In this document: positions 1 through 64,000 of the stretch, piece after piece | Numbering within the stretch: position 1 is the stretch's first letter | Layout of the letters: each line of letters opens with the position of its first letter | DNA from: Atractiella rhizophila | Lineage: Eukaryota | Direction: 5' to 3' | DNA length: 64,000 bases | NCBI GenBank assembly: GCA_021432655.1 | Contig: MU271359.1 | Coordinates: 1-64,000 of the forward strand | The notes under the pieces: generated by a model | What the model saw: only the letters and a program-made list of their open reading frames with translations | The model's database searches: none | Told to the model about the DNA's origin: nothing | Position numbers and translations under genes: made by a program

Positions 1-1023
1 TTCAAGAATGATGAGAGGTTGAAGGACGTGGTGGTCAGGATGGAGAGCGAGGATAATTTGGCTGCGAGATTCAGGGAGGGAGGTGCCGCTGGAAGTCCAC
101 CGTTGAGCCCGACGATGATCTCGCTCGAAAGCCTTTATTCAAAAGAGGAGAAGCTCCCGAGAGAGCAGCGGATCAAAGTACTTTGCGCCGAAGAGACGAC
201 CCCGACACTCCCACCACCTTCCATCCGAACAGGCTCTAACAGGAGCCCCAAACTCCTCCCGATCCTCGTCCACATCTTAGCGATAGCAATATTTGGGTTC
301 TCCACCTACATCTCCTTCCGTCCCATCAGCTTTTCCTCCGTCGCAAAACCATACCTGTCACTACCTCCCTCCCTCACATCCCTTGCACTCGTCCCCCTCT
401 CCATCCTCCCAGCCACACTCTCGAGTCCGTACTGCCTCCCGCCCCTGTTGCTTCGTATTCTTGGACCAGGGACCATTCATCTCGTAGCCAGGCTTGAAGC
501 TGAAGAAGGAACTGAACTAACAGCAATGAAGGGCTGGGTATTGGGAGTGCTGGCACTGAGCTTGATCTCTCTCCTCGCCAGTCTGCGCATCTCATCCTCA
601 TCCACTCCACATCCTCACCGTCCTCACATTCCCTTCGGTTTCGGACTCCGCTCCACCATCTCTCTCCTCGCCCTCATCTCCTACTCCTCCCTCACCCTCC
701 TCTTCCACTTCCTTAAGGTCTCCCTCTCCTCACCACACTCCATCACCGTCCTCCTCCTCCTCCAGTCGGGATGGACAACCCTTGTCGCCGCCTTCTTGCT
801 AGCGCTCGAACATGCGACTAGAGAGATGGGCAGGTGGACGGGTCCTACACTCGCTTCGTTGGTGGGAGCCATCATCCTCGTTTTGGATGAACCGGAAGGA
901 GAGGAACAGAGAAGACTGCAGTTCTTCGGTAACTGGGAAGTCCTCCTTGCCGCACTCGCTGTCGCCATTATCTCGATTGGGGCAGAATGGGCGATTGTGA
1001 GATTGAGGAGTAGGTCACGCTGA
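1..1023 (+). CDS. 3' part of an uncharacterised polytopic membrane protein (5' end outside window)
   Basis: Frame is open from base 1 to TGA 1021-1023. Several hydrophobic stretches (LLPILVHILAIAIFGFSTY, WVLGVLALSLISLLA, VLLAALAVAIISIG). Family not recognised. Confidence 0.6.
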   Translation, partial: FKNDERLKDVVVRMESEDNLAARFREGGAAGSPPLSPTMISLESLYSKEEKLPREQRIKVLCAEETTPTLPPPSIRTGSNRSPKLLPILVHILAIAIFGFSTYISFRPISFSSVAKPYLSLPPSLTSLALVPLSILPATLSSPYCLPPLLLRILGPGTIHLVARLEAEEGTELTAMKGWVLGVLALSLISLLASLRISSSSTPHPHRPHIPFGFGLRSTISLLALISYSSLTLLFHFLKVSLSSPHSITVLLLLQSGWTTLVAAFLLALEHATREMGRWTGPTLASLVGAIILVLDEPEGEEQRRLQFFGNWEVLLAALAVAIISIGAEWAIVRLRSRSR

Positions 1024-3426
1024 TACGGATTGAGGAGGAAAAGCAAAATGTACGTGCCCCCTTCGTTCCGTTGTGGCCCTCCTAAGTACTTCAGACAGGT
1101 AGAATTAGGAACAGATATCCACATTCATTTGGTCGATAAGAGGTCAAGACCTCCTCATTCACTCCTTCACCCCACTTTCTCCGATCACTCAAAACCGCCA
1201 GGCACCCTCAGCTTGTACATCTACCCTTGCGACCGTACATAACCATTTCGTGCCTTCGAGTTTCTGACGGTCTGAGCAACCTTTGTGCGACACTCTTTAC
1301 TATAAGTGCAAGCTCACTTGCGCTCTTTTTTGGGAGTGTCGTTTGATTATTGGTATTCTATTCAGTTCAGAGTGTAAACTCTTTCTTGATTTCTTCTTCG
1401 CTTCGTTCAGTGTTCGATGGTCAATTCGTTGTTGAAAATGTATTTCCTAGAGGGGCCAAGGACGGGCTGCCTAATTGTCATTAGGAGAGACTTAAAAAGT
1501 ACACATTTGTGACCTCATCACAGAGTCAGCTTAGCGTACGACAACCTGACCCGCTGAGGCAAGGCATTGGTGCGAGACGGGATCAGATCAATTGAGAGAG
1601 TTGATGTTGGCGTAAATAATGCTCCAGAAGCAGAAACTCTGCTTCATCACTCCTTTGCTTCATCACCCTTTAGGGCTGGGATAAGATAGAAATCAGCGTC
1701 TCGGCATTTTTCTGTGGACTTCTTATGGGAATCAAACGACGACCAGTCATCTATCCACCATCCATATGACATGAGTTTCTCAAAAAAAGTGGCAGAACAC
1801 ACCGTGATGTTTTCCACAACCCATACAAACAATCCGGTCTATCGCACCTTGAGAAGCGAGATGGTACCATGGTTTATGAGTGCAAGTTGCGCTTCGTCGT
1901 CGATGATGCCACATACCAGTGGCGGAAGCTTGGTATGGCAATAAGAGCCTATATCAAGGAGAGAAAAATGACACACTATACAGTTTTTTACAGCCAGAGC
2001 AGATCCTACGGTCGCCAGCGTGCTTGCTGTAGTGCCTACGACCTGTGTCAGTCTAATCTTAAGTGGGATCGATCCCTCACGTGTATAGAGAGGACATCGC
2101 AGCGTAGCGCGCGGAACACTTGGGACATTGAAAATAATTCTTCACTTCGTCGGAGTTGGAATAATTTGTGTATAATATTTCCTTGACGGAAGGGACGAAG
2201 ATACGTCGGGTACCGCTGCATTGTGTATTTCCTTCTTGATGCCCTGTGCATGAAGACTCAGATTCTATAAATGAATTAGACTAGACTGTATCACGAACAA
2301 AACGATGATCTTACCGAAAGCTGTTTCACAGCCGGAACAAATCCACTGACTGTCCTCCTCTTTTGTTGCTACTCGTAGAACTCGACCTGTGCGACAATCT
2401 TGCGGCGCAAATTTTCGGGATAGATGGACTGCTGCTACATATTTTGTAGCTAGAGATCGGGGGTTAAAGGTTATGACATGAGAAAGATTGTAAATATGCA
2501 CCGAACATAGACCCGCATCCTGTGCAAAAGAAGCATTCTGTTTTGGTATGGAACCGCTGAATGTGTCTGCGTCGTAAACGTTAGAGGGTACAACCAGTCT
2601 CGAAGCACTTGCGCAGCTAAGGCTCCTTTCTTTTTCAGGCGAAGGTCACAGTGAGGACACTGATGGGGATATTTCTCTTCTTGCCCCTTTCTTTCTTCTA
2701 TCAAGCGTTGTATTCGACGGCGTTTGCCTATCTTCTTGTTATTGAGCGATGCACGCCGAGAAAACTAATCCACCTTCTCGATGCAACCACTTTATCATGG
2801 GTGTACCTACCCAAATGTCAGAAAAGGATTAAGCTACCAAATCGCTTACTTTGTCTCATCTTTTGTCCCGCCTGATCAGACTTCCAAGTTTCCATCTTTC
2901 TTGAAATGTTCTGAAGGATCTCATTCCGGCGGTCGATGGATCCTACACCATGACACTCTCGATACGTGACATGTGTGAGCGAAAATATGTACGCATTTGG
3001 GAAAGGATATTTCTACTCCTTGGCTCTCGTGCTCCTTCACTCTCATTGAGGTCAGACGACGTCGTGAAACTAAGTAACACAAGACTTACGAGTCAGTTGG
3101 TATCTCCTTTGCCTTTGGTACACTTTCAGGTTCTGATACAGTGGCAGAGGAGGGGGAAACGTCGTGGGCGAATGGCCTAGCGAACGCCTTGTGCCAACAA
3201 CAGGGTCTTACTGCCCGGAAGGCTACTTTTCGGAACATCTCTACCAAATGCCTCCCTCCAGTCGCGAACCCAGACAGTCCTATCAAGCAATTCGTGAACG
3301 GGCGGAACAACGGGAGGGATGGGGAGCCGACTTGGGTCCGGAGCCGACCGACGCGCTTTGAAGTTAGCGTACACGACTTGAACAAGTACACGACGCGATC
3401 GGCTTGATTTTTAGCAGAAAGGTGAA

Positions 3427-4659
3427 ATGATAGATTTGGGGCTGGACCACGCTGTTGTGCTTGTCACTGGGGCGTCTGGTGAGGTCAATTCCATTTGCCA
3501 GATCAAATCAAATCGCAAACATTCTTAACTGGCGATTAACCCTTGAATTTTTTAGGTGGGATTGGACAAGCTACCGTCCGAGCCTTCCACGGTTAGTCCC
3601 TTCCCTGCTTCCCCGCTGCCCTGTTCCGACTTTTGCTGAATATCACGACCTGTTGCCAGAGCAGGGTTCCCGAGTTTACGCACACTACAATTCCTCTCCT
3701 CCAGCCTCCTCCGCTCAGCCTTTTCCAGAAGGGGTGTCCTCTGTACAAGCCAACGTGCTTGATGAGAGTGCGGTAGAGAAGATGTTCGAAAGCATAGGAG
3801 AAGGAGTCGATGTCCTCGTCGTGAATCATGGTATCGCTCTGCCAGAAGACGTTCCCATTCACGAGATGAGCACAGAGCAGTGGGATCGGACGATGGGGAT
3901 CAATCTCCGAGGTGCCCTTCTACTTTCTCTTTTACACCCACCTCATTTTTCGCACTGTGGTATTTCTAGGCACCTTCTTCCTCATACGAGCATTTTTCCG
4001 CTCCATCGCTCAGCGTCAACCGCAAGATAAAACCCAAAGTCCTTGCGTTGTACTCGTTGGGAGCACTAGCGGGAAATTTGGGGAGGCGGGACATGCAGAT
4101 TACTCGTCTTCGAAGGCAGGCATTCTCTCTCCTTTTCTTAGAATCGACCGGAAGTAACGTGATGTCAACGGTTATTAGGCAGCAATGATGCACGGTTTAC
4201 TCCCTACCCTCAAAAATGAGATCGTGAAGCTGGCACCGAGGGGAAGAGTCAATTGTGTCGCGCCAGGTTGGGTGAGTTTCTCTCTCCTCCCTGCACCCAC
4301 CGCAGCTCTTGTTTAACGGCACAACGGTCACCTCATGTTCAAGGAAGAAACATTACTGACCATGATCTGTTGATAACAGGTAGCAACGCCCATGGCTGCA
4401 CACCTCCTCAACGATGCCCGCGTGCTCGAACGCGCCGTCGCAACGTACATTCTTTCCTTAAGTTCAGCTGATGCTCTAGAGTTAATGGATGATTTTTACC
4501 AGAACGCCGTTGAAGAAGATTGCGACTCCCGAAGATGTCGCCTTACAGATTCTCCTCCTTGCTAGTGAGAAAGTTTCAGGGCATGTTTCTGGCGAGTGCG
4601 TGTTTGTGAGTGGGGGAATGGAAGGGAGGCTGTTGAACCCGTTGTCCTTCATCCCTTAA
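3427..4659 (+). CDS. Short-chain dehydrogenase/reductase (multi-exon)
   Basis: Spliced reading gives VLVTGASG|GIG (TGxxxGxG), VDVLVVNHG, YSSSKA (YxxxK), RVNCVAPGW and SGECVFVSGGMEGRLL, then TAA 4657-4659. Confidence 0.9.
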
Positions 4660-4943
4660 ATCATCGAAACCAACGAAACCCCAAAACTGGAAGCAAAGGA
4701 ATAAAAACCCCCCAAGCAAAAGGTAACAATAAAGGCAAAAACAACTCAACATACTATACTGTCACTGTACTATCACGTGCAGTACCTGTTCCCCCAGTTC
4801 GCTTCCGACTCACACTTGAACCAATTTCACCAACCTACAAAGGTGTAGACAGGTATAGGTACATAGGTACAATCCCTCAGACAACCTCCTGCCAGACAGA
4901 CTGGTGAAGCCCTGTAACACCTCGTCTGTTCTCTTACACCCTA

Positions 4944-6191
4944 ATGTCGTCCCCCTTCGAACGTCTCTTGGACCATGTCCTTCCGATAGTTCTCCAATTG
5001 ATCCACCAGCAAGCCGAAGCAACATTCTTCCCGCGTTGGTCCATCCGATCACTCTGTCTCGTCTCAAAGCACTTCTTTCGACTGGCACGTCCTTTCCTTT
5101 GGCTCAAAGTCACACTGAGAACGCCGAACGCTTTCTCGGACTTCAACAATCTGCTGAAAGCCAACGATTCTGATCTCCCAGCTGGATGGGTCAGAAAATT
5201 GGAGACGAGGTTTAGGATGTGGGATCGGGATGAGCCTGCGGTGCAGACAAGGGAATTGGGAGAGATTTTGAAGAGGTTGAAGAATCTTCGACATCTAGTC
5301 ATATTCTGCGACATCGGTAACATACCGCAACAGCTCGCTCTCGACGTCTCTCAACGCTTAGGACGCATCCTTCAAGACTCCCCCGTCCACTCGTTCCAGA
5401 GTATGGTCACTCGACTCGAAGGTTATCCGGTTGCTCTCATGCAGAGTCTCACCACCTGGACACATCTCAGAGAAATCGACCTCTTTGGTCTCGACCTGCC
5501 TTCACTATCCTCTCCAGAATTCGAGTTTCCATTCTCGCTCCAGGCGGTAAATTTACGTGTAACCAACCTCTCCGATTCGTCTTTACTCTTCCTCTCCAAG
5601 CACCCCCTCCGCTCTCTCCGCCTCCTATGGTGTGAGGGTTTTACCTCGTCTGCTCTTTTGAACGCACTAGAAGCTTCCTCGCCTACGTTAGAGATATTTA
5701 ACATAGAATTCCGGAAAGGTAAACCGCTACATTCAAGCGTCATGGAAGGAGGGCTCCAAGACGCTCTCTTGCCCACCCTTGCCAAGTGCACAAAGCTCTC
5801 AAGTCTCTCTTTGTCGGACTATCCACATCGTCTTCAGTCCTCCATTTTTTCAATCCTTCCTCCGGAAGTCACCTCCCTCAGAACCGACGGAGTATACTTC
5901 GAGTCTCCCTCCCAATTAATAGACATTGTGAGAAGGAGGGACAGGATGATGTATTTCGGAATGGTCCATCTGCCTATTCAAGAAGATTCCTTACTGGATG
6001 GCCCAGAGACGGACGATTTAGTGGAACTCTGTAAACTCTGTCTGGGACAAGGAAAGAACGTTAGGATCTTTCTACGTGATGAGAAGACACCGTCAAAGAT
6101 GGATGGGTTCCTGAAAGCTGTCGAAAACTCCAAACGCACGACCTCTGCTGTTCCAACCTCTACTCAGGTTGACACGGCCGATTTGGCCTGA
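4944..6191 (+). CDS. F-box-like/RNI-type leucine-rich repeat protein, intronless
   Basis: 415-aa ORF. N-terminal 'SLCLVSKHFFRLARPFLW' is typical of fungal F-box proteins; LxxLxL repeats follow. Confidence 0.7.
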   Translation: MSSPFERLLDHVLPIVLQLIHQQAEATFFPRWSIRSLCLVSKHFFRLARPFLWLKVTLRTPNAFSDFNNLLKANDSDLPAGWVRKLETRFRMWDRDEPAVQTRELGEILKRLKNLRHLVIFCDIGNIPQQLALDVSQRLGRILQDSPVHSFQSMVTRLEGYPVALMQSLTTWTHLREIDLFGLDLPSLSSPEFEFPFSLQAVNLRVTNLSDSSLLFLSKHPLRSLRLLWCEGFTSSALLNALEASSPTLEIFNIEFRKGKPLHSSVMEGGLQDALLPTLAKCTKLSSLSLSDYPHRLQSSIFSILPPEVTSLRTDGVYFESPSQLIDIVRRRDRMMYFGMVHLPIQEDSLLDGPETDDLVELCKLCLGQGKNVRIFLRDEKTPSKMDGFLKAVENSKRTTSAVPTSTQVDTADLA

Positions 6192-6932
6192 TTGGACTCT
6201 GCGTGAATCACCTTTACAAATGCAATGCCGCTCAGATTCTACTTATCGGTTTGAGTCGAGGCAAGCCTGCAATTGGAGGATCACATTAAAGGATATCGCT
6301 CTTGTTCTTTCTTATGCGACATGCAAGGACATTCATCGTTTATGGTGTTCAAACTTCTGGACCTTTGTCGAGACACTCAAACCATTGTCTTTCAATTCTC
6401 GTTTCTTAGCGACCACCTACATTGCAGTTCGAAAGTTGCCTCTTCTCTCGTTCGCAAGATCACCTAGTCATTCCCGCTTTGCGGCTTACACGACAGAAGA
6501 CCGCCGAGCTTTCAATTAGAAAAGTGTTTCACCGGCTGGGTTTGTGCGGTGGAAGAAGGCGGATTCATTTTGCGGGACGACGCTCCCGCTCAACGCACCG
6601 CTTGTTTCCCCCCATAAACACTCCGCTGCACTTCGCAGTTGACGGCATGTTCAGACGTGTCTCGCTTCAATCGACGGCGGGGTGAAGATGAGGACTTTTG
6701 CACAAACTAGGAGTCCGGTGATGATTTATTGATCGAACAAAGTCCGCTATATGTTTTTGGCCGAGATGGTATAAAGCCTCACCTCCCTCATCTTTTGACG
6801 CCCATCATTGCTCCGCAATTCTCAGTACAGCGTACTGCCGTTCGTTTTCCATTTGGTCTTTTGCTTGCTCCATCAAGTCTTGATCCGTAAACTTCGTCCC
6901 AAGTCCTTTTGCAAAGTCGACAATTTTTGAAG

Positions 6933-7780
6933 ATGCTTTCCTTCACCGCTGTTTTTGCTGTCCTCCTCCCCCTCGCTTTCGCTCAATCGCAATGCGATGT
7001 CTCAAAGGCGCAAATTCCTCTCCCTGCTGGCGCCGCCATCTCTGTTCCGGCAGGACAGGTTCCAGTTTTCGTCACCCATGGGTATGCCTCTGTTACTGTG
7101 CCTGCGAAGACGTATTGACGTAATGGTACAGAACGGGAACTCAGGCGGGTCTCGCTCTCTCCACTTTTACTCCCACCTTACCTTCTCAATTAGAACTATA
7201 CTTGCACTAATGGAGTATACGCCAGCGCTGGAGCCGTTGCTACTCTTGTCGATGTGTCCTGCACTACTGGACGAGCATCCGGTGGACGAAGGATGGAGAA
7301 GAGGCAAAGAGGGCGACCATCTGGCGGGCGTGGAGCTGTATTAGGTGCGTCTGGTTTCAAGTTAATCTATTTGATTGTGATAACAGTTGAATCATAGGAC
7401 AACACTATTTTATCACTTCTGGCACCGGTATCGCCCCTAAGTTCGACTTCACTTCCTCTGGCAATGGTTTCGTTGTCGTCAGCAAGGCCGGATCCATCAC
7501 TGCTCCTACAGGTGCACAGGACGTCCCGTGGCTTCAACTTAGCCAGACCGACGGTGATTTGGCATCCACGGTCTTCAGGTGCGTCTGTCTGGAGTACGGT
7601 AGGGAGAATGTTTTCTGACTCTCATGCAACAGGGTTAAAACCTCTCTTGGTCAACCCCCAGCTACCTGCACGACTGAGGGAGAGCAGCTTGAAGTGGTAG
7701 GCCAATTTCTTTGCTTGACAATGCAGCAATTGAGGTCATGTTTCTAGGCTTACCAAGCCGACTACTGGTTCTACAAGTAA
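6933..7780 (+). CDS. Secreted DUF3455-family protein
   Basis: Signal peptide MLSFTAVFAVLLPLAFA. Spliced motifs G|TGTQ|NYTC, GAVATL, GQHYF, DVPWLQL, T..GQPP..C and YQADYWFYK, then TAA 7778-7780. Confidence 0.85.
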
Positions 7781-8926
7781 TGTAGGATTTTATGATTGCA
7801 GCTTACGCAATGGTATTGATATTTGGGCTGTAATGTGCTAGCGTCGTTTGGGAATCTATTACATTCTTTTCCAAGAACTTCGACCCTAATCAGTCTTGCT
7901 GTCGACAGCATTCGGATCCCCAGAATCTCTCTAAGATGCTGTTCAGCTAGCAATGTACTCCACATTCGACGCATCCCATTGCATCCATCTGGTTCTAACC
8001 TTTCGGGACAGAGTGTTCTATAAAGACAGCATCTATTCACTGAAAAGTCGGGGTTGGGAGCGTCTACATTTTCTATGGAAAATGTATGTGACTACAAGCG
8101 GCCATCAAATCATCACCGACCAATGTAGCTCGACAGGGTGAATCCGGCATGAACACCCAATGAGAGCAAGTGCTAACCACCCCCCAGTAGCCTTGAGCGA
8201 TGGCGACAACGTCAACCCTTTTTCCAATTCTGTGGCTTCTTCCATTATACTCTACCGTCCAGCCACCCAGTAAAGGCTTATCATGATACTATCATATATG
8301 TTTCACATTTCAAATTTAGCTCAATTCGTAGGGAGCAAGTTACTAATATATTGGTCTCAACGGAAGTGTCCTACCTAGTTAAAGCCTAAGCCATAACGGA
8401 TCATACTTTACAAAAGTACACAGAATTGTTGCTTTTGGACCCCTTTGGTGAAATGATCAATATCACCCGACTTTGAGGATTTGTGGTGAAAGTTAGTTAC
8501 ACAAGGATACGGAAGAGAAGAACTGGTACACATCTATGTCGTTAGTTGTTAATGTTTTTTGGAACTGAGATCATGTTTGAACATCCATATATGACTATGG
8601 CAGCTTATATTCGGGGCTATCAATATCTCAATCTGGTGTGGATTCTATTATTTCAAAGGGCACAAGCAGGCGACCTTTTGCTCACAATAACGAACAGGAC
8701 CAGGTATGGATCTACTCATCCCTGATGAGATCAACCCTCCCACCAACACGCGATGAACCCCACAATACCCCACTGTCGACAGCTGATTGCAAGCTAGCAG
8801 TCTCCTGCCACCCACGACTTTCGAAACCTGGCTCCTGACGCTAAACAGGAATCACGCTATAAAGCACTCAAGTCAGGACCCATGAAGTTGTCCACTTCCT
8901 TGCTCCTTGGGACGAAAAGATAGAAC

Positions 8927-10809
8927 ATGAGGACCTGCATTCGAGTTGCATTGCTGGCTGCCCTTGTTTGGGGAATACCTCTCGCTGAACAGGAAGCCCA
9001 CCTGGAGAAGCGAGCACAATGCCAGTCTTCGTTAGACAATGCAATTGTCAGCTATTCCTCTTGCTTCCCTCCAACAAGGGAGGTCTGCTGATGGCGATCT
9101 GGTTAAGGGTCGAGTTCACTCCATGCAGGATCACTATTATGTCGCTTCTACTGGAGTTTGGAACGGTGGCATTCACTGGACGGATGCCGTGCACTCTACT
9201 TTATTCTTTCATTTCCCCATACACTGATTAGAACTGTGAACAGATAACACTTGAGACTATCCACAATATCATGCTCGGGGCAAACAACAACGATTTCGCA
9301 GCGAGCGTAACAGAGGGGTCTTGGTGGACCCGAGTCGTTAACGCGGATACAAATTGGGAAAGCTACATTGCCGGATCTTATGACGATGCGCAGGTACGAT
9401 TAATGTCTCTGAAAGACAAGCTTTAGTGATAATGGCGTATAATAGTGGTTCATCATGGCTTTTTGGAAGGTAGCGGACTACAAATCCTCCAGAGGTCAGG
9501 ATGCCTCAAGATGGATTGTAGGTTGTTCCTTGGTCCCAGCGCGTGTAAAGAATTGAGGGTCAAACAGAATGCTGCAAAGTCGATCTATTCCGTTGTAGAG
9601 CGCCAATGGGACACGTCGACGTATGCCTGCTACCTATCATTTCAAAGCTGATGGTTCTGCAGGTGCGGTGGTGGGAGTGCGCAACTCTGCGTTCCTGAAC
9701 GTACAAGTCTGATCGGAATGCTACAGTGTGGTGGAGCAGCGCGAGAGATTATAAAAACGCTGTTACGAATGAGCAATTCCTCTATGTGTCCGCGAAAGGA
9801 TACCTAAGAGGATTCGGGCAAAACTACCTAGATAACGCCAACAAAGTAAGCTTTGTTCCCTCAAGCCACGCCATCTAAGAATATTCAATGATAGGCATGG
9901 AACTGGCGTGGGTTCAAATATTTTGCTTGTGCCTGAAGCGGGAGACTCACTTTAAGGAGACAGTGAAGAACTCCGGAATGAGGAATGCGGACAATCTCTG
10001 GAATGATGGGCTGACGTCCAGCTGTCAAAACAACGGACAAGTATGTCCCCTTCCTATCCGGCGTCCAATGTGTTCAGTATATTGCTAGACGACATGGCTT
10101 TATAATCAAGGTATTTTCGAGTTCAGAGCTAGCTGCTTCCTCACTACTCACTACCGATGTAGCTGTGATCGCTAGTGGACTCGGAGCACTTGGAAGGGCA
10201 ACCAACAACCCCTCACTATTCACCGAAGCGGAGAAGACGCTGGATGCCGCAATCTCCAAATTAACCGTCAATGGTATCCTTAGGGAATCATGCGACAATC
10301 CCGCGCCAAACACGTCGGTGTGCAACAACGACCAGAAATGCTTCAAGGTCGGTGTCTCCTCTCCCAATCAGAGGCAAGGAGATAACGGAAGCCATCCCGC
10401 GGGCGTTTTAGGGAATCTTCATGAAACACTTGCAGTATTATCTTGACGAAGTGAACGATCCCTCTCGAACTGCGAAATATCAGCGCTTCATTGGAGATCA
10501 AGCGAGTGCCATCATTCATTACGGTGCTTTCTTCTCTTCCACCTTGTATACTCTTAACTGATGGTTTCTTCACAAGGCACCGGATCGGACAACATTTGCG
10601 TATGTTTTTATCGCTTACGATGCAGGCTCGTGCTCACCAATTGCTTTTTATCAGGGCTCAGTCTGGTATGCTCCAAACCAGGGAGGAAGCGTGTTTGGTG
10701 TCCAGACCGCGACTTCTGGAATAGACGGGATGACTGCAACGGCTAAATGTAAGTCGAGTTCTTCCACAGCCCAGAAAAACTGATTAGGTATGCAGACGGA
10801 CCGTGTTGA
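8927..10809 (+). CDS. Secreted glycoside hydrolase family 76 (alpha-1,6-mannanase-like)
   Basis: Signal peptide; motifs WTDA, SYDDAQW (catalytic DD), CGGG|MWW, YKNAVTNE, LWNDGL, YNQ, GILRESCD and FK|GIFMK; ends K|YGPC-TGA. Confidence 0.9.
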
Positions 10810-11231
10810 GTGCAGTACGAAACTGGATCGAAATATTGAAGTACAAACGTCCATGCTGTATTTGTCAAAGTGAAATGTTGTCGCAAGTCTTGTGGAATTT
10901 ATCAAAGTGTTACGATATTCATGCTCCGGCTCAACTTGCCTTGACCACTCTCATCAATCTCATCCGTTGATTAGTTGACAATTGGGTTAATATTCGACCT
11001 TTATCAGGTATCCATTTCAATTATTTACTGGTAGAATCCACCAAGCTCTACGATCCATAAAGTCAATTCCAATGAAGACTTACACACCGATACAAATGGG
11101 GAAAGTTAAAAAAAAAAGAAGGCGATATAAACCGATGACTAACAAAGCGAGGCACTACCACTGACAAGAACGAAAAGAAGGGAAAGGAGTGGAATATAAA
11201 GGAATGTAGCAATGGTAGCGTAGAAGCCAGC

Positions 11232-13621
11232 TTATACCGCACCGATACCAGGTTTTTTCGATTTGATGCTGTTGACCCTTTATCAGTATGGATCACACGG
11301 AGGAGAAAGAACGAACTTGATGTTTTTTACAAACAGGGAGCAGATTATAATGCCTGCTCCTGTTCCAACTCCTGTTCGCATTTTTCAGCCGGTGTATGCG
11401 AGAGTCGAACATGAGACTCTTACCTAGGAGGTAGGTATAATCAAGCGCGTAGACGTAAGCTTCAATGACGCCTGGACGAAGAGCAGGGTCCTATATGCAC
11501 GATCAAATCCCACTGGCGGTGCTCGGAAGAAGCTAGCTTACGATCGTCTTGATACTCTCCACACTGTTTCGGACCTATTCTTTCCGTCAGCGAGTAGCAG
11601 TCGAGAAAGGAGAGTAACTCGCCAATTCGAAAGGAGCATCAGGAGCAAACTTGTGCAAGCCGCTCGTGAGCTTGTTCGAGAAGAGCGTGTTGGCCAACGC
11701 GAGACCAATGACGGCTCCGAGAGACTGAATGAAGTTATACAGGGCTGTAGCGATTGGTATGTCCCTCTCATCCTTCACTTGTGCTTGGACGGGCAGAATC
11801 AAAATCTGGAAAACGCAGCCGATTCCTATTGCGACTAGCACTTGGTATCCGTACAGCTCGGCATTTGAGGCATCGACTTTGAGGGTGTAGAGCAGACCCG
11901 ATCCGACGCAAAGGAAGGCAGGAGTGCAGACGATGATAAACCAGTAGTGACCAGTTACTGTTTCAGTCTCGTCAGATGGTCTTTGAAGAGATGAAATGCA
12001 AGGAGGACAAACAGGTGATGGCGATGCCTGAAATGGCGGAGAAGGTGACTACGCCGACCATGTAGGGCAGAATATCGATCCCCGACCTTGTTGCAGAATG
12101 ACCATTGACAGCCTGGAAGTACCTAAAGCAGATCAAATAAGACCACTCATATTTTCAGATGGACAGTAAAGGATTACAAAGGCAGGTAATAGATTGTGAA
12201 GATCAAACTCCAGAAGCTGAAGAAAGCGGCACAGCTTGCCCCCATCTGCGTCCTCTGTTTGAAGAGCTCGAAAGGAAGCATGCGGAATGGTCCGGCGAAT
12301 TTATACTCGTCTACAAATGCATCAGTCCATGACAGAGATTGTGGACGATTCACGAACAGAGGATGAAAACGGGTATGATGCCTACAGCCCCAGCGAAGAG
12401 ACCAATGATGATCTTATCGTTCCAAGGGTACTTGTTGCCTATATTTCCCGTCAGTTCAACGCATCTACCATGAAACAGTAGAGGAAACATGAACGGACCT
12501 CCCCATTGCAAAGGCAGTAAGAGGCAAGTGACCAAACCAAGCATGATGAGGGATCCACCTAAATCAAGTGCGAAAAGACGGAAGAGGATGCTTCTGGGAT
12601 CCGTCCCGAAGCGACCAAAGATTCTGAGGAACCATCCAAACCGGCTACGGGTGAGATTCACTACTTCTGTGGGGAGTGGGGCAGGGGTCGCTGGTTTGAT
12701 CAGCACGAAAATGGAGCCAATGGTGATGACGCCAACTGGAAGATTGATGTAAAAGCACCAGCGCCAGGAGACGTGATCTAGAAACATTAGGAATCAGGAC
12801 ATTCCTGAGAAGACACAGATGAAAAGCTGAACCAGTGAACGCTCCTCCCATCAATGCCCCGATGACACTACGCTCAAATTAGCTGCGAATGAATGGGAGA
12901 AACGGTAATGAGCGAACCTGGAAATGGCGAAGACGGCGCCAAACCCTCCAAGGATCAGTGGACGATGCTCCACTTTCGCTACTTCTGCAATCATCGAAAG
13001 ACACCCGACAAAGATACCAGCCGCTCCGACTCCAGAGACCGCCCTGCCGAAGATGAGGAATTCGACGTTCCAGGCGACTGCACAGAACAGGGAACCGAGA
13101 GAAAAGATGAATACGGCCCAAATGAAAGCCCATTTTCGATCAAAGATGTTCAAGATCGTGCCAGCAATCAACATGAACGAAGTCTGCGTCAGGAAGTAAG
13201 CGAAACTGGTCCATCCTATTTCTTCGAGTGCGTTGAAACGAGATACGATGACGGGCAGGGCGGGCGCGATGATGGTTTGGTCGAGAGCTATGAGGAAGAT
13301 GGCGAGGAGGAGGGAGATGGAGACGAGGACGAGAGGGATCCCGGTAAGATACTTGCTTTCGGGGTCCTGCTCATCCGAAACTTCCAAGGGCAACTGTGTG
13401 TACGACGCTTTCCCCTTCTCCCCCAGACCAGACACTCCCACGTCAATGGCGACCTCCTCGACGTCCATCGCGTCGTGGCTTCCACGAAGATTTCCTGTGG
13501 ACTGTTTCTTTTCGATGGGGAAAGCAGACTCGTCTGAAAGCCTTTGCTCCTCATTCTGGACAAGCGTTCCAGGTGTGCTTGCAGCTGTACGGTTTGGCTC
13601 CTCGACCCCTAGTGGCGACAT
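11232..13621 (-). CDS. MFS drug:H+ antiporter, DHA2 (14-TMS) type, copy 1
   Basis: FLIALDQTII, GRAVSGVGAAG, SWRWCFYINLPVG and IYYLP motifs; last exon ends KPGIGAV-TAA. Confidence 0.92.
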
Positions 13622-13831
13622 CTTTGCAAAAGATGAAAGGGAAAACTACGAGAGCTGGAAGAGCTGGGAAGTGGTCACGGTGGCTTCACAGACTGGGACT
13701 GAAACCAGTTCGGTCGAGAGGGTTGGTGTATTTACAGCGGTGTTAAATTAAATTGAAGGACACAACAATACACGTGAAGCCGATGAACTCATGAACTATG
13801 GGCACCCGCCGGATATTAAAGTCTGTCGGAA

Positions 13832-14007
13832 ACCAATTGCTTTTTATCAGGGCTCAGTCTGGTATGCTCCAAACCAGGGAGGAAGCGTGTTTGGTGTCCA
13901 GACCGCGACTTCTGGAATAGACGGGATGACTGCAACGGCTAAATGTAAGTCGAGTTCTTCCACAACCCAGAAAAACTGACTAGGTACGCAGATGGACCGT
14001 GTTAAGA
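13832..14007 (+). pseudogene. Orphan duplicated last two exons of the GH76 gene
   Basis: Encodes GSVWYAPNQGGSVFGVQTATSGIDGMTATAK|YGPC-TAA with no upstream exons. Confidence 0.8.
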
Positions 14008-14423
14008 GCAATACGAAGTGAATGGAGATATTGAAGCACAAACCTGCTGTATTTGTCAAACTGAAATGTTGTCGCAAGTCCTTGTGGAATTTATCAAAGT
14101 GTTACGATATTCATGCTCCAGCTCAACTTGCCTTGACCACTCTCATCGATCTCATCCGTTGATTAGTTGACAATTGGGTTAATATTCGACCTTTATCAGG
14201 TATCCATTTCAATTATTTACTGGTAGAATCCACCAAGCTCTACGATCCATAAAGTCAATTCCAATGAAGACGTACACACCGATACAAATGGGGAAAGTTA
14301 AAAAAAAAAGAAGGCGATATAAACCGATGACTAACAAAGCGAGGCACTACCACTGACAAGAACGAAAAGAAGGGAAAGGAGTGGAATATAAAGGAATGTA
14401 GCAATGGTAGCGTAGAAGCCAGC

Positions 14424-16813
14424 TTATACCGCACCGATACCAGGTTTTTTCGATTTGATGCTGTTGACCCTTTATCAGTATGGATCACACGGAGGAGAAA
14501 GAACGAACTTGATGTTTTTTACAAACAGGGAGCAGATTATAATGCCTGCTCCTGTTCCAACTCCTGTTCGCATTTTTCAGCCGGTGTATGCGAGAGTCGA
14601 ACATGAGACTCTTACCTAGGAGGTAGGTATAATCAAGCGCGTAGACGTAAGCTTCAATGACGCCTGGACGAAGAGCAGGGTCCTATATGCACGATCAAAT
14701 CCCACTGGCGGTGCTCGGAAGAAGCTAGCTTACGATCGTCTTGATACTCTCCACACTGTTTCGGACCTATTCTTTCCGTCAGCGAGTAGCAGTCGAGAAA
14801 GGAGAGTAACTTGCCAATTCGAAAGGAGCATCAGGAGCAAACTTGTGCAAGCCGCTCGTGAGCTTGTTCGAGAAGAGCGTGTTGGCCAACGCGAGACCAA
14901 TGACGGCTCCGAGAGACTGAATGAAGTTATACAGGGCTGTAGCGATTGGTATGTCCCTCTCATCCTTCACTTGTGCTTGGACGGGCAGAATCAAAATCTG
15001 GAAAACGCAGCCGATTCCTATTGCGACTAGGACTTGGTATCCGTACAGCTCGGCATTTGAGGCATCGACTTTGAGGGTGTAGAGCAGACCCGATCCGACG
15101 CAGAGGAAGGCAGGAGTGCAGACGATGATGAACCAGTAGTGACCAGTTACTGTTTCAGTCTCGTCAGATGGTCTTTTAAGAGATGAAATGCAAGGAGGAC
15201 AAACAGGTGATGGCGATGCCTGAAATGGCGGAGAAGGTGACTACGCCGACCATGTAGGGCAGAATATCGATCCCTGACCTTGTTGCAGAATGACCATTGA
15301 CAGCCTGGAAGTACCTAAAGCAGATCAAATAAGACCTCTCATATTTTCAGATGGAGAGTAAAGGATTACAGAGGCAGGTAATAGATTGTGAAGATCAAAC
15401 TCCAGAAGCTGAAGAAAGCGGCACAGCTTGCCCCCATCTGTGTCCTCTGTTTGAAGAGCTCGAAAGGAAGCATGCGGAATGGTCCGGCGAATTTATACTC
15501 GTCTACAAATGCATCAGTCCATGACAGAGATTGTGGACGATTCACGAACAGAGGATGAAAACGGGTATGATGCCTACAGCCCCAGCGAAGAGACCAATGA
15601 TGATCTTATCGTTCCAAGGGTACTTGTTGCCTATATTTCCCGTCAGTTCAACGCATCTACCATGAAACAGTAGAGGAAACATGAACGGACCTCCCCATTG
15701 CAAAGGCAGTAAGAGGCAAGTGACCAAACCAAGCATGATGAGGGATCCACCTAAATCAAGTGCGAAAAGACGGAAGAGGATGCTTCTGGGATCCGTCCCG
15801 AAGCGACCAAAGATTCTGAGGAACCATCCAAACCGGCTACGGGTGAGATTCACTACTTCTGTGGGGAGTGGGGCAGGGGTCGCTGGTTTGATCAGCACGA
15901 AAATGGAGCCAATGGTGATGACGCCAACTGGAAGATTGATGTAAAAGCACCAGCGCCAGGAGACGTGATCTAGAAACATTAGGAATCAGGACATTCCTGA
16001 GAAGACACAGATGAAAAGCTGAACCAGTGAACGCTCCTCCCATCAATGCCCCGATGACACTACGCTCAAATTAGCTGCGAATGAATGGGAGAAACGGTAA
16101 TGAGCGAACCTGGAAATGGCGAAGACGGCGCCAAACCCTCCAAGGATCAGTGGACGATGCTCCACTTTCGCTACTTCTGCAATCATCGAAAGACACCCGA
16201 CAAAGATACCAGCCGCTCCGACTCCAGAGACCGCCCTGCCGAAGATGAGGAACTCGACGTTCCAGGCGACTGCACAGAACAGGGAACCGAGAGAAAATAT
16301 GAACACGGCCCAAATGAAAGCCCATTTTCGATCAAAGATGTTCAAGATCGTGCCAGCAATCAACATGAACGAAGTCTGCGTCAGGAAGTAAGCGAAACTG
16401 GTCCATCCTATTTCTTCGAGTGCGTTGAAACGAGATACGATGACGGGCAGGGCGGGCGCGATGATGGTTTGGTCGAGAGCTATGAGGAAGATGGCGAGGA
16501 GGAGGGAGATGGAGACGAGGACGAGAGGGATCCCGGTAAGATACTTGCTTTCGGGGTCCTGCTCATCCGAAACTTCCAAGGGCAACTGTGTGTACGACGC
16601 TTTCCCCTTCTCCCCCAGACCAGACACTCCCACGTCAATGGCGACCTCCTCGACGTCCATCGCGTCGTGGCTTCCACGAAGATTTCCTGTGGACTGTTTC
16701 TTTTCGATGGGGAAAGCAGACTCGTCTGAAAGCCTTTGCTCCTCATTCTGGACAAGCGTTCCAGGTGTGCTTGCAGCTGTACGGTTTGGCTCCTCGACCC
16801 CTAGTGGCGACAT
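14424..16813 (-). CDS. MFS drug:H+ antiporter, DHA2 type, copy 2
   Basis: Same exon structure and translation as copy 1; the coding differences I found are synonymous. Confidence 0.9.
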
Positions 16814-18216
16814 CTTTGCAAAAGATGAAAGGGAAAACTACGAGAGCTGGAAGAGCTGGGAAGTGGTCACGGTGGCTTCACAGACTGGGACTGAAACCAG
16901 TTCGGTCGAGAGGGTTGGTGTATTTACAGCGGTGTTAAATTAAATTGAAGGACACAACAATACACGTGAAGCCGATGAACTCATGAACTATGGGCACCCG
17001 CCGGATATTAAAGTCTGTCGGAAATGTTGGGTTGAGACAGGTTGGGAGCATGTATCCACTATCCACTATCCACCTGGACAGGTCTGGTTGACAGCTTTGA
17101 GATCACGAAATAATTAATCACATCGGTTATGAAAGAGAATGGAGGTTGACCCATGCGCGTGCATGTGCACATGTGTGTTGGATGAAGCTGCGATGAAGTT
17201 TATCTTTAATCTTTTGATGACGATCATTACACTAAGCCCCAGGGCTTTTCAACTCATTTAGATAATATCACCTAAGTTTTATCACACCATGGGAAGCATC
17301 ACAGTTGCTTATTCCGTCCAGCAAATATTGGAAAGTCTTGAGAAACACTCCTGCGAGCATGAAAGCCCATTCGAGTCACCTACAATCCGTGAAAGAAACG
17401 TCACATCACCAAAGCCATCACAAAATTGATACATGAGGCTGGGTCAATAGGTCAATGGAATTCTCTTTACATAAGCTTAAGCTCTCTGCTGTGTGACCGA
17501 CATCGACCGAAAGCAAGGTGACCTCGAAGCTCGATACTGTACCATATATGTGTGCCAGGGAATCCCAGTTAACAGCTCTTTACGTACCATGTAGTTGGGT
17601 GATCCAGTAAATGTCCGACGTCTATTTTTGAATCCAACCATATCCAACCAATCACCAACATCGTAAACTGCAGTTTTTTTTCCCTCTTCTCTCAACGGTC
17701 TGAGTCTGAGATTCTCCAGAATGTCTACCTGCTCCGAGGGCGATGCGGCAAGTACTGACATAGGCTGGGCAGCTCCCGCTTTTCCTCGGGCAGTCCCTTG
17801 ATTTGTAGTGTGCACTACTCTTCTTTCCTCGTCAAATCTGTCTCTAAATTTCCAGACATTGAATGTATCAGCCCGGGGATGCTAATTTCGATAGTAAATT
17901 CGATGGTGTTCTGTTCTGAATATTTTTGGACTCTGGAGTGGCAGATCTCAGGATCTCAGGCATCACGCTCAAGCAGTTGCTTTGATTTCCGTCAACCGTC
18001 TCTCATAATTTTCCAACTTGAAAATTACGCAATACATGTGTTGGAAGAGAGCATGCTCAAAATTTCAAGCCGTGCTTTCTCTATGTGGGCTTGATGCTTT
18101 AATGCGCCACAAATAAGACCCGGAATACGAACGAAGAGTTTATGCCGTTGGCTGGTAGGTCAGAAAATGTGCCGCGACATTTTGCAACTCGAAAAGCTGA
18201 ATAATCACGTGAACTT

Positions 18217-20311
18217 TCATCGGTTCCTCTTCTGTTTCTTCCTAGGCTGATCCTCTTCTTCTGAAAAGTCGTCCTCGTCCTCCTCATCCATAGGAATAGG
18301 GGTCAGATCGCTGTCATCGTCATCTTCCTCCATTTCCTGGTCCTCATCAGAATCGTCCGCGTCCGCGTCATCGTCATCGTCTTCCTCTTGCTCCTGACCT
18401 TTGTTTGCGATCCGTACTTTCTTTCCTTTTTCTTTCTTCTTCTCTTCCATCTTCCTCTCATGCTCCTCTCTTCTCTTCTCTCTCTCCTCCGCCTTCTTCT
18501 TAATCTCCTTCTTCTCCGCCTCAGTCTTCTTCACGACTTCATGCCATAGCGTCTCTCCCTCCCTCCCCTTTCCACCACCGACGACTCCACTATCAACCTT
18601 CCACATCGCGAGCTCCATCCTCGGTCCAAGCTCGACCAAGCCGACAGCTTTCCGGGTCCCCTTCTTCCCTCCACCCATATAATCACCAGGCAGTGCCACC
18701 GGGCGCTTTCCCTCATTCTCGCTTCCTGATCCACCGCTGCTCTCCGCCTCGCTCTCCGAGAAATCAGTCTCGCTCTCGCTGGCATATTCCGTCATCAACG
18801 TCCCCTCGCTCCCTTCGCTCGCCGCACTGGGAGCGCGAGCGCGTCGTAAGATATAATCGGCTATGTCCTCTCTATCCCCTAGATCGATCACGCTCCCTCC
18901 TCTTGAACGCGATGCTCCTAGCTTTCGAACCCGCTTGGAGACGGAGACGGGACGGAGGGAGATGAGGTAATGTCTGAATTGGATGGTCCGGGTTTTGGAA
19001 TTGTAGGACAGGAGGACGACGCGTCGGAAGTTGGTGAGAGGGGTGGAATGTACTTTCAGCGGCGGAAAGAGAGATTGCATGGTGGTGGTGAGGAGCGAGA
19101 GTGCGTGCTGTTCAGGCGTCGGCTTTTCCGCTGGCGGAGGAAATGAAGAGAGGATCAACTGCAACATCGAAAGGAAGCGATGTCAGATGAGGAGGGACCT
19201 TCTTGAAGAATACAGGGGGTACGGACGATAGGTTCAGTATCCATCTCCCTACCTTTGCCATGTGGCCGCTTCGAAACCCGCATGATATCGGCCCTCAAAG
19301 AATATCGAAGAATTTTGAAACTTAGACTCGGACCCCTGGGAAGTCGAGTTAGTCTAAGATTAGGCAGTCCAGTCTGTTCGTCGCTTTTGGAGTCAGGTTG
19401 CGAGAAGACACAGAGGTGGGTGACGCCAACTGCTGGCGCGATGGATATGTAGTCCCGTAGAGTGTTCGACTTTCGCTCCTATCCCCAGTTCAACGTCATC
19501 GATCAGTGATTTGGAGTGGCAATGCCTCTTCGTTAGGAAAAGTAAAGAGGACTCTTCAGAGGAGCACAACTGCTGCTGATGTCGAAAAGTGACATTTATG
19601 CCATGCAAGCGTTGATGAAAACAACAATCTCCAATGTAGTTCGCATATTTCAGTATACTTTAATATATATTCATTCAAGTAAGAGTCCGATTTTTTAGTA
19701 AGAAGGAAGACATTGCAGATCTAGCTGGTCTAGCTGGGAATGAAGATCTTGACACTGCTGTCTGACGGTCAAGATAGTGTGAGAATAGCGGATATGAAAC
19801 TGGACTAAATGGTCTACATAATGAGACCTCATATGGTAGTGCTCCCCAAGACATGTAGTAGCATAACACTTTCGCACTTGAAAAATTGATGTCTCAACAT
19901 GTGTTCGCTGGGAACACTAGGCTTTGTGATGGGGAGAAGAAGACTAATACAATCGCCAAATTGAACGCGACGCGTTGAATTCTAAGGGTTGCAGTCAATA
20001 CTGCGCGCCGTTTCATAAAAGAGACAAAGAGACAGATCCATCCAAGCTCACAACGACAATGTCGATTTTAGCATGATTTTTAATGAACAGGATTACTGAA
20101 GACTCAAACGTGAGCAATGAGACCAACGTACTCGGACCCTGGACCCCGTGTTAGGCTCCAGGACGCCTCTAAAATCCTTCACCAGCTCCTTGAGCGAATT
20201 GCTGACCTTGCCCGTCCTAACCACGAAAGATTTACTTGGTGCGTTTGGGCCGTTGACATTTGGCGGTGGCGGAGGGACGTGCGTCCGGGTCTTTCGTTTG
20301 CGATTTCCCAT
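18217..20311 (-). CDS. SSF1: Brix-domain ribosome biogenesis protein SSF1/Peter Pan
   Basis: Exon 1 (20311-20132, 60 codons, SFVVRTG..LVKDFRGVLEPNT..RVR) joins in phase 0 to ERKSNTLRDY at 19478. PRGPSLSF, FRHYLI and LVELGPRMEL motifs; acidic/basic tail. Confidence 0.93.
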
Positions 20312-20372
20312 GTTTCGATGCTTTAAATCTGTTAGCTGACTGGGATCGAAGGTAATGAACTTTGTGTCGCTG

Positions 20373-20382
20373 GAAAATTTTT
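20373..20382. promoter_or_regulatory. RRPE-like element upstream of SSF1
   Basis: GAAAATTTTT about 60 bp upstream of the SSF1 ATG; resembles the yeast RRPE motif of ribosome biogenesis genes. Confidence 0.45.
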
Positions 20383-20518
20383 GGAAGGAGGAATCCGGCC
20401 TTCCACTACAACAGTCAGCACTCCGGATGCTTATTACCCCAGATCAACACCAAAGGAGCCCGAACGGTTGAAAAGCCTCTTTTTGTACTCTGTCCCAGTA
20501 TAACCTGGTACACGCAAA

Positions 20519-21807
20519 ATGGCTACAGAAAAGTTATCGGAGCTTATAACGAACTTCGAGTTTCCTGCACCCTCCTCCGCACTCTATCTCCCTTCACTGC
20601 TCTGCATTGTCACTACCGCCGCGACGTTCATCTTGGGTGAAGTGTACAACAACCTCTCCCAAGTTGATAGGATATGGACTTTCATGCCTCCAGCTTACAC
20701 TGGACTGCTGTATTACTGGGCGACTTCGGTAGAAAATAACATTCCTGAGGAGACTCGGTGGAGAATCGGCGTGATACTCGCTCTCCAAGGCGCTTGGAGT
20801 GCAAGGTTGACGTGGAAAGCTTATGTCAGGGGATTCTTCTCTGCGTATGTTACTTCTTCCGCTTCTATTTGTCTCTGAAGAGCATCTATTGATTCTTTCT
20901 GGAGCACAGGAGTGGCGAGACAGAGGATTATCGTTGGATCGTACTCAAGAAAGAACTCATAACGAATCGATTTCTCATTGGCGTCTTCGACTTAGTCTTC
21001 GTAGCGGTGGCCCAGAATCTTCTACTTCTAGCTACATGCGTTCGTCACTCTTTTCCTCCTTAATCATATACCATTGGACTGATTGGATTGTTGGACTTTC
21101 AGCTTCCATCCTACTACCTTCTTGTTCACTCCTCGCGTCCATTAACGAATGTAGACTACATCATCCCTGCGCTCTACCTCGTCAATCTATCCCTCGAGAC
21201 GTTAGCAGACAATCAACAACAAAAGTATCAGCAATGGAAGCATTCTCTTCCTCCGGTCCAAAAAATCGAGGAGAACAATCAAAGAGGATTCTGCACGCGC
21301 GGTCTCGTACGTTTACATCTGCCCTCTCTTTCTTCGTGAGACTACAATGTGTTGATGCAAGGAAATGACGACAGTGGCGTTTCTCTCGTCATCCCAACTT
21401 CTTCCACGAACAGCTCGGATGGTACATCCTCTTTCTGTACACACTTCCACCCTCCGTTTTCTCTCCATCTTCATATCCCGACATCCCTACCTTTCTCCGT
21501 CTCTCTAACCTCAATTGGGCTGTCTATGGGCCGTTATCTATGACCGTACTCTTCTTCGGATCCACCATGTTCACGGAGTGGATAAGCGCGAAGAAATATC
21601 CGGTCTGTCTACATTTCTTCTCTACTTTTATTGATTCTCATATTATGAGGTATGTAGAATTATAGGCTGTACAGAGAGCGGATCGCGATGTTTGATTATT
21701 TGACGACGATTTGGAAGGAGGGGTTGTGGATGCTCTTGGATAACGCGGAAAGGAAGCGTAATAACCAAGTGCTGTTTGGAAACACGGTAAAGGTTAAGAG
21801 AGATTAA
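20519..21807 (+). CDS. DUF1295 membrane protein (steroid reductase-like clan)
   Basis: NLSQVDRIWT, WSARLT, EDYRW, LADNQQQKYQ, RGFCTRGL|WRFSRHPNF, FFGSTMFTEWISAKKYP; TAA 21805-21807. Confidence 0.9.
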
Positions 21808-22008
21808 GGGCTTCAGAACTTGAAATATATTGTGCGATTAATTGCACGATTGGTATTATCACTTGGATGTTGTGGATGTTGGATATTCTACTCAGAATGG
21901 AAACGTTCGAACACGGTCGTGCGATAGCGCATGTCGGCGCAATGTGTCTGAAGAAGGAAACAACCAGACACCAAGAAACTTCTCGACTGACCATTCGAAC
22001 ACAGAGCC

Positions 22009-24051
22009 ATGGAAGCAGTCGAAGCCTTGCTTGACGCCTCGCTCAAGAAGCCCACCAACGGCGTGCGTCCTCTCCTTTATACACCAACTGGGAAGTCACT
22101 GATGCAGTTCGCCACTCACGCAATGCAGGCTGAAAAATCTGCATCTGAGGATGTGGTTATGCGAACTCCCGACCGCGAGTCGCGCACCAGCAGTACCCGA
22201 CGAAGTAGGAGAGAGCGAAGTCGGAGCAGGGACAGGGATGGCGATCGCGAACGGAGGAGGGACAGGTCTCGTTCCCGCGACCGTGAGAGGGAGAGGAGGA
22301 GGAGACACCGTTCGAGGTCTCGCGATAGGTCGAGAGAGAGGGATAGGGATAGGGATAGGGATAGGAAGAGGCGAGATAGGAGTAGGGAAAGGAGGGAGAG
22401 ATATGAGAATTCGTCAGAGAAGGATAGACGGTACGCATTCCCTTCCCCTTGTATTTTGGTTGGGACTGTGGATGTTGATGGTGACATGTTCTATGGATAG
22501 AAGACGAGACTCTCGATCCCCTCCCCGTCGTCGTCGCTCCCCCCCTCCTCCTCAGCGCTCCCGTTCGCCTTCTCCTGCACGTTCCGAACGTGCTCCTTCA
22601 CCCAAGTGCGCTTCCTTCCATCTTCTTCCGGACCGACCATATGCTGACGTGCGGTGTTAGGTTGAGCGAGGAAGAAAGAGAGATGCGCTCCGTCTTCGTC
22701 TCTCAGCTGTCCGCTCGCGTCGGTGACAGGGAACTGGTCGCGTTCTTCAACTCTCAAGCTGGTGAGGTGCGAGAGGGAAGGGTGATTGTGGACCGCATTT
22801 CTCGACGTTCAAAGGGGTACACCTTTGGCATCTATCCCTTCTGTCTGTGGCTAATTGTTTCTTGTGTAGGGTCGCCTACGTCGAGTTCCGAGATGTGGAC
22901 ACAGTCTCGAAAGCTATCGGTCTCTCCGGTACCAAGTTGTTGGGCGTGCCAATCATTGTGCAGTACACTGAGGCAGAGAAAAACCGACAAGCTATGTTAG
23001 GTGGAGGAGCATGGAATCCACCGTTCGTCATCTATCCTTTTGCTCCCTCAGAAATATCAGACGCTGATTGATGATGTAATGGACTGGCAGGCTATACGTA
23101 GGATCACTCAATTTCCAACTCACAGATGCAGACATCAGAGCAGTGTTTCAACCTTTCGGTGCTATCGATTATGTGGATTTGCACAAGGATCCCATAACTG
23201 GCAAGTCGAAGGGATACGCCTTCGTCCAGTGCGTCGCACCTCATCTCTTCAAACACATAGGCTAATGGAGCCCGCTTTAGATTTCGCAAACTCGACGATG
23301 CGAAAACTGCGATGGAGAAAATGTCTGGCTTCCAGCTCGCAGGCAGAGCGATCAAGGTGACGCAGGTGCAAGAGAACAAGCCGCCGCCGAGTTATGGTGG
23401 AGGTGGAGGGGGTGGATTCAGAACAGATAGGGATTTGGATGACGGCATTGGTCAGTCTTCTGCCTTATACAGTCGCAATGAAGGACAGAAATGCTAACTG
23501 TCGTGTCTGTGGAACAATAGGCGGAAGTCTCAATAGTATATCGAGAATTGAGCTGATGCAGAAATTAGCAAGGAACGAAGGGAAGGTGGAAGTGCCGAAA
23601 GCTCCTCTGTACGTCACACACTCTGCTCTAAAATCTTGCTGACTATTCTTTGATGTGATTTATAGCGTCCGTCCCAACATCCCCACGGCCGTCTCACGCT
23701 GTATCGTTATGCGCAACGTGTTTAACCCTGCGGAAGAGACGGATCCGACCTGGGATGTGGACCTGAGAGATGACATCAGAGGAGAGTGTGAGAGCCAGTT
23801 TGGCAGGATTGTCGGCATCGTGGTGCAAAAGGAAAGCACACAGGTGCGCCTACACCTTCCTCCTTCTCTGCCCATTTTCGCAGAAAGTCCTAATATAATG
23901 TGCGGTACAGGGCGAAGTTTACATCAAGTTCGAAGAGACGGATGCGGCCCAGAAAGCCGTGCAGGGCTTGAGTGGGAGATATTTCGGGGGGAAACAGATC
24001 CAGACGGGCTTCATCAGCGATGCCATCTTCGACGCGAGTAATAGGAAGTAG
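22009..24051 (+). CDS. RBM39: RBM39/CAPER (CC1-like) splicing factor: RS domain, 2 RRMs and UHM
   Basis: RS/RD-rich N-terminus; [46 protein letters not shown] and [12 protein letters not shown] 24049-24051. Confidence 0.93.
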
Positions 24052-24735
24052 GGTTGAAAAGGAACAAGGTCGGAGAGAACGCTGTTTGGTGGATTTGGCC
24101 TAAAGGAGGATTAGACGTCGATTTCTCTGCGTTTCAGGTCGATGATGCATTCCATTAAGGAGGACGGAATCGAACGAAGGAATGTCTAACCGCAAGATCT
24201 CTGTCGACTTTTCCTTCCTGCTGCCTCATTCGTCTACTAGATCATCATACCCTCAATCGAATACTCACGAATCTCCATCTCATATTCTTCTTACTCGCTA
24301 TTTCTGCTATCCATGGACAACAAAGAACCGAACGAACTTGTATTTCTCAACTCAAAAAGAAGACTCGTGCTTCCCCATCTGACCCCATCTACTTAGGCTT
24401 CCCTCTCACCTCCTTCGATATTGTGGTGACCTTCGCTGGATTCATCTCCCTCCGTACGCCAATCACTACCTTATGGAAAAAGAAGGGCTTCTTGGCGTGA
24501 TGATTGATGGATTCAGTAGGCGTGAACCCGATTCTTCCCCCCTTGGATTTATGGCTCTCTATTATTCCTCAGTATGATAGTTGTAGTTTAAATACTCCTT
24601 ATTTAGTACTTAGCTATATACAACGGTTGGTAACTTTGCAATTTACGCGATGTCACCACCCGTATTCAAGGATTTTCACCCCTCAACATCGACAATGACT
24701 AGCCAGGGAAGAAACCGGTCGTGGAAATTGATTAT

Positions 24736-26833
24736 TCACAGAAGACCAGGAACTATCGCCTTCCTCTCAGCTGGCATTTGGGAGCCAAACTTCTCCTTAT
24801 ACCAAGCGTCTATTCCGTCCCATCAGATCAGTACCCAATCACGGCAAAGGGGGCGAGAGGATGCATACGAGTTTTGACTGCACGAGGTACCATTGTTCCG
24901 ATTTCAGCCCATACGAACAGCCAAGGGGGGCTATTGATCAAGAAAGAGAGGAGGGATGAGGTATCGATGGCTAAGCTAGAAGGGAGGAGAGTACGCTTGA
25001 AAGGGGTAGCAAGAAAGCTGAAGATGGTTCCTGCGGTGGAGCCTGTAGGGGGATGGTAAGGTGTCAAACTGGTACATGCGATGGCGAATCCAATCCATTC
25101 GACCCATTCGCAGAAGTATGCCGGGTTGCTGATCCCTCCAAAACCCTTGTCGAATAAGAACCCATGAGGGACTTCGTAGTGCCTTTTTTCACCCTCTTTT
25201 GGTTTCGGGCGATTCCTCCTTATCGAATAAAGGATCTCGTCATGAACAATGTTCCCGGCTAGGCCAATGGCCCAGAGGAAAATTCCTCCCCAGAACCCGA
25301 GTGGCCCTCCCCATCCCCTTCCTTGAAGCTGAACAGGCAACCGACCGCCAAGAAAACTTCCCATTAGGAAAGCGTTGAAAGTGTTGAAGAAGAGAGCAAC
25401 GACGACCACCACGACGTGCATGGGAGCGCGAGAAGGGTTTCGGAAACTTGAAATGACTGCTCGGTTAGCGTAGTGGATGAGGAAGAGACATGCGAGGAGG
25501 ACTCGAGGATACGGCAGAGCTTTTAGACGGGTAAGGGAAGGGTCGAGGAGGTCAGTGGTGCGTGTTGTAGATAGAGGAGGGGAGAGCGTTGAGAGGATGA
25601 GGAGGATGGGAGAGACGATTTCCATGCAGAACCATGCTGGGGTCCCTACGTTGGACTCTTAGAACCTAGTGATACGGGAAGGGGACGGAATAAACGAACC
25701 TGGCAGGCTGAATCCAGGACCTGATCCCTTGAAGAAGGAGCTGCCATACCTTCCGAATGGCGCCGCTGGAAAGAGGCAATCAACAGTTGCTCGACGTGGT
25801 TGTGATGCTCAAGCTTGGGAAGTATGAAATGTACAAGTTTGAGATTTGCTACGCTTTTGCGGTTTTCTTGTCTACGTAGCACTTGGGGCTTAATTTCTAC
25901 CCATTCTTTAGTCTATCAACCAAAGCTATTGTGCGATGACAACGCGAGGAAAGCGGCGCGTTGGTGAGGTCGGTTCCCAGAATCTGAGAGTGTAACGTAT
26001 TCATGATTCTCTCCTTCCCTCTTTGCACTACTGCGGTTGCATCCTAGTCGCATTGTGTAACGCAAGAAATACCCAATCAATCGGAAGAAGAGCAGAAGCA
26101 GTTTTTTTTGGCTCAAGGTCTGTCTCGTGTATCAAATAACATCTCACCATGTTGGAGGTGAAACAACAAAGGACACCTTTGCTCAGAATCACTCTGGGTG
26201 CAAAATTGGAGATATACCACTGCACGATTCTGAATGCTTATAACTGTCTTATCGTTAATGGGTTCTATAGACTTGCAGCCAAGATAAGACTGGTGCAGCT
26301 TATGCGACACTTCAGCTTATATACCTTCCCACTCATGCTCATTGGAAGTGGAAAGCCTCAAATCCGCACGCCTAACAAGCGTAATAACAAGCTGTGAATC
26401 ATATTTACAGAGCTGAACAGCTCAATCCATTGAGCGAGTTCCCGCGCATTGCGAGTCCTGCCACTTTCTCACGTATTGACGTGATCCTGCGGCAGCTGTT
26501 TCGAAGATCCATCATTCACAGAACTAAATGAAAAGACGAAAAAAGCAAAAAGCATTTTAAGGATCCACACACTTCCAATTCGGAATTCACGAATAGGTGT
26601 GGTAAGGTTATAAACCTCCAAAAGAGACAGGCAGCAACATGCTGAATACGTGAAGGCGTAGATGGAGCGCTACCGCTCAAGCAACCCATAACATGAATGG
26701 GACACTTACAAATATAGAATGTAACAGGTCCCAAGGCGGGAAATGCCTGGAAAATCTTGGAGAAGGCGGAATAGACTCCCTGTGTGCCGTATTGGCCTTG
26801 AAGAGCGCGGAGGACGTTGGAAAGAGTAGACAT
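24736..26833 (-). CDS. 3-oxo-5-alpha-steroid 4-dehydrogenase (SRD5A/DET2-like)
   Basis: Exon 1 (26833-26710, ..GPVTFYI) joins across a 944-nt intron to SAPFGRY. AWFCMEIVSP, HYANRA, GNIVHDEIL, YEVPHGFLF, PAYFCEWVEW, T|HAWYKEKF and RKAIVPGLL-TGA. Confidence 0.9.
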
Positions 26834-26984
26834 CGGCTGCTACCGCGAGTGCGTTCTGATTGATGACTGCTAACGGCTGAAAGGAATTGACTCGTTCTTC
26901 AGGGAAGTGTTCACTTGTGACGATGACAAACCATCCGTGAGAAAACATTTCAGATTATCAGTACCGGCAAGTCTCTACTTAGGA

Positions 26985-27064
26985 GAAGCAGTGGCCGAGT
27001 GGTCTAAGGCGGAGGATTTAAGTCCCTCTACGAAAGTGCGTGGGTTCGAACCCCACCTGCTTCA
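26985..27064 (+). tRNA. tRNA-Leu(UAA), intronless
   Basis: Acceptor stem GAAGCAG/CTGCTTC+A; D arm GCCGAGTGGTCTAAGGC; loop TT-TAA-GT; long variable arm TACGAAAGTG; T loop GGTTCGAACC; followed by a T-run terminator. Confidence 0.95.
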
Positions 27065-29176
27065 TTTTGTTTTTATCTTCTGCTTTGTGTGTCACTGAAC
27101 AATATGTTTTCCCTCCAACATCAGCGCGAGGTAATGCCTGAGGCGACCTACGTCATCCTCATATCCAACTTTTTACTCACAGCAGTTCTCACATGCTGTC
27201 TTTGTGATGGGCTTTGAATTACTGCCAGTGAGCAGCTATGTATTGATGGGGTATAAAGTGTCGGCAATGCCGTCCAACATGACCTGACGAAAGGGCAAAG
27301 AATAGAAACATCGGGAAGTCGAGTAGATACTAACTATCCAATGGCTCATTCGTGGCTTGGAACTAATCGTTCGATGGTGATGGCAAGCAGTAAAATCGAT
27401 TGATATATCCGTTTTCTTTCTTTGGAAGTGAGGATACTTGAGTGCTTTAGAACTCGGACTTCCCACTCCTGAAAGTCATTTCGATCATCCTGAGGAAGAT
27501 GTCAGGAGTCGGCTGACGGCTGACAAGGCATATGAACGCGCATCCAGAATTCCTTTCCGCTCTTCCAGAATGCAGGAAACACGGCGGGTTCTGTTCAACA
27601 CTGTCCAATCTCGCGATCTCGCAATTGCAATTGGAGAATTGAGACGGGCTTACGACCGGCAGTGTGTATCTATTGACACGGATTGACAGATGGATCAATC
27701 GTTTGAAAAATGGGACTCGCACTTAAAATATCCGCCTGGCCACCTCACCTCCCCCTCCCCTGATCCTCCAGCATCATCAGCAGTAAGATAACCCAACCCA
27801 AAGGTTCCGTTCCGCTGCGGCCGACCGGACAGCGACTTGAACAAAGACCGACTCTAGCCGAACAACAACGACGACTTTTAGAACCTGTGCCTTCAACCCT
27901 TTCGTGGGTCACGATAAGTACATCAAAGTTGGGTAATTACAGGTAGTTAGGAGGACGATAAAGAATGGTGAGTCCTTTCGTCAGTAGTGCTGGCTACTGT
28001 TGCCGCTTGGCTGAACAAAGCTGTTCCGATCGCAATCTTGGATGCTGATTGGATTTTCATGATTTCTTCGCTCTCGCAAAGCGTGAGACTGTGCGCCGAT
28101 ATGTTACTTGTGTCCCTCTTATTCGCCATTTAAATCCTTTCGCTGAACGCACTTTCAAGCCGTTGCTGAGTGGGTTCTTGATGCAGTCGTTTTGTTCTCA
28201 TCAACAGCTGAGACCTGCATGATGTGCCCTCTATTTCCCTCGATCGTTTGTACCGATGTACTAATCGCACTCTTCATCTCCCTCTGCTTTTGGGAGAGGG
28301 GAAGAGGAGTCTATTCAAAGATAAAATTAGAATTGGTTAAGGCTCCAAGCTGTCCAGCTGTGCTACGACTCTTGCTCTCCCAAAATCTTCTTCAGGTTCT
28401 ATTCGTTCTCTGATGTTAGGCCGATAACAAGCTATTTGTGTCCTGGTCGGATGATCAAGCAGACACACGCACCTGTCTTGACTGGTCGCGATTCTGATTT
28501 ACTGACTCATTGTTCCTTTACATCTTCGGTTTGTCGCTGCTGAAAGGCTGGAGAGGAATCGCTCCTGATCGGCGAATATGATCTCGTGTCGCGCAGCCCC
28601 TAACGAAATCGATGATGTTATAAGGGTCATTCGAGGATCTTGCTTCTGGAAGATGATTCCACGTTTCCATGGAGGTTCGCGAATGTGCGGCGACAAGCGT
28701 TCCTTCGTGATGAACTTCACGAGTCTATGTTATAGTCACATACGGCAATACAGCTCCTCACCGTTCTTGCCTCCTGACTAAGCCCATGATCTACACTTGG
28801 GACTCTCTACACTTCTGTGGTCAGAAGGAATAAGACCAATGTCGCCTGTTTTATATTTCTGGGAAGCGGGCAGTGGTTTGTAGCTGTTGCTACCGGAGGA
28901 ACACTGCGCCAGTAACTCCAAATCCAAGAGCGGAGAACGTGCGAAGATCACGAATTTGCCTGAGACGAGACTTCTTGTTCATCACTGCCGGTCAAGGTAA
29001 GCGGAGACCTCGTCAAGAGGCTTATCGCCGGTCTGCTCTCTAAACAGCCTAAACATGGAGGAGCAGTGTTCATTCTTTTTTATGATAGTAACCACCATCA
29101 GAGTAGTATTTCAACCATTGCCTTGCTCCTGGCACAGAAGCTGTGGTTCGCGTTAATACTTTTTTGAATCTGGAAG

Positions 29177-31611
29177 ATGGGGAAGAGAAAGCTGAAGGAC
29201 GTATCCGTTCTGGTCTACGTCCGTTTTCGCATTTTTTTTAGTTGCAGCAATCTTGTTGACCGCGTCCTGACGCTGACGGTACCTGCTCCCAACAGGCAAC
29301 CACACAACGCCGTCTCAACCTTGATTTAGGGGACATTGAAGTTCCAACCTCCCCACCATGGGACGCCCAACCTTCTTCCCCGTCCTCTCTCTCTTCCCAT
29401 TCCCAGCAATTCCAACCTCACCAGCCAAATGCGCCGCTCGATATCGGCCGCACCCGGTTTTCACTCGTCAACCTTCAATATTCAAACCCCTATGCGGCAT
29501 CACAAGAGTACGGGGGCGGAAACGGAAAGGATTTCATTCCGAAAGACGCGACCAACCCTTACGAGACAGACGAGCCTTTCAGCCCGTATAATTTCAGCCA
29601 GGTCCCCACAGGATCGTCGTCGAACATTAAGCTTGGAGGTGGTGGACCTGGGAACGGCCCAGGAGCACGGCCGGTTTCATCTGGCTCGGGGGGAAGACCA
29701 GTGTCTGTCTTCTCGAGTCGAAGTGCCAGTGGCGTGCAGAGCGGAGGGCCGAGCAGGAGGGAAACGAGGGATAGTACCGCGTTTGCATTGAGCGGATTGA
29801 GCATCGATAGCGGGAATGGGAGTGACAATAGGAGCCTTTCTGGCCCATTGAGCCCCGTCCTTGGAGCTGGAAATGCTGGCTTCAGGATTTATGGAAGAGA
29901 CGACTTATTAAGTAAGCCGTCGTCTTCCACTCGTGTCGAACTGGAGCTTAAATCCACGCTCAAAGATCGTTCGAATGCCTCCGTGACTACGACCGCTTTG
30001 GCCAGAGCGGTCTCAGAGCAGGAAGACTATTCTGTCGTCGATGGACTGTTGTTTTCGGTCCAAGAGCAGATTGACATTGGCGGAAGAGCGAGCGGAGAGA
30101 TTGCCCAACAGTTTGTAGATGCCGGGTTGGTGCAGAATCTTGATTCGCTACTTATTGCTCGTGGCGTTGAAGGTCTGGGATTGGAGATAGTCATTCAAAC
30201 CATTGGATATCTCGCGTCTGTCTTATTCTCTTTCATTGGAGATGAGTGTGATTGACGCACCTGAGATAGGCAAGATCCTCCGAGCTGCCTCACCATCGTT
30301 AAATCCCACCTCTTGTCTGGCCTTCTCTCGCACCTGACATCGCCACACAAAGCCGTCCTCAAGACGTTGACGCTTTGGGTTCTCGCTCGCCTCTGTTGCA
30401 CTTTGGAAATAGTGCAGATACTCCAAAAGTCGCTCTCTACGTCGATTGATGCCCTTCCTCTCGTACCCTGTCTGTTGACGAACGGCTTCACTCACCCTGC
30501 AGCGTCAACACAGGCTGCCTTCATACTTGGGAACACAGTATACAATGACGCGACGGCGGATGCGCTGATGAACACGAAGGGGTTTGTGGACACAATTGTT
30601 GGAGCTTTGAGGGCAACACTCACTAACCCATCGCCGCCGGCTGCGATGGAAGAAGAAGTTTCCAGCTACCTTTATGTCATAGCAAGGACGAGTAGGAGTA
30701 TCAAGATTGCGAAGACTTGGCATGCAGCTGGAGTCATCGATCTTATTGTTCGTTACCTTAACGGCTCTGATTCACCTCGAGTCCTACATTGGGCAGCAAG
30801 ATCTGTCGGATGTCTCATGAGACCTAATTCGTCAGTCTCTTCGTCGTCCTCTTCTGCTGTTTGCGGAAATTGAATGGATCTATCTGGTACAGGTCAGATA
30901 TGGCTCGTGCCCTTCTGGCAGCTGGAGCAGCTCGCGCTCTGGCGAGGCTCCCGAGAGTTGTAGGGCTTGAAGTAGAGCCTCTTGGATCTCTTGCCTTCGC
31001 GGTACAGCGTTTCAGCGCCGCGGAATGGGGGAGCGGGACGCGGAAAGCTCTCGTTGCTGCTGGTTCGTCTCAGCTCTATGCCGCTCACAATGTTGATCTG
31101 CTCACGTTTGAGGGATGAAGGCGTCGTGGACTCTCTCCTGTCCGCTTTCAGAGCAGTTGCTTCGCTTCCAGTCCCAGAGGCACAAGCGGAGATCGCATAT
31201 GCTATATCATCACTTTGTGATGTCGGTGGGGGGGAGCTGAGGAAGGAGATCGTCCGGACGGGTGGTATTGATGTTCTTAAGAGAGTTGGTGATAACTCTC
31301 CTAACAAGGATGTGCAGAAAGCTTGTGGTCTCGCTATTCAGGTACACAATCTCTTGTGAAACTGAGAAGAAACTGATTTATTCGAGCAACAGACTATTAC
31401 CGGAAACATCCTTACCAGGAATACTGCATCTGCTAAGACCGCTCTGAATCATAATTGGTCTGGAGGAGCAGATATGTTTAGGTGAGGCCTTATCACCTTA
31501 GCTTGGAATGATAATTGATGTGATCATGGCAGGCCATGGCCTTGCCCAATCGTTATATCTCCAACAAGTTCAGGCGATGGTAAAGAAATGATGAATTCAG
31601 ATCAGTACTGA
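29177..31611 (+). CDS. Armadillo-repeat protein with disordered N-terminus
   Basis: Spliced frames 29296-30213, 30270-30830 and onward give helical ARM-like repeats (LTLWVLARL, AAFILGN, WAARSVGCL, IVRTGGIDVLKRV). Start exon MGKRKLKD is inferred. Confidence 0.75.
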
Positions 31612-32030
31612 AAGTGCAACTGTATACCCACTTTGCTCCAGTTTCTATGATTAGGTCGAATCACTCCCCAAATAATCTACGCCCTCCTTTCAGTTCTGGG
31701 TACTTTGTTTGTTGTCTCTGTTGCGTACGAGGGCAATGTGATATGAGGGATGAAATGAATGAGTTCACCGGTGTACAAAGCAGTAAAGGCTACTTAGATG
31801 AAGTCACAAAGCAAACCAAGACCGAAACGGGGGGATAAAAGTGCGGGAACTACATCAGATGAGGATAGCAATGCTGCTACTGATACCAAGTTGAAATGTT
31901 TGTGCGCGGCGAGAGAACGCAGACAACCCTATGTGCGTTTGAAAGGAAAAATAATCCCAAAACAATAAATATAAACAATAAAGATCTACTCGCGCGCAAG
32001 AATGAAACACTGAAACACATCTACCTCAAC

Positions 32031-35000
32031 TTACTTTTCCACCACAAAACCCGCTTGATCCAAAGAAGTGAAGATGGCATCCTCATCGCTTGCAGTAGCG
32101 GCTGACTTCCAGATTGCTTCAAACTTGCTATTCGTTTTGCCTGGCTCCCTCGCAAATTGCAGATCAGTACTGGATTTGCTCCAATCGACTTCCAGGTTTG
32201 TCGTGATATTTCTGAAAACGTTCCCATTCGCGGAACCGAAAAATAGTGAACCTGAGCTGGAGATGGACGACATGGCAAAATTAATATCAGAGTCTTTAAT
32301 TCCTCCCCAAACGGATACTTCAAGTATGGGTATCGAATTGATGGCCGCCAAAAGACTTCCATCTGGCGGTGATCCAGTATTTGCGACAACGAAGTTGGCG
32401 AGTGCCTTTGCAGTGTCTACTGACATTAGGGAGAGATAAGAGAATAGAATGGATGAGAGGTGGTTAAAGATGCCAAAGTCGTTGGGGGAAGAAAACTGCG
32501 AGGAGAGAGTCCCATTCGCCGAACCTGCCAACAGGCCAACAAGCACCTCACCAGCTGAGGTCCATCAGTTTGATTCTGAATCTCGTAGAAGAACGCACCA
32601 TGGACCGTCACGCGGCTCTGCACTGCTTTCTCTAACACAATGGCCTGTCGTGGTAAAGTTGATCTTGAATCATCCTCCACGAAGGGTTGTCGCAAATTGA
32701 GGATATTGAGAACACCATACAGTCTAATATCTCATGAGCGCAATATCACAGGGGAGAGGTGGTACTCACGGTCGGGAAGTGCAATTAGTGTCCCCAGTGT
32801 TTGAGCTGCTGATGGAATCCAAACCAAACGCGCTGGCCTCGAGCGAATTAATGGTATCAATTTGTGACTGTGACAGTTCAGATCCGGGATAGCAGGATAT
32901 AGCTGGCGGGAACGATCCCGTTCCTAGAGAGAGAGAGAGTAAAGTCTTGTCGCCGAAGTTGGAGTTGGCGTCAAAAGGTACGACGATATCAGCAGCTTGG
33001 ATGTTGTCGACAAACGTAACTAGATCCGATAGCTCCAAGCCCAGTGTATCCATCCAGAAGTGCTGCAACGAAGTACTTCTTTGCGTATCAGTTGCAACGG
33101 AAGCAGTGGTGAGGGTATTGAGGATATTTTCCACTCCAGCATTTTGCACGGCTGTGCGCTGAGCCGTTTGGGGCGAGGCGTCCGTGACCCAGTCTGCAGT
33201 AGGGGAAATCACCGTTTGGTCCTTGAAGTCATATACAAATCCAGCTGAAGTAAATTGAAACGCGGCATTAGCCGCGTTGACGGTGCCAATTTGACTCTGC
33301 GAAACGGGTATGCGATCCCTGCCAACAGTCGTCAGCCTGGGAGCACTACAACAACAATATCATACCGTAAGGTAGAAAGATCCAGACCTGCAGCAAATTC
33401 TTTCAAGCCAGAGGTCGTCGATTCCTGCTGGGCGAAATCCCAGAGAATTGCGGCCTGAGCAAAGGTCACTCGACCAGGAAAATTGGCGAAGTTGGGCAGA
33501 TCGATTAGGTTGTATTGAACCGTGCAATCGTTTCCATTTGGAGGTGCGTTAAAGTAGGTTTTGAAAACATAGGAGAGTCGATTAACATCAATCACCGGCT
33601 GGAAGAGTCGTTGAGCGGTATTGACACTGGTCAAAATTCCTTCGGCAAGTTTCGAGCACGTCTTCTCATCGGCTCCATTTTGGACACACTGGCACTGTTG
33701 ATCGCTGCCTAAGCTTGAGCCGCCTTTCTTCACTAATCCAAGAATACCGGCGAGAGCAGCACCAATCAGCAAAAGAACAATAAGGACAGCGATAATAATC
33801 TTCTGTTTCCTTGTGAACTTTTTCCGCTTCTTCTTCTTCGACTTCTTCTTCTCCGCATCCGCATTACTGAGTTTGAACTGTGGAGCAACCTTCGCTTCGA
33901 AGTATCCTTTCTCCGGCCGTGCACTATCCGGCGGCTCGAAGTAGTCTTCACTTTCAATGGCTGGCGACATTGTTTCAACCTGTTGACGAGGGTATCCAAG
34001 CGCGGTTCGGGTAACAGAACGACGATAACTGTCCTTGCGCACTTGTTGCATCTCATCTGCCGACTTGATGCCCATTCCAAAGGGAGGAAGGCTGGTCGAC
34101 CACGATGATATGCGATCCTTCCAACTTTTCGATGACGTAGAACTTCGCTGCTTCGTCGTAGATTTCTTCCTCTCTGCTCCACTCCCAGGAGAATCATTGA
34201 GGTCAGTGGTCGAAGTTTCACGCAACATTAGGCTCTCTGGTCGCTTGATCAACTCACTCATGGGTACTGAGACAGCTGAAGAGAACGAGGATGTTTTCCC
34301 ATGTGCCCGCTTCTGTGTCTGTGTCTTCACAGTCGCCATCCTCGAGAGGATTTGAAGGTCTGCCAGAGCACCCTCTGTAAGCTTCGATTGAGGGGTATGT
34401 GGAGGAGGCATTTCCGGCATGTTCTGGAAATTGGGCACACCATCAGCGTAGGAAGAGCGCCGAGTTGCAGTATAGGGGAGGGACTGCATGCTTTCACCGG
34501 AGAACGGACGTTCCTTTTTCATCAAAGGATGATAGGTCTCTGCGCGCGGATCGGGGGAGAAAGTAGCAGAAGTCGCACTGAAATCGTACCGGCGGGGAGA
34601 TTCAGGAGACAGCTTTTTGCCGTCTTGTGGGGAGGGATGTGAGTGGACGAGCTTCTTGTCTTCCCAATTGTCATCAGCACCAGGAGTGTGTAAACCGATA
34701 TCATCAGGGTCCACAAAAGCTCCACGATCGCCCGCTATATTCGACTTGTTGAGTTTGCTAATTGCCTCTGACAACTCTCTCGTCAACGAATCCTCGTCGT
34801 CCAAACTCCTCAAGCTCTTAAGACTCTTGTTTCTGGGTAACGACAGGTTAGAAGCCCAGGGAGAATCAGAATTCGTTGCTCGAACGTCCAAGGGGTGCTG
34901 AGGACGGATATTAAGAGCTGGAGGCGCGGCTTTACCGCGCTGCAGTTGTGGCGCCGGCATGGGTGGGGGCAAATCAGGTACCACGTTAGGATTTCGCAAT

Positions 35001-36514
35001 GCCTCCCTAGAGCGGCCATAAGGCAAAACGGACGGTATGGCAGTTGTAAGCTTCGTAGTCCCTGCCTGCACCTCAGTCACAGTTCCTACCGACTCTCCTG
35101 TCTCGAGCGTTTCGCTGGCTGAAGCCCTGCGGGCATTCCAGTAGTACTCATCGTCGCGCTGCGGGCTGTCCTGGCTCTTCGGAGGCGTGCTCGGGTTAAA
35201 TGAGAAGTTACTGAGTGCAGGCGATTGGAGAGGAGGAGGAAGGGGGAACGCGGTAGCCATTGGTGATTTTTTGGCTGGTGAGAATCGTGGAGAATCTGCA
35301 CGTAGGCCGTTTGGATCCAGAGAAGGAGGAGAAGAGAGTGAATGAGTATCGTCTACCAATGTGGACGGTGAGGCTAAGGAACGTTCTGGAACTGCAACTG
35401 GCACGACAGAAGGGACAGCGACTGGCACTGGCACTGGTGGAGCGGAGCGGGAAGTGATAATAGCTGCCTTGCTTTTTGAAGCGACAGGAGTAGCAACCAT
35501 GGGCTCTGCGACGGAGCTATATGTCGCAGAAGTGACGATGGGCTGTGGAGCATTCTGTCGCAAGCGGTCATTCGACGGTTGACGAGGGAAGGATTGTTGT
35601 GGATGGGAATCGTAAGGAAGGTGATGCGACTCGACTGGCGCTCTCTCTTCAACAGATTGCTGACGGTCAAACGAAGGGTGGTAGTCGTCGGTCATCCAAC
35701 CGCTGACGTCCACAGTCGACGACCTAGACGAGACCATGGAGATAGACATCGAGCCCGTCGAGTATCTGCTGTCACCTGCAGTTGCTGCAGCGGTCGAATG
35801 AGCTGTCGTTGGGGGATACCCAAAAGAAGATCCAGCGGCACTATGATTGAGAAGGTCACCCGTTCCTGGTCTGGAACTTTCTCTACTCCCATTCATGCTT
35901 CTCGCCCCACTGGTATTCACACTCTCGCTTCTATCTTGTCCCCACATGCTAACTCCCAATCCCAATCCCAGAGCAGACTGTTGTTCCATTTTATAAAATG
36001 GGAACACAGCTGGTCCTTCTCCTTCGCTCTGCCTTCTCTCCCTCACCTCCTCCTGGAGATTCCCAATATAGGCGGCACTGCCAGGAGTTCCAGGTACTGA
36101 GCCACTCTTCTCGGCCCACGAATCCCTCCAAGCGGCAGGCGCATTCGAGGCGTTATATCCTCTGCTGGTAGGGAATTGCACGCCCTGTGTAGTTGCCGGA
36201 GACATGAGGACCTCCGGCTCCTCTTCCATTCTCATCTGCTTCTCAAATGCCAAAGGAGGAAGCACTGGCGGGGTGCGTGGAGAGGCTGGTCCCCGTTGGT
36301 ACTCTGGGACGCTGGCGAGGTGAGAATACGACTGGGGATTGTGCTGCTGTTGTTGTGGCTGCGGCTGGTGTTGGTATTGTGGATGATGTCCTTGTTGGTG
36401 CTGGTCGGAAAGGGGGAAGGGGAAATCGGAGGTGTCAAGGAGGGAAGACGAAGAGGTTCGGGCTGTGGCAAAGGTGTGCGCGCTCGTGCGCGTGTCTCGT
36501 TGGTGAGAAGCCAT
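32031..36514 (-). CDS. Large type II membrane protein of unknown function
   Basis: 1060-aa first ORF is S/P-rich and followed by KKKKRKK, one TM helix (IIIAVLIVLLLIGAALAGILGLV) and a Cys-containing C-terminal region continued in ORFs 32766-33212 and 32031-32546. The 3' end is uncertain. Confidence 0.8.
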
Positions 36515-37714
36515 GGCGGTTCACTGACGCGATAGACAATTGGGAAAGTAGCGAGCGTGGTTGAGAATTAGTTGTGATTATATGCTGTTATTCAAAATCG
36601 TCAGCGTTGGAGACGAGAAACATATCTGAGAGGTAGCTCGGAAGAACCCAAGGCCCTCAGGTGACCATCATCACTCACCGTAAAGGTGTACAGTTTACAA
36701 GCAGGCAACAGGCCATTGCACCACCACAAATAAAAACTTGCAAACAGACACCCCTTTCAAGACGAAATGATGGTACCACCAGACACTTGTATAATTCCTG
36801 GGCTACACTAGGTGGCCGAGCTGTCTAGCGCCAGGGTCTATTGCACTACTCGCTGCGACGACAATTTTCTTCTTTCCATGTATCACAAACAAACACGCCA
36901 TTAACCCCCGGAAGTTCAGCGCTCTCGGCGCTGGTGCGGATATCATACAGGATTGAGACTGGGTCATTTCGACATGCAAGAGAATTGCTGCTAGAAGGAC
37001 TTGCGTATACGGATTTTCAACTAATGTCGCTGTGCTCTTTGGCCATAAAATTAAAGAGATCTACACGCTTGTCAACTCTGATTGGCAGAGTTGGGCCTGC
37101 CACGCCTGACATGTGACAGGAACCTTTGAACTCCACATCTACTCCCTTCGAAATCCTTCTGAACAATCATCGTTTGCTCAAAAGCAAAGTAAAGCAATAA
37201 TCCAGAAACAACACGACGAGACACTTCCCCAGTCCAAAGCTCACAAGGATTGCGAAAAGACTTACCGTATCCACCTGAACCCCTCTCGATCATCCACTAC
37301 TAGTCTTCCACACCCAATGTTCACAACCAAGTCCGAGGGTATGTCGAGACCCCAACCCCTCAGTGAGAGGCGACAAGTATCCCCGTACGGCCAAAGAGGG
37401 ACAGTCGGACGAAGCGAGGAGATCGCTGGCGTTGTGCGGACTTGGAAGTCTTCGACCTGCGTAGAATGTTCGACCGTGTGTGCAGAAAAGACATTTCCGC
37501 CCGTCGGGTCCAGTCTAAACAGCGAAACGAAACGGATAATTTTAATTTTGAGCTACCCGAGATAAGGTAAGGCTTACATGTTCGCACTGGTGATGATTTA
37601 TTGGTTGCATTGTCATGAGTTTGGTTAGGTAACATTGAAGAATTGAAGAGCCAATGTCTTTGAAAGGCATCATTTCTGTTTCTTGGAATGACTCTCTCAG
37701 ATTCTCTCGCTCAG

Positions 37715-40252
37715 CTAATAGAGTGGCACATTCTTCAACCACCTCTCCAACATATCCAAGCTCGCAACTGGTTGATCCGTAGGAACCTTTCGCCCAACCA
37801 ATACATCAGCTGCCATTCGGGGAAAGAAAAACAATAGCGTACCATGTGCCCAGCTTCTTCGATGGTCAAGAATGTGAAGTTGCCCGCTCCAGGTCCTAGA
37901 CACATTCCTCGTAAGCCGTTGTGATGCAAACGAAAGGACTAGGAGATGACAGTGGGGCTGCGACATACCAGCAGTTCGCACGCTTCCTTTCTTTCCTTTC
38001 AGGATTTGGGGAACAAAGTCCCTCGTAGGTGCATTGTTGAACTCCTCCTATAATCACCATCAGCACATCAACATGACCTATCCTATTTTCAACATAGTTA
38101 AGGGAACGGCGAACCTTGAAGCTGCTCTCGAGTGCCTCCATCCACAGTTTATTGCCTTCGTAGTTGCCTAACCACCGATGTTTCAACATTCCTTCCTCAT
38201 CAAAAGGAAGCAAGGGATACATACAAATGTAATCGTCCTCGCCAACATAGATAAGCACCCTGAGTCCTCCCTCGAGCATGTCGATCAACAAGTTCTCGTG
38301 GGGATAGTAGCTGTCAAAATGACCGTTGAAGTTGGTTCCAACGCTGCCGTTGCATGATGTGAATCCAACGTGCTCGGGGACTCCGAGTTCAGCTTTGATT
38401 GAAGGCTTGTTGAGGTAATTGTTTATCGGACCCATCATGTGCGCGCAGTCTATCAGAATATATTATGGTCAGAAGCATTTTTGATTGAAGAAGTAATGGA
38501 GATACAAACCTTCAACGCCTTTGTTCACGATATCGCATTTCTCCCTAACCTATAAAACATATGACAGTCAACAGTGGTCAATGCATCGACGATGAGGATG
38601 AAGAACCTGAACGCACATCGTATGGGTTCGTGTTTAGTTCATAGACGGGCATGCTGATTGACAGAGCGCAGAAAACGCTAGCTGGTCCACTGGAACAGGG
38701 TAAGACAAAGAGTAAACAATTGCTATCTTCTTCCAAAGAGTTAAAAACTTACCAAGTCCTCTCGTTGGGATTTTCGTAGCAGATTTTTAGGAGCTGTTCA
38801 CAAATAGGGACGTGCTTTTCCATCAAGTCGCAGGTCGTTTCTACCCACAATGTACAATTAGACCATCATCGGTGTTCTTTGAAAAGTGAGGAATAGGAAC
38901 GTACGATTCAACATCGCATAAGGGCTCTGGCAAGCATAAATCCAATCCCCTCGAGTTTGCAACAACGGGTCGCTACGCCTTTAATCAAACCGAGATTCAG
39001 ATTTTGAAGCGAGAGAAAAGGGGACCTTAACCCATTCCCAATCATGATGGACTCCAAAGGGATCTCAATCACTTCACGGCGATTTTGAACAGCAATGTTT
39101 CGCTATCGCAAGGCTGAGAATGAGAATAGGTATTGAATATGATGGAGAAGACAAACCAACTCCTGATTCTTGTCCCACACCTTTCTGGAGAAGGTAGGTA
39201 CGTATGTTCCTATTGATAGTCTGGTGTCAATTTCTGCATGCCAAAAAGGCAAGAGAGAGCGTACCGCCATAAGACTCTCCTGCAAGCGTGAATTTATTAT
39301 CCTTCAGGGCAGGGAATCGGGAATAGAAGAGCTGAAGGAAGACATAAAAGTCTTCCGACGCCTCCCACGAGTTCATGATCTCTTCTCCATCAGTCCATGA
39401 GTATCCAACATTGACGGGTTGGTCCAGGAAGAGGAGGTTGGCGTGAGCGTCTACAGTCGCAGAGCATCAAAAGAGGAATGAATGAGAGGAGAAAGCACAC
39501 TCCATCCGTATTGGTTGTATTCGGTACTGTTTCCTCCTTCCCTAAGCCAGAATTTAGTAAAGAAGGCAGTTAGGTGAGACATAAGGAAGGCCAACGCGAT
39601 GTTACAAGGTCCAAGTTCACCGAGAAGACCTGGTTAAACTCTCAGGCTATGGTCGACTTGGGAAAGGATTTGAAACATGCCAGTGAAGGATGAGCATCCA
39701 GGTCCACCTTCAAAATCCCATACATCAGCATCTTCTCTTCAAGAAGACGAGCAATGACGCGTACCATTCAGCCAAAGCACAAGCTATGAGCAATTTCAGG
39801 TCACTTCGCTGGAAAGATAGATGAGCAAATCTTACAGGATCGTTTGTAGGGTCCGACCTGCTCTCGAAGAACCAGAAAAAGAGGTGATGTTTCTCTGCAA
39901 CTTCGAAATAGCCGGACCATTGGTTGACGGTCGAATCACACAACTTGGGTTCCTTCAACTTCAAATGGTGCTCAGGAAATGCAGCGTGGGTAACGAGTTC
40001 ATCTAACACGTCACATAGTGAGTAAGCACCCGTATCGCGGCGGTGGGACAGAGAAAAGAGAAAGAGAGAGAGAAGAGGATGGTAAAGGGGAGACAAACAT
40101 TGGTGCCCATACGAAGACACCATTCTAACTTCATCGTTTGCTGGCGCTGCATTGGAAGCGAACACGAGCTGCTCCGCGTTTTGCAAGCCTGGCGCGGCCA
40201 GAGTGCTGACGCTCAAAGCGCTGAGCAATATGAGGGAGTTGAGGGAGATCAT
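37715..40252 (-). CDS. Serine carboxypeptidase, family S10 (carboxypeptidase Y-like)
   Basis: Signal peptide; WSGYF, HLFFWFFESRSDP, G|GPGCSS, LDQPVNVGYS, GESYGGTY, RVLIYVGEDDYIC and AGHM|VPTDQP. Confidence 0.95.
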
Positions 40253-40990
40253 CGTCGTCTTTGGACGGAAGATATTATTTCGAATCAATATTATTTCGAA
40301 TCAACATCATGCAAGGACTCCACATTTGAAATTGCAATTTGAGGGCCCGAAATACTGACAGGGTGTTACTTGCTCGCTCAAGGTATATCTTCTTTTCTTA
40401 ATAGTATGGCTAGCTACCAAGTTGAACGTGGTCCACACTCATTTTAGCTCGAAGACCTCCAGAAAGCCCAAAGAGAGCTCGCCAGAGATCTTGTGGCTGG
40501 AGGATCACTAAAGTTTCCAGCTGCCTTCTCTTTGGTTCGGTTTCTCCAGCCTTCCTCTCCAGCCTATTTAAGCGACCTGACGATTCCACCATCGTCGCTA
40601 AGCTGATATCCTCAAGACATCGTGAGGTGAAGACTCTATCGATCCCACTTGCAAGGAAAGCTGAGCAGACGTGGTATGTCTCTGTTCGGTTGACCTCGAA
40701 GATGACTCGCTCATTTGGGTCTTGTTCTGTTCCTGCAGCACCTGGACCTGGCAGGACAAGAAGAAGCGGTTCAGGAGGCGACCATCGAGTTGTTAGAACC
40801 TCCGTCAGCTTGAACGAGGCGTTTTGGGTACAGTCCCGAATCCCCCGACGCTCTGCCGTTTGCATCTTCAAAGCCTTGCGCCTTTACATCCTTCAGGCCT
40901 CAGAGGCAAGCTTCCCCGTCAATATATGTCAACACCCTAAACAAGAACTAAATCTAGTTGTCCAGCTCTCTTTCGTATCCTATTTCCTTG

Positions 40991-42785
40991 ATGCCTTCCG
41001 ACATCCAGACCCGGCCTTCCATCCCTCCTTCAACCCTCCTCGGTCGCCTCTGGGTTTCCTTCACCACTCTTCTCATCACTTTCCTCATCTACTCCTCCCA
41101 GCTCTTCGTCTTATGGCCGGCATACGGTCGCGTGTTTTCGTGGGAACTGCTCGAACATCTCATCCCCTTCAACGCTCTCGCTGGCCTGTTGCTCTGGAAC
41201 TACTACAAATCGGTCACGACCGATCCTGGCGGAGTTCCAGTTGGATGGACACCTCCGAGAGATGGGACTGAGGTAGAGGTCAAGAAGCTGACTGGGGGAC
41301 CGCGGTGGTGCGGGATGTGTGAGGCCTATAAGCCTCCGAGGACGCATCATTGTAGGGTTTGTAAACGGTTTGTCCCGTCCGGTTTTCTGATGTGTCATAT
41401 TCTTACTCGGATATAGATGCGTGTTACGAATGGACCATCATTGTCCCGTGCGTCCTCTGTTCCCTGTAATTTACTGAACGAGAAAGGTTGACGGCGGATC
41501 TTAGTGGGTAAACAACTGTATTGGACATGGGAACCATCGCTACTTCCTCCGCTTCCTCTTTTTCGTCGACATTACCACATCCTACCACTTGTACCTAATC
41601 TCCAAACGAGCCTTCGGTTCTCTCGCCTACAGGAGTGAACCGTCGATTCAAGAAGTCATATTCCTCATCCTGAACTATACCTTCGGCGCACCGGTCATCC
41701 TCGCTGTTGGCGCATTCAGCATCTATCACCTCATTGGTTTGCTCAATAACACCACGACCATCGAAGGATGGGAGAAGGACAAAGTTGCCACGCTGCGAAG
41801 GAGAGGCAAGATACAGTCTGTTAGTCTTCCCCTTATTCAATCTCCTGGCGTTCTAACTAGCGTTGCTGGAAACTTTGGCACAGGTGAAGTTCCCCTACGA
41901 CCTCGGCCCCCTTGCGAACATTCGGTCTGTGTTGGGTGATAGCCCGTTGCTCTGGTGTCTTTGGGGATTACCGAAAGGAAGAGGAACAGAATGGAAGGTT
42001 CGAGAGGGAGAAGGTGAGGAAGTCGATTGGATGGAGGAGGTGCAGAAGGAGCGGAGGAAGGAGAGGGAGAGGGAGAGGGCGATCGTAGAGGAAGAATGGC
42101 AGATGGTCTAAACTCCCGCTAGCGTCTCAAAGGAGACGTATATTCTAGTTCATTGTAAGTGTTTCCATCTCCGCTTTTTGTAAGAAAAGGAAGGGAGTTG
42201 ATTCAGGTGCAGGATCAACTCATGACTCCTTCCTTCGCTCCAAAACTGCACCTCCACAAATTTCTTTGCCTACCTTTGAGCCTGTTACTGACTTTCATTT
42301 TCCTTGGGGAAACGTAGATCTATCTTCGCAATATACCTGGCCTCCGAAAGAACCGTTCGCCTCCCCATCCTACGCACCACCTCGAGCTCCCAGCGACCCG
42401 TTCACCTTTGGCCATGAGCGTCTAAACCCCTCCCTTCTTCCACCATATCACCCTGACTACGAGCCTCCACCAGAGGGAGAGGAGGGCGACCTCATCGATG
42501 ACGACGATGTGCCATTGGCGATCCATCAACGACGCGTGCGGATGAGACAAGGAAGTGAAGGGTGGGAAGTGCGACCTGTGAAAGTAGGAGATGTGGAGCG
42601 AGAAGCGATTCTTAGGGAATTTGAGAAGAGACAGGACGGTAATTTGGGACTTTAATGCAAATGTGACACCTGTGGACGAGGGAGACGATGAAGGGAAGGT
42701 TGATTTGGCAAGATGGGATAGGTATAAGAGATATGAGCCTGAAGAAGGTTATGAGGAGGATAGCTTGAGTGATTATTCGGATTAG
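40991..42785 (+). CDS. PFA4: DHHC palmitoyltransferase, PFA4-like
   Basis: TDPGGVP, CEAYKPPRTHHCRVC, MDHHCP|WVNNCIG, NTTTIEGWEKDKV, FPYDLG and YTWPP. The stop is either 42655 or 42785 (see finding). Confidence 0.9.
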
Positions 42786-43192
42786 CATTATTTATTCCGT
42801 GCATAATATGTGGTTAATGCAAGTTATTCCCCATCACACACCAAATTGTAGCCGTTACTCGTTATCTTCATTGTTGATCGTCGATAGCACTCTCCTTTGA
42901 GAACCCAGTGCAAGCGCGAACCTCATGGATAGTGGCCATTGGGATTGGAACACTTATCTCAAAGGCGACCTATTGTGACAAACGTTAGTCTGTTTCCCTC
43001 ATTTTGCCGCATCTTTCACTTCTGTCATCGACTTGCATTGCAATCAAAATGCCGCACCAGATCCTACTAACATACAACAATCCATTCCAACTAATTACGA
43101 AGGACACAAAATAAACCTGCAACTGATACCCAGGGCTTGAAGCAAATAATGATACACGTAGAATGTAGATGAAGTGGGAAGTGGTTAAATGG

Positions 43193-43966
43193 TCAAGCAC
43201 ACGATCTAATATCGCTAATCATAACCCTCCCAGCTGTCTTCATCTCTGCTGCTGGCGGTCGGAAAGATTTGGATGCTACCACAGAAAGTTGAGCGCCAGT
43301 TCTAGCTCGAGGGAGAAGCATACGTCTTGGCAATACAGGGCTTGGCCGAATCTTTCTCTTCTCTGGCTCAGCATGTACTCTCTCATCGTCCAGTTGATCC
43401 AGCTCTTCCTCGCTCTCCGAATGCTGGACAGCTCCGGGGCTAACGTTGGAGCTTGATCGTTCGAGGACTTTCTTCCTCAAATTGGCAAGAACTTCCCCAT
43501 GCGACGAGGAAGACTTTCGTCTCTTCTTTCCAGGCTCAGTTCCATCCGTCGAAGGCGAAAGCTTGCGTTTTGCGCCAGCGAGGGGGGGAGGGGAGGATGC
43601 AGGAGGAGGGGATTGAGGGGACGGAAAGTGTGCGTGCGCGTGTGCCGTGTGTAAAGACATTTGAAGCATGATTGAGGTGGAACGGATATTCTCTGTTCGA
43701 AGAGTTTCAAGGTGTAGGTTTGTCAGAGCTGTGAGTCGCTGCCACACAAAAATATATCCTCAGCCACTGGGTTGCCAGGCGGGAAAACAGCTTAGACGCA
43801 CCTCATCCTCCTTCCTCTTTGCTTCCAGTATAGATTTAAGGAGCTCGATATCACCATTGCCATCTTTTTCATACGCCTTAAGGATAGAGGTGATAGAAGG
43901 TGAGAGTTTGACAAGGTCAGGATGCATAGTGGTTTGAGAAGGGTGAATGTCTTTCGTTGCAGACAT
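43193..43966 (-). CDS. Small uncharacterised protein, two exons
   Basis: Exon 1 ..GDIELLKSILEAKRKEDE|gtgcgt splices to cag|RLTALTNLHLE..; basic NLS-like GKKRRK. Confidence 0.7.
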
Positions 43967-44035
43967 GATGGTTGCTAGGATAAGATCAATGGATGATGGA
44001 TGGTTTCTGCCAAGGGGGGAAGGCAGGTTGGGTCT

Positions 44036-44049
44036 GCTTTTATAAAAGC
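44036..44049. promoter_or_regulatory. Palindromic TATA box
   Basis: GCTTTTATAAAAGC is a perfect 14-bp palindrome, giving TATAAAA on both strands, 70 bp upstream of the ATG at 43966. Confidence 0.55.
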
Positions 44050-45974
44050 CTGAAGAATCTTAGGATAAAAAGGGAAAGAGGTTCATGAGAGTCTTGGCAA
44101 ACCTGACTGAAAATAGGCGTCCAGTTCCAGACCACCGTCCGACGTAGACCAACGTAGACCTCATCCCCCTTCACTTCTTTATCCTTTCGGCTCACCCATC
44201 TTCGAATCAGAATCAGGTCAACTCTGGTAATCAGAGCTGCACATCTCTGCACGATACAGAGCGTTGGACGGTGATGAGGGGAGATTGCAAGGACAAGCCC
44301 GACACCGCATGTCCAGACGTCTTGGTTCTCTTCTTCCTTTCCAATCCCATTTTTAGAGCAGACAGAAGAATGTGCCAGAATGTGCCGCGTTTGAATTGAA
44401 CAAACGAACATGAGCACGCTCTTGGCTTGCTTTGATTTCTGGCTGATCCACCGGGAAAGATAGAGCCAAGTCCTTTACGTAATGGCACCCTTGGCTTGAA
44501 GCTTTGGCTTTGAAGTAGAAAGGAGACATGAACGGGGAGCTTAGAGGAGCTCTGAGAGAGAGGAAGCAGGAAAGAGCTCTCTTGAAAACGGAAAGTCTCG
44601 GATCCAGCGAAGATTCCCCCTGGATAAACAAGTCTGTGCCAGGATTTGTCTCAGAGAAGGTAGATAATGCAGTGTCCTTGGAAGAGGAAAGTTGACAAAG
44701 TAAACAGGAGGCAGGCTGCTCCCTGCATTCAGGATGTGTGCATTAGGATCAGCAAACAAACACCCAGCCATTAGGCGTGTGATGCACGTCCTTTCTCCCG
44801 CGTTAAAATGAATACAGATGCTGTCATGACATTAGGGCTAGAAGGTGAAAATTGACGCTGTGGAGATAATTTACAGTATACAAAGCATTATAAAGGCGCG
44901 AAGATGGAAGGTTCATGATGATGGGCGACTGCATTCTCTGACGATAGCGCCGAGGATGGAGAGGGTAACTTCAACTACACACAGGCTACACACAGGCATC
45001 AAAAGTACCCGACAACATCAACTGCACTTTATCATCTCACAAAAACAAAGAAGCGGCGCCTCTCTTTTCTCCCCAACACGAAAAGATCAACGCGGCGAGT
45101 TAAGTGCAGAGACGTATAGAACACCCTTCTATTCCGCAAAAGTTTAACACGAGACACATAAGAGGGAAATAAAACTGAGAACAGTAAGGAGCGACAGAGC
45201 TCGACCAGATAGATAGCAATGAGAAACGCGCCTTCAAAGCTTTTGAGTCCCGAACCAAATTTTACGTTTCTACGACTCCAAATGCTCCGTCAAATATGAG
45301 CCTCGTTCAGCGCTAGATTAAAGCAGTGGAGATGGGTTTAAGACACTTATTATCAGGTGAGAAAAGTAAAGCAGCAAGTTGAGCAGGGCTGATTCAAACA
45401 AAAGTTACACTTTCCTGTCTTGGAAATTCCAGACAAGGAAACAAATTTGAATACTACTACAAGGTCCCGATCATGAGTGCGTATTACATTGGCAACACAA
45501 CAAATACCGCCTCGAAGGGTAAAACAGTCGAAACCGTGAAGGAACGGTAAAAATGGCTTGGCAGAAGAAGTTGGGTATATATAACCTCGGGCTTGAGTTC
45601 GTTGTCGTCTGAGACTCGCGTAGCAGGCAGATTCAAAAGGTGAGCAACTCTTTGACAGCTGTTTTGATGAAGGAACGGTCTGAGAGATGCCATTCTCACT
45701 TGCTTCGGTGACATTTATCTGCAGTTACGCCTACTCGTCCAGAATTTTTGTTCTGCAGACTCGCCACAATTGAGGAGATCAGCCATAGTAATGACGACGA
45801 GTATCTGATCCATTCATTCCACGCTGCGTTCATGCTGAATGAGCGAATTCACGCGGGATTATTCATCGTATCCCCAGGCAATCGTGCTTCGGTGCAGTAC
45901 ACATTTGCTGATTCATTCTCAACAGTCAACCACAAATAAATAAGACACTACCAAGACGAAACGGCAGGAATAAG

Positions 45975-47072
45975 ATGAACTTCCCATCCGCAAACCACTA
46001 CGGCTCCTCGCCCTACCCCTCGGCCTATCCTCCCAACGATTCCTCCTACGCACCTCCGCCTCTCCCGCCCTCACAGCCCAGCCAAACCCTTCCCGGACCT
46101 CCCCTCCCACATGGATGGGTAGCAGAATACGACTCAAACTACCAAAAGTGGTACTTCGTCGACACACGTCAAAACCCGCCTCACATCACTTGGGACGATC
46201 CGCGTCCTCCTCACCAACCGCCCTATCCACCCCCATCCAGTTCTCCCCATCCGTACCCACCACCGTCCACCTCTCCCCATCCTTATCCTCAACCATCCAC
46301 CTCTCCCCACCCCCAACAACAACAACAACCGGGAGGAGGAGAAGGAACGGACCGCGGCTTGCTCTCCAGCGCGATGAAGTATGGCGCTCCTCTTCTCTCT
46401 GGATCAGGATCGGGATCTGGGTCTGGAGGACATGGATCTTCTCCTTTTGGCGGTGGAGCGGTCGGTGCGCTCGCTGGCAAGTTTCTCAATAAACCGGGCG
46501 GCGGGTCTCATGGCGGCGGAGGATCAAGCTCTGGAGGCTTGGGTGGGTTGCTAGGGGGTTTGGTGGGCGGTGGGAGTCATGCTGGAGGTGGAGGTGGAGG
46601 TCATGCTGGGGGATATGGTGGAGGGTATGGAGGATACGGTGGAGGTGGAGGTCATGCTGGAGGGTATGGAGGATATGGTGGAGGCGGAGGCCATGGTGGA
46701 GGGTATGGTGGATATGGTGGAGGTGGACATGCTCAGCAGGGACACTACGGTGGTGGACACGGGCAGTATGGACAGCATGGAGGTGGTGGACATGGGTATG
46801 GTGGGTACGGGGGGCATGGACACAAGAGGCGAGGTAAGTCTTGGACTTGACGTGTCTACATCCATCCGTCGATGCTTTGGTAGCTCATTTCAGCTTGATG
46901 GTGCAGGATCGGGTGATAGCGATGATCATGGTCATGGTCACGGAGGAGGACACTATGGCGGAGGTCATTACGGAGGAGGGCACCATGGGCATCATAGACG
47001 CGGTAAGTTGGCAGTTTGGTGCTCGGAGGTGAGAAACTGATAGCTGCGCCTGAAGGGTCCCACGATAGCTGA
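45975..47072 (+). CDS. WW-domain protein with Pro-rich and Gly/His/Tyr-rich low-complexity regions
   Basis: LPHGWVAEYD..KWYFVDT..ITWDDPR; GGHAGGYGGYGG repeats; two further short exons ending SHDS-TGA. Confidence 0.85.
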
Positions 47073-47490
47073 ACGTTGGACGTCAAAGCTTGGTTCCTTT
47101 TCCTCAGGATGGCAGGTTTGCTGTCCTCATTGAAGTCGCTGGACGGTTTTCGGTTGTGCTCATTTGGTTATGTATCTGTATGAGATGGACATTACACATT
47201 CCATTCGAACTTGTAATCGAGTAGTTGAGCATTGGAATGAAATACGCACCTGGCATTCAATTTTGATTTTAGCTGGGATTGATGAAAGATTACATAACCG
47301 GCTGAGGGCAACTCTTCGGGCTTGCAGTTATCACCGTGGCGGCCGTGCCCGACGACTTCATCATGGAATCGGTGAGCTGACCTCCACCTCAATTCCACCA
47401 CCAACAACTCCTCCTCCCCACCAAGACTGCCACCAAGAGCATCCCAAAGCATTAACACCTGACTCCTCCCGACCCAGCAGCAAAGGAAGG

Positions 47491-50400
47491 ATGGACGTCC
47501 AATCGGATGTGAATATGCAGTCGCCGTTGGGGTCAGCATCAACAATGAGTATGAACGGTGGCGTGAACGTGAATGTCGTGCATGTGGGAGGAGGCACGAA
47601 GGAGAAAGGGAAGGCGAAGGAGAAGGCTCCTCCTTTGCCGCGATACGAGGCATGTAATTGTGCGTTTTCTCCTTTCATAATGATTTTTCATTTAATTTTA
47701 CATCGTGTTTTTATTGATGGACCATGTAAACAGCATGTCGTCTTCGAAAGGTGCGCTGCGATGGTATGTCGTCCCTTTATTCTTGAATATAACCTCGATT
47801 GAATGTCGCTTAACAGGCAAATTTCCGTGTAGGCTCCATCCCGTCCCGTAGCCTGTCAAAAGATAGTGACCATGGATAACGAAACTAGGTGGCGCATGCG
47901 TCCGGTCCCAGAACTCCAAGAGAGGATCCTCCCTCGCCCAGACGTGCGAATACGATGCTGGGAGGCAGAGGAAGCCCAAATACGTGATCAGCAACGGTAA
48001 TAACCGGCATCCACACGATGAACTCGAACACAATCCACCGAACGAGCACAACACAAGTCTACCCTTATCCCAAGCTCGAAGAGAAAATGGGACAAGGGAG
48101 GATGGAAGTACGGATGGCACCGGTGACTCCCCAAGTAATGCTAATGCTAGGTGGACGGTTCCGACCGGTGTCCCTGATCCTGGTCAGACTCGTGGATGGG
48201 AAGGAGGAGACGTTAGGTTGGCGGGAAAGAAGAGGAAGAGGGTGGAGGAGTGGTATGGGCATGCAGATAGAGAGGGAGAAGGAGAGGGGGAGGGGGAAGA
48301 AGGGGGAAATGAGAATGGAGAAGTGCTTGCTCTGGGCATGAGGTTGCGTGCGTCCTCTCCCCTCTCGCTTCCCTTCCCTTACTTCACTTTATGACTGATT
48401 TGGACTTGTAGAGGCATTGAAACAAGCTTTTGAAGCGCTCAAATCTGGTAACTCTGGCCAACCTCAACAGCAACAAGCACAACCGACCACTTGCACTCCT
48501 CCTCCTGTGCTCCCATACGACCCTTCGACCGACAAGGGAGCTTACACCCATCTATTTCCCACGATGCACAATGACAGAGTTAGAGGAAGCAAAGGAGCGG
48601 TGGAAGCGGAGCAAGGACAGAGAAAAGAAGATGTGAATTGGTCAAACATCTCCTTCTCCTTCCCAACCCTGCCATCTCCTCCTCCACCCTCTCAACCCTC
48701 GTCCTTTCCCTACCTCTCCACACACACTTCTAATCCCTCTACCAACGCTACACCTCCTTTACCTCACACCGAAAGGGCATACGAACAAGTGCTTCTTCCC
48801 TTTCCCACACCACCCGGTTCAACGCCGACGCCTCCACCGACTTCTCAACCCCCATCTCACGCCGCCGCTTCCTCATCTGTTCCAATGCAGCACTTCCCAT
48901 CCGCCATCCCACTGCTCTCGTCCCCGCCAAACAGGAGTGTGCGAAGGAAGCAGAACCCGTGGCCGACATGCTTACCACCAAGGGAAGTGACGATCCCGCT
49001 GGTGTTCGCGGCGTACGGAAAATGCATCGTCCTCGCTGATATCCTCTATCCTCCAACCTTCATCTCCGGAGTCGTCACTCAGTGGTATGAGAGAGAGAAA
49101 GGGGAAAAACCGTTTTATCCCCTCGTTTTGGCAGTTTGTCTGGTTGGATTGTATGGGTTGAAGGAGGAGGAGATTGCGGAGATGGTGAGGAGAGCAGGTG
49201 GGAGGTGGTGGGAGGTGGATGGAGGAGAGGTGGAGATGGAGAACGAGGGAATAGTTGGCATGGAGAGGCCGAGTGATGCTCAGATGAGAAGTTTCGGGTC
49301 GAAAGAAAAAGGAACGACGGTGAAAAGACAGTTGATCAATCATTTGTTTAACGCCATCAAAAAGGCTGTAGCCGACATAGAGGGACAGGTTCAGGAGGTA
49401 GAGGAGGGAGAGGAGAGAGAGAGGAGGTTGTTCGACGTTGCCAGGTGTTTGACTATCACCGTCTTGTACTTGAATACCGACGGTGAGTCTCTTCCCACCG
49501 TTTTGCCCTGTCCACCCCACGTTGTACCATCTAACAACGCTAAATCGATAGCCCATTACCTCCTCTCCGGCCTTTGGAGTGGAACGGCAGCAAGGATATG
49601 CATGATGTTGGGCCTGCATCGGACTCCTTACACCGCTGGCTCACTCAAGGTTCCGTCGAGCGAGAGCACAAAGAAGGAGCGAGAGGCATATGAGCGGTTC
49701 GTCCCTCTCTTCCTAATCACCCTAAAGTGAAAGGGGAACCCAATGCTGACCTTGGTATGAATGACAGCTCGATGTTGTTCTGGACAACGATGTCGATGGA
49801 ACAGTATTGTTCGAGCGTGACCAACTATCCTGCGCCGTTATCGATGGTAGATATCCTCGCACCACTTCCACCTAGAGTACCGTGTTCGCCAACGATGGAG
49901 GAGGGGATGGAAATGGAGAAAATGTGTTGTAATCATCCGAGGTTTTGGGAGGTCGAGGCGGAGGAAGGGTTGCAGTTGGACGACTATCAGCCCCATCAGC
50001 TGATGGTTAAGATGTCGGTCTTGAGCGACAAAGTGATGTGTTTCATTCGACGTTTGTTTTTCTTCTCGCTTCGCAAAGAACCCTGTTTGGGCTGATGGCC
50101 GTGTTTAATGAGCGTAGACCAGACAGTGAGTGTCGGCAGGTTGAAGGATAAGATTCAGCTCGATGTTAGACACGCCAGAGATAGGTTCGTATTTCTAGCC
50201 TTATATACAAGAGATGGGATAATGGACACCAGTGCGGAGTTCCAGGCTGTTCATGTCCTCGTCCAAAAGCACATCGACGCTTTCCCAAGACGGTTCATAG
50301 TGCTATCCACGCTCAATCGGCAGCTCACAACGCAAGAGAAGCGGGAAAGGTACTACTATCTCCAAGCCTACTGCATCGTCAACAGGTTCGTCACTTCTCC

Positions 50401-51045
50401 TCTCGCTAGGCGAGGAATACTGATATAGGATGCCGATGAAGCATGATGATCATCCTTCACTCCCCCTTCTTCTCCTTCGACCCAGCCGACATCTCCATGA
50501 TCTCCTCGTACCGAAGTGCCAAGAACATCTTCGCTCAATTTGACGTCCTGAAAGAGAACTACGAGGAAATGAGATACATAAACATGGTGTTGTCCCTATG
50601 GTCCTTTTCCATGAGTTGCAGGACTCTCATAAGGGAGGTGGCCGTGGCGCGGGAGAGGGAGAAACATGGGAACTTGTGTGGTGAATCAGCTTACAACCTC
50701 GAGGTGCAGTGTAGAAAGTTCGTTAATTACTTCCTTGAGTTGCAGAAGGTATGGAAAACTGCACGTTCGTCTCTCCTCGCATCCTTATTCTCAGAGCCGT
50801 TACCCATTATTGACGCTTGATTTGCAGAGGCATTTACTCCAGCACTCGAAAACCTGCTCGAGGAGCCAGAACTCTCGATTCCTCTCTCCAGTCAACTCTC
50901 AAGCACGGAAAAGAACATCCATCCAGGGAAGTTATGGCAGGATTTGGGTTTTCAGGCCTCTCCAGAACAGGGACGACAGAAAAAGATGGATTCAAAAGGG
51001 AAACGGAAGATTAAGCTCGTTGGTGATTCAGAAGGGAACTTATAA
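47491..51045 (+). CDS. Zn(II)2Cys6 transcription factor with fungal TF middle domain (TF1)
   Basis: Spliced ACN|xCRLRKVRCD|GKFP|CGAC..TCEY; FYPLVLAVCLVG, RICMMLGLH, MLFW and IILHSPF; last exon ends GNL-TAA. Confidence 0.88.
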
Positions 51046-51406
51046 CGTCACTTTCTCTTCAAACACCTTCCTATCATCCCACCACTGCTAATTTATCGTT
51101 CCTGTTGTATTCACCATTCTTTGTCCAATGATTATCAAATTGAGATACCCAGTTGCACGTCTACGTTTACTCCGGGTTCAGAGACATTCTTCGCCCTGGA
51201 TTTCACCCATCTTTTCAAAACATACAAGTTGGCGAAGGTACACAAGGCTTGTTGAATCCCATCGAAATTATATTCAGACAATTACAGTACTCTAAAAGGA
51301 AAATTCTAGCTTCTTCGTTTGTTGGAGGGTTTGTTTTTTATTTCCCGTACCAATCTAATTTCTAATTGAAGATTGATTGATGGAGCTGCTGAGATTGAAA
51401 ACGAAC

Positions 51407-52055
51407 TCACATTTCTCCCCAATTGGAGCTATCCACAAAGATCCTCACGACCTCCAACAGGCCCTTTTGATCCTCTTCATCCCATCCCTCCAGAACCTCA
51501 CAATCCAAATCAAATACTCCTATTTTCCTCCCCAAGTCTCCAACCAAGATAGGGAGGACGATCTCGCTCTGCGTCTCCCCGTCGCAGGCAATGTGTCCCG
51601 GATACTCCTCGACGTTGGCGACCCGCACAGTTTCGCCGGTAAGGAAGGCGTCGGCGCATACCCCGAGATGCTCTTTCTTCGGGTGGGATAGAGATATGGA
51701 TTGACAGGCGGGACGACCGTGAAATGGGCCTAGAAGGAGGGACGTCGGCATATCCGATGGTGTTGGATTTGTGGAACGCTGGTCCAGAATGGAAGGAACA
51801 AAATAGAATCCTATTTCCAACGTCATGTCATTATCATCTGTTCACTCTGGAATATCGAAACGTTGACGCACCGCACCAGTTCACGCGCCTGTCTTCGCCG
51901 TGTAGAGCCCAGTAAACGAGGGAGGCGAGATTGGATGCATTGGTGATCACGTTTCGTTGGTCAGCGAGGAGTGAGCGTAGTTGAGTATGGAGGAGGGAGT
52001 AAAATTCAGCTTTAGACGAGGTGGGGGAGATTCGGGAGCTGTCTGCGTGTGGCAT
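51407..52055 (-). CDS. GAF-domain free methionine-R-sulfoxide reductase (YKL069W-like)
   Basis: MPHADSS, NWC|GFY, LLLGPFHGRPAC, GVCA, YPGHIACDGETQSEIVLP and GVFDLDC. Confidence 0.92.
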
Positions 52056-52378
52056 TGAGATGCTCCCACTGTGGTCCGTGATCGTTGCTCGTTCTGGTCG
52101 TTAACTTTCAACTACTGTGCTGACAAACTCTGATCAGTCTCCCGAACTTTAGGTAAGGCTCAACAAAAAGTATTTGGGAGTAAACACGAGTATTCTTCTT
52201 GACTTAGGCGAAGTAGTCTGATCGGAGGCTACCACTCAGTACCACTGGCACCCCGCTCAGAATATTGCAGCTGCTCTACTGTGACGCGGTCAGAACTTGA
52301 CTCAACGTGCCTGAAGTGCTGTGGCGCCGACCAGCAGCCCGTCCTCCTCCTTGAGCAGCAGGTTTATCGACTAGAAAC

Positions 52379-55300
52379 ATGGACACGTACCAGGCTGGGA
52401 TGATAGGCGGCGTGATGCTAGATATTGAGATACCTAATAGTGCCGCCCCTGAAGCTGTCGTCGCGAAAGACGGTGACAAGGATGTGCGAAAGGGAAGCGG
52501 GAAAGAGAGAGTTCCACCGATAGCGAAGTATGAGGCTTGCAATCGTTAGTATTTCTCTAATACTCGCTAAAGCATCACATTGATTATATGAGTCGGTCTA
52601 GCATGTCGTGTGAGAAAAGTACGGTGCGATGGTGCGAACTCCACTTAATTTATAGCCTCTTGATGGCATTCTTACTTTTTACCAAACAGGAAACCTCCCC
52701 TGTGCGCTTTATATTCTCTATAATGTTGCCAATCTGACTTGGATGATGCCACAAAGGTGGTGCATGTTCGCGCTCCAAAAATTCCAAGCGAGGTTCCTCC
52801 CTAGCGCAGTCTTGCGAATATACTCCAAATCAGCAGAAAAGACCGAGATACATTCTTAATAGCAGTGGCAGTGGAAACGGGAGCGACGCCTCACCTGAGA
52901 GCGGGGATGGCAAGGAGAAAGGGGTTGGGGAAGTGGATATACTCAGGTCCAAATTGGGTCCGTCTATGTCGTGACATGATTCCTTCAACTCTCCTCACAC
53001 ACTAACCAGCGGGCTGATTTGAATAGAAACCCTTGAACGAACGTTTGCAGAACTCAAGTCCCGAACTCATTCAGTCCAGAGTTCCCCTGGCACACGGATG
53101 GTGACTTCCAATCGTCTTGTTCGATCGACCACTCAGCGCAAGAATCCGACCAACAACATTCGTCTACCGCCTTCAGTTTCTCCTTCTCATTTCAGTTCTA
53201 ACTCATGGGGGGACCTACCATCATCAAGCAAGTCCATGATGATCCAGGAACCTTCTTCTCTGACCGCTTGGTCCTCCCTTCCTTCTCGACCTGAACCTCC
53301 ACTCCCCTATACGACGTCAGGCAGCCCAGCATCTATATACAAAATTCAGTGTAATCAAGACGACTTTGCTCAATTCCTTGACCTCTCCGCCTCATTTGGA
53401 TGCGCAACGACTGCTGCTCCCCTTGCCGCTGTCCCTCTTCTCGCGCTTAGTCAACAAGATCGTAGCGCATGGCCGAATGAGCTACCGCCACGTGAAGTCA
53501 CTCTACCTCTTATTTTCGCAGCGTACGACAAATGCGTCCTCTTAACCGATATCCTTGATCCTCGAACCTTTATCTCCAATCTAACAACACCATGGTTTGC
53601 TCGAGAGAAGGAGGAGACACCATTTTATCCCCTTGTGTTAGCCGTTTGTTTGGTCGGACTGTATGGTATGAAGGAGGGAGACGTGCGAGATCTCTTGGCG
53701 AAGGGAGGAGGACCGTGGTGGAGAGTCGATTGGAGGGAGCTTTATGATGCAGATGGGACTGGAACAGGTGGATGGAAGAAACAGCTGACGAATCACTTTC
53801 TCGGAAAGTTGAAGCGCGTCTTTCGCAACATTGAAGGCGACATAGAAGGTTTAGAAGGATTAGAACTGGAGACCAGGTTGACAGAGCTTGCGAAGATGAT
53901 CGTCATTGTTGTATTCTTCATGTACACTGAAGGCGAGTCGTTTTCCTTGTTCAAGACAATCTCCTGTGTTCCGGTTGGAAAGCCGATCTGATGCGTTCTG
54001 TGTAGGGCAATGGCTGCCTGCTGGCATGTGGAGTCGAACCGGAATCAGGATATGCATCATGTTAGGTCTGAACAAGACGCCATACACTGCAGCTACAAGT
54101 TCAATGCTGCAGAATGCAGAGCAGGAGACACACGCCTATGAGAAGTGCGTCATCTCTCCGCCTCCCTTTCGCTTGCCAATTTGGCGTATGCACAGCTCGA
54201 TGTTGTTCTGGGTATCGACGATGATGGAGCATCACTGCTCGTGCGCCACAAACTATCCCGTGGTCATGGCGGAGGCAGATATCACTGCTCCCTTGCCTCC
54301 TCGATTACCACCTGCCTTTTCATCGGTAGAACGGGGCATGGAGATTGAGAAGATGAATATCGCGGACTGGCGGTTGTGGGACGGAGGAGAACGACTCTTT
54401 AGCTTGGACGATTATCAACCTCATCAGTTGATGGTGAAGATGTCAATTCTAAGCGAGAAGGTTATGTGCTTTCTGCGAAGTATGTTCATACACTCTCAGT
54501 TGCCTTCATCGAATGAGTGATGCTGATGGCAGGTGTTTGCATAGGTCAGGCTCAGTTCTTCGAGAGCTGTCTGGATAATGATGGAACCGATCCGAGACAA
54601 CTGAGGGATAGGTTCGCTTCTTTACTCTTCCTAGTTCTCAGATATGAGGCTGATTCTGGGTATGTTAGTGCTGAATTCCAATCCATACACCTCATCATTC
54701 ATAAACATATCGAAGCTTTCCCCCGCAGGTTTATGGAGCTTTGCGCGGTCAACAGAGAGCTTACAGCTCAAGAGAAAAGAGACAGACATTACTATTTTCA
54801 GGCATATTGCGCGGTCAATAGGTCAGTTCTCTCCCTATCCTTCAAAAAGCGAGTTTGATCAGGTTATGCAGTGTGATGATCATCCTCCACTCCCCTTTCT
54901 TCTCCTTCGACGAAACCGACATCTCCATGGTGACCTCCTATCGTAGTGCAAAAAACGTTTTTTCTCGTGCAGATCTCCTGAAGGAGAACTACGATGAAAT
55001 GATGTTCATAAGCACGATCTATCACATATGGTCCTTCTCGACCAGCTGTAGGGCTCTAATCAGAGAAGTGGCGCTGAAGAGGCGGAGAGAGAGAATTGGG
55101 AATATTCACGGCGAGTCGGCTGAGAGCTTGGAGATGCAGTGTAGAAAGTTTCTCAACTATGTAATCCAGCTGCAGACTGAGTGGAAAAGCGCTGGTTCGT
55201 GGCTCTCACCTTATAACCTTCGTTCCTTAGTGACGCGGTCAGAACTTGACTCAACGTGCCTGAAGTGCTGTGGCGCCGACCAGCAGCCCGTCCTCCTCCT

Positions 55301-57818
55301 TGAGCAGCAGGTTTATCGACTAGAAACATGGACACGTACCAGGCTGGGATGATAGGCGGCGTGATGCTAGATATTGAGATACCTAATAGTGCTGCCCCTG
55401 AAGCTGTCGTCGCGAAAGACGGTGAGAAGGATGTGCGAAAGGGAAGCGGGAAAGAGAGAGTTCCACCGATAGCGAAGTATGAGGCTTGCAATCGTTAGTA
55501 TTTCTCTAATACTCGCTAAAGCATCACATTGATTATATGAGTCGGTCTAGCATGTCGTGTGAGAAAAGTACGGTGCGATGGTGCGAACTCCACTTAATTT
55601 ATAGCCTCTTGATGGCATTCTTACTTTTTACCAAACAGGAAACCTCCCCTGTGCGCTTTATATTCTCTATAATGTTGCCAATCTGACTTGGATGATGCCA
55701 CAAAGGTGGTGCATGTTCGCGCTCCAAAAATTCCAAGCGAGGTTCCTCCCTAGCGCAGTCTTGCGAATATACTCCAAATCAGCAGAAAAGACCGAGATAC
55801 ATTCTTAATAGCAGTGGCAGTGGAAACGGGAGCGACGCCTCACCTGAGAGTGGGGATGGCAAGGAAAAAGGGGTTGGGGAAGTGGATATACTCAGGTCCA
55901 AATTGGGTCCGTCTATGTCGTGACATGATTCCTTCAACTCTCCTCACACACTAACCAGCGGGCTGATTTGAATAGAAACCCTTGAACGAACGTTTGCAGA
56001 ACTCAAGTCCCGAACTCATTCAGTCCAGAGTTCCCCTGGCACACGGATGGTGGCTTCCAATCGTCTTGTTCGATCGACCACTCAGCGCAAGAATCCGACC
56101 AACAACATTCGTCTACCGCCTTCAGTTTCTCCTTCTCATTTCAGTTCTAACTCAGGGGGGAACCGACCATCATCAAGCAAGTCCATGATGTTCCAGGAAC
56201 CTTCCTTCCTGACCGCTAGGTCCTCCCTCCCTTCTCGACCTGAACCTCCACTCCCCCACACGACGTCAGGCAGCCCAGCATCTATATACAAAATTCAGTG
56301 CAATCAAGACGACTTTGCTCAATTCCTTGACCTCTCCGCCTCATTTGGATGCGCAACGACTGCTGCTCCCCTTGGCGCTGTCCCTCTTCTCGCGCTTAGT
56401 CAACAAGATCGTAGCGCATGGCCGAATGAGCTACCGCCACGTGAAGTCACTCTACCTCTTATTTTCGCAGCGTACGACAAATGCGTCCTCTTAACCGATA
56501 TCCTTGATCCTCGAACCTTTATCTCCAATCTAACAACACCATGGTTTGCTCGAGAGAAGGAGGAGACACCATTTTATCCCCTTGTGTTAGCCGTTTGTTT
56601 GGTCGGACTGTATGGTATGAAGGAGGGAGACGTGCGAGATCTCTTGGCGAAGGGAGGAGGACCGTGGTGGAGAGTCGATTGGAGGGAGCTTTATGATGCA
56701 GATGGGACTGGAACAGGTGGATGGAAGAAACAGCTGACGAATCACTTTCTCGGAAAGTTGAAGCGCGTCTTTCGCAACATTGAAGGCGACATAGAAGGTT
56801 TAGAAGGATTAGAACTGGAGACCAGGTTGACAGAGCTTGCGAAGATGATCGTCATTGTTGTATTCTTCATGTACACTGAAGGCGAGTCTTTTTCCTTGTT
56901 CAAGACAATCTCCTGTGTTCCGGTTGGAAAGCCGATCTGATGCGTTCTGTGTAGGGCAATGGCTGCCTGCTGGCATGTGGAGTCGAACCGGAATCAGGAT
57001 ATGCATCATGTTAGGTCTGAACAAGACGCCTTACACTGCAGCTACGAGTTCAATGCTGCAGAATACGGAGCAGGAGAGATACGCCTATGAGAAGTGCGTC
57101 ATCTCTACGCCTCCGTTTCGCTTGCTAATTTGGCGTATGTACAGCTCGATGTTGTTCTGGGTATCGACGATGATGGAGCATCACTGCTCGTGCGCCACAA
57201 ACTATCCCGTCGTCATGGCGGAGGCAGATATCACTGCTCCCTTGCCTCCTCGATTACCACCTGCCCCTTCATCGGTAGAACGGGGCATGGAGATTGAGAA
57301 GATGAATATCGCGGACTGGCGGTTATGGGACGGAGGAGAACGACTCTTTAGCTTGGACGATTATCAACCTCATCAGTTGATGGTGAAGATGTCAATTCTA
57401 AGCGAGAAGGTTATGTGCTTTCTGCGAAGTATGTTCATACACTCTCAGTTGCCTTCATCGAATGAGTGATGCTGATGGCAGGTGTTTGCATAGGTCAGGC
57501 TCAGTTCTTCGAGAGCTGTCTGGATAATGATGGAACCGATCCGAGACAACTGAGGGATAGGTTCGCTTCTTTACTCTTCCTAGTTCTCAGATATGAGGCT
57601 GATTCTGGGTATGATATTTTGTTGCAGGCACCTTCATTCCGGCACTCCAAACGTTGCTGGAAGAACCTGAACTCTCATTCCCAAGTTCCGCTCAACTCTC
57701 CAACTTGGAGGGCACCATCCGTCCAGGGAAGTTGTGGCAGGACATGGGGCTGCAGAGCCCAATGCGGAATCCTAGGACGAGAATGAGAATGATGGCTGAT
57801 TCCGAAGGTAACGTCTAA
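52379..57818 (+). CDS. Zn(II)2Cys6 transcription factor (TF2), last exon displaced by an inserted self-duplicate
   Basis: Exon-for-exon paralogue of TF1. Donor at 55195 (GCT G|gttcgt) is in frame with the last exon 57628-57818 (GTFIPALQTLLEEPEL..PGKLWQD), which matches the TF1 last exon. Confidence 0.75.
55230..57613 (+). repeat. 2384-bp near-identical copy of 52281-54664 (partial TF2; ATG at 55328)
   Basis: Constant offset of 2949. Lacks the two penultimate exons present at about 54669-55194. Confidence 0.95.
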
Positions 57819-57923
57819 CTGCTTAGTTCTGTTCGCTTTCTTCCTTAGATGTTATCCTGCCCTCGTTGTCTCGATGCGTAAACCAGTGTACAATCCCATC
57901 GCAATTCCACTATATAAATTATG

Positions 57924-59584
57924 CTACAAACTACTCACGGAGCTCAAACATGTTTCTTTCCACAATCCAACTGGTGATATCTTCTTTGGAGCTGCCGAAG
58001 GATCGAAATACTTTTGAATTGTTGGGGGCTCTACAATTCTTCTTTTAGCAATGTCTCCGGACAAGAAGAAGAAGACGCACCATCCGCCCAGCGCACCTTT
58101 AAGCCTTTCTTCTCCAACAGCGTTCTCACTGTCTGCCAGCTGAAGCGGGCGACGTTAGTGAATCCGAAGAGGGGGTCAAGAGACTGTGAGAGATAGGAAA
58201 CGGTGTTTGGATCTTCACAGACAACAAAGTCTCATGAGAACACAGCTAGGTCGGAGAACAGACTCACCAGATGGATATCCGCTCCCCAACTCCGTTAGAT
58301 GTGAACCAGACTCGTCGTACTTCCAATTCTCTATAATTGTGTCGCGCGTGACCTTTGCAGCTATTGAAGCTGAAGGTGAAGAAGTGAGTATGAAGTGCGG
58401 AGGAGGAGAAAAAGTAAAGTACAGACCAGCGGAAACGATGGCGAACTTGGAGTCTGCTTTGGAAGTGACTGTAAACTCGATAGATGGAAAGTACCCAGTC
58501 AATTTCCTTTGATATGCGTCAGATGGACCGACGGTATCCACAAAGCATTTTGTGATCCTGAATCCCATTGAGAGAACCTCGCGAATCAATGCTGCAGTTG
58601 TATCGTGCGCCTGAGCATTTCTGTGAACACTTCAGCTGGCGAGAACTCAAGCGCTGAGAACGAGGAACCACACAGGTTGTATGGAAATTTTTGCCTGTAT
58701 CGACACAAGTTGTCAGGCTGAGAAAAGGAAAGATAGAAAGACGAACAGCATACCAGCCGAGATGTCAGTTGCGCTCAACACTCGGACGGCCCATTTGAGC
58801 TTGTCAGGTTGAGAACAAAGGACGTTAGAGAGTTCGCTCCTTCTGTCTGCTTTCAAGGTTTTAGAATCTGCCTCGTTTTCCAATCAGCGGTCTGAGGAGA
58901 GGATAGATAACAGCGGACCTGCAAATCCCATCTCTTTCAACTCATCCTCGAACTCTGCTCTGCAATACGCGACGGCGTAAACCATGGGACCTCTGTGCAC
59001 AATGTGACTAAAACGAAGCAAAAAGTGTAAAGAAACCTACAAGACAGGACCGCGACCTGCCTCATCAATGCCCATAATCCATTCTTCGTTTTCTGGTTCT
59101 GGAGTTTCAACAGCATACCAGCCGAGATGTCAGTTGCGCTCAACACTCGGACGGCCCATTTGAGCTTGTCAGGTTGAGAACAAAGGACGTTAGAGAGTTC
59201 GCTCCTTCTGTCTGCTTTCAAGGTTTTAGAATCTGCCTCGTTTCCAAATCAGCGGTCTGAGGAGAGGATAGATAACAGCGGACCTGCAAATCCCATCTCT
59301 TTCAACTCATCCTCGAACTCTGCTCTGCAATACGCGACGGCGTAAACCATGGGACCTCTGTGCACAATGTGACTAAAACGAAGCAAAAAGTGTAAAGAAA
59401 CCTACAAGACAGGACCGCGACCTGCCTCATCAATGCCCATAATCCATTCTTCGTTTTCTGGTTCTGGAGTTTCGTTCTTCGAAGATGAGTGGAAGGTGTA
59501 CGACTTGGAGGTTTGACCGCCTACTTCGACCGAGGGGATGGAGGGATTACTGACAGATGCTTCCTGCTCAAATTCTTCGTCCAT
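57924..59584 (-). CDS. RNH201: Ribonuclease H2 catalytic subunit A, containing an internal tandem duplication
   Basis: GIDEAGRGPVL|GPMVY, GFA|DSKTL, YNL|NAQAHD, FVDTVGP, KADSKFAIVSA|ASIAAKVTRD and GSGYPS. Confidence 0.9.
58744..59473. repeat. 365-bp direct tandem duplication (58744-59108 and 59109-59473)
   Basis: Identical except TTTTCCAAT versus TTTCCAAAT within an intron. Confidence 0.97.
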
Positions 59585-59599
59585 TAGAACAAACTTTTA

Positions 59600-59649
59600 A
59601 CGCGTCTGGAGGAGTTCAGTGCAGCTCTTGGTTGTTTCCGTGGACGCGT
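59600..59649. promoter_or_regulatory. Two MCB (ACGCGT) elements upstream of RNase H2A
   Basis: ACGCGT at 59600-59605 and 59644-59649 in the 224-bp divergent gap. Confidence 0.55.
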
Positions 59650-59808
59650 CGTGAACTACACACGTACTACACAGTGTTTAAAGTTGTGTAGATCTGGTCA
59701 GCTGTGTGCGTCACTGCATCTCACTGCATTCGCTTTCCTTGGAGGCAAAAAAACGACGACCTTCTTCGTGCATCTTTTATTCTTGACTTTTTAGAAAACT
59801 ATACCAAA

Positions 59809-61704
59809 ATGTCTGGTGAGGCTCAGAACTACTTTCACGTCAAAGGAGGAGTCTTCGAGAAGTTCGAGCTGAAGGGAAAAGTGGCTGTGGTTACTGGTGG
59901 AGCGAGGGGATTGGGGTGCGTTTAATCCTGCTTTCAGTGCAAATCATTCTCGCTGATGGCCATGGACACTGAAGGTACGAAATGGCTCGTGCTCGTACGT
60001 CTTCAAATATTCAACATGGTGAGAGGAATGAGTGACCGAACGACGGTCTCTAGTTTGCGAAGCCGGTTTGGCCGGAATTGCTATCGTTGATATCCTCCAA
60101 GAGTTTGGAGAGGCAGCCATCAAGGAATTGCACGCTGATTTCGGCTTGTAAGTTTTCTCTTCCACTTCTGTAGCGGTCATACTGGGTGTGTTGTGTTAAT
60201 TGTTCGCAATAGGACCGCTTCGTTCTACAAAGTCGATGTTCGCGATTCTAAGGCCGTCGAAGAGGTCATGAATGGTGTGATCAGAGATTTTGGTCAGATT
60301 GACGTCCTCATCTGCTCCGCTGGAGTCGCCGACAACATCTCTGCTGGTCCGTCTATCTACTTTCTATCCTTGAAAACGCTCATAAGTCTTTGTCGTTTTT
60401 AGAGGATTACCCTGCTGACAGGTTCAAGAGGGTAGGTTTCCCGTCTCAGTCCTTCTTTTAGGAGGAAAGAAACAACCCAAATTGGGATTCCTCCCGACCC
60501 AGAATGCTAACGCGCCGCCTTACGTAATAGGTCATCGATATGTACGCACTGTTTGTTTGACAGTTGTCAGGTCCAAATTGACAAATAACGATCTTCAGCA
60601 ATCTCAATGGCGTAAGTCGCTGCTTTGACTGTTCGAGTGTCTTGTCTCACATCAGTTTCAGACTTTCTTCTGCGCCCAAGCTGTAAGCATAGCTTTCCGA
60701 ACCGCACACTTGATTGAAACAGTATCACCTTCTAGTGTGCGAAACACATGATTCCGTCTGGAAGAGGAGGCGCAATGATTTTTATCGGTTCCATGTCTGG
60801 TTAGTTCGTTCTTACTTCGCTCCTCCCCTCCAAATATTTACTCGGGAACTAGGACGGATTGTCAACTACCCTCAGGTGCGCTTCATCATTTCCTTGAACT
60901 CTTGGAAGAATTGAAGCAAATTGCCTAGCCTCAATGCGCTTACAATGCTGTGAGTCTTTGATTGCTTGCTGGATTAATAGTGCTAACCGAAAAGTGCAGT
61001 CAAAAGCCGCCGTCGTTCACCTCATGAAGTCTCTTGCTGCTGAGTGAGCATCTTGCGATGATTTTCCAACAGAACTGACACTGTTTGATCAGATGGGCAC
61101 CGCATAAGGTTGCTGCTTTTTCACGTCACTGTTAAGTTTCTAATGTAATGATTGTATGTCAACAGATCCGAGTAAGTTCCTTTGACCCTTCTTCAATGAG
61201 GCAAGGCGTCAACCTCTGACATGATTTTACCTGTTTTGGTTGCATGATAGGTGAACGCCATCAGCCCAGGGTACATGAATACCGTTTTGAATGAGAAATT
61301 CGACCCACTACTGAAGAAGGTGTGTTTCGTCCTTCGTTAACCCAGTCAGGAGACGCTGATTTAGCTACAATCTGACAGACTTGGTATGAGAGGACTCCGC
61401 AGGCAAGTGGGCGTCCAAACCTTGAAAATAATTCTAACCAGTGATTGTTGCATGCGCTTATAGGGAAGGATGGGACAGTATGTCTTCTCCCTGTTCAGCT
61501 TCTTCCATGCGATTTTAATTCTGTTGGAATGTGCAGCGTTTCGGACCTGAATGGTGCTGCCTTATACCTCGCATCTGAAGCGGCCTCTTTCACAACGGGC
61601 ACTGACTTGTTGGTCGATGGGTGCGTATTCCTCACCATTCTCGTCCTTCAGGGCTTTCATCCAACTGACGTCGATTGGGCATCAGTGGATACTGCACTTG
61701 GTAA
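59809..61704 (+). CDS. SDR polyol dehydrogenase (D-arabinitol 2-dehydrogenase/sorbose reductase-like), 19 exons
   Basis: VTGGARGLG, SAGVA, GSMS|GRIVNYPQ|PQCAYNA|SKAAV, IR|VNAISPGYMNT and TGTDLLVDG|GYCTW-TAA. Confidence 0.92.
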
Positions 61705-61926
61705 ACATAGCTCAAGACGGTGAAACGGAAGAATGCTTAAAATGACTAAAATGGATTGATTTGCCTCCTCGTAATGAAGGGGAGACGTTTGTGCATAGAC
61801 GTAGTGTTTCTGATCTGAAAGGAAAGTCATTTGTGCCATCATGATCGAGAGATCTTGAAGTTCGCTTGTCCGATGTAGCAGCTCCCGATTCCCGGTCGGA
61901 GCAAGAGTCGGGATGCGGGATGCACC

Positions 61927-61967
61927 AAAAATTTCTGTCAACCACACCAAACCAACCGACCCTCATC
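61927..61967. promoter_or_regulatory. RRPE-like and PAC-like motifs upstream of LYAR
   Basis: AAAAATTTC at 61927-61935 and CTCATC (GATGAG on the - strand) at 61962-61967, 160-200 bp upstream of a nucleolar gene. Confidence 0.4.
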
Positions 61968-62124
61968 TCAGTTCAAGTTTATTACGTTTCGTCTTTGGTT
62001 CAGCTCGGGAGGGTACGCATCACAATTAACTGGTAATCCCTTGTTCATTCTGTTTTGTTCAGGGGGAGACATTTTTTTGCGCTTGCTCAAGTTTGCGGTT
62101 CAGTGATCGTGCAAGGCTGCAACC

Positions 62125-63146
62125 ATGGTTTCTTTCAGGTTGGCATCTTTCTCAATGATCACCTTCTGCTGATTCGATTGCGTGAAGCTGTGATGCGTGT
62201 CAAGATACAGTGAAGAAGCCCAAGCTAGATCAGCACTCGTACAAGTGCGGAGCGTCGTTCACTTGCATCGACTGCTCGAAAACCTTTCACCACCAGGGTG
62301 AATGGAAAAGCGTACGTTTCTCAACCCCACTCTGTCAAGCATACACAACTAAAGTGTGGTACGAGCTAGCATACGAGTTGTATCAGTGAAGGTGCGGTGA
62401 AATTAGTTTCAACGACTCTGTTTGATCATGATATTGCTTAAGAACAAAAGTACCAAAAGTCACTTTATAAACCCAAGCCTGTTAGTCCTCTTTCCATCCT
62501 TACACATTTTGCACACGCTAAGCATTGGACGCTTGTCTCGTAGAATAAAAAGGAGAAGGGAAAGAATGATTCTACACCTCTAACGAGCGGCCCAGGGACG
62601 AATGCTCCGTCCACGCCTACGCAGGACGAGGAGAAGAAACCAGATGGGAGCAAAAAGCGTAAAGCGGAGGATGGGGATGTCGAGGGAGATGTGGGGAAGA
62701 AGGAAAAGAAGAAGAAGAAGGAGAAGAAAACCGACGAAACATCTGTTGAAACCGAGACCAAGAAGGACGATGATGGAGATGTGCAGATGAAAGAAACTGA
62801 ACCAGGGAAGGGAGATAAGGAGAAGAAGAAGGAGAAGAAAGAGAAGAAGAAGAAAGAGAAGGCTCCCAAACTGGACTCAGCTGCCCCTGCTCCTGCGTCC
62901 ACTACCCCTTCAACAAATGGACATTCCAATTCAGCTCCTACGTCATCCAAATCGTTTAACTCTGAGGAACTGAAGGACACTTTCATCAAGATTCTGGAGA
63001 ATGGAAAGGTTTCGATGAAGGACATACTTGACGACCCAAAGTGGAAAGACCTTGGAGTTGGAGAAGAGCGCAAACGAGCATTTCTGGGAAATGAGATGAA
63101 GTACGAGAAGGATTCGAAAGGGAAGATCAGGGTGGTTTTCTCATAA
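62125..63146 (+). CDS. LYAR: LYAR-type C2HC zinc-finger nucleolar protein
   Basis: MVSFQ|CDACQDTVKKPKLDQH..C..FTCIDCSKTF..|HTSCISE|EQKYQKSLY, then a Lys-rich tail. Confidence 0.92.
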
Positions 63147-63283
63147 CAAGACGGAGGGATGGAAGGCATTCTTTAGGATGTATCAACTCCTGCGATGCAC
63201 GGAGTTGGCCACGTCAATATGTTCTTACATTGCAACCACTCTGCAATGTAGTTATGCAAAAGATAATAAGGTTTCGTGTACAT

Positions 63284-63762
63284 TCATCGGACATGACACC
63301 TCTTAAACCTGATAACACACAATTTCTCCCTTCCAGCCCGCCTCCTCATCATCACCTCAGCTGTCCATTCTTCCATGGCATTAGCCCATGCCACAATCTC
63401 CTCAACGTGATTGACCTCCAAGCAGACGACATAACACCTTCCCCTATAACTCGCCAATTTCTCCATCCACTTTCCCTCCATCCAAGCATCGATGACTTCT
63501 CGGCCACGCTCTCCTCCCTTCCAGGAAGCGGCGATGTGCTGGCCGGACGTGACATTGGGAGATGATGAAGGAGAGGGAAGGGGAGAGGACGGAACGTATG
63601 GGAAGTTGAAGAGCTGAATGTCGACTTTTTGTTCTAAGCGCGGCAAGAGACCAGAGGCGAAGGAGGTGCGTAGGACCAGAGAGTGCACGTTGGATTGGTC
63701 AAAAGTTGAGCGCGTTGCAATACAGGCGTGAGGGTTTATGTCGGTGGCAACATAGACTGAGC
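63284..63762 (-). CDS. MTQ2: 3' exon of an MTQ2/HemK2 (N6AMT1)-like methyltransferase; 5' part not resolved in window
   Basis: YVATDINPHAC, VDIQLFNFPYVPS, SWKGGERGREV, GRCYVV and RRRAGREKLCVIRF. Confidence 0.8.
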
Positions 63763-64000
63763 TGGTGCAATGGTAAGCTTATCGGCAGTGCAATATTTCT
63801 GGGCTCGAACAATTATGACTAGCGCGAGCTGCTCAAAGGCTTGACACTGGTACAATATGCTTACATGACTGAAAAGGTACTTGCACGGTGCAACTAGGAC
63901 AAGTAAAGAACATATACTTCGCCAATTGTTTACATCAAAATCGAGTTCATCCATGATCTACTTACGTTAGACCCGCGTGAATATAGCAAATCTAAAATAT

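Follow-up and report, generated by a model that had tools for sequence, protein, structure and literature searches.

The 944-nt first intron of an SRD5A-like gene in Atractiella rhizophila: very probably an ordinary spliceosomal intron with background hairpins

A steroid 5-alpha-reductase-like (SRD5A-like) gene of the fungus Atractiella rhizophila is interrupted early in its reading frame by an intron of 944 nt, which is genuine, correctly spliced, and already annotated in the public gene model. We regard this first intron (intron 1) as very probably an ordinary, long, and fast-evolving spliceosomal intron and not a structured noncoding RNA. It would be a U2-type GT..AG intron in phase 1, lying at codons 41/42 of a gene for a membrane protein, and the spliceosome would remove it in one step, using a consensus GTAAGT as donor and a pyrimidine-rich ...CAG as acceptor. 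Its length would stem from past insertion or expansion of DNA that is now unrecognisable, and it presumably carries no RNA-level function of its own. An earlier interpretation, made from the letters of the DNA and here called the sequence-only reading, had noticed that short hairpins tile the intron and had proposed either a large structured noncoding RNA or a folded insertion tolerated by the spliceosome. The significance of the present result reaches little beyond annotation: the long first intron of the public model is correct and is spliced in two independent RNA data sets, and a set of 7-10 bp stems in about 1 kb, however striking to the eye, is what chance alone leads one to expect. All positions refer to the window, the whole stretch of 64,000 nt that was analysed, and the features of the gene are collected in Table 1.

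The host gene and the splicing of its first intron

The identification of the host as a steroid 5-alpha-reductase gene is confirmed, as it belongs to the 3-oxo-5-alpha-steroid 4-dehydrogenase family (SRD5A-like, PF02544). The largest exon, compared as 24831-25658 (minus strand), matches the hypothetical protein BT69DRAFT_1333014 of Atractiella rhizophila (P0001, 346 aa) with 98% identity (E 3e-171), and the next-best protein matches are basidiomycete 3-oxo-5-alpha-steroid 4-dehydrogenase-domain proteins with 34-44% identity. Precomputed domain calls place PF02544 on P0001 and on all other 44 protein matches. These matches mark the window as Atractiella DNA (Pucciniomycotina), of a strain or haplotype that departs slightly from the public one. 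Splicing at 26710/25765, 25700/25645, and 24869/24809 gives a product of 346 aa, 341 of which are identical to P0001. At the junction of exons 1 and 2 the join codon T|CG encodes Ser, resulting in ...TFYISAPFGRY..., and P0001 runs uninterrupted over this junction (...PVTFYISAPFGRYG...). In 11 relatives the N-terminal hydrophobic segment aligns with exon 1 as far as an I-[N/D/S]-APFGR motif. RNA contigs of data sets X4 (26710-26784) and X5 (26710-26843) cover the exon.

Table 1. Features of the SRD5A-like gene and its first intron (window positions)
Feature	Position	Strand	Remarks and basis
Exon 1, coding part	26710..26833	-	ATG 26833-26831; 41 codons + 1 nt; N-terminal hydrophobic segment
Intron 1	25766..26709	-	944 nt; U2-type GT..AG, phase 1; RNA joints
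5' splice site GTAAGT	26704..26709	-	sequence
End helix, 5' arm GUUGCUUGA	26685-26677	-	intron positions 25-33
Cluster of short palindromes	26392..26521	both strands fold	130 nt; closed by 8-11 bp inverted repeat; best-folding part of the intron
End helix, 3' arm UCGAGCAAC	25794-25786	-	intron positions 916-924; 5 nt upstream of the putative branch point
Putative branch-point motif UUGAU	25779..25783	-	A = intron position 930, 15 nt from the 3' end
Pyrimidine-rich tail and 3' splice site (..UGCCUCUUUCCAG)	25766..25778	-	sequence
Exon 2	25700..25765	-	66 nt; contains APFGRYGSSFFKGSGPGFSLPG; sequence, RNA contigs, relatives' alignment
Intron 2	25646..25699	-	54 nt; joint in X3 and X4
Exon 3	24869..25645	-	777 nt; main body of the 3-oxo-5-alpha-steroid 4-dehydrogenase domain
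Intron 3	24810..24868	-	59 nt; joint in X3
Exon 4, coding part	24736..24809	-	stop codon 24736-24738; from the spliced 346-aa model

The sequence-only reading had joined exons 1 and 2 in frame across the 944 nt, and the RNA junction, P0001, and the 346-aa model all bear this out. The 26710/25765 junction, for which it had proposed a search in RNA, is present in contigs of both X3 and X4. Public-run contigs were compared over positions 23500-28500, where an X3 joint (25765->26710, depth 67.1) skips 944 nt with CT..AC ends on the plus strand, equal to GT..AG on the minus strand. The same joint in X4 has a depth of 4.29 and 67 letters on its shorter side. X4 is a metatranscriptome on record, the kind of X3 is unrecorded, and the two come from different samples. 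A second X3 allele shows the same junction, there as 25763->26710 with AG between, and one X5 contig ends at 26710 with 8 loose letters that match exon 2 except one. A 199-nt X4 contig reads from exon 1 through exon 2 into exon 3, so that no internal exon lies within the 944 nt; extra internal exons in transcripts were one outcome that the sequence-only reading had counted against its own proposal. Spliced GT..AG/CT..AC joints in X3 cover all three introns of the SRD5A-like gene and both of its convergent neighbour.

In its GTAAGT donor, pyrimidine-rich CAG acceptor (...TTCCAG, last base 25766), one-step removal, restored frame, and use of the same junction in both alleles, intron 1 is like the regular U2-type introns of basidiomycetes. 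It is unlike the regular introns beside it in two respects. Those with RNA support measure 57, 67, 59, and 54 nt, making intron 1 about 15 times longer; this local norm omits two joints of the next gene (52 and 134 nt) that have non-canonical ends or replaced letters. The 15-fold excess counts against a plain ordinary-intron reading. Moreover, the CTRAY motif is absent from the last 45 nt of intron 1, where UUGAU is the sole branch-like motif, whereas in three of the four neighbouring introns CTGAC, CTAAT, or CTGAT stands 17-27 nt before the 3' end. CTRAY is also missing from intron 2 of the same gene. Nested or recursive splicing was considered and set aside, the sole internal donor being a GTGTGT at 26572 that is used by no RNA joint.

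Intron content, haplotypes, and relatives

The intron is AT-richer, with a GC content of 44.6%. The covariance-model search suggested by the sequence-only reading, run with Rfam at E<=10 over 24500-27500, found no family in the intron, the sole match being a tRNA at 26985-27064. None of 15 stop-to-stop ORFs in the intron reaches the Pfam cut-off (the best has E 0.051 and 13.7 bits, the cut-off being 29.4). When compared by BLASTN with the 64-kb window, the intron finds itself and otherwise only matches of at most 24 nt (E>=0.6). A repeat search over 25300-27200 returned direct and inverted pairs of 11-17 nt only, with no terminal repeat at the intron ends, and there is no target-site duplication at the borders, as had been noted before. 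The only tandem repeat inside the intron is a 15-nt AAAAAGC x2 tract, and the only 11-nt inverted repeat (26392-402/26511-21) has unlike flanks.

Comparison with the DNA contigs of X1, for which 8 of 65 pieces are listed, indicates that a second haplotype differs strongly within the intron. Among the pieces listed, one at 26306-26551 has 17 other letters and 2 gap letters over 246 nt, and one at 26339-26586 has 14 other letters and 10 gap letters; the exon pieces differ at 3/292 and 3/443 letters, and those outside the SRD5A-like gene at 8 letters plus 3 gap letters over 699 nt and at 11 plus 6 over 678 nt. The intron holds at least five small indels, and loose contig ends at 26195 and 26285 suggest a stretch too divergent to align. 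Such divergence is how unconstrained DNA looks, and as part of the ordinary-intron reading the interior is very probably unique, non-coding DNA under little or no constraint. The depth of X1 was rejected as evidence on copy number: values in the intron (146-490) are close to those on either side of it (168-498), but such depth does not measure the number of copies.

The position of intron 1 was also compared among relatives. The loci available were in metagenome contigs (n=24), encode proteins of 30-43% identity, and include none that is Atractiella-like. An AP[FY]G[RK] motif is present in 8 of the 24, and in all eight the frame is unbroken for 22-52 residues upstream; in the other 16 the motif was not within the DNA compared. 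The position of intron 1 is therefore not common to these distant relatives, and judging from these alignments the intron may have been gained in the Atractiella line or, alternatively, lost in the others. Among the papers listed on the Atractiella genome, none appears from its title or abstract to deal with intron structure.

Hairpins, fold energy, and rival readings

The eight helices listed by the sequence-only reading do exist. All pair on the minus strand, with lengths of 9, 7, 7, 10, 8, 8, 9, and 8 bp and one G-U in each of four. The list consists of a helix between the two intron ends (9/9 bp, one G-U) and seven interior helices (25847-53/25875-81, 25940-46/25957-63, 26009-18/26083-92, 26183-90/26226-33, 26246-53/26283-90, 26325-33/26347-55, and 26392-99/26514-21), and the stretches 26420-35 and 26469-84 are each a self-hairpin. 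Their number, however, is not beyond chance. Stems were counted as maximal ungapped stems of at least 7 bp with at most one G-U and a span of at most 140 nt, taken greedily and without overlap. By this count the intron has 10 stems (79 bp) on the minus strand and 13 (99 bp) on the plus strand, compared with 12.1±2.4 in 200 dinucleotide shuffles (177/200 reach 10) and 10.6±2.5 in 268 window tiles of 944 nt (176/268 reach 10). At 8 bp or more the minus strand has 6 stems, a number reached by 61/200 shuffles (mean 4.4±1.9) and 41/268 tiles, and at 9 bp or more it has 2, against 1.3±1.1 in shuffles (70/200). The short hairpins of intron 1 are the background of any 944-nt sequence of like composition. 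With more stems and a comparable z on the opposite strand, the claim that the pre-mRNA strand is favoured by its G-U wobbles does not hold.

Fold energy leads to a similar picture. The minimum free energy (MFE) of the whole intron is -271.8 kcal/mol on the minus strand and -265.1 kcal/mol on the plus strand, with z of -1.14 and -1.86, respectively, against 20 shuffles and of -1.83 (4/60 as good) and -1.49 (5/60 as good) against 60. When MFE is regressed on GC over 66 other 944-nt tiles, the minus strand lies 1.28 sd below expectation (6/66 as low) and the plus strand 0.75 sd below (18/66). In 120-nt windows the mean z is -0.84 (minus) and -0.41 (plus) within the intron and +0.23 and +0.12 in the mostly coding DNA on either side; the most extreme single values, -4.03 inside the intron and -4.23 outside, are both on the plus strand. 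These window means, like the slight advantage of the whole intron over its shuffles (z about -1 to -2), count against a pure-chance reading. The sequence-only reading had called for z on both strands and had taken a value near zero with no strand bias to speak against it; the weak z and the lack of pre-mRNA strand bias come close to that outcome.

The part that folds best is the 130-nt cluster at 26392-26521, with a z of -3.22 on the minus strand (0/200 shuffles as good) and -2.55 on the plus strand, and this result counts against a reading by chance only. Of 496 other elements of the window chosen in a like manner (closing stem of at least 8 bp, span 90-170), 30 match or exceed the fold of its minus strand and 71 that of its plus strand.

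Three functional readings of these structures can be weighed against the ordinary-intron reading. That the whole intron is a large structured noncoding RNA, a tiled hairpin array functional after or during splicing, seems to us to have the faintest of chances. It can draw on the reality of the listed stems, on mean pair probabilities of 0.33-0.92 for five of the seven interior stems in the full-intron ensemble, and on a whole-intron z of -1.1 to -1.8 on the RNA strand, but two listed stems have pair probabilities of 0.009 and 0.001, the stem count falls below the shuffle mean, more stems occur on the non-transcribed strand (at a similar z, -1.5 to -1.9), and 6 of 66 window tiles are as stable once GC content is allowed for. 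Neither fold energy nor stem counts leave the range of shuffles and of other window DNA, no Rfam family matches in the intron, and haplotype divergence inside it is high and indel-rich. RNA cover within the intron is also slight: X4 and X5 have no contigs there and X3 next to none (one among the X3 pieces listed, 26262-26495, depth 2.28), although absent cover is not evidence of absence, and the libraries may miss small RNAs. [quoted passage not shown] This mechanism is established for RPS17B and is widespread in yeast introns, according to the available text of PMC12350175 and PMC2536676. The end helix is like the S. cerevisiae zipper stems of the RPS17B type in being a stem of at least 6 bp in a long intron, just downstream of the 5' splice site (24 nt from the intron 5' end) and immediately ahead of the putative branch point. 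Nevertheless, a helix of at least 9 bp with at most one G-U between the first and last 60 nt arises by chance in 65/1000 shuffles (6.5%) and 34/536 tiles. The full-length ensemble gives the end helix a pair probability of about 0.002, since each arm pairs with nearby sequence instead, and this is unlike the high helix confidence of zipper stems. It also ends 5 nt from the putative branch A with a linker of 29 nt in total, too near, if that A is the branch point, for the steric limits given in the available text of PMC12350175. We hold this role to be very unlikely.

The third of these readings confines function to the closed element at 26392-26521, as a small non-polyadenylated RNA (e.g., snoRNA-like) hosted by the intron. 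The box C/D snoRNA consensus has a C box RUGAUGA and a D box CUGA next to the terminal stem. Like intron-encoded box C/D snoRNAs, the element is an intronic stretch of about 130 nt with a terminal closing stem (8-11 bp), the flanks inside of which, AUGAUGG and AUGA, loosely resemble the C and D boxes, and its z on the RNA strand is equalled by no shuffle. Unlike them, it has no canonical C box (there is no TGATGA on either intron strand), no CUGA beside the 3' stem arm, and no Rfam match at E<=10. The plus strand folds well too, as expected of DNA palindromes; the element is unexceptional among those chosen by the same rule; and in the full intron its closing stem forms with a pair probability of 0.001. 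The second-haplotype pieces here are the most divergent among those listed, and one of the intron's small indels, an A inserted behind 26470, lies within one arm of the 26469-84 hairpin. Taken together, these points make a small RNA highly improbable.

It is also possible, though unlikely, that a mobile element (introner-like, MITE/foldback, or solo LTR), perhaps one inserted upstream of the nearby tRNA-Leu gene, makes up the intron or once enlarged it. Retroelements target tRNA genes in yeast, and here a Pol III gene (tRNA-Leu) lies 276 nt from the intron 5' end. A length about 15 times the local norm would fit such an origin, and so would the absence of the site from all 8 motif-bearing relatives, which may mark a lineage-specific gain. 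Against it stand the lack of terminal inverted or direct repeats at the intron ends and of a target-site duplication, the unlike flanks of the 11-nt inverted repeat, and the absence of a protein remnant, of a second copy in 64 kb, and of excess fold stability. An insertion tolerated by the spliceosome, as the sequence-only reading had proposed, may account for the origin of the intron, though nothing positive speaks for it: terminal repeats, a target-site duplication, a protein remnant, and a second copy in 64 kb are all absent. The available text of PMC3609843 describes introner-like elements (ILEs) as longer than regular introns and as decaying beyond recognition, and those of Dothideomycete fungi as having hundreds of near-identical copies and markedly stable predicted folds. 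Intron 1 is like the ILEs of that text in its length, its canonical splice signals, and a possibly lineage-specific gain; it is unlike them in having a fold stability at background level and no second copy within the 64-kb window. A more specific version, in which a non-autonomous element that is not recognised as such recently created or expanded the intron in the Atractiella lineage upstream of the tRNA gene, with 26392-26521 as the remnant of its ends or as the source of a small intronic RNA, is very improbable indeed. If true, it would put introner-type intron birth in Pucciniomycotina.

Neighbouring features

The tRNA-Leu(UAA) gene (26985-27064, plus strand) is recognised by Rfam (53.3 bits) and ARAGORN, is divergent from the SRD5A-like gene, and lies about 150 nt upstream of its ATG; the long intron occupies the stretch 276-1219 nt upstream of the tRNA 5' end. 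Just upstream of the ATG, X1 contigs skip 26839-26939 (101 nt) and 26914-26966 (53 nt), so that indels seem to be present in the 5' UTR or promoter of the SRD5A-like gene on the second haplotype. An X3 RNA contig is unlike the window over the 54 letters that follow 26871. A 12-nt direct repeat (11/12) pairs 25764-25775, in the 3' splice site region, with 26815-26826, in exon 1 near the ATG, at a spacing of 1051 nt, and is probably due to chance. In the next gene upstream (27488-27723, minus strand), one X3 joint skips 52 nt with CC..CG ends and another skips 134 nt with 29 other letters between, which points to allelic replacement rather than an intron.

The convergent neighbour gene (23520-24660, plus strand) has two RNA-supported introns of 57 and 67 nt. 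Its C-terminal exon gives the impression, from its translation, of an RRM/UHM-type RNA-binding domain and may be splicing-factor-like. Between the two convergent genes, outside the intron, lies the strongest local fold of the 3 kb scanned (24560-24679; z -4.23 on the plus strand and -2.80 on the minus strand), which is near the stop codon of the SRD5A-like gene and may be a shared 3'-end hairpin.

Follow-up and report, generated by a model that had tools for sequence, protein, structure and literature searches.

A probable alternative 5' splice-site module with a strong predicted duplex in a PFA4-like gene of Atractiella rhizophila

We analysed a window of 64,000 nucleotides from Atractiella rhizophila (assembly GCA_021432655.1, contig MU271359.1, positions 1-64,000, forward strand) and found that the interval 42014-42317 is probably an alternative 5' splice-site module in a basidiomycete PFA4-type gene, whose long duplex is tentatively read as a zipper or loop-out helix. 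The interval is a real feature of an ordinary kind; a riboswitch-like reading was not supported, and the interval is not a new riboswitch class. That competing 5' splice sites decide the C-terminus of a DHHC palmitoyltransferase was partly supported, use of the upstream site being suggested by sequence comparison. A first-pass annotation had proposed that a gated two-state switch in this interval controls the palmitoyltransferase C-terminus. Competing donors were recovered (the downstream one, D2, from RNA and the upstream one, D1, from orthologues), while the gated switch was not. The parts of the region are as follows:

41884..42013, + strand: exon 4 of the PFA4-like gene, constitutive part (RNA junction 41819|41884; ends in phase 1; orthologues align to ~42013-42030)
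42014..42019, + strand: D1, upstream donor GTGAGG, whose use would give the long isoform, judging from long-form orthologues
42014..42111, + strand: exon extension encoding the short-isoform tail, (G)EEVDWMEEVQKERRKERERERAIVEEEWQMV, followed by TAA at 42109-42111 (RNA contigs continuous across 42014)
42036..42063, + strand: 5' arm of the duplex, within the tail-coding extension (from pairing and predicted fold)
42112..42154, + strand: spacer of 43 nt that separates the tail stop from D2 and stays untranslated in the observed mRNA
42155..42160, + strand: D2, downstream donor GTAAGT, used in RNA contigs of runs X23, X1 and X2
42155..42317, + strand: core intron of 163 nt (RNA contig joint)
42187..42212, + strand: second copy of two "selector" words, the competitor in the proposed state B (pairing probability with the 3' arm 0.0)
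42195..42221, + strand: predicted inner hairpin with a 10-bp stem and 7 nt in its loop (-11.5 kcal/mol; probability 0.96-0.98)
42226..42255, + strand: 3' arm of the duplex, within the core intron (from pairing and predicted fold)
42261..42271, + strand: segment predicted to pair with D1 in a G-U-rich helix (-10.8 kcal/mol; probability 0.72-0.99 in the 421-nt context)
42288..42292, + strand: predicted branch-point-like CTGAC, with 26 nt from its A to the 3' splice site
42315..42317, + strand: shared 3' splice site TAG (RNA contigs)
42318..42785, + strand: downstream exon, which is 3' UTR in the D2 mRNA seen in contigs and the conserved C-terminal region in the putative long isoform

By the Pfam criterion the gene is, as its sequence indicates, a PFA4-like DHHC palmitoyltransferase, in agreement with the name given in the first-pass annotation. 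Exon 3 matches DHHC (PF01529) above the gathering score (58.1 bits against a cut-off of 28.7), and its top matches in a protein search were basidiomycete proteins named PFA4 or zf-DHHC by their sources. In Pfam, neither the tail nor the downstream exon had a match. The conservation of the downstream exon rests on tblastn with orthologue proteins that were found via exon 3 (E values of 1e-12 to 1e-13); a word-based search of longer proteins with this exon as query returned no match. Its frame is open to 42785 if the extra T of the window at 42643 is removed, as in the X23 and X24 contigs.

Which junction is used was read from RNA contigs. The joint 42154->42318 (GT..AG, skipping 163 nt) was present in contigs of X23, X1 and X2, and contigs ran unbroken across 42014 in all four runs (X23, X1, X2 and X24). 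Both the use of D2 and read-through of D1 were thus observed, and the D2 intron call uses the joint only, not missing contig cover inside 42155-42317. The 304-nt intron drawn in the first-pass annotation was not borne out: the junction in RNA is 42154|42318, which gives an intron of 163 nt (GTAAGT..TAG), and a 42013|42318 junction from D1 was absent from every RNA contig, in material where contigs drop minor splice forms and only one junction form was visible, in three runs. Of the donors that it had singled out for checking in RNA, 42155 was therefore seen at its junction and 42014 was not, on contigs only. Its estimate that the interval is about 5 times the typical intron length was sound, the other RNA-supported introns of the gene being 49, 57 and 64 nt long. 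The coding end of the observed mRNA was TAA 42109, and the segment 42014-42148 was kept in all contigs. Among other strains, both substitutions found in the extension 42014..42111 (2/2) were synonymous, and a second variant in X23 carried two 1-nt deletions, at 42110 and 42144. Since the 42154|42318 junction is joined with read-through of 42014, the 5' arm of the duplex is exonic in the observed mRNA.

The D2 junction in RNA, taken together with the join 42013|42318 in orthologues, points to two donors, D1 and D2, that share one acceptor. Splicing from D2 (42155) to 42317 keeps 42014-42154 in the mRNA, and the protein would then end in a 32-residue charged tail at TAA 42109, giving a short isoform of ~316 aa with the whole DHHC domain match retained. 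Splicing from D1 (42014) to the same acceptor would remove the tail and its stop and add a conserved C-terminal region of ~155 residues, giving the long isoform. The use of D1 is suggested by the orthologues and by the intact conserved frame downstream; D1 is also the sole in-frame NGT codon in the extension. The interval is long because it carries an embedded alternative coding end, and most orthologous loci are built likewise.

Basidiomycete PFA4 models are split between proteins of ~300 aa (24/120) and of ~440 aa. The short forms, 24 of the 120 annotated orthologues, continue past the donor into tails of the type 'G[KE]W[VI]E[LF]...', and long-form orthologues align to ~42013-42030 and then directly at ~42314-42338 (tblastn). 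In 49 of the 62 metagenome loci with both flanking motifs found, the gap here measured 194-336 nt; D1 in such loci lies in phase 1 (G|GTRAG) and is followed by a tail ORF. Of 38 distinct loci, 24 carried a strict donor, GTRAGY, between -3 and +63 nt relative to the tail stop, with a density of 25 in 2483 nt near the stop versus 1 in 6059 nt elsewhere. The tail was under purifying selection (pS 0.79 and pN 0.074 for the pair L006/L048; dN/dS 0.06-0.83 across 13 computable pairs), and D2 shared the frame of D1 in some orthologues only. As far as these sequences tell, a long intron with an in-frame tail ORF and a second donor is a common layout in basidiomycete PFA4; the second donor recurs just past the tail stop and is presumed to be used there as well. 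The two-isoform design seems to be as old as the divergence of Agaricomycotina from Pucciniomycotina.

The pairings listed in the first-pass annotation were all present where it had placed them. The two helices of its state A consist of 10/10 Watson-Crick pairs (42036-45 x 42246-55) and of 15 Watson-Crick pairs plus one G-U (42048-63 x 42226-41); the donor helix 42012-22 x 42261-71 has 7 Watson-Crick and 4 G-U pairs, the latter valid on the transcribed strand only, and the hairpin 42195-204 x 42212-21 has 9 Watson-Crick pairs and 1 G-U. Of the two words proposed for state B, 42205-12 pairs fully with 42246-53 (8/8); 42187-98 does face 42225-35 (8 Watson-Crick, 1 G-U), with 2 mismatches in the register that had been given. 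The main duplex 42036-63 x 42226-55 comprises 26 bp at -50.7 kcal/mol, and state-A pair probabilities were 0.98-1.0. As the first-pass annotation had proposed, folds were scored against dinucleotide shuffles, and the + strand fold of -113.7 kcal/mol gave z = -4.41 (100 shuffles); the - strand gave z = -3.63. A strong long-range duplex therefore exists in the sequence, and in the predicted fold it forms. Its arms lie in the tail-coding segment and in the core intron, so the duplex is possible only in pre-mRNA, and D2 (42155) sits in the 162-nt loop that it closes. The D1 helix was lacking from the centroid of the 306-nt fold, where D1 was left free, and gave way to another pairing when the intron alone was folded. 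A 421-nt fold (41960-42380) gave mean unpaired values of 0.13 for D1 and 0.61 for D2. The predicted masking of D1 is thus context-dependent, because the 306-nt centroid leaves D1 free.

Whether the duplex exceeds chance depends on the null chosen. With separate shuffling of the 5' part, rich in purines, and the 3' part, rich in pyrimidines, a run of at least 16 pairs occurred in 37 of 1000 shuffles, and the total duplex energy was matched in 18/600 part-wise and 40/600 block shuffles (3-7%). The mean duplex energy in composition-matched shuffles was -75.6 to -80.2, versus -89.6 observed. A compact two-helix chain of 26 bp was reached in 1/1500 and 0/1500 shuffles, a post hoc statistic that was chosen after the helix had been seen. 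Within the 64-kb window, the main duplex was the top short-range inverted repeat of 12.

Complementarity between extension and core was compared in 29 of 39 distinct introns, the window included; the other 10 had no recognisable D2 under the rule used. It stood above all 40 shuffles in only one (L022) of 28 orthologous introns, which included no close relative. The observed value was reached in 0/40 shuffles for the window and L022, in 3/40 for L050 and L079, and in at least 9/40 for the others; the folds of L022 and L079 pair across D2 itself, a geometry unlike that of the window. In the L014 clade (9 sequences), one of the 32 pairs of the consensus structure showed a compensatory change, and a covariation term of +0.26 lends no covariation support. 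The arms were thus not conserved in the orthologues compared. Complementarity as a family trait was ruled out, the excess being absent in 27 of the 28 orthologous introns, and so was family-wide masking of D1: mean unpaired probability was 0.34 for D1 and 0.39 for D2, and D1 was the less open of the two at 14 of 24 loci. Judged by the introns compared, the 26-bp duplex is specific to the A. rhizophila lineage.

The duplex may act as a zipper or loop-out helix, a tentative reading of the predicted fold. CTRAY is the branch-point consensus. The 10-bp outer helix of the main duplex begins 22 nt downstream of D1, and 32 nt separate the end of the duplex from the predicted branch point, CTGAC at 42288, which makes 54 nt of linker in total; the helix would thereby shorten the 277-nt path from D1 to the branch point to ~54 linker nucleotides, so we propose that some long-form splicing from a weak and distant D1 could be sustained. 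Against this, the D2 form stands alone in the contigs of three runs, and the lack of a D1 junction is unexpected if the helix strongly favoured D1; moreover, the 421-nt fold has D1 paired and D2 open, which points towards masking of D1, and no accessibility trend was seen across loci (D1 less open in 14/24). About equally likely, and quite plausible in its own right, is that the duplex is a neutral by-product of purine-rich E/K/R codons facing a pyrimidine-rich tract in the intron, a match that a small local inverted duplication may have sharpened, with no effect on splicing. Composition-matched shuffles do reach the observed energy (in the 18/600 and 40/600 cases above) and the runs of at least 16 pairs (37/1000), the complementarity is not kept in orthologues, and the intron of the window is the longest of the set (304 nt versus 73-297 nt in orthologous introns); both arm words also recur a third time at 42187-42212, which suggests local duplication. 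The bipartite 26-bp helix in just 1/1500 and 0/1500 shuffles, post hoc as that count is, and its place at the top of the 12 short-range inverted repeats of the 64-kb window speak against neutrality, and a helix of -50.7 kcal/mol around a used donor would be unlikely to be kinetically invisible. An opposite effect on D1, which we consider unlikely, is that the main stems and the helix 42012-22 x 42261-71 bury the upstream donor and make the short isoform the default, the long one being freed when heat, a helicase or a protein melts the structure. In the 41960-42380 ensemble the donor helix indeed has a probability of 0.72-0.99, with D1 unpaired at ~0-0.18 and D2 at 0.4-0.9, the contigs carry D2 junctions only, and its four G-U pairs function on the transcribed strand only. 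This donor helix is nevertheless weak (-10.8 kcal/mol), it is missing in the 306-nt centroid and replaced in the intron-only fold, the masking trend is not family-wide, and the weakness of D1 at position +6 alone may explain the dominance of D2.

A regulated role is harder to credit. We regard it as improbable that the helix is a regulated gate for PFA4 isoform choice, that is, a ligand-free splicing switch in a basidiomycete; whether the helix forms might then be set by temperature, by the speed of transcription, by a helicase or by a protein on the purine-rich arm, and the gate, layered on the two-isoform design, would toggle PFA4 between a minimal enzyme with a valine-ending charged tail and the long form with the conserved C-terminal region. 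The bistable switch of the first-pass annotation, gated by ligand, temperature or protein through competition of 42187-98 and 42205-12 for the 3' arm, is very unlikely. Its competitor words are present (8/8, and 8 Watson-Crick + 1 G-U), and mutually exclusive intron structures are described as controlling splicing in yeast RPL7B (PMC12311795) and in TPP riboswitch introns (PMC3597705). Its two folds, however, are not comparable in stability: state-B pair probabilities were 0.0, blocking state A by removal of the 5' arm cost 32.2 kcal/mol, and the two state-B helices (-12.8 and -12.7, sum ~-25.5 kcal/mol) face -50.7 for state A plus the -11.5 kcal/mol of the inner hairpin that state B disrupts. 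The arrangement is not conserved in orthologues either, and no Rfam family matched; cmscan of 41500-42900 with E up to 10 returned only sR30 (E = 4.4, 12.2 bits against a gathering score of 38), a match that lies outside the intron on the - strand, in keeping with the earlier remark that a TPP aptamer core is absent. Insertion of a MITE or foldback element, with terminal inverted arms of ~28-30 nt enclosing ~160 nt in an intron longer than those of orthologues, is likewise very unlikely, as no second copy of the repeat was found within the 64-kb window and the 5' arm lies inside a tail ORF whose layout is homologous to orthologous tails. Least credible of all, the D2 mRNA itself could yield the long protein, if TAA 42109 were read through or if a 6-nt micro-exon (42149-42154) lay between two introns. 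Frame A of the window allele is interrupted by just that one TAA on its way from exon 4 across 42154|42318, and TAG at 42148 and GTAAGT at 42155 could bound such a micro-exon; we rejected both, because the two 1-nt deletions past the stop in the second X23 variant break the frame and 42014-42148 is retained in all contigs, and D2 agrees in frame with D1 in only some orthologues.

For annotation, the two-donor layout explains the split of PFA4 models, and those of ~300 aa and ~440 aa may both be isoforms rather than errors. The short form has the whole DHHC match and lacks the conserved region of ~155 residues, and therefore the choice could change regulation, partners or location of the enzyme. 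To our knowledge, old and conserved splice choices that change the protein are not commonly reported in fungi. Among the titles listed for PFA4 or for alternative splicing in Agaricomycetes, we found no description of PFA4 isoforms. The locus is also a natural test case, in a fungus with short introns, of a stable helix that surrounds one donor and would zip another to the branch point.

The alternative-splice-site module can be set beside several known systems. In the TPP-riboswitch intron of Neurospora crassa NCU01977, an alpha-alpha' pairing favours the distal donor and loops out the inner ones; it occurs in 16/18 riboswitch-carrying species at varying positions, was proven by mutants, and has a 3' strand that belongs to the TPP aptamer, so that ligand binding breaks the helix (Li and Breaker 2013; PMC3597705). 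Both are fungal introns with several alternative 5' splice sites, and in both a helix runs from beside the distal donor, not overlapping it, to near the 3' end, bringing the ends together and looping out inner donors. Unlike NCU01977, the PFA4 interval has no aptamer (Rfam), its arms are not conserved, its helix is predicted from sequence, and the inner donor, D2, is the one observed in RNA; of the features of that intron, it has the enclosing long-range helix and lacks the aptamer-shared strand and the conserved pairing. In NMT1/THI4-type fungal TPP riboswitches, which mask a proximal 5' splice site, pairing to the splice site likewise picks the donor (PMC3597705), as predicted here for D1, but a TPP aptamer, absent at PFA4 by Rfam, is needed there. 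For zipper stems, PMC12350175 gives criteria modelled on the budding-yeast spliceosome: the stem has 6 bp or more, begins 10 nt or more downstream of the 5' splice site and leaves 20 nt or more to the branch point, and the linkers add up to 42-85 nt. The PFA4 duplex falls within these positions (10 bp; 22, 32 and 54 nt), given the predicted branch point, and like the zipper stems of Saccharomyces cerevisiae RPS17B and RPL7B it is lineage-specific and unconserved in sequence (PMC12350175); those yeast introns have one donor, whereas a second, used donor lies inside the loop in PFA4. Yeast RPL7B is controlled by mutually exclusive intron structures, of which the alternative is conserved and protein-bound (PMC12311795), while the PFA4 alternative has negligible predicted stability. 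The closest parallel to the isoform choice itself is SKI7/HBS1 in Saccharomycotina, a conserved protein-diversifying alternative splicing event (PMC7491326); the gene and the clade are different, and an old conserved splice choice yields two proteins from one fungal gene there, as it would in PFA4.

The unusually long interval belongs to a gene whose exon 3 gave a Pfam PF01529 match of 58.1 bits:
40990-42785, + strand, DHHC palmitoyltransferase gene (exon 3 Pfam match)
Its closest proteins were basidiomycete and carried the source names PFA4 or zf-DHHC; since the top identity was only ~54-69% over exon 3, the protein collection contains no close relative.

RNA contigs from four public runs (X23, X1, X2, and X24) were placed on 40900-42900, where they confirmed three small introns of 49, 57, and 64 nt. 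The first-pass annotation had read 42014-42317 as one 304-nt intron. In the RNA, the sole joint at this site was 42154->42318 (GT..AG, 163 nt skipped), present in contigs of X23, X1, and X2 (of these three runs, two name a study and the third none), and contigs of all four runs were unbroken over 42014 (X23 41884-42086, X1 41884-42052, X2 41968-42154, and X24 41930-42094). The downstream donor GTAAGT at 42155 (D2) is thus used, the tail-coding segment is retained, and 42014-42154, including the 5' arm (42036-63) of the proposed duplex, belongs to an exon of the observed mRNA; this RNA contradicts the single-intron model. The in-frame translation of the extension is GEEVDWMEEVQKERRKERERERAIVEEEWQMV, followed by the stop TAA at 42109-42111. 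Contigs are blind to expression levels and minor isoforms, so a junction from the upstream donor GTGAGG at 42014 (D1) is compatible with them. The window also holds, in 42155-42207, a candidate acceptor 53 nt after D2 (TTGATTCAG, a possible branch point plus CAG) that would give an intron of a length typical for this gene; the contigs join to 42318 instead and leave it unused.

The case for D1 comes from a tblastn comparison of 120 orthologues with the window. Long-form orthologues (~430-450 aa) jumped from ~42013-42030 straight to ~42314-42338, so that the annotated 42013|42318 junction, absent from the RNA contigs, was matched exactly by the alignments. The downstream exon was conserved (E as low as 1e-13), with three synonymous and two nonsynonymous strain differences. 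In contigs of X23 and X24 the T run at 42643 was one nucleotide shorter, which leaves the frame open over 42318-42785. With the extra T of the window (TTT, 42643-42645) the long-form frame stops at 42655, without it 42785 is reached, and the orthologue C-termini match in the other frame; this T is either an assembly homopolymer error or a strain-specific frameshift. Apart from GGT at 42013-15 the extension contains no NGT codon, which makes D1 the sole donor linking the exon-4 frame to the downstream exon. We infer, with good support from the orthologues, an alternative 5'-splice-site module with two C-termini, in which D2 splicing keeps the tail-coding segment in the mRNA and D1 splicing would give the conserved long isoform.

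Short forms made up 24 of the 120 annotated orthologues (259-364 aa) and continued past the donor into tails (e.g., GKWIEF...) that then stop. Among 80 metagenome loci fetched, both flanking motifs were located in 62, and the gap between them was 194-336 nt in 49 and ~85-110 nt in 9; the other 4, with gaps of 39-42 nt, had no intron. In long-gap loci D1 was a phase-1 G|GTRAG, followed in most by an open tail of ~11-75 codons. In 24 of the 38 distinct loci (window counted), a strict second donor (GTRAGY) lay -3 to +63 nt from the tail stop; this set is phylogenetically clustered but covers at least 10 tail types by eye. GTRAGY occurred 25 times in the 2483 nt of this interval and once in the remaining 6059 nt from D1 to the next exon. 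Tail comparisons gave pS 0.79 and pN 0.074 for loci L006 and L048, dN/dS 0.06 for L048 and L033, and 0.06-0.83 over all 13 computable pairs; both tail substitutions in the window species (42021 and 42087) were synonymous. Judged from these sequences, the tails evolve as coding sequence and the two-donor layout is a family trait. The embedded alternative coding end and second donor account for the unusual interval length, in place of a sensor RNA.

Eight loci had a short gap (~85-92 nt) and no tail ORF (L027, L032, L041, L045, L054, L055, L061, and L077), and L002, L017, L021, and L031 had no intron (39-42 nt); some branches of the family have therefore lost the module or never acquired it. Valine directly preceded the stop in 10 of the 24 annotated short forms (P0021, P0053, P0054, P0073, P0074, P0095, P0096, P0108, P0118, and P0119), in the window tail (...QMV, 42106-42111), and in many metagenome loci, while another 5 of the 24 finished in ...EP; speculatively, such recurrent endings suggest a functional C-terminal signal. 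Public long models P0014, P0019, P0030, P0063, and P0085 carried a tail portion (e.g., GKWIEFH..., GKWVEM...) before the C-terminal region; the cause is either additional donors in frame or a compromise made during gene prediction. In one clade (alignment A2: L014, L057, L062, L066, L068, L069, L071, L072, and L074), a conserved GCTCAT...TATAG/TGTAG element ~40-55 nt past D2 (columns ~145-166) resembles a branch point with its 3' splice site, which would give a short nested intron, and D2 is predicted to pair with GCTCAT.

All pairings listed in the first-pass annotation were present at the coordinates given there, and the two main helices of the long-range duplex (42036-63 with 42226-55) together reached -50.7 kcal/mol. 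Against dinucleotide shuffles, the 306-nt stretch folded with z = -4.41 on the + strand and -3.63 on the - strand. The annotation's bistable switch, in which the words at 42187-98 and 42205-12 (-12.8 and -12.7 kcal/mol) compete for the 3' arm, is very improbable: in a 421-nt context the duplex pairs had probability 0.98-1.0 and the competing pairs 0.0, and forbidding the 5' arm cost 32.2 kcal/mol, so the RNA is not bistable at equilibrium. The riboswitch-like reading is unsupported, and Rfam gave no match. A MITE origin is slightly less credible still; no further copy of the duplex occurred within the 64 kb. Least probable is read-through or a micro-exon. X23 carried two variants of 42057-42154 (depths 366 and 206), the second of which, with a synonymous A>G at 42087, may be a second haplotype or strain; its two 1-nt deletions past the stop (42110 and 42144) disrupt the frame of the D2 mRNA, leave that of D1 splicing intact, and argue against read-through of the TAA at 42109.

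A neutral by-product is the likeliest single account of the helix, though it falls somewhat short of an even chance. The excess over chance varied with the null: when the purine-rich extension and the pyrimidine-rich core were each shuffled on their own, 18/600 and 40/600 trials equalled the energy of the whole duplex; the 16-pair run was equalled in 37/1000 shuffles, and the compact 26-bp two-helix chain, a post hoc measure, in 1/1500 and 0/1500. Among the window's 12 short-range inverted repeats, the duplex was the strongest. Only 1 of 28 orthologous introns (L022, whose helices pair across D2 itself) beat all its own shuffles, a nine-sequence clade gave no covariation support, and donor accessibility revealed no family-wide D1/D2 difference; the helix is apparently lineage-specific. 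It might nevertheless influence donor choice. Masking of D1 is unlikely; a zipper or loop-out aid to D1 is possible, and less doubtful than masking. D1 lacks the T at +6 present in the gene's four RNA-supported donors and lies 277 nt from the predicted branch point, which makes a compensating zipper plausible. The helix begins 22 nt past D1 and finishes 32 nt before the branch point (total linker 54 nt), in agreement with the positional zipper-stem criteria of PMC12350175. Against such an aid, D2 junctions alone were seen in the contigs, and in the 421-nt fold D1 is predicted to be hidden within a weak helix rich in G-U pairs, although the 306-nt fold leaves it free.

The alternative-donor module appears to be widely conserved in basidiomycete PFA4, and our literature search on PFA4/Agaricomycetes alternative splicing found no description of it. 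What remains after these tests is this module plus a lineage-specific helix of an already known kind. In Neurospora NCU01977, the alpha-alpha' helix loops out the inner donors and thereby promotes use of the distal one (PMC3597705); the PFA4 helix, with D2 located in the loop that it encloses, mirrors that geometry.
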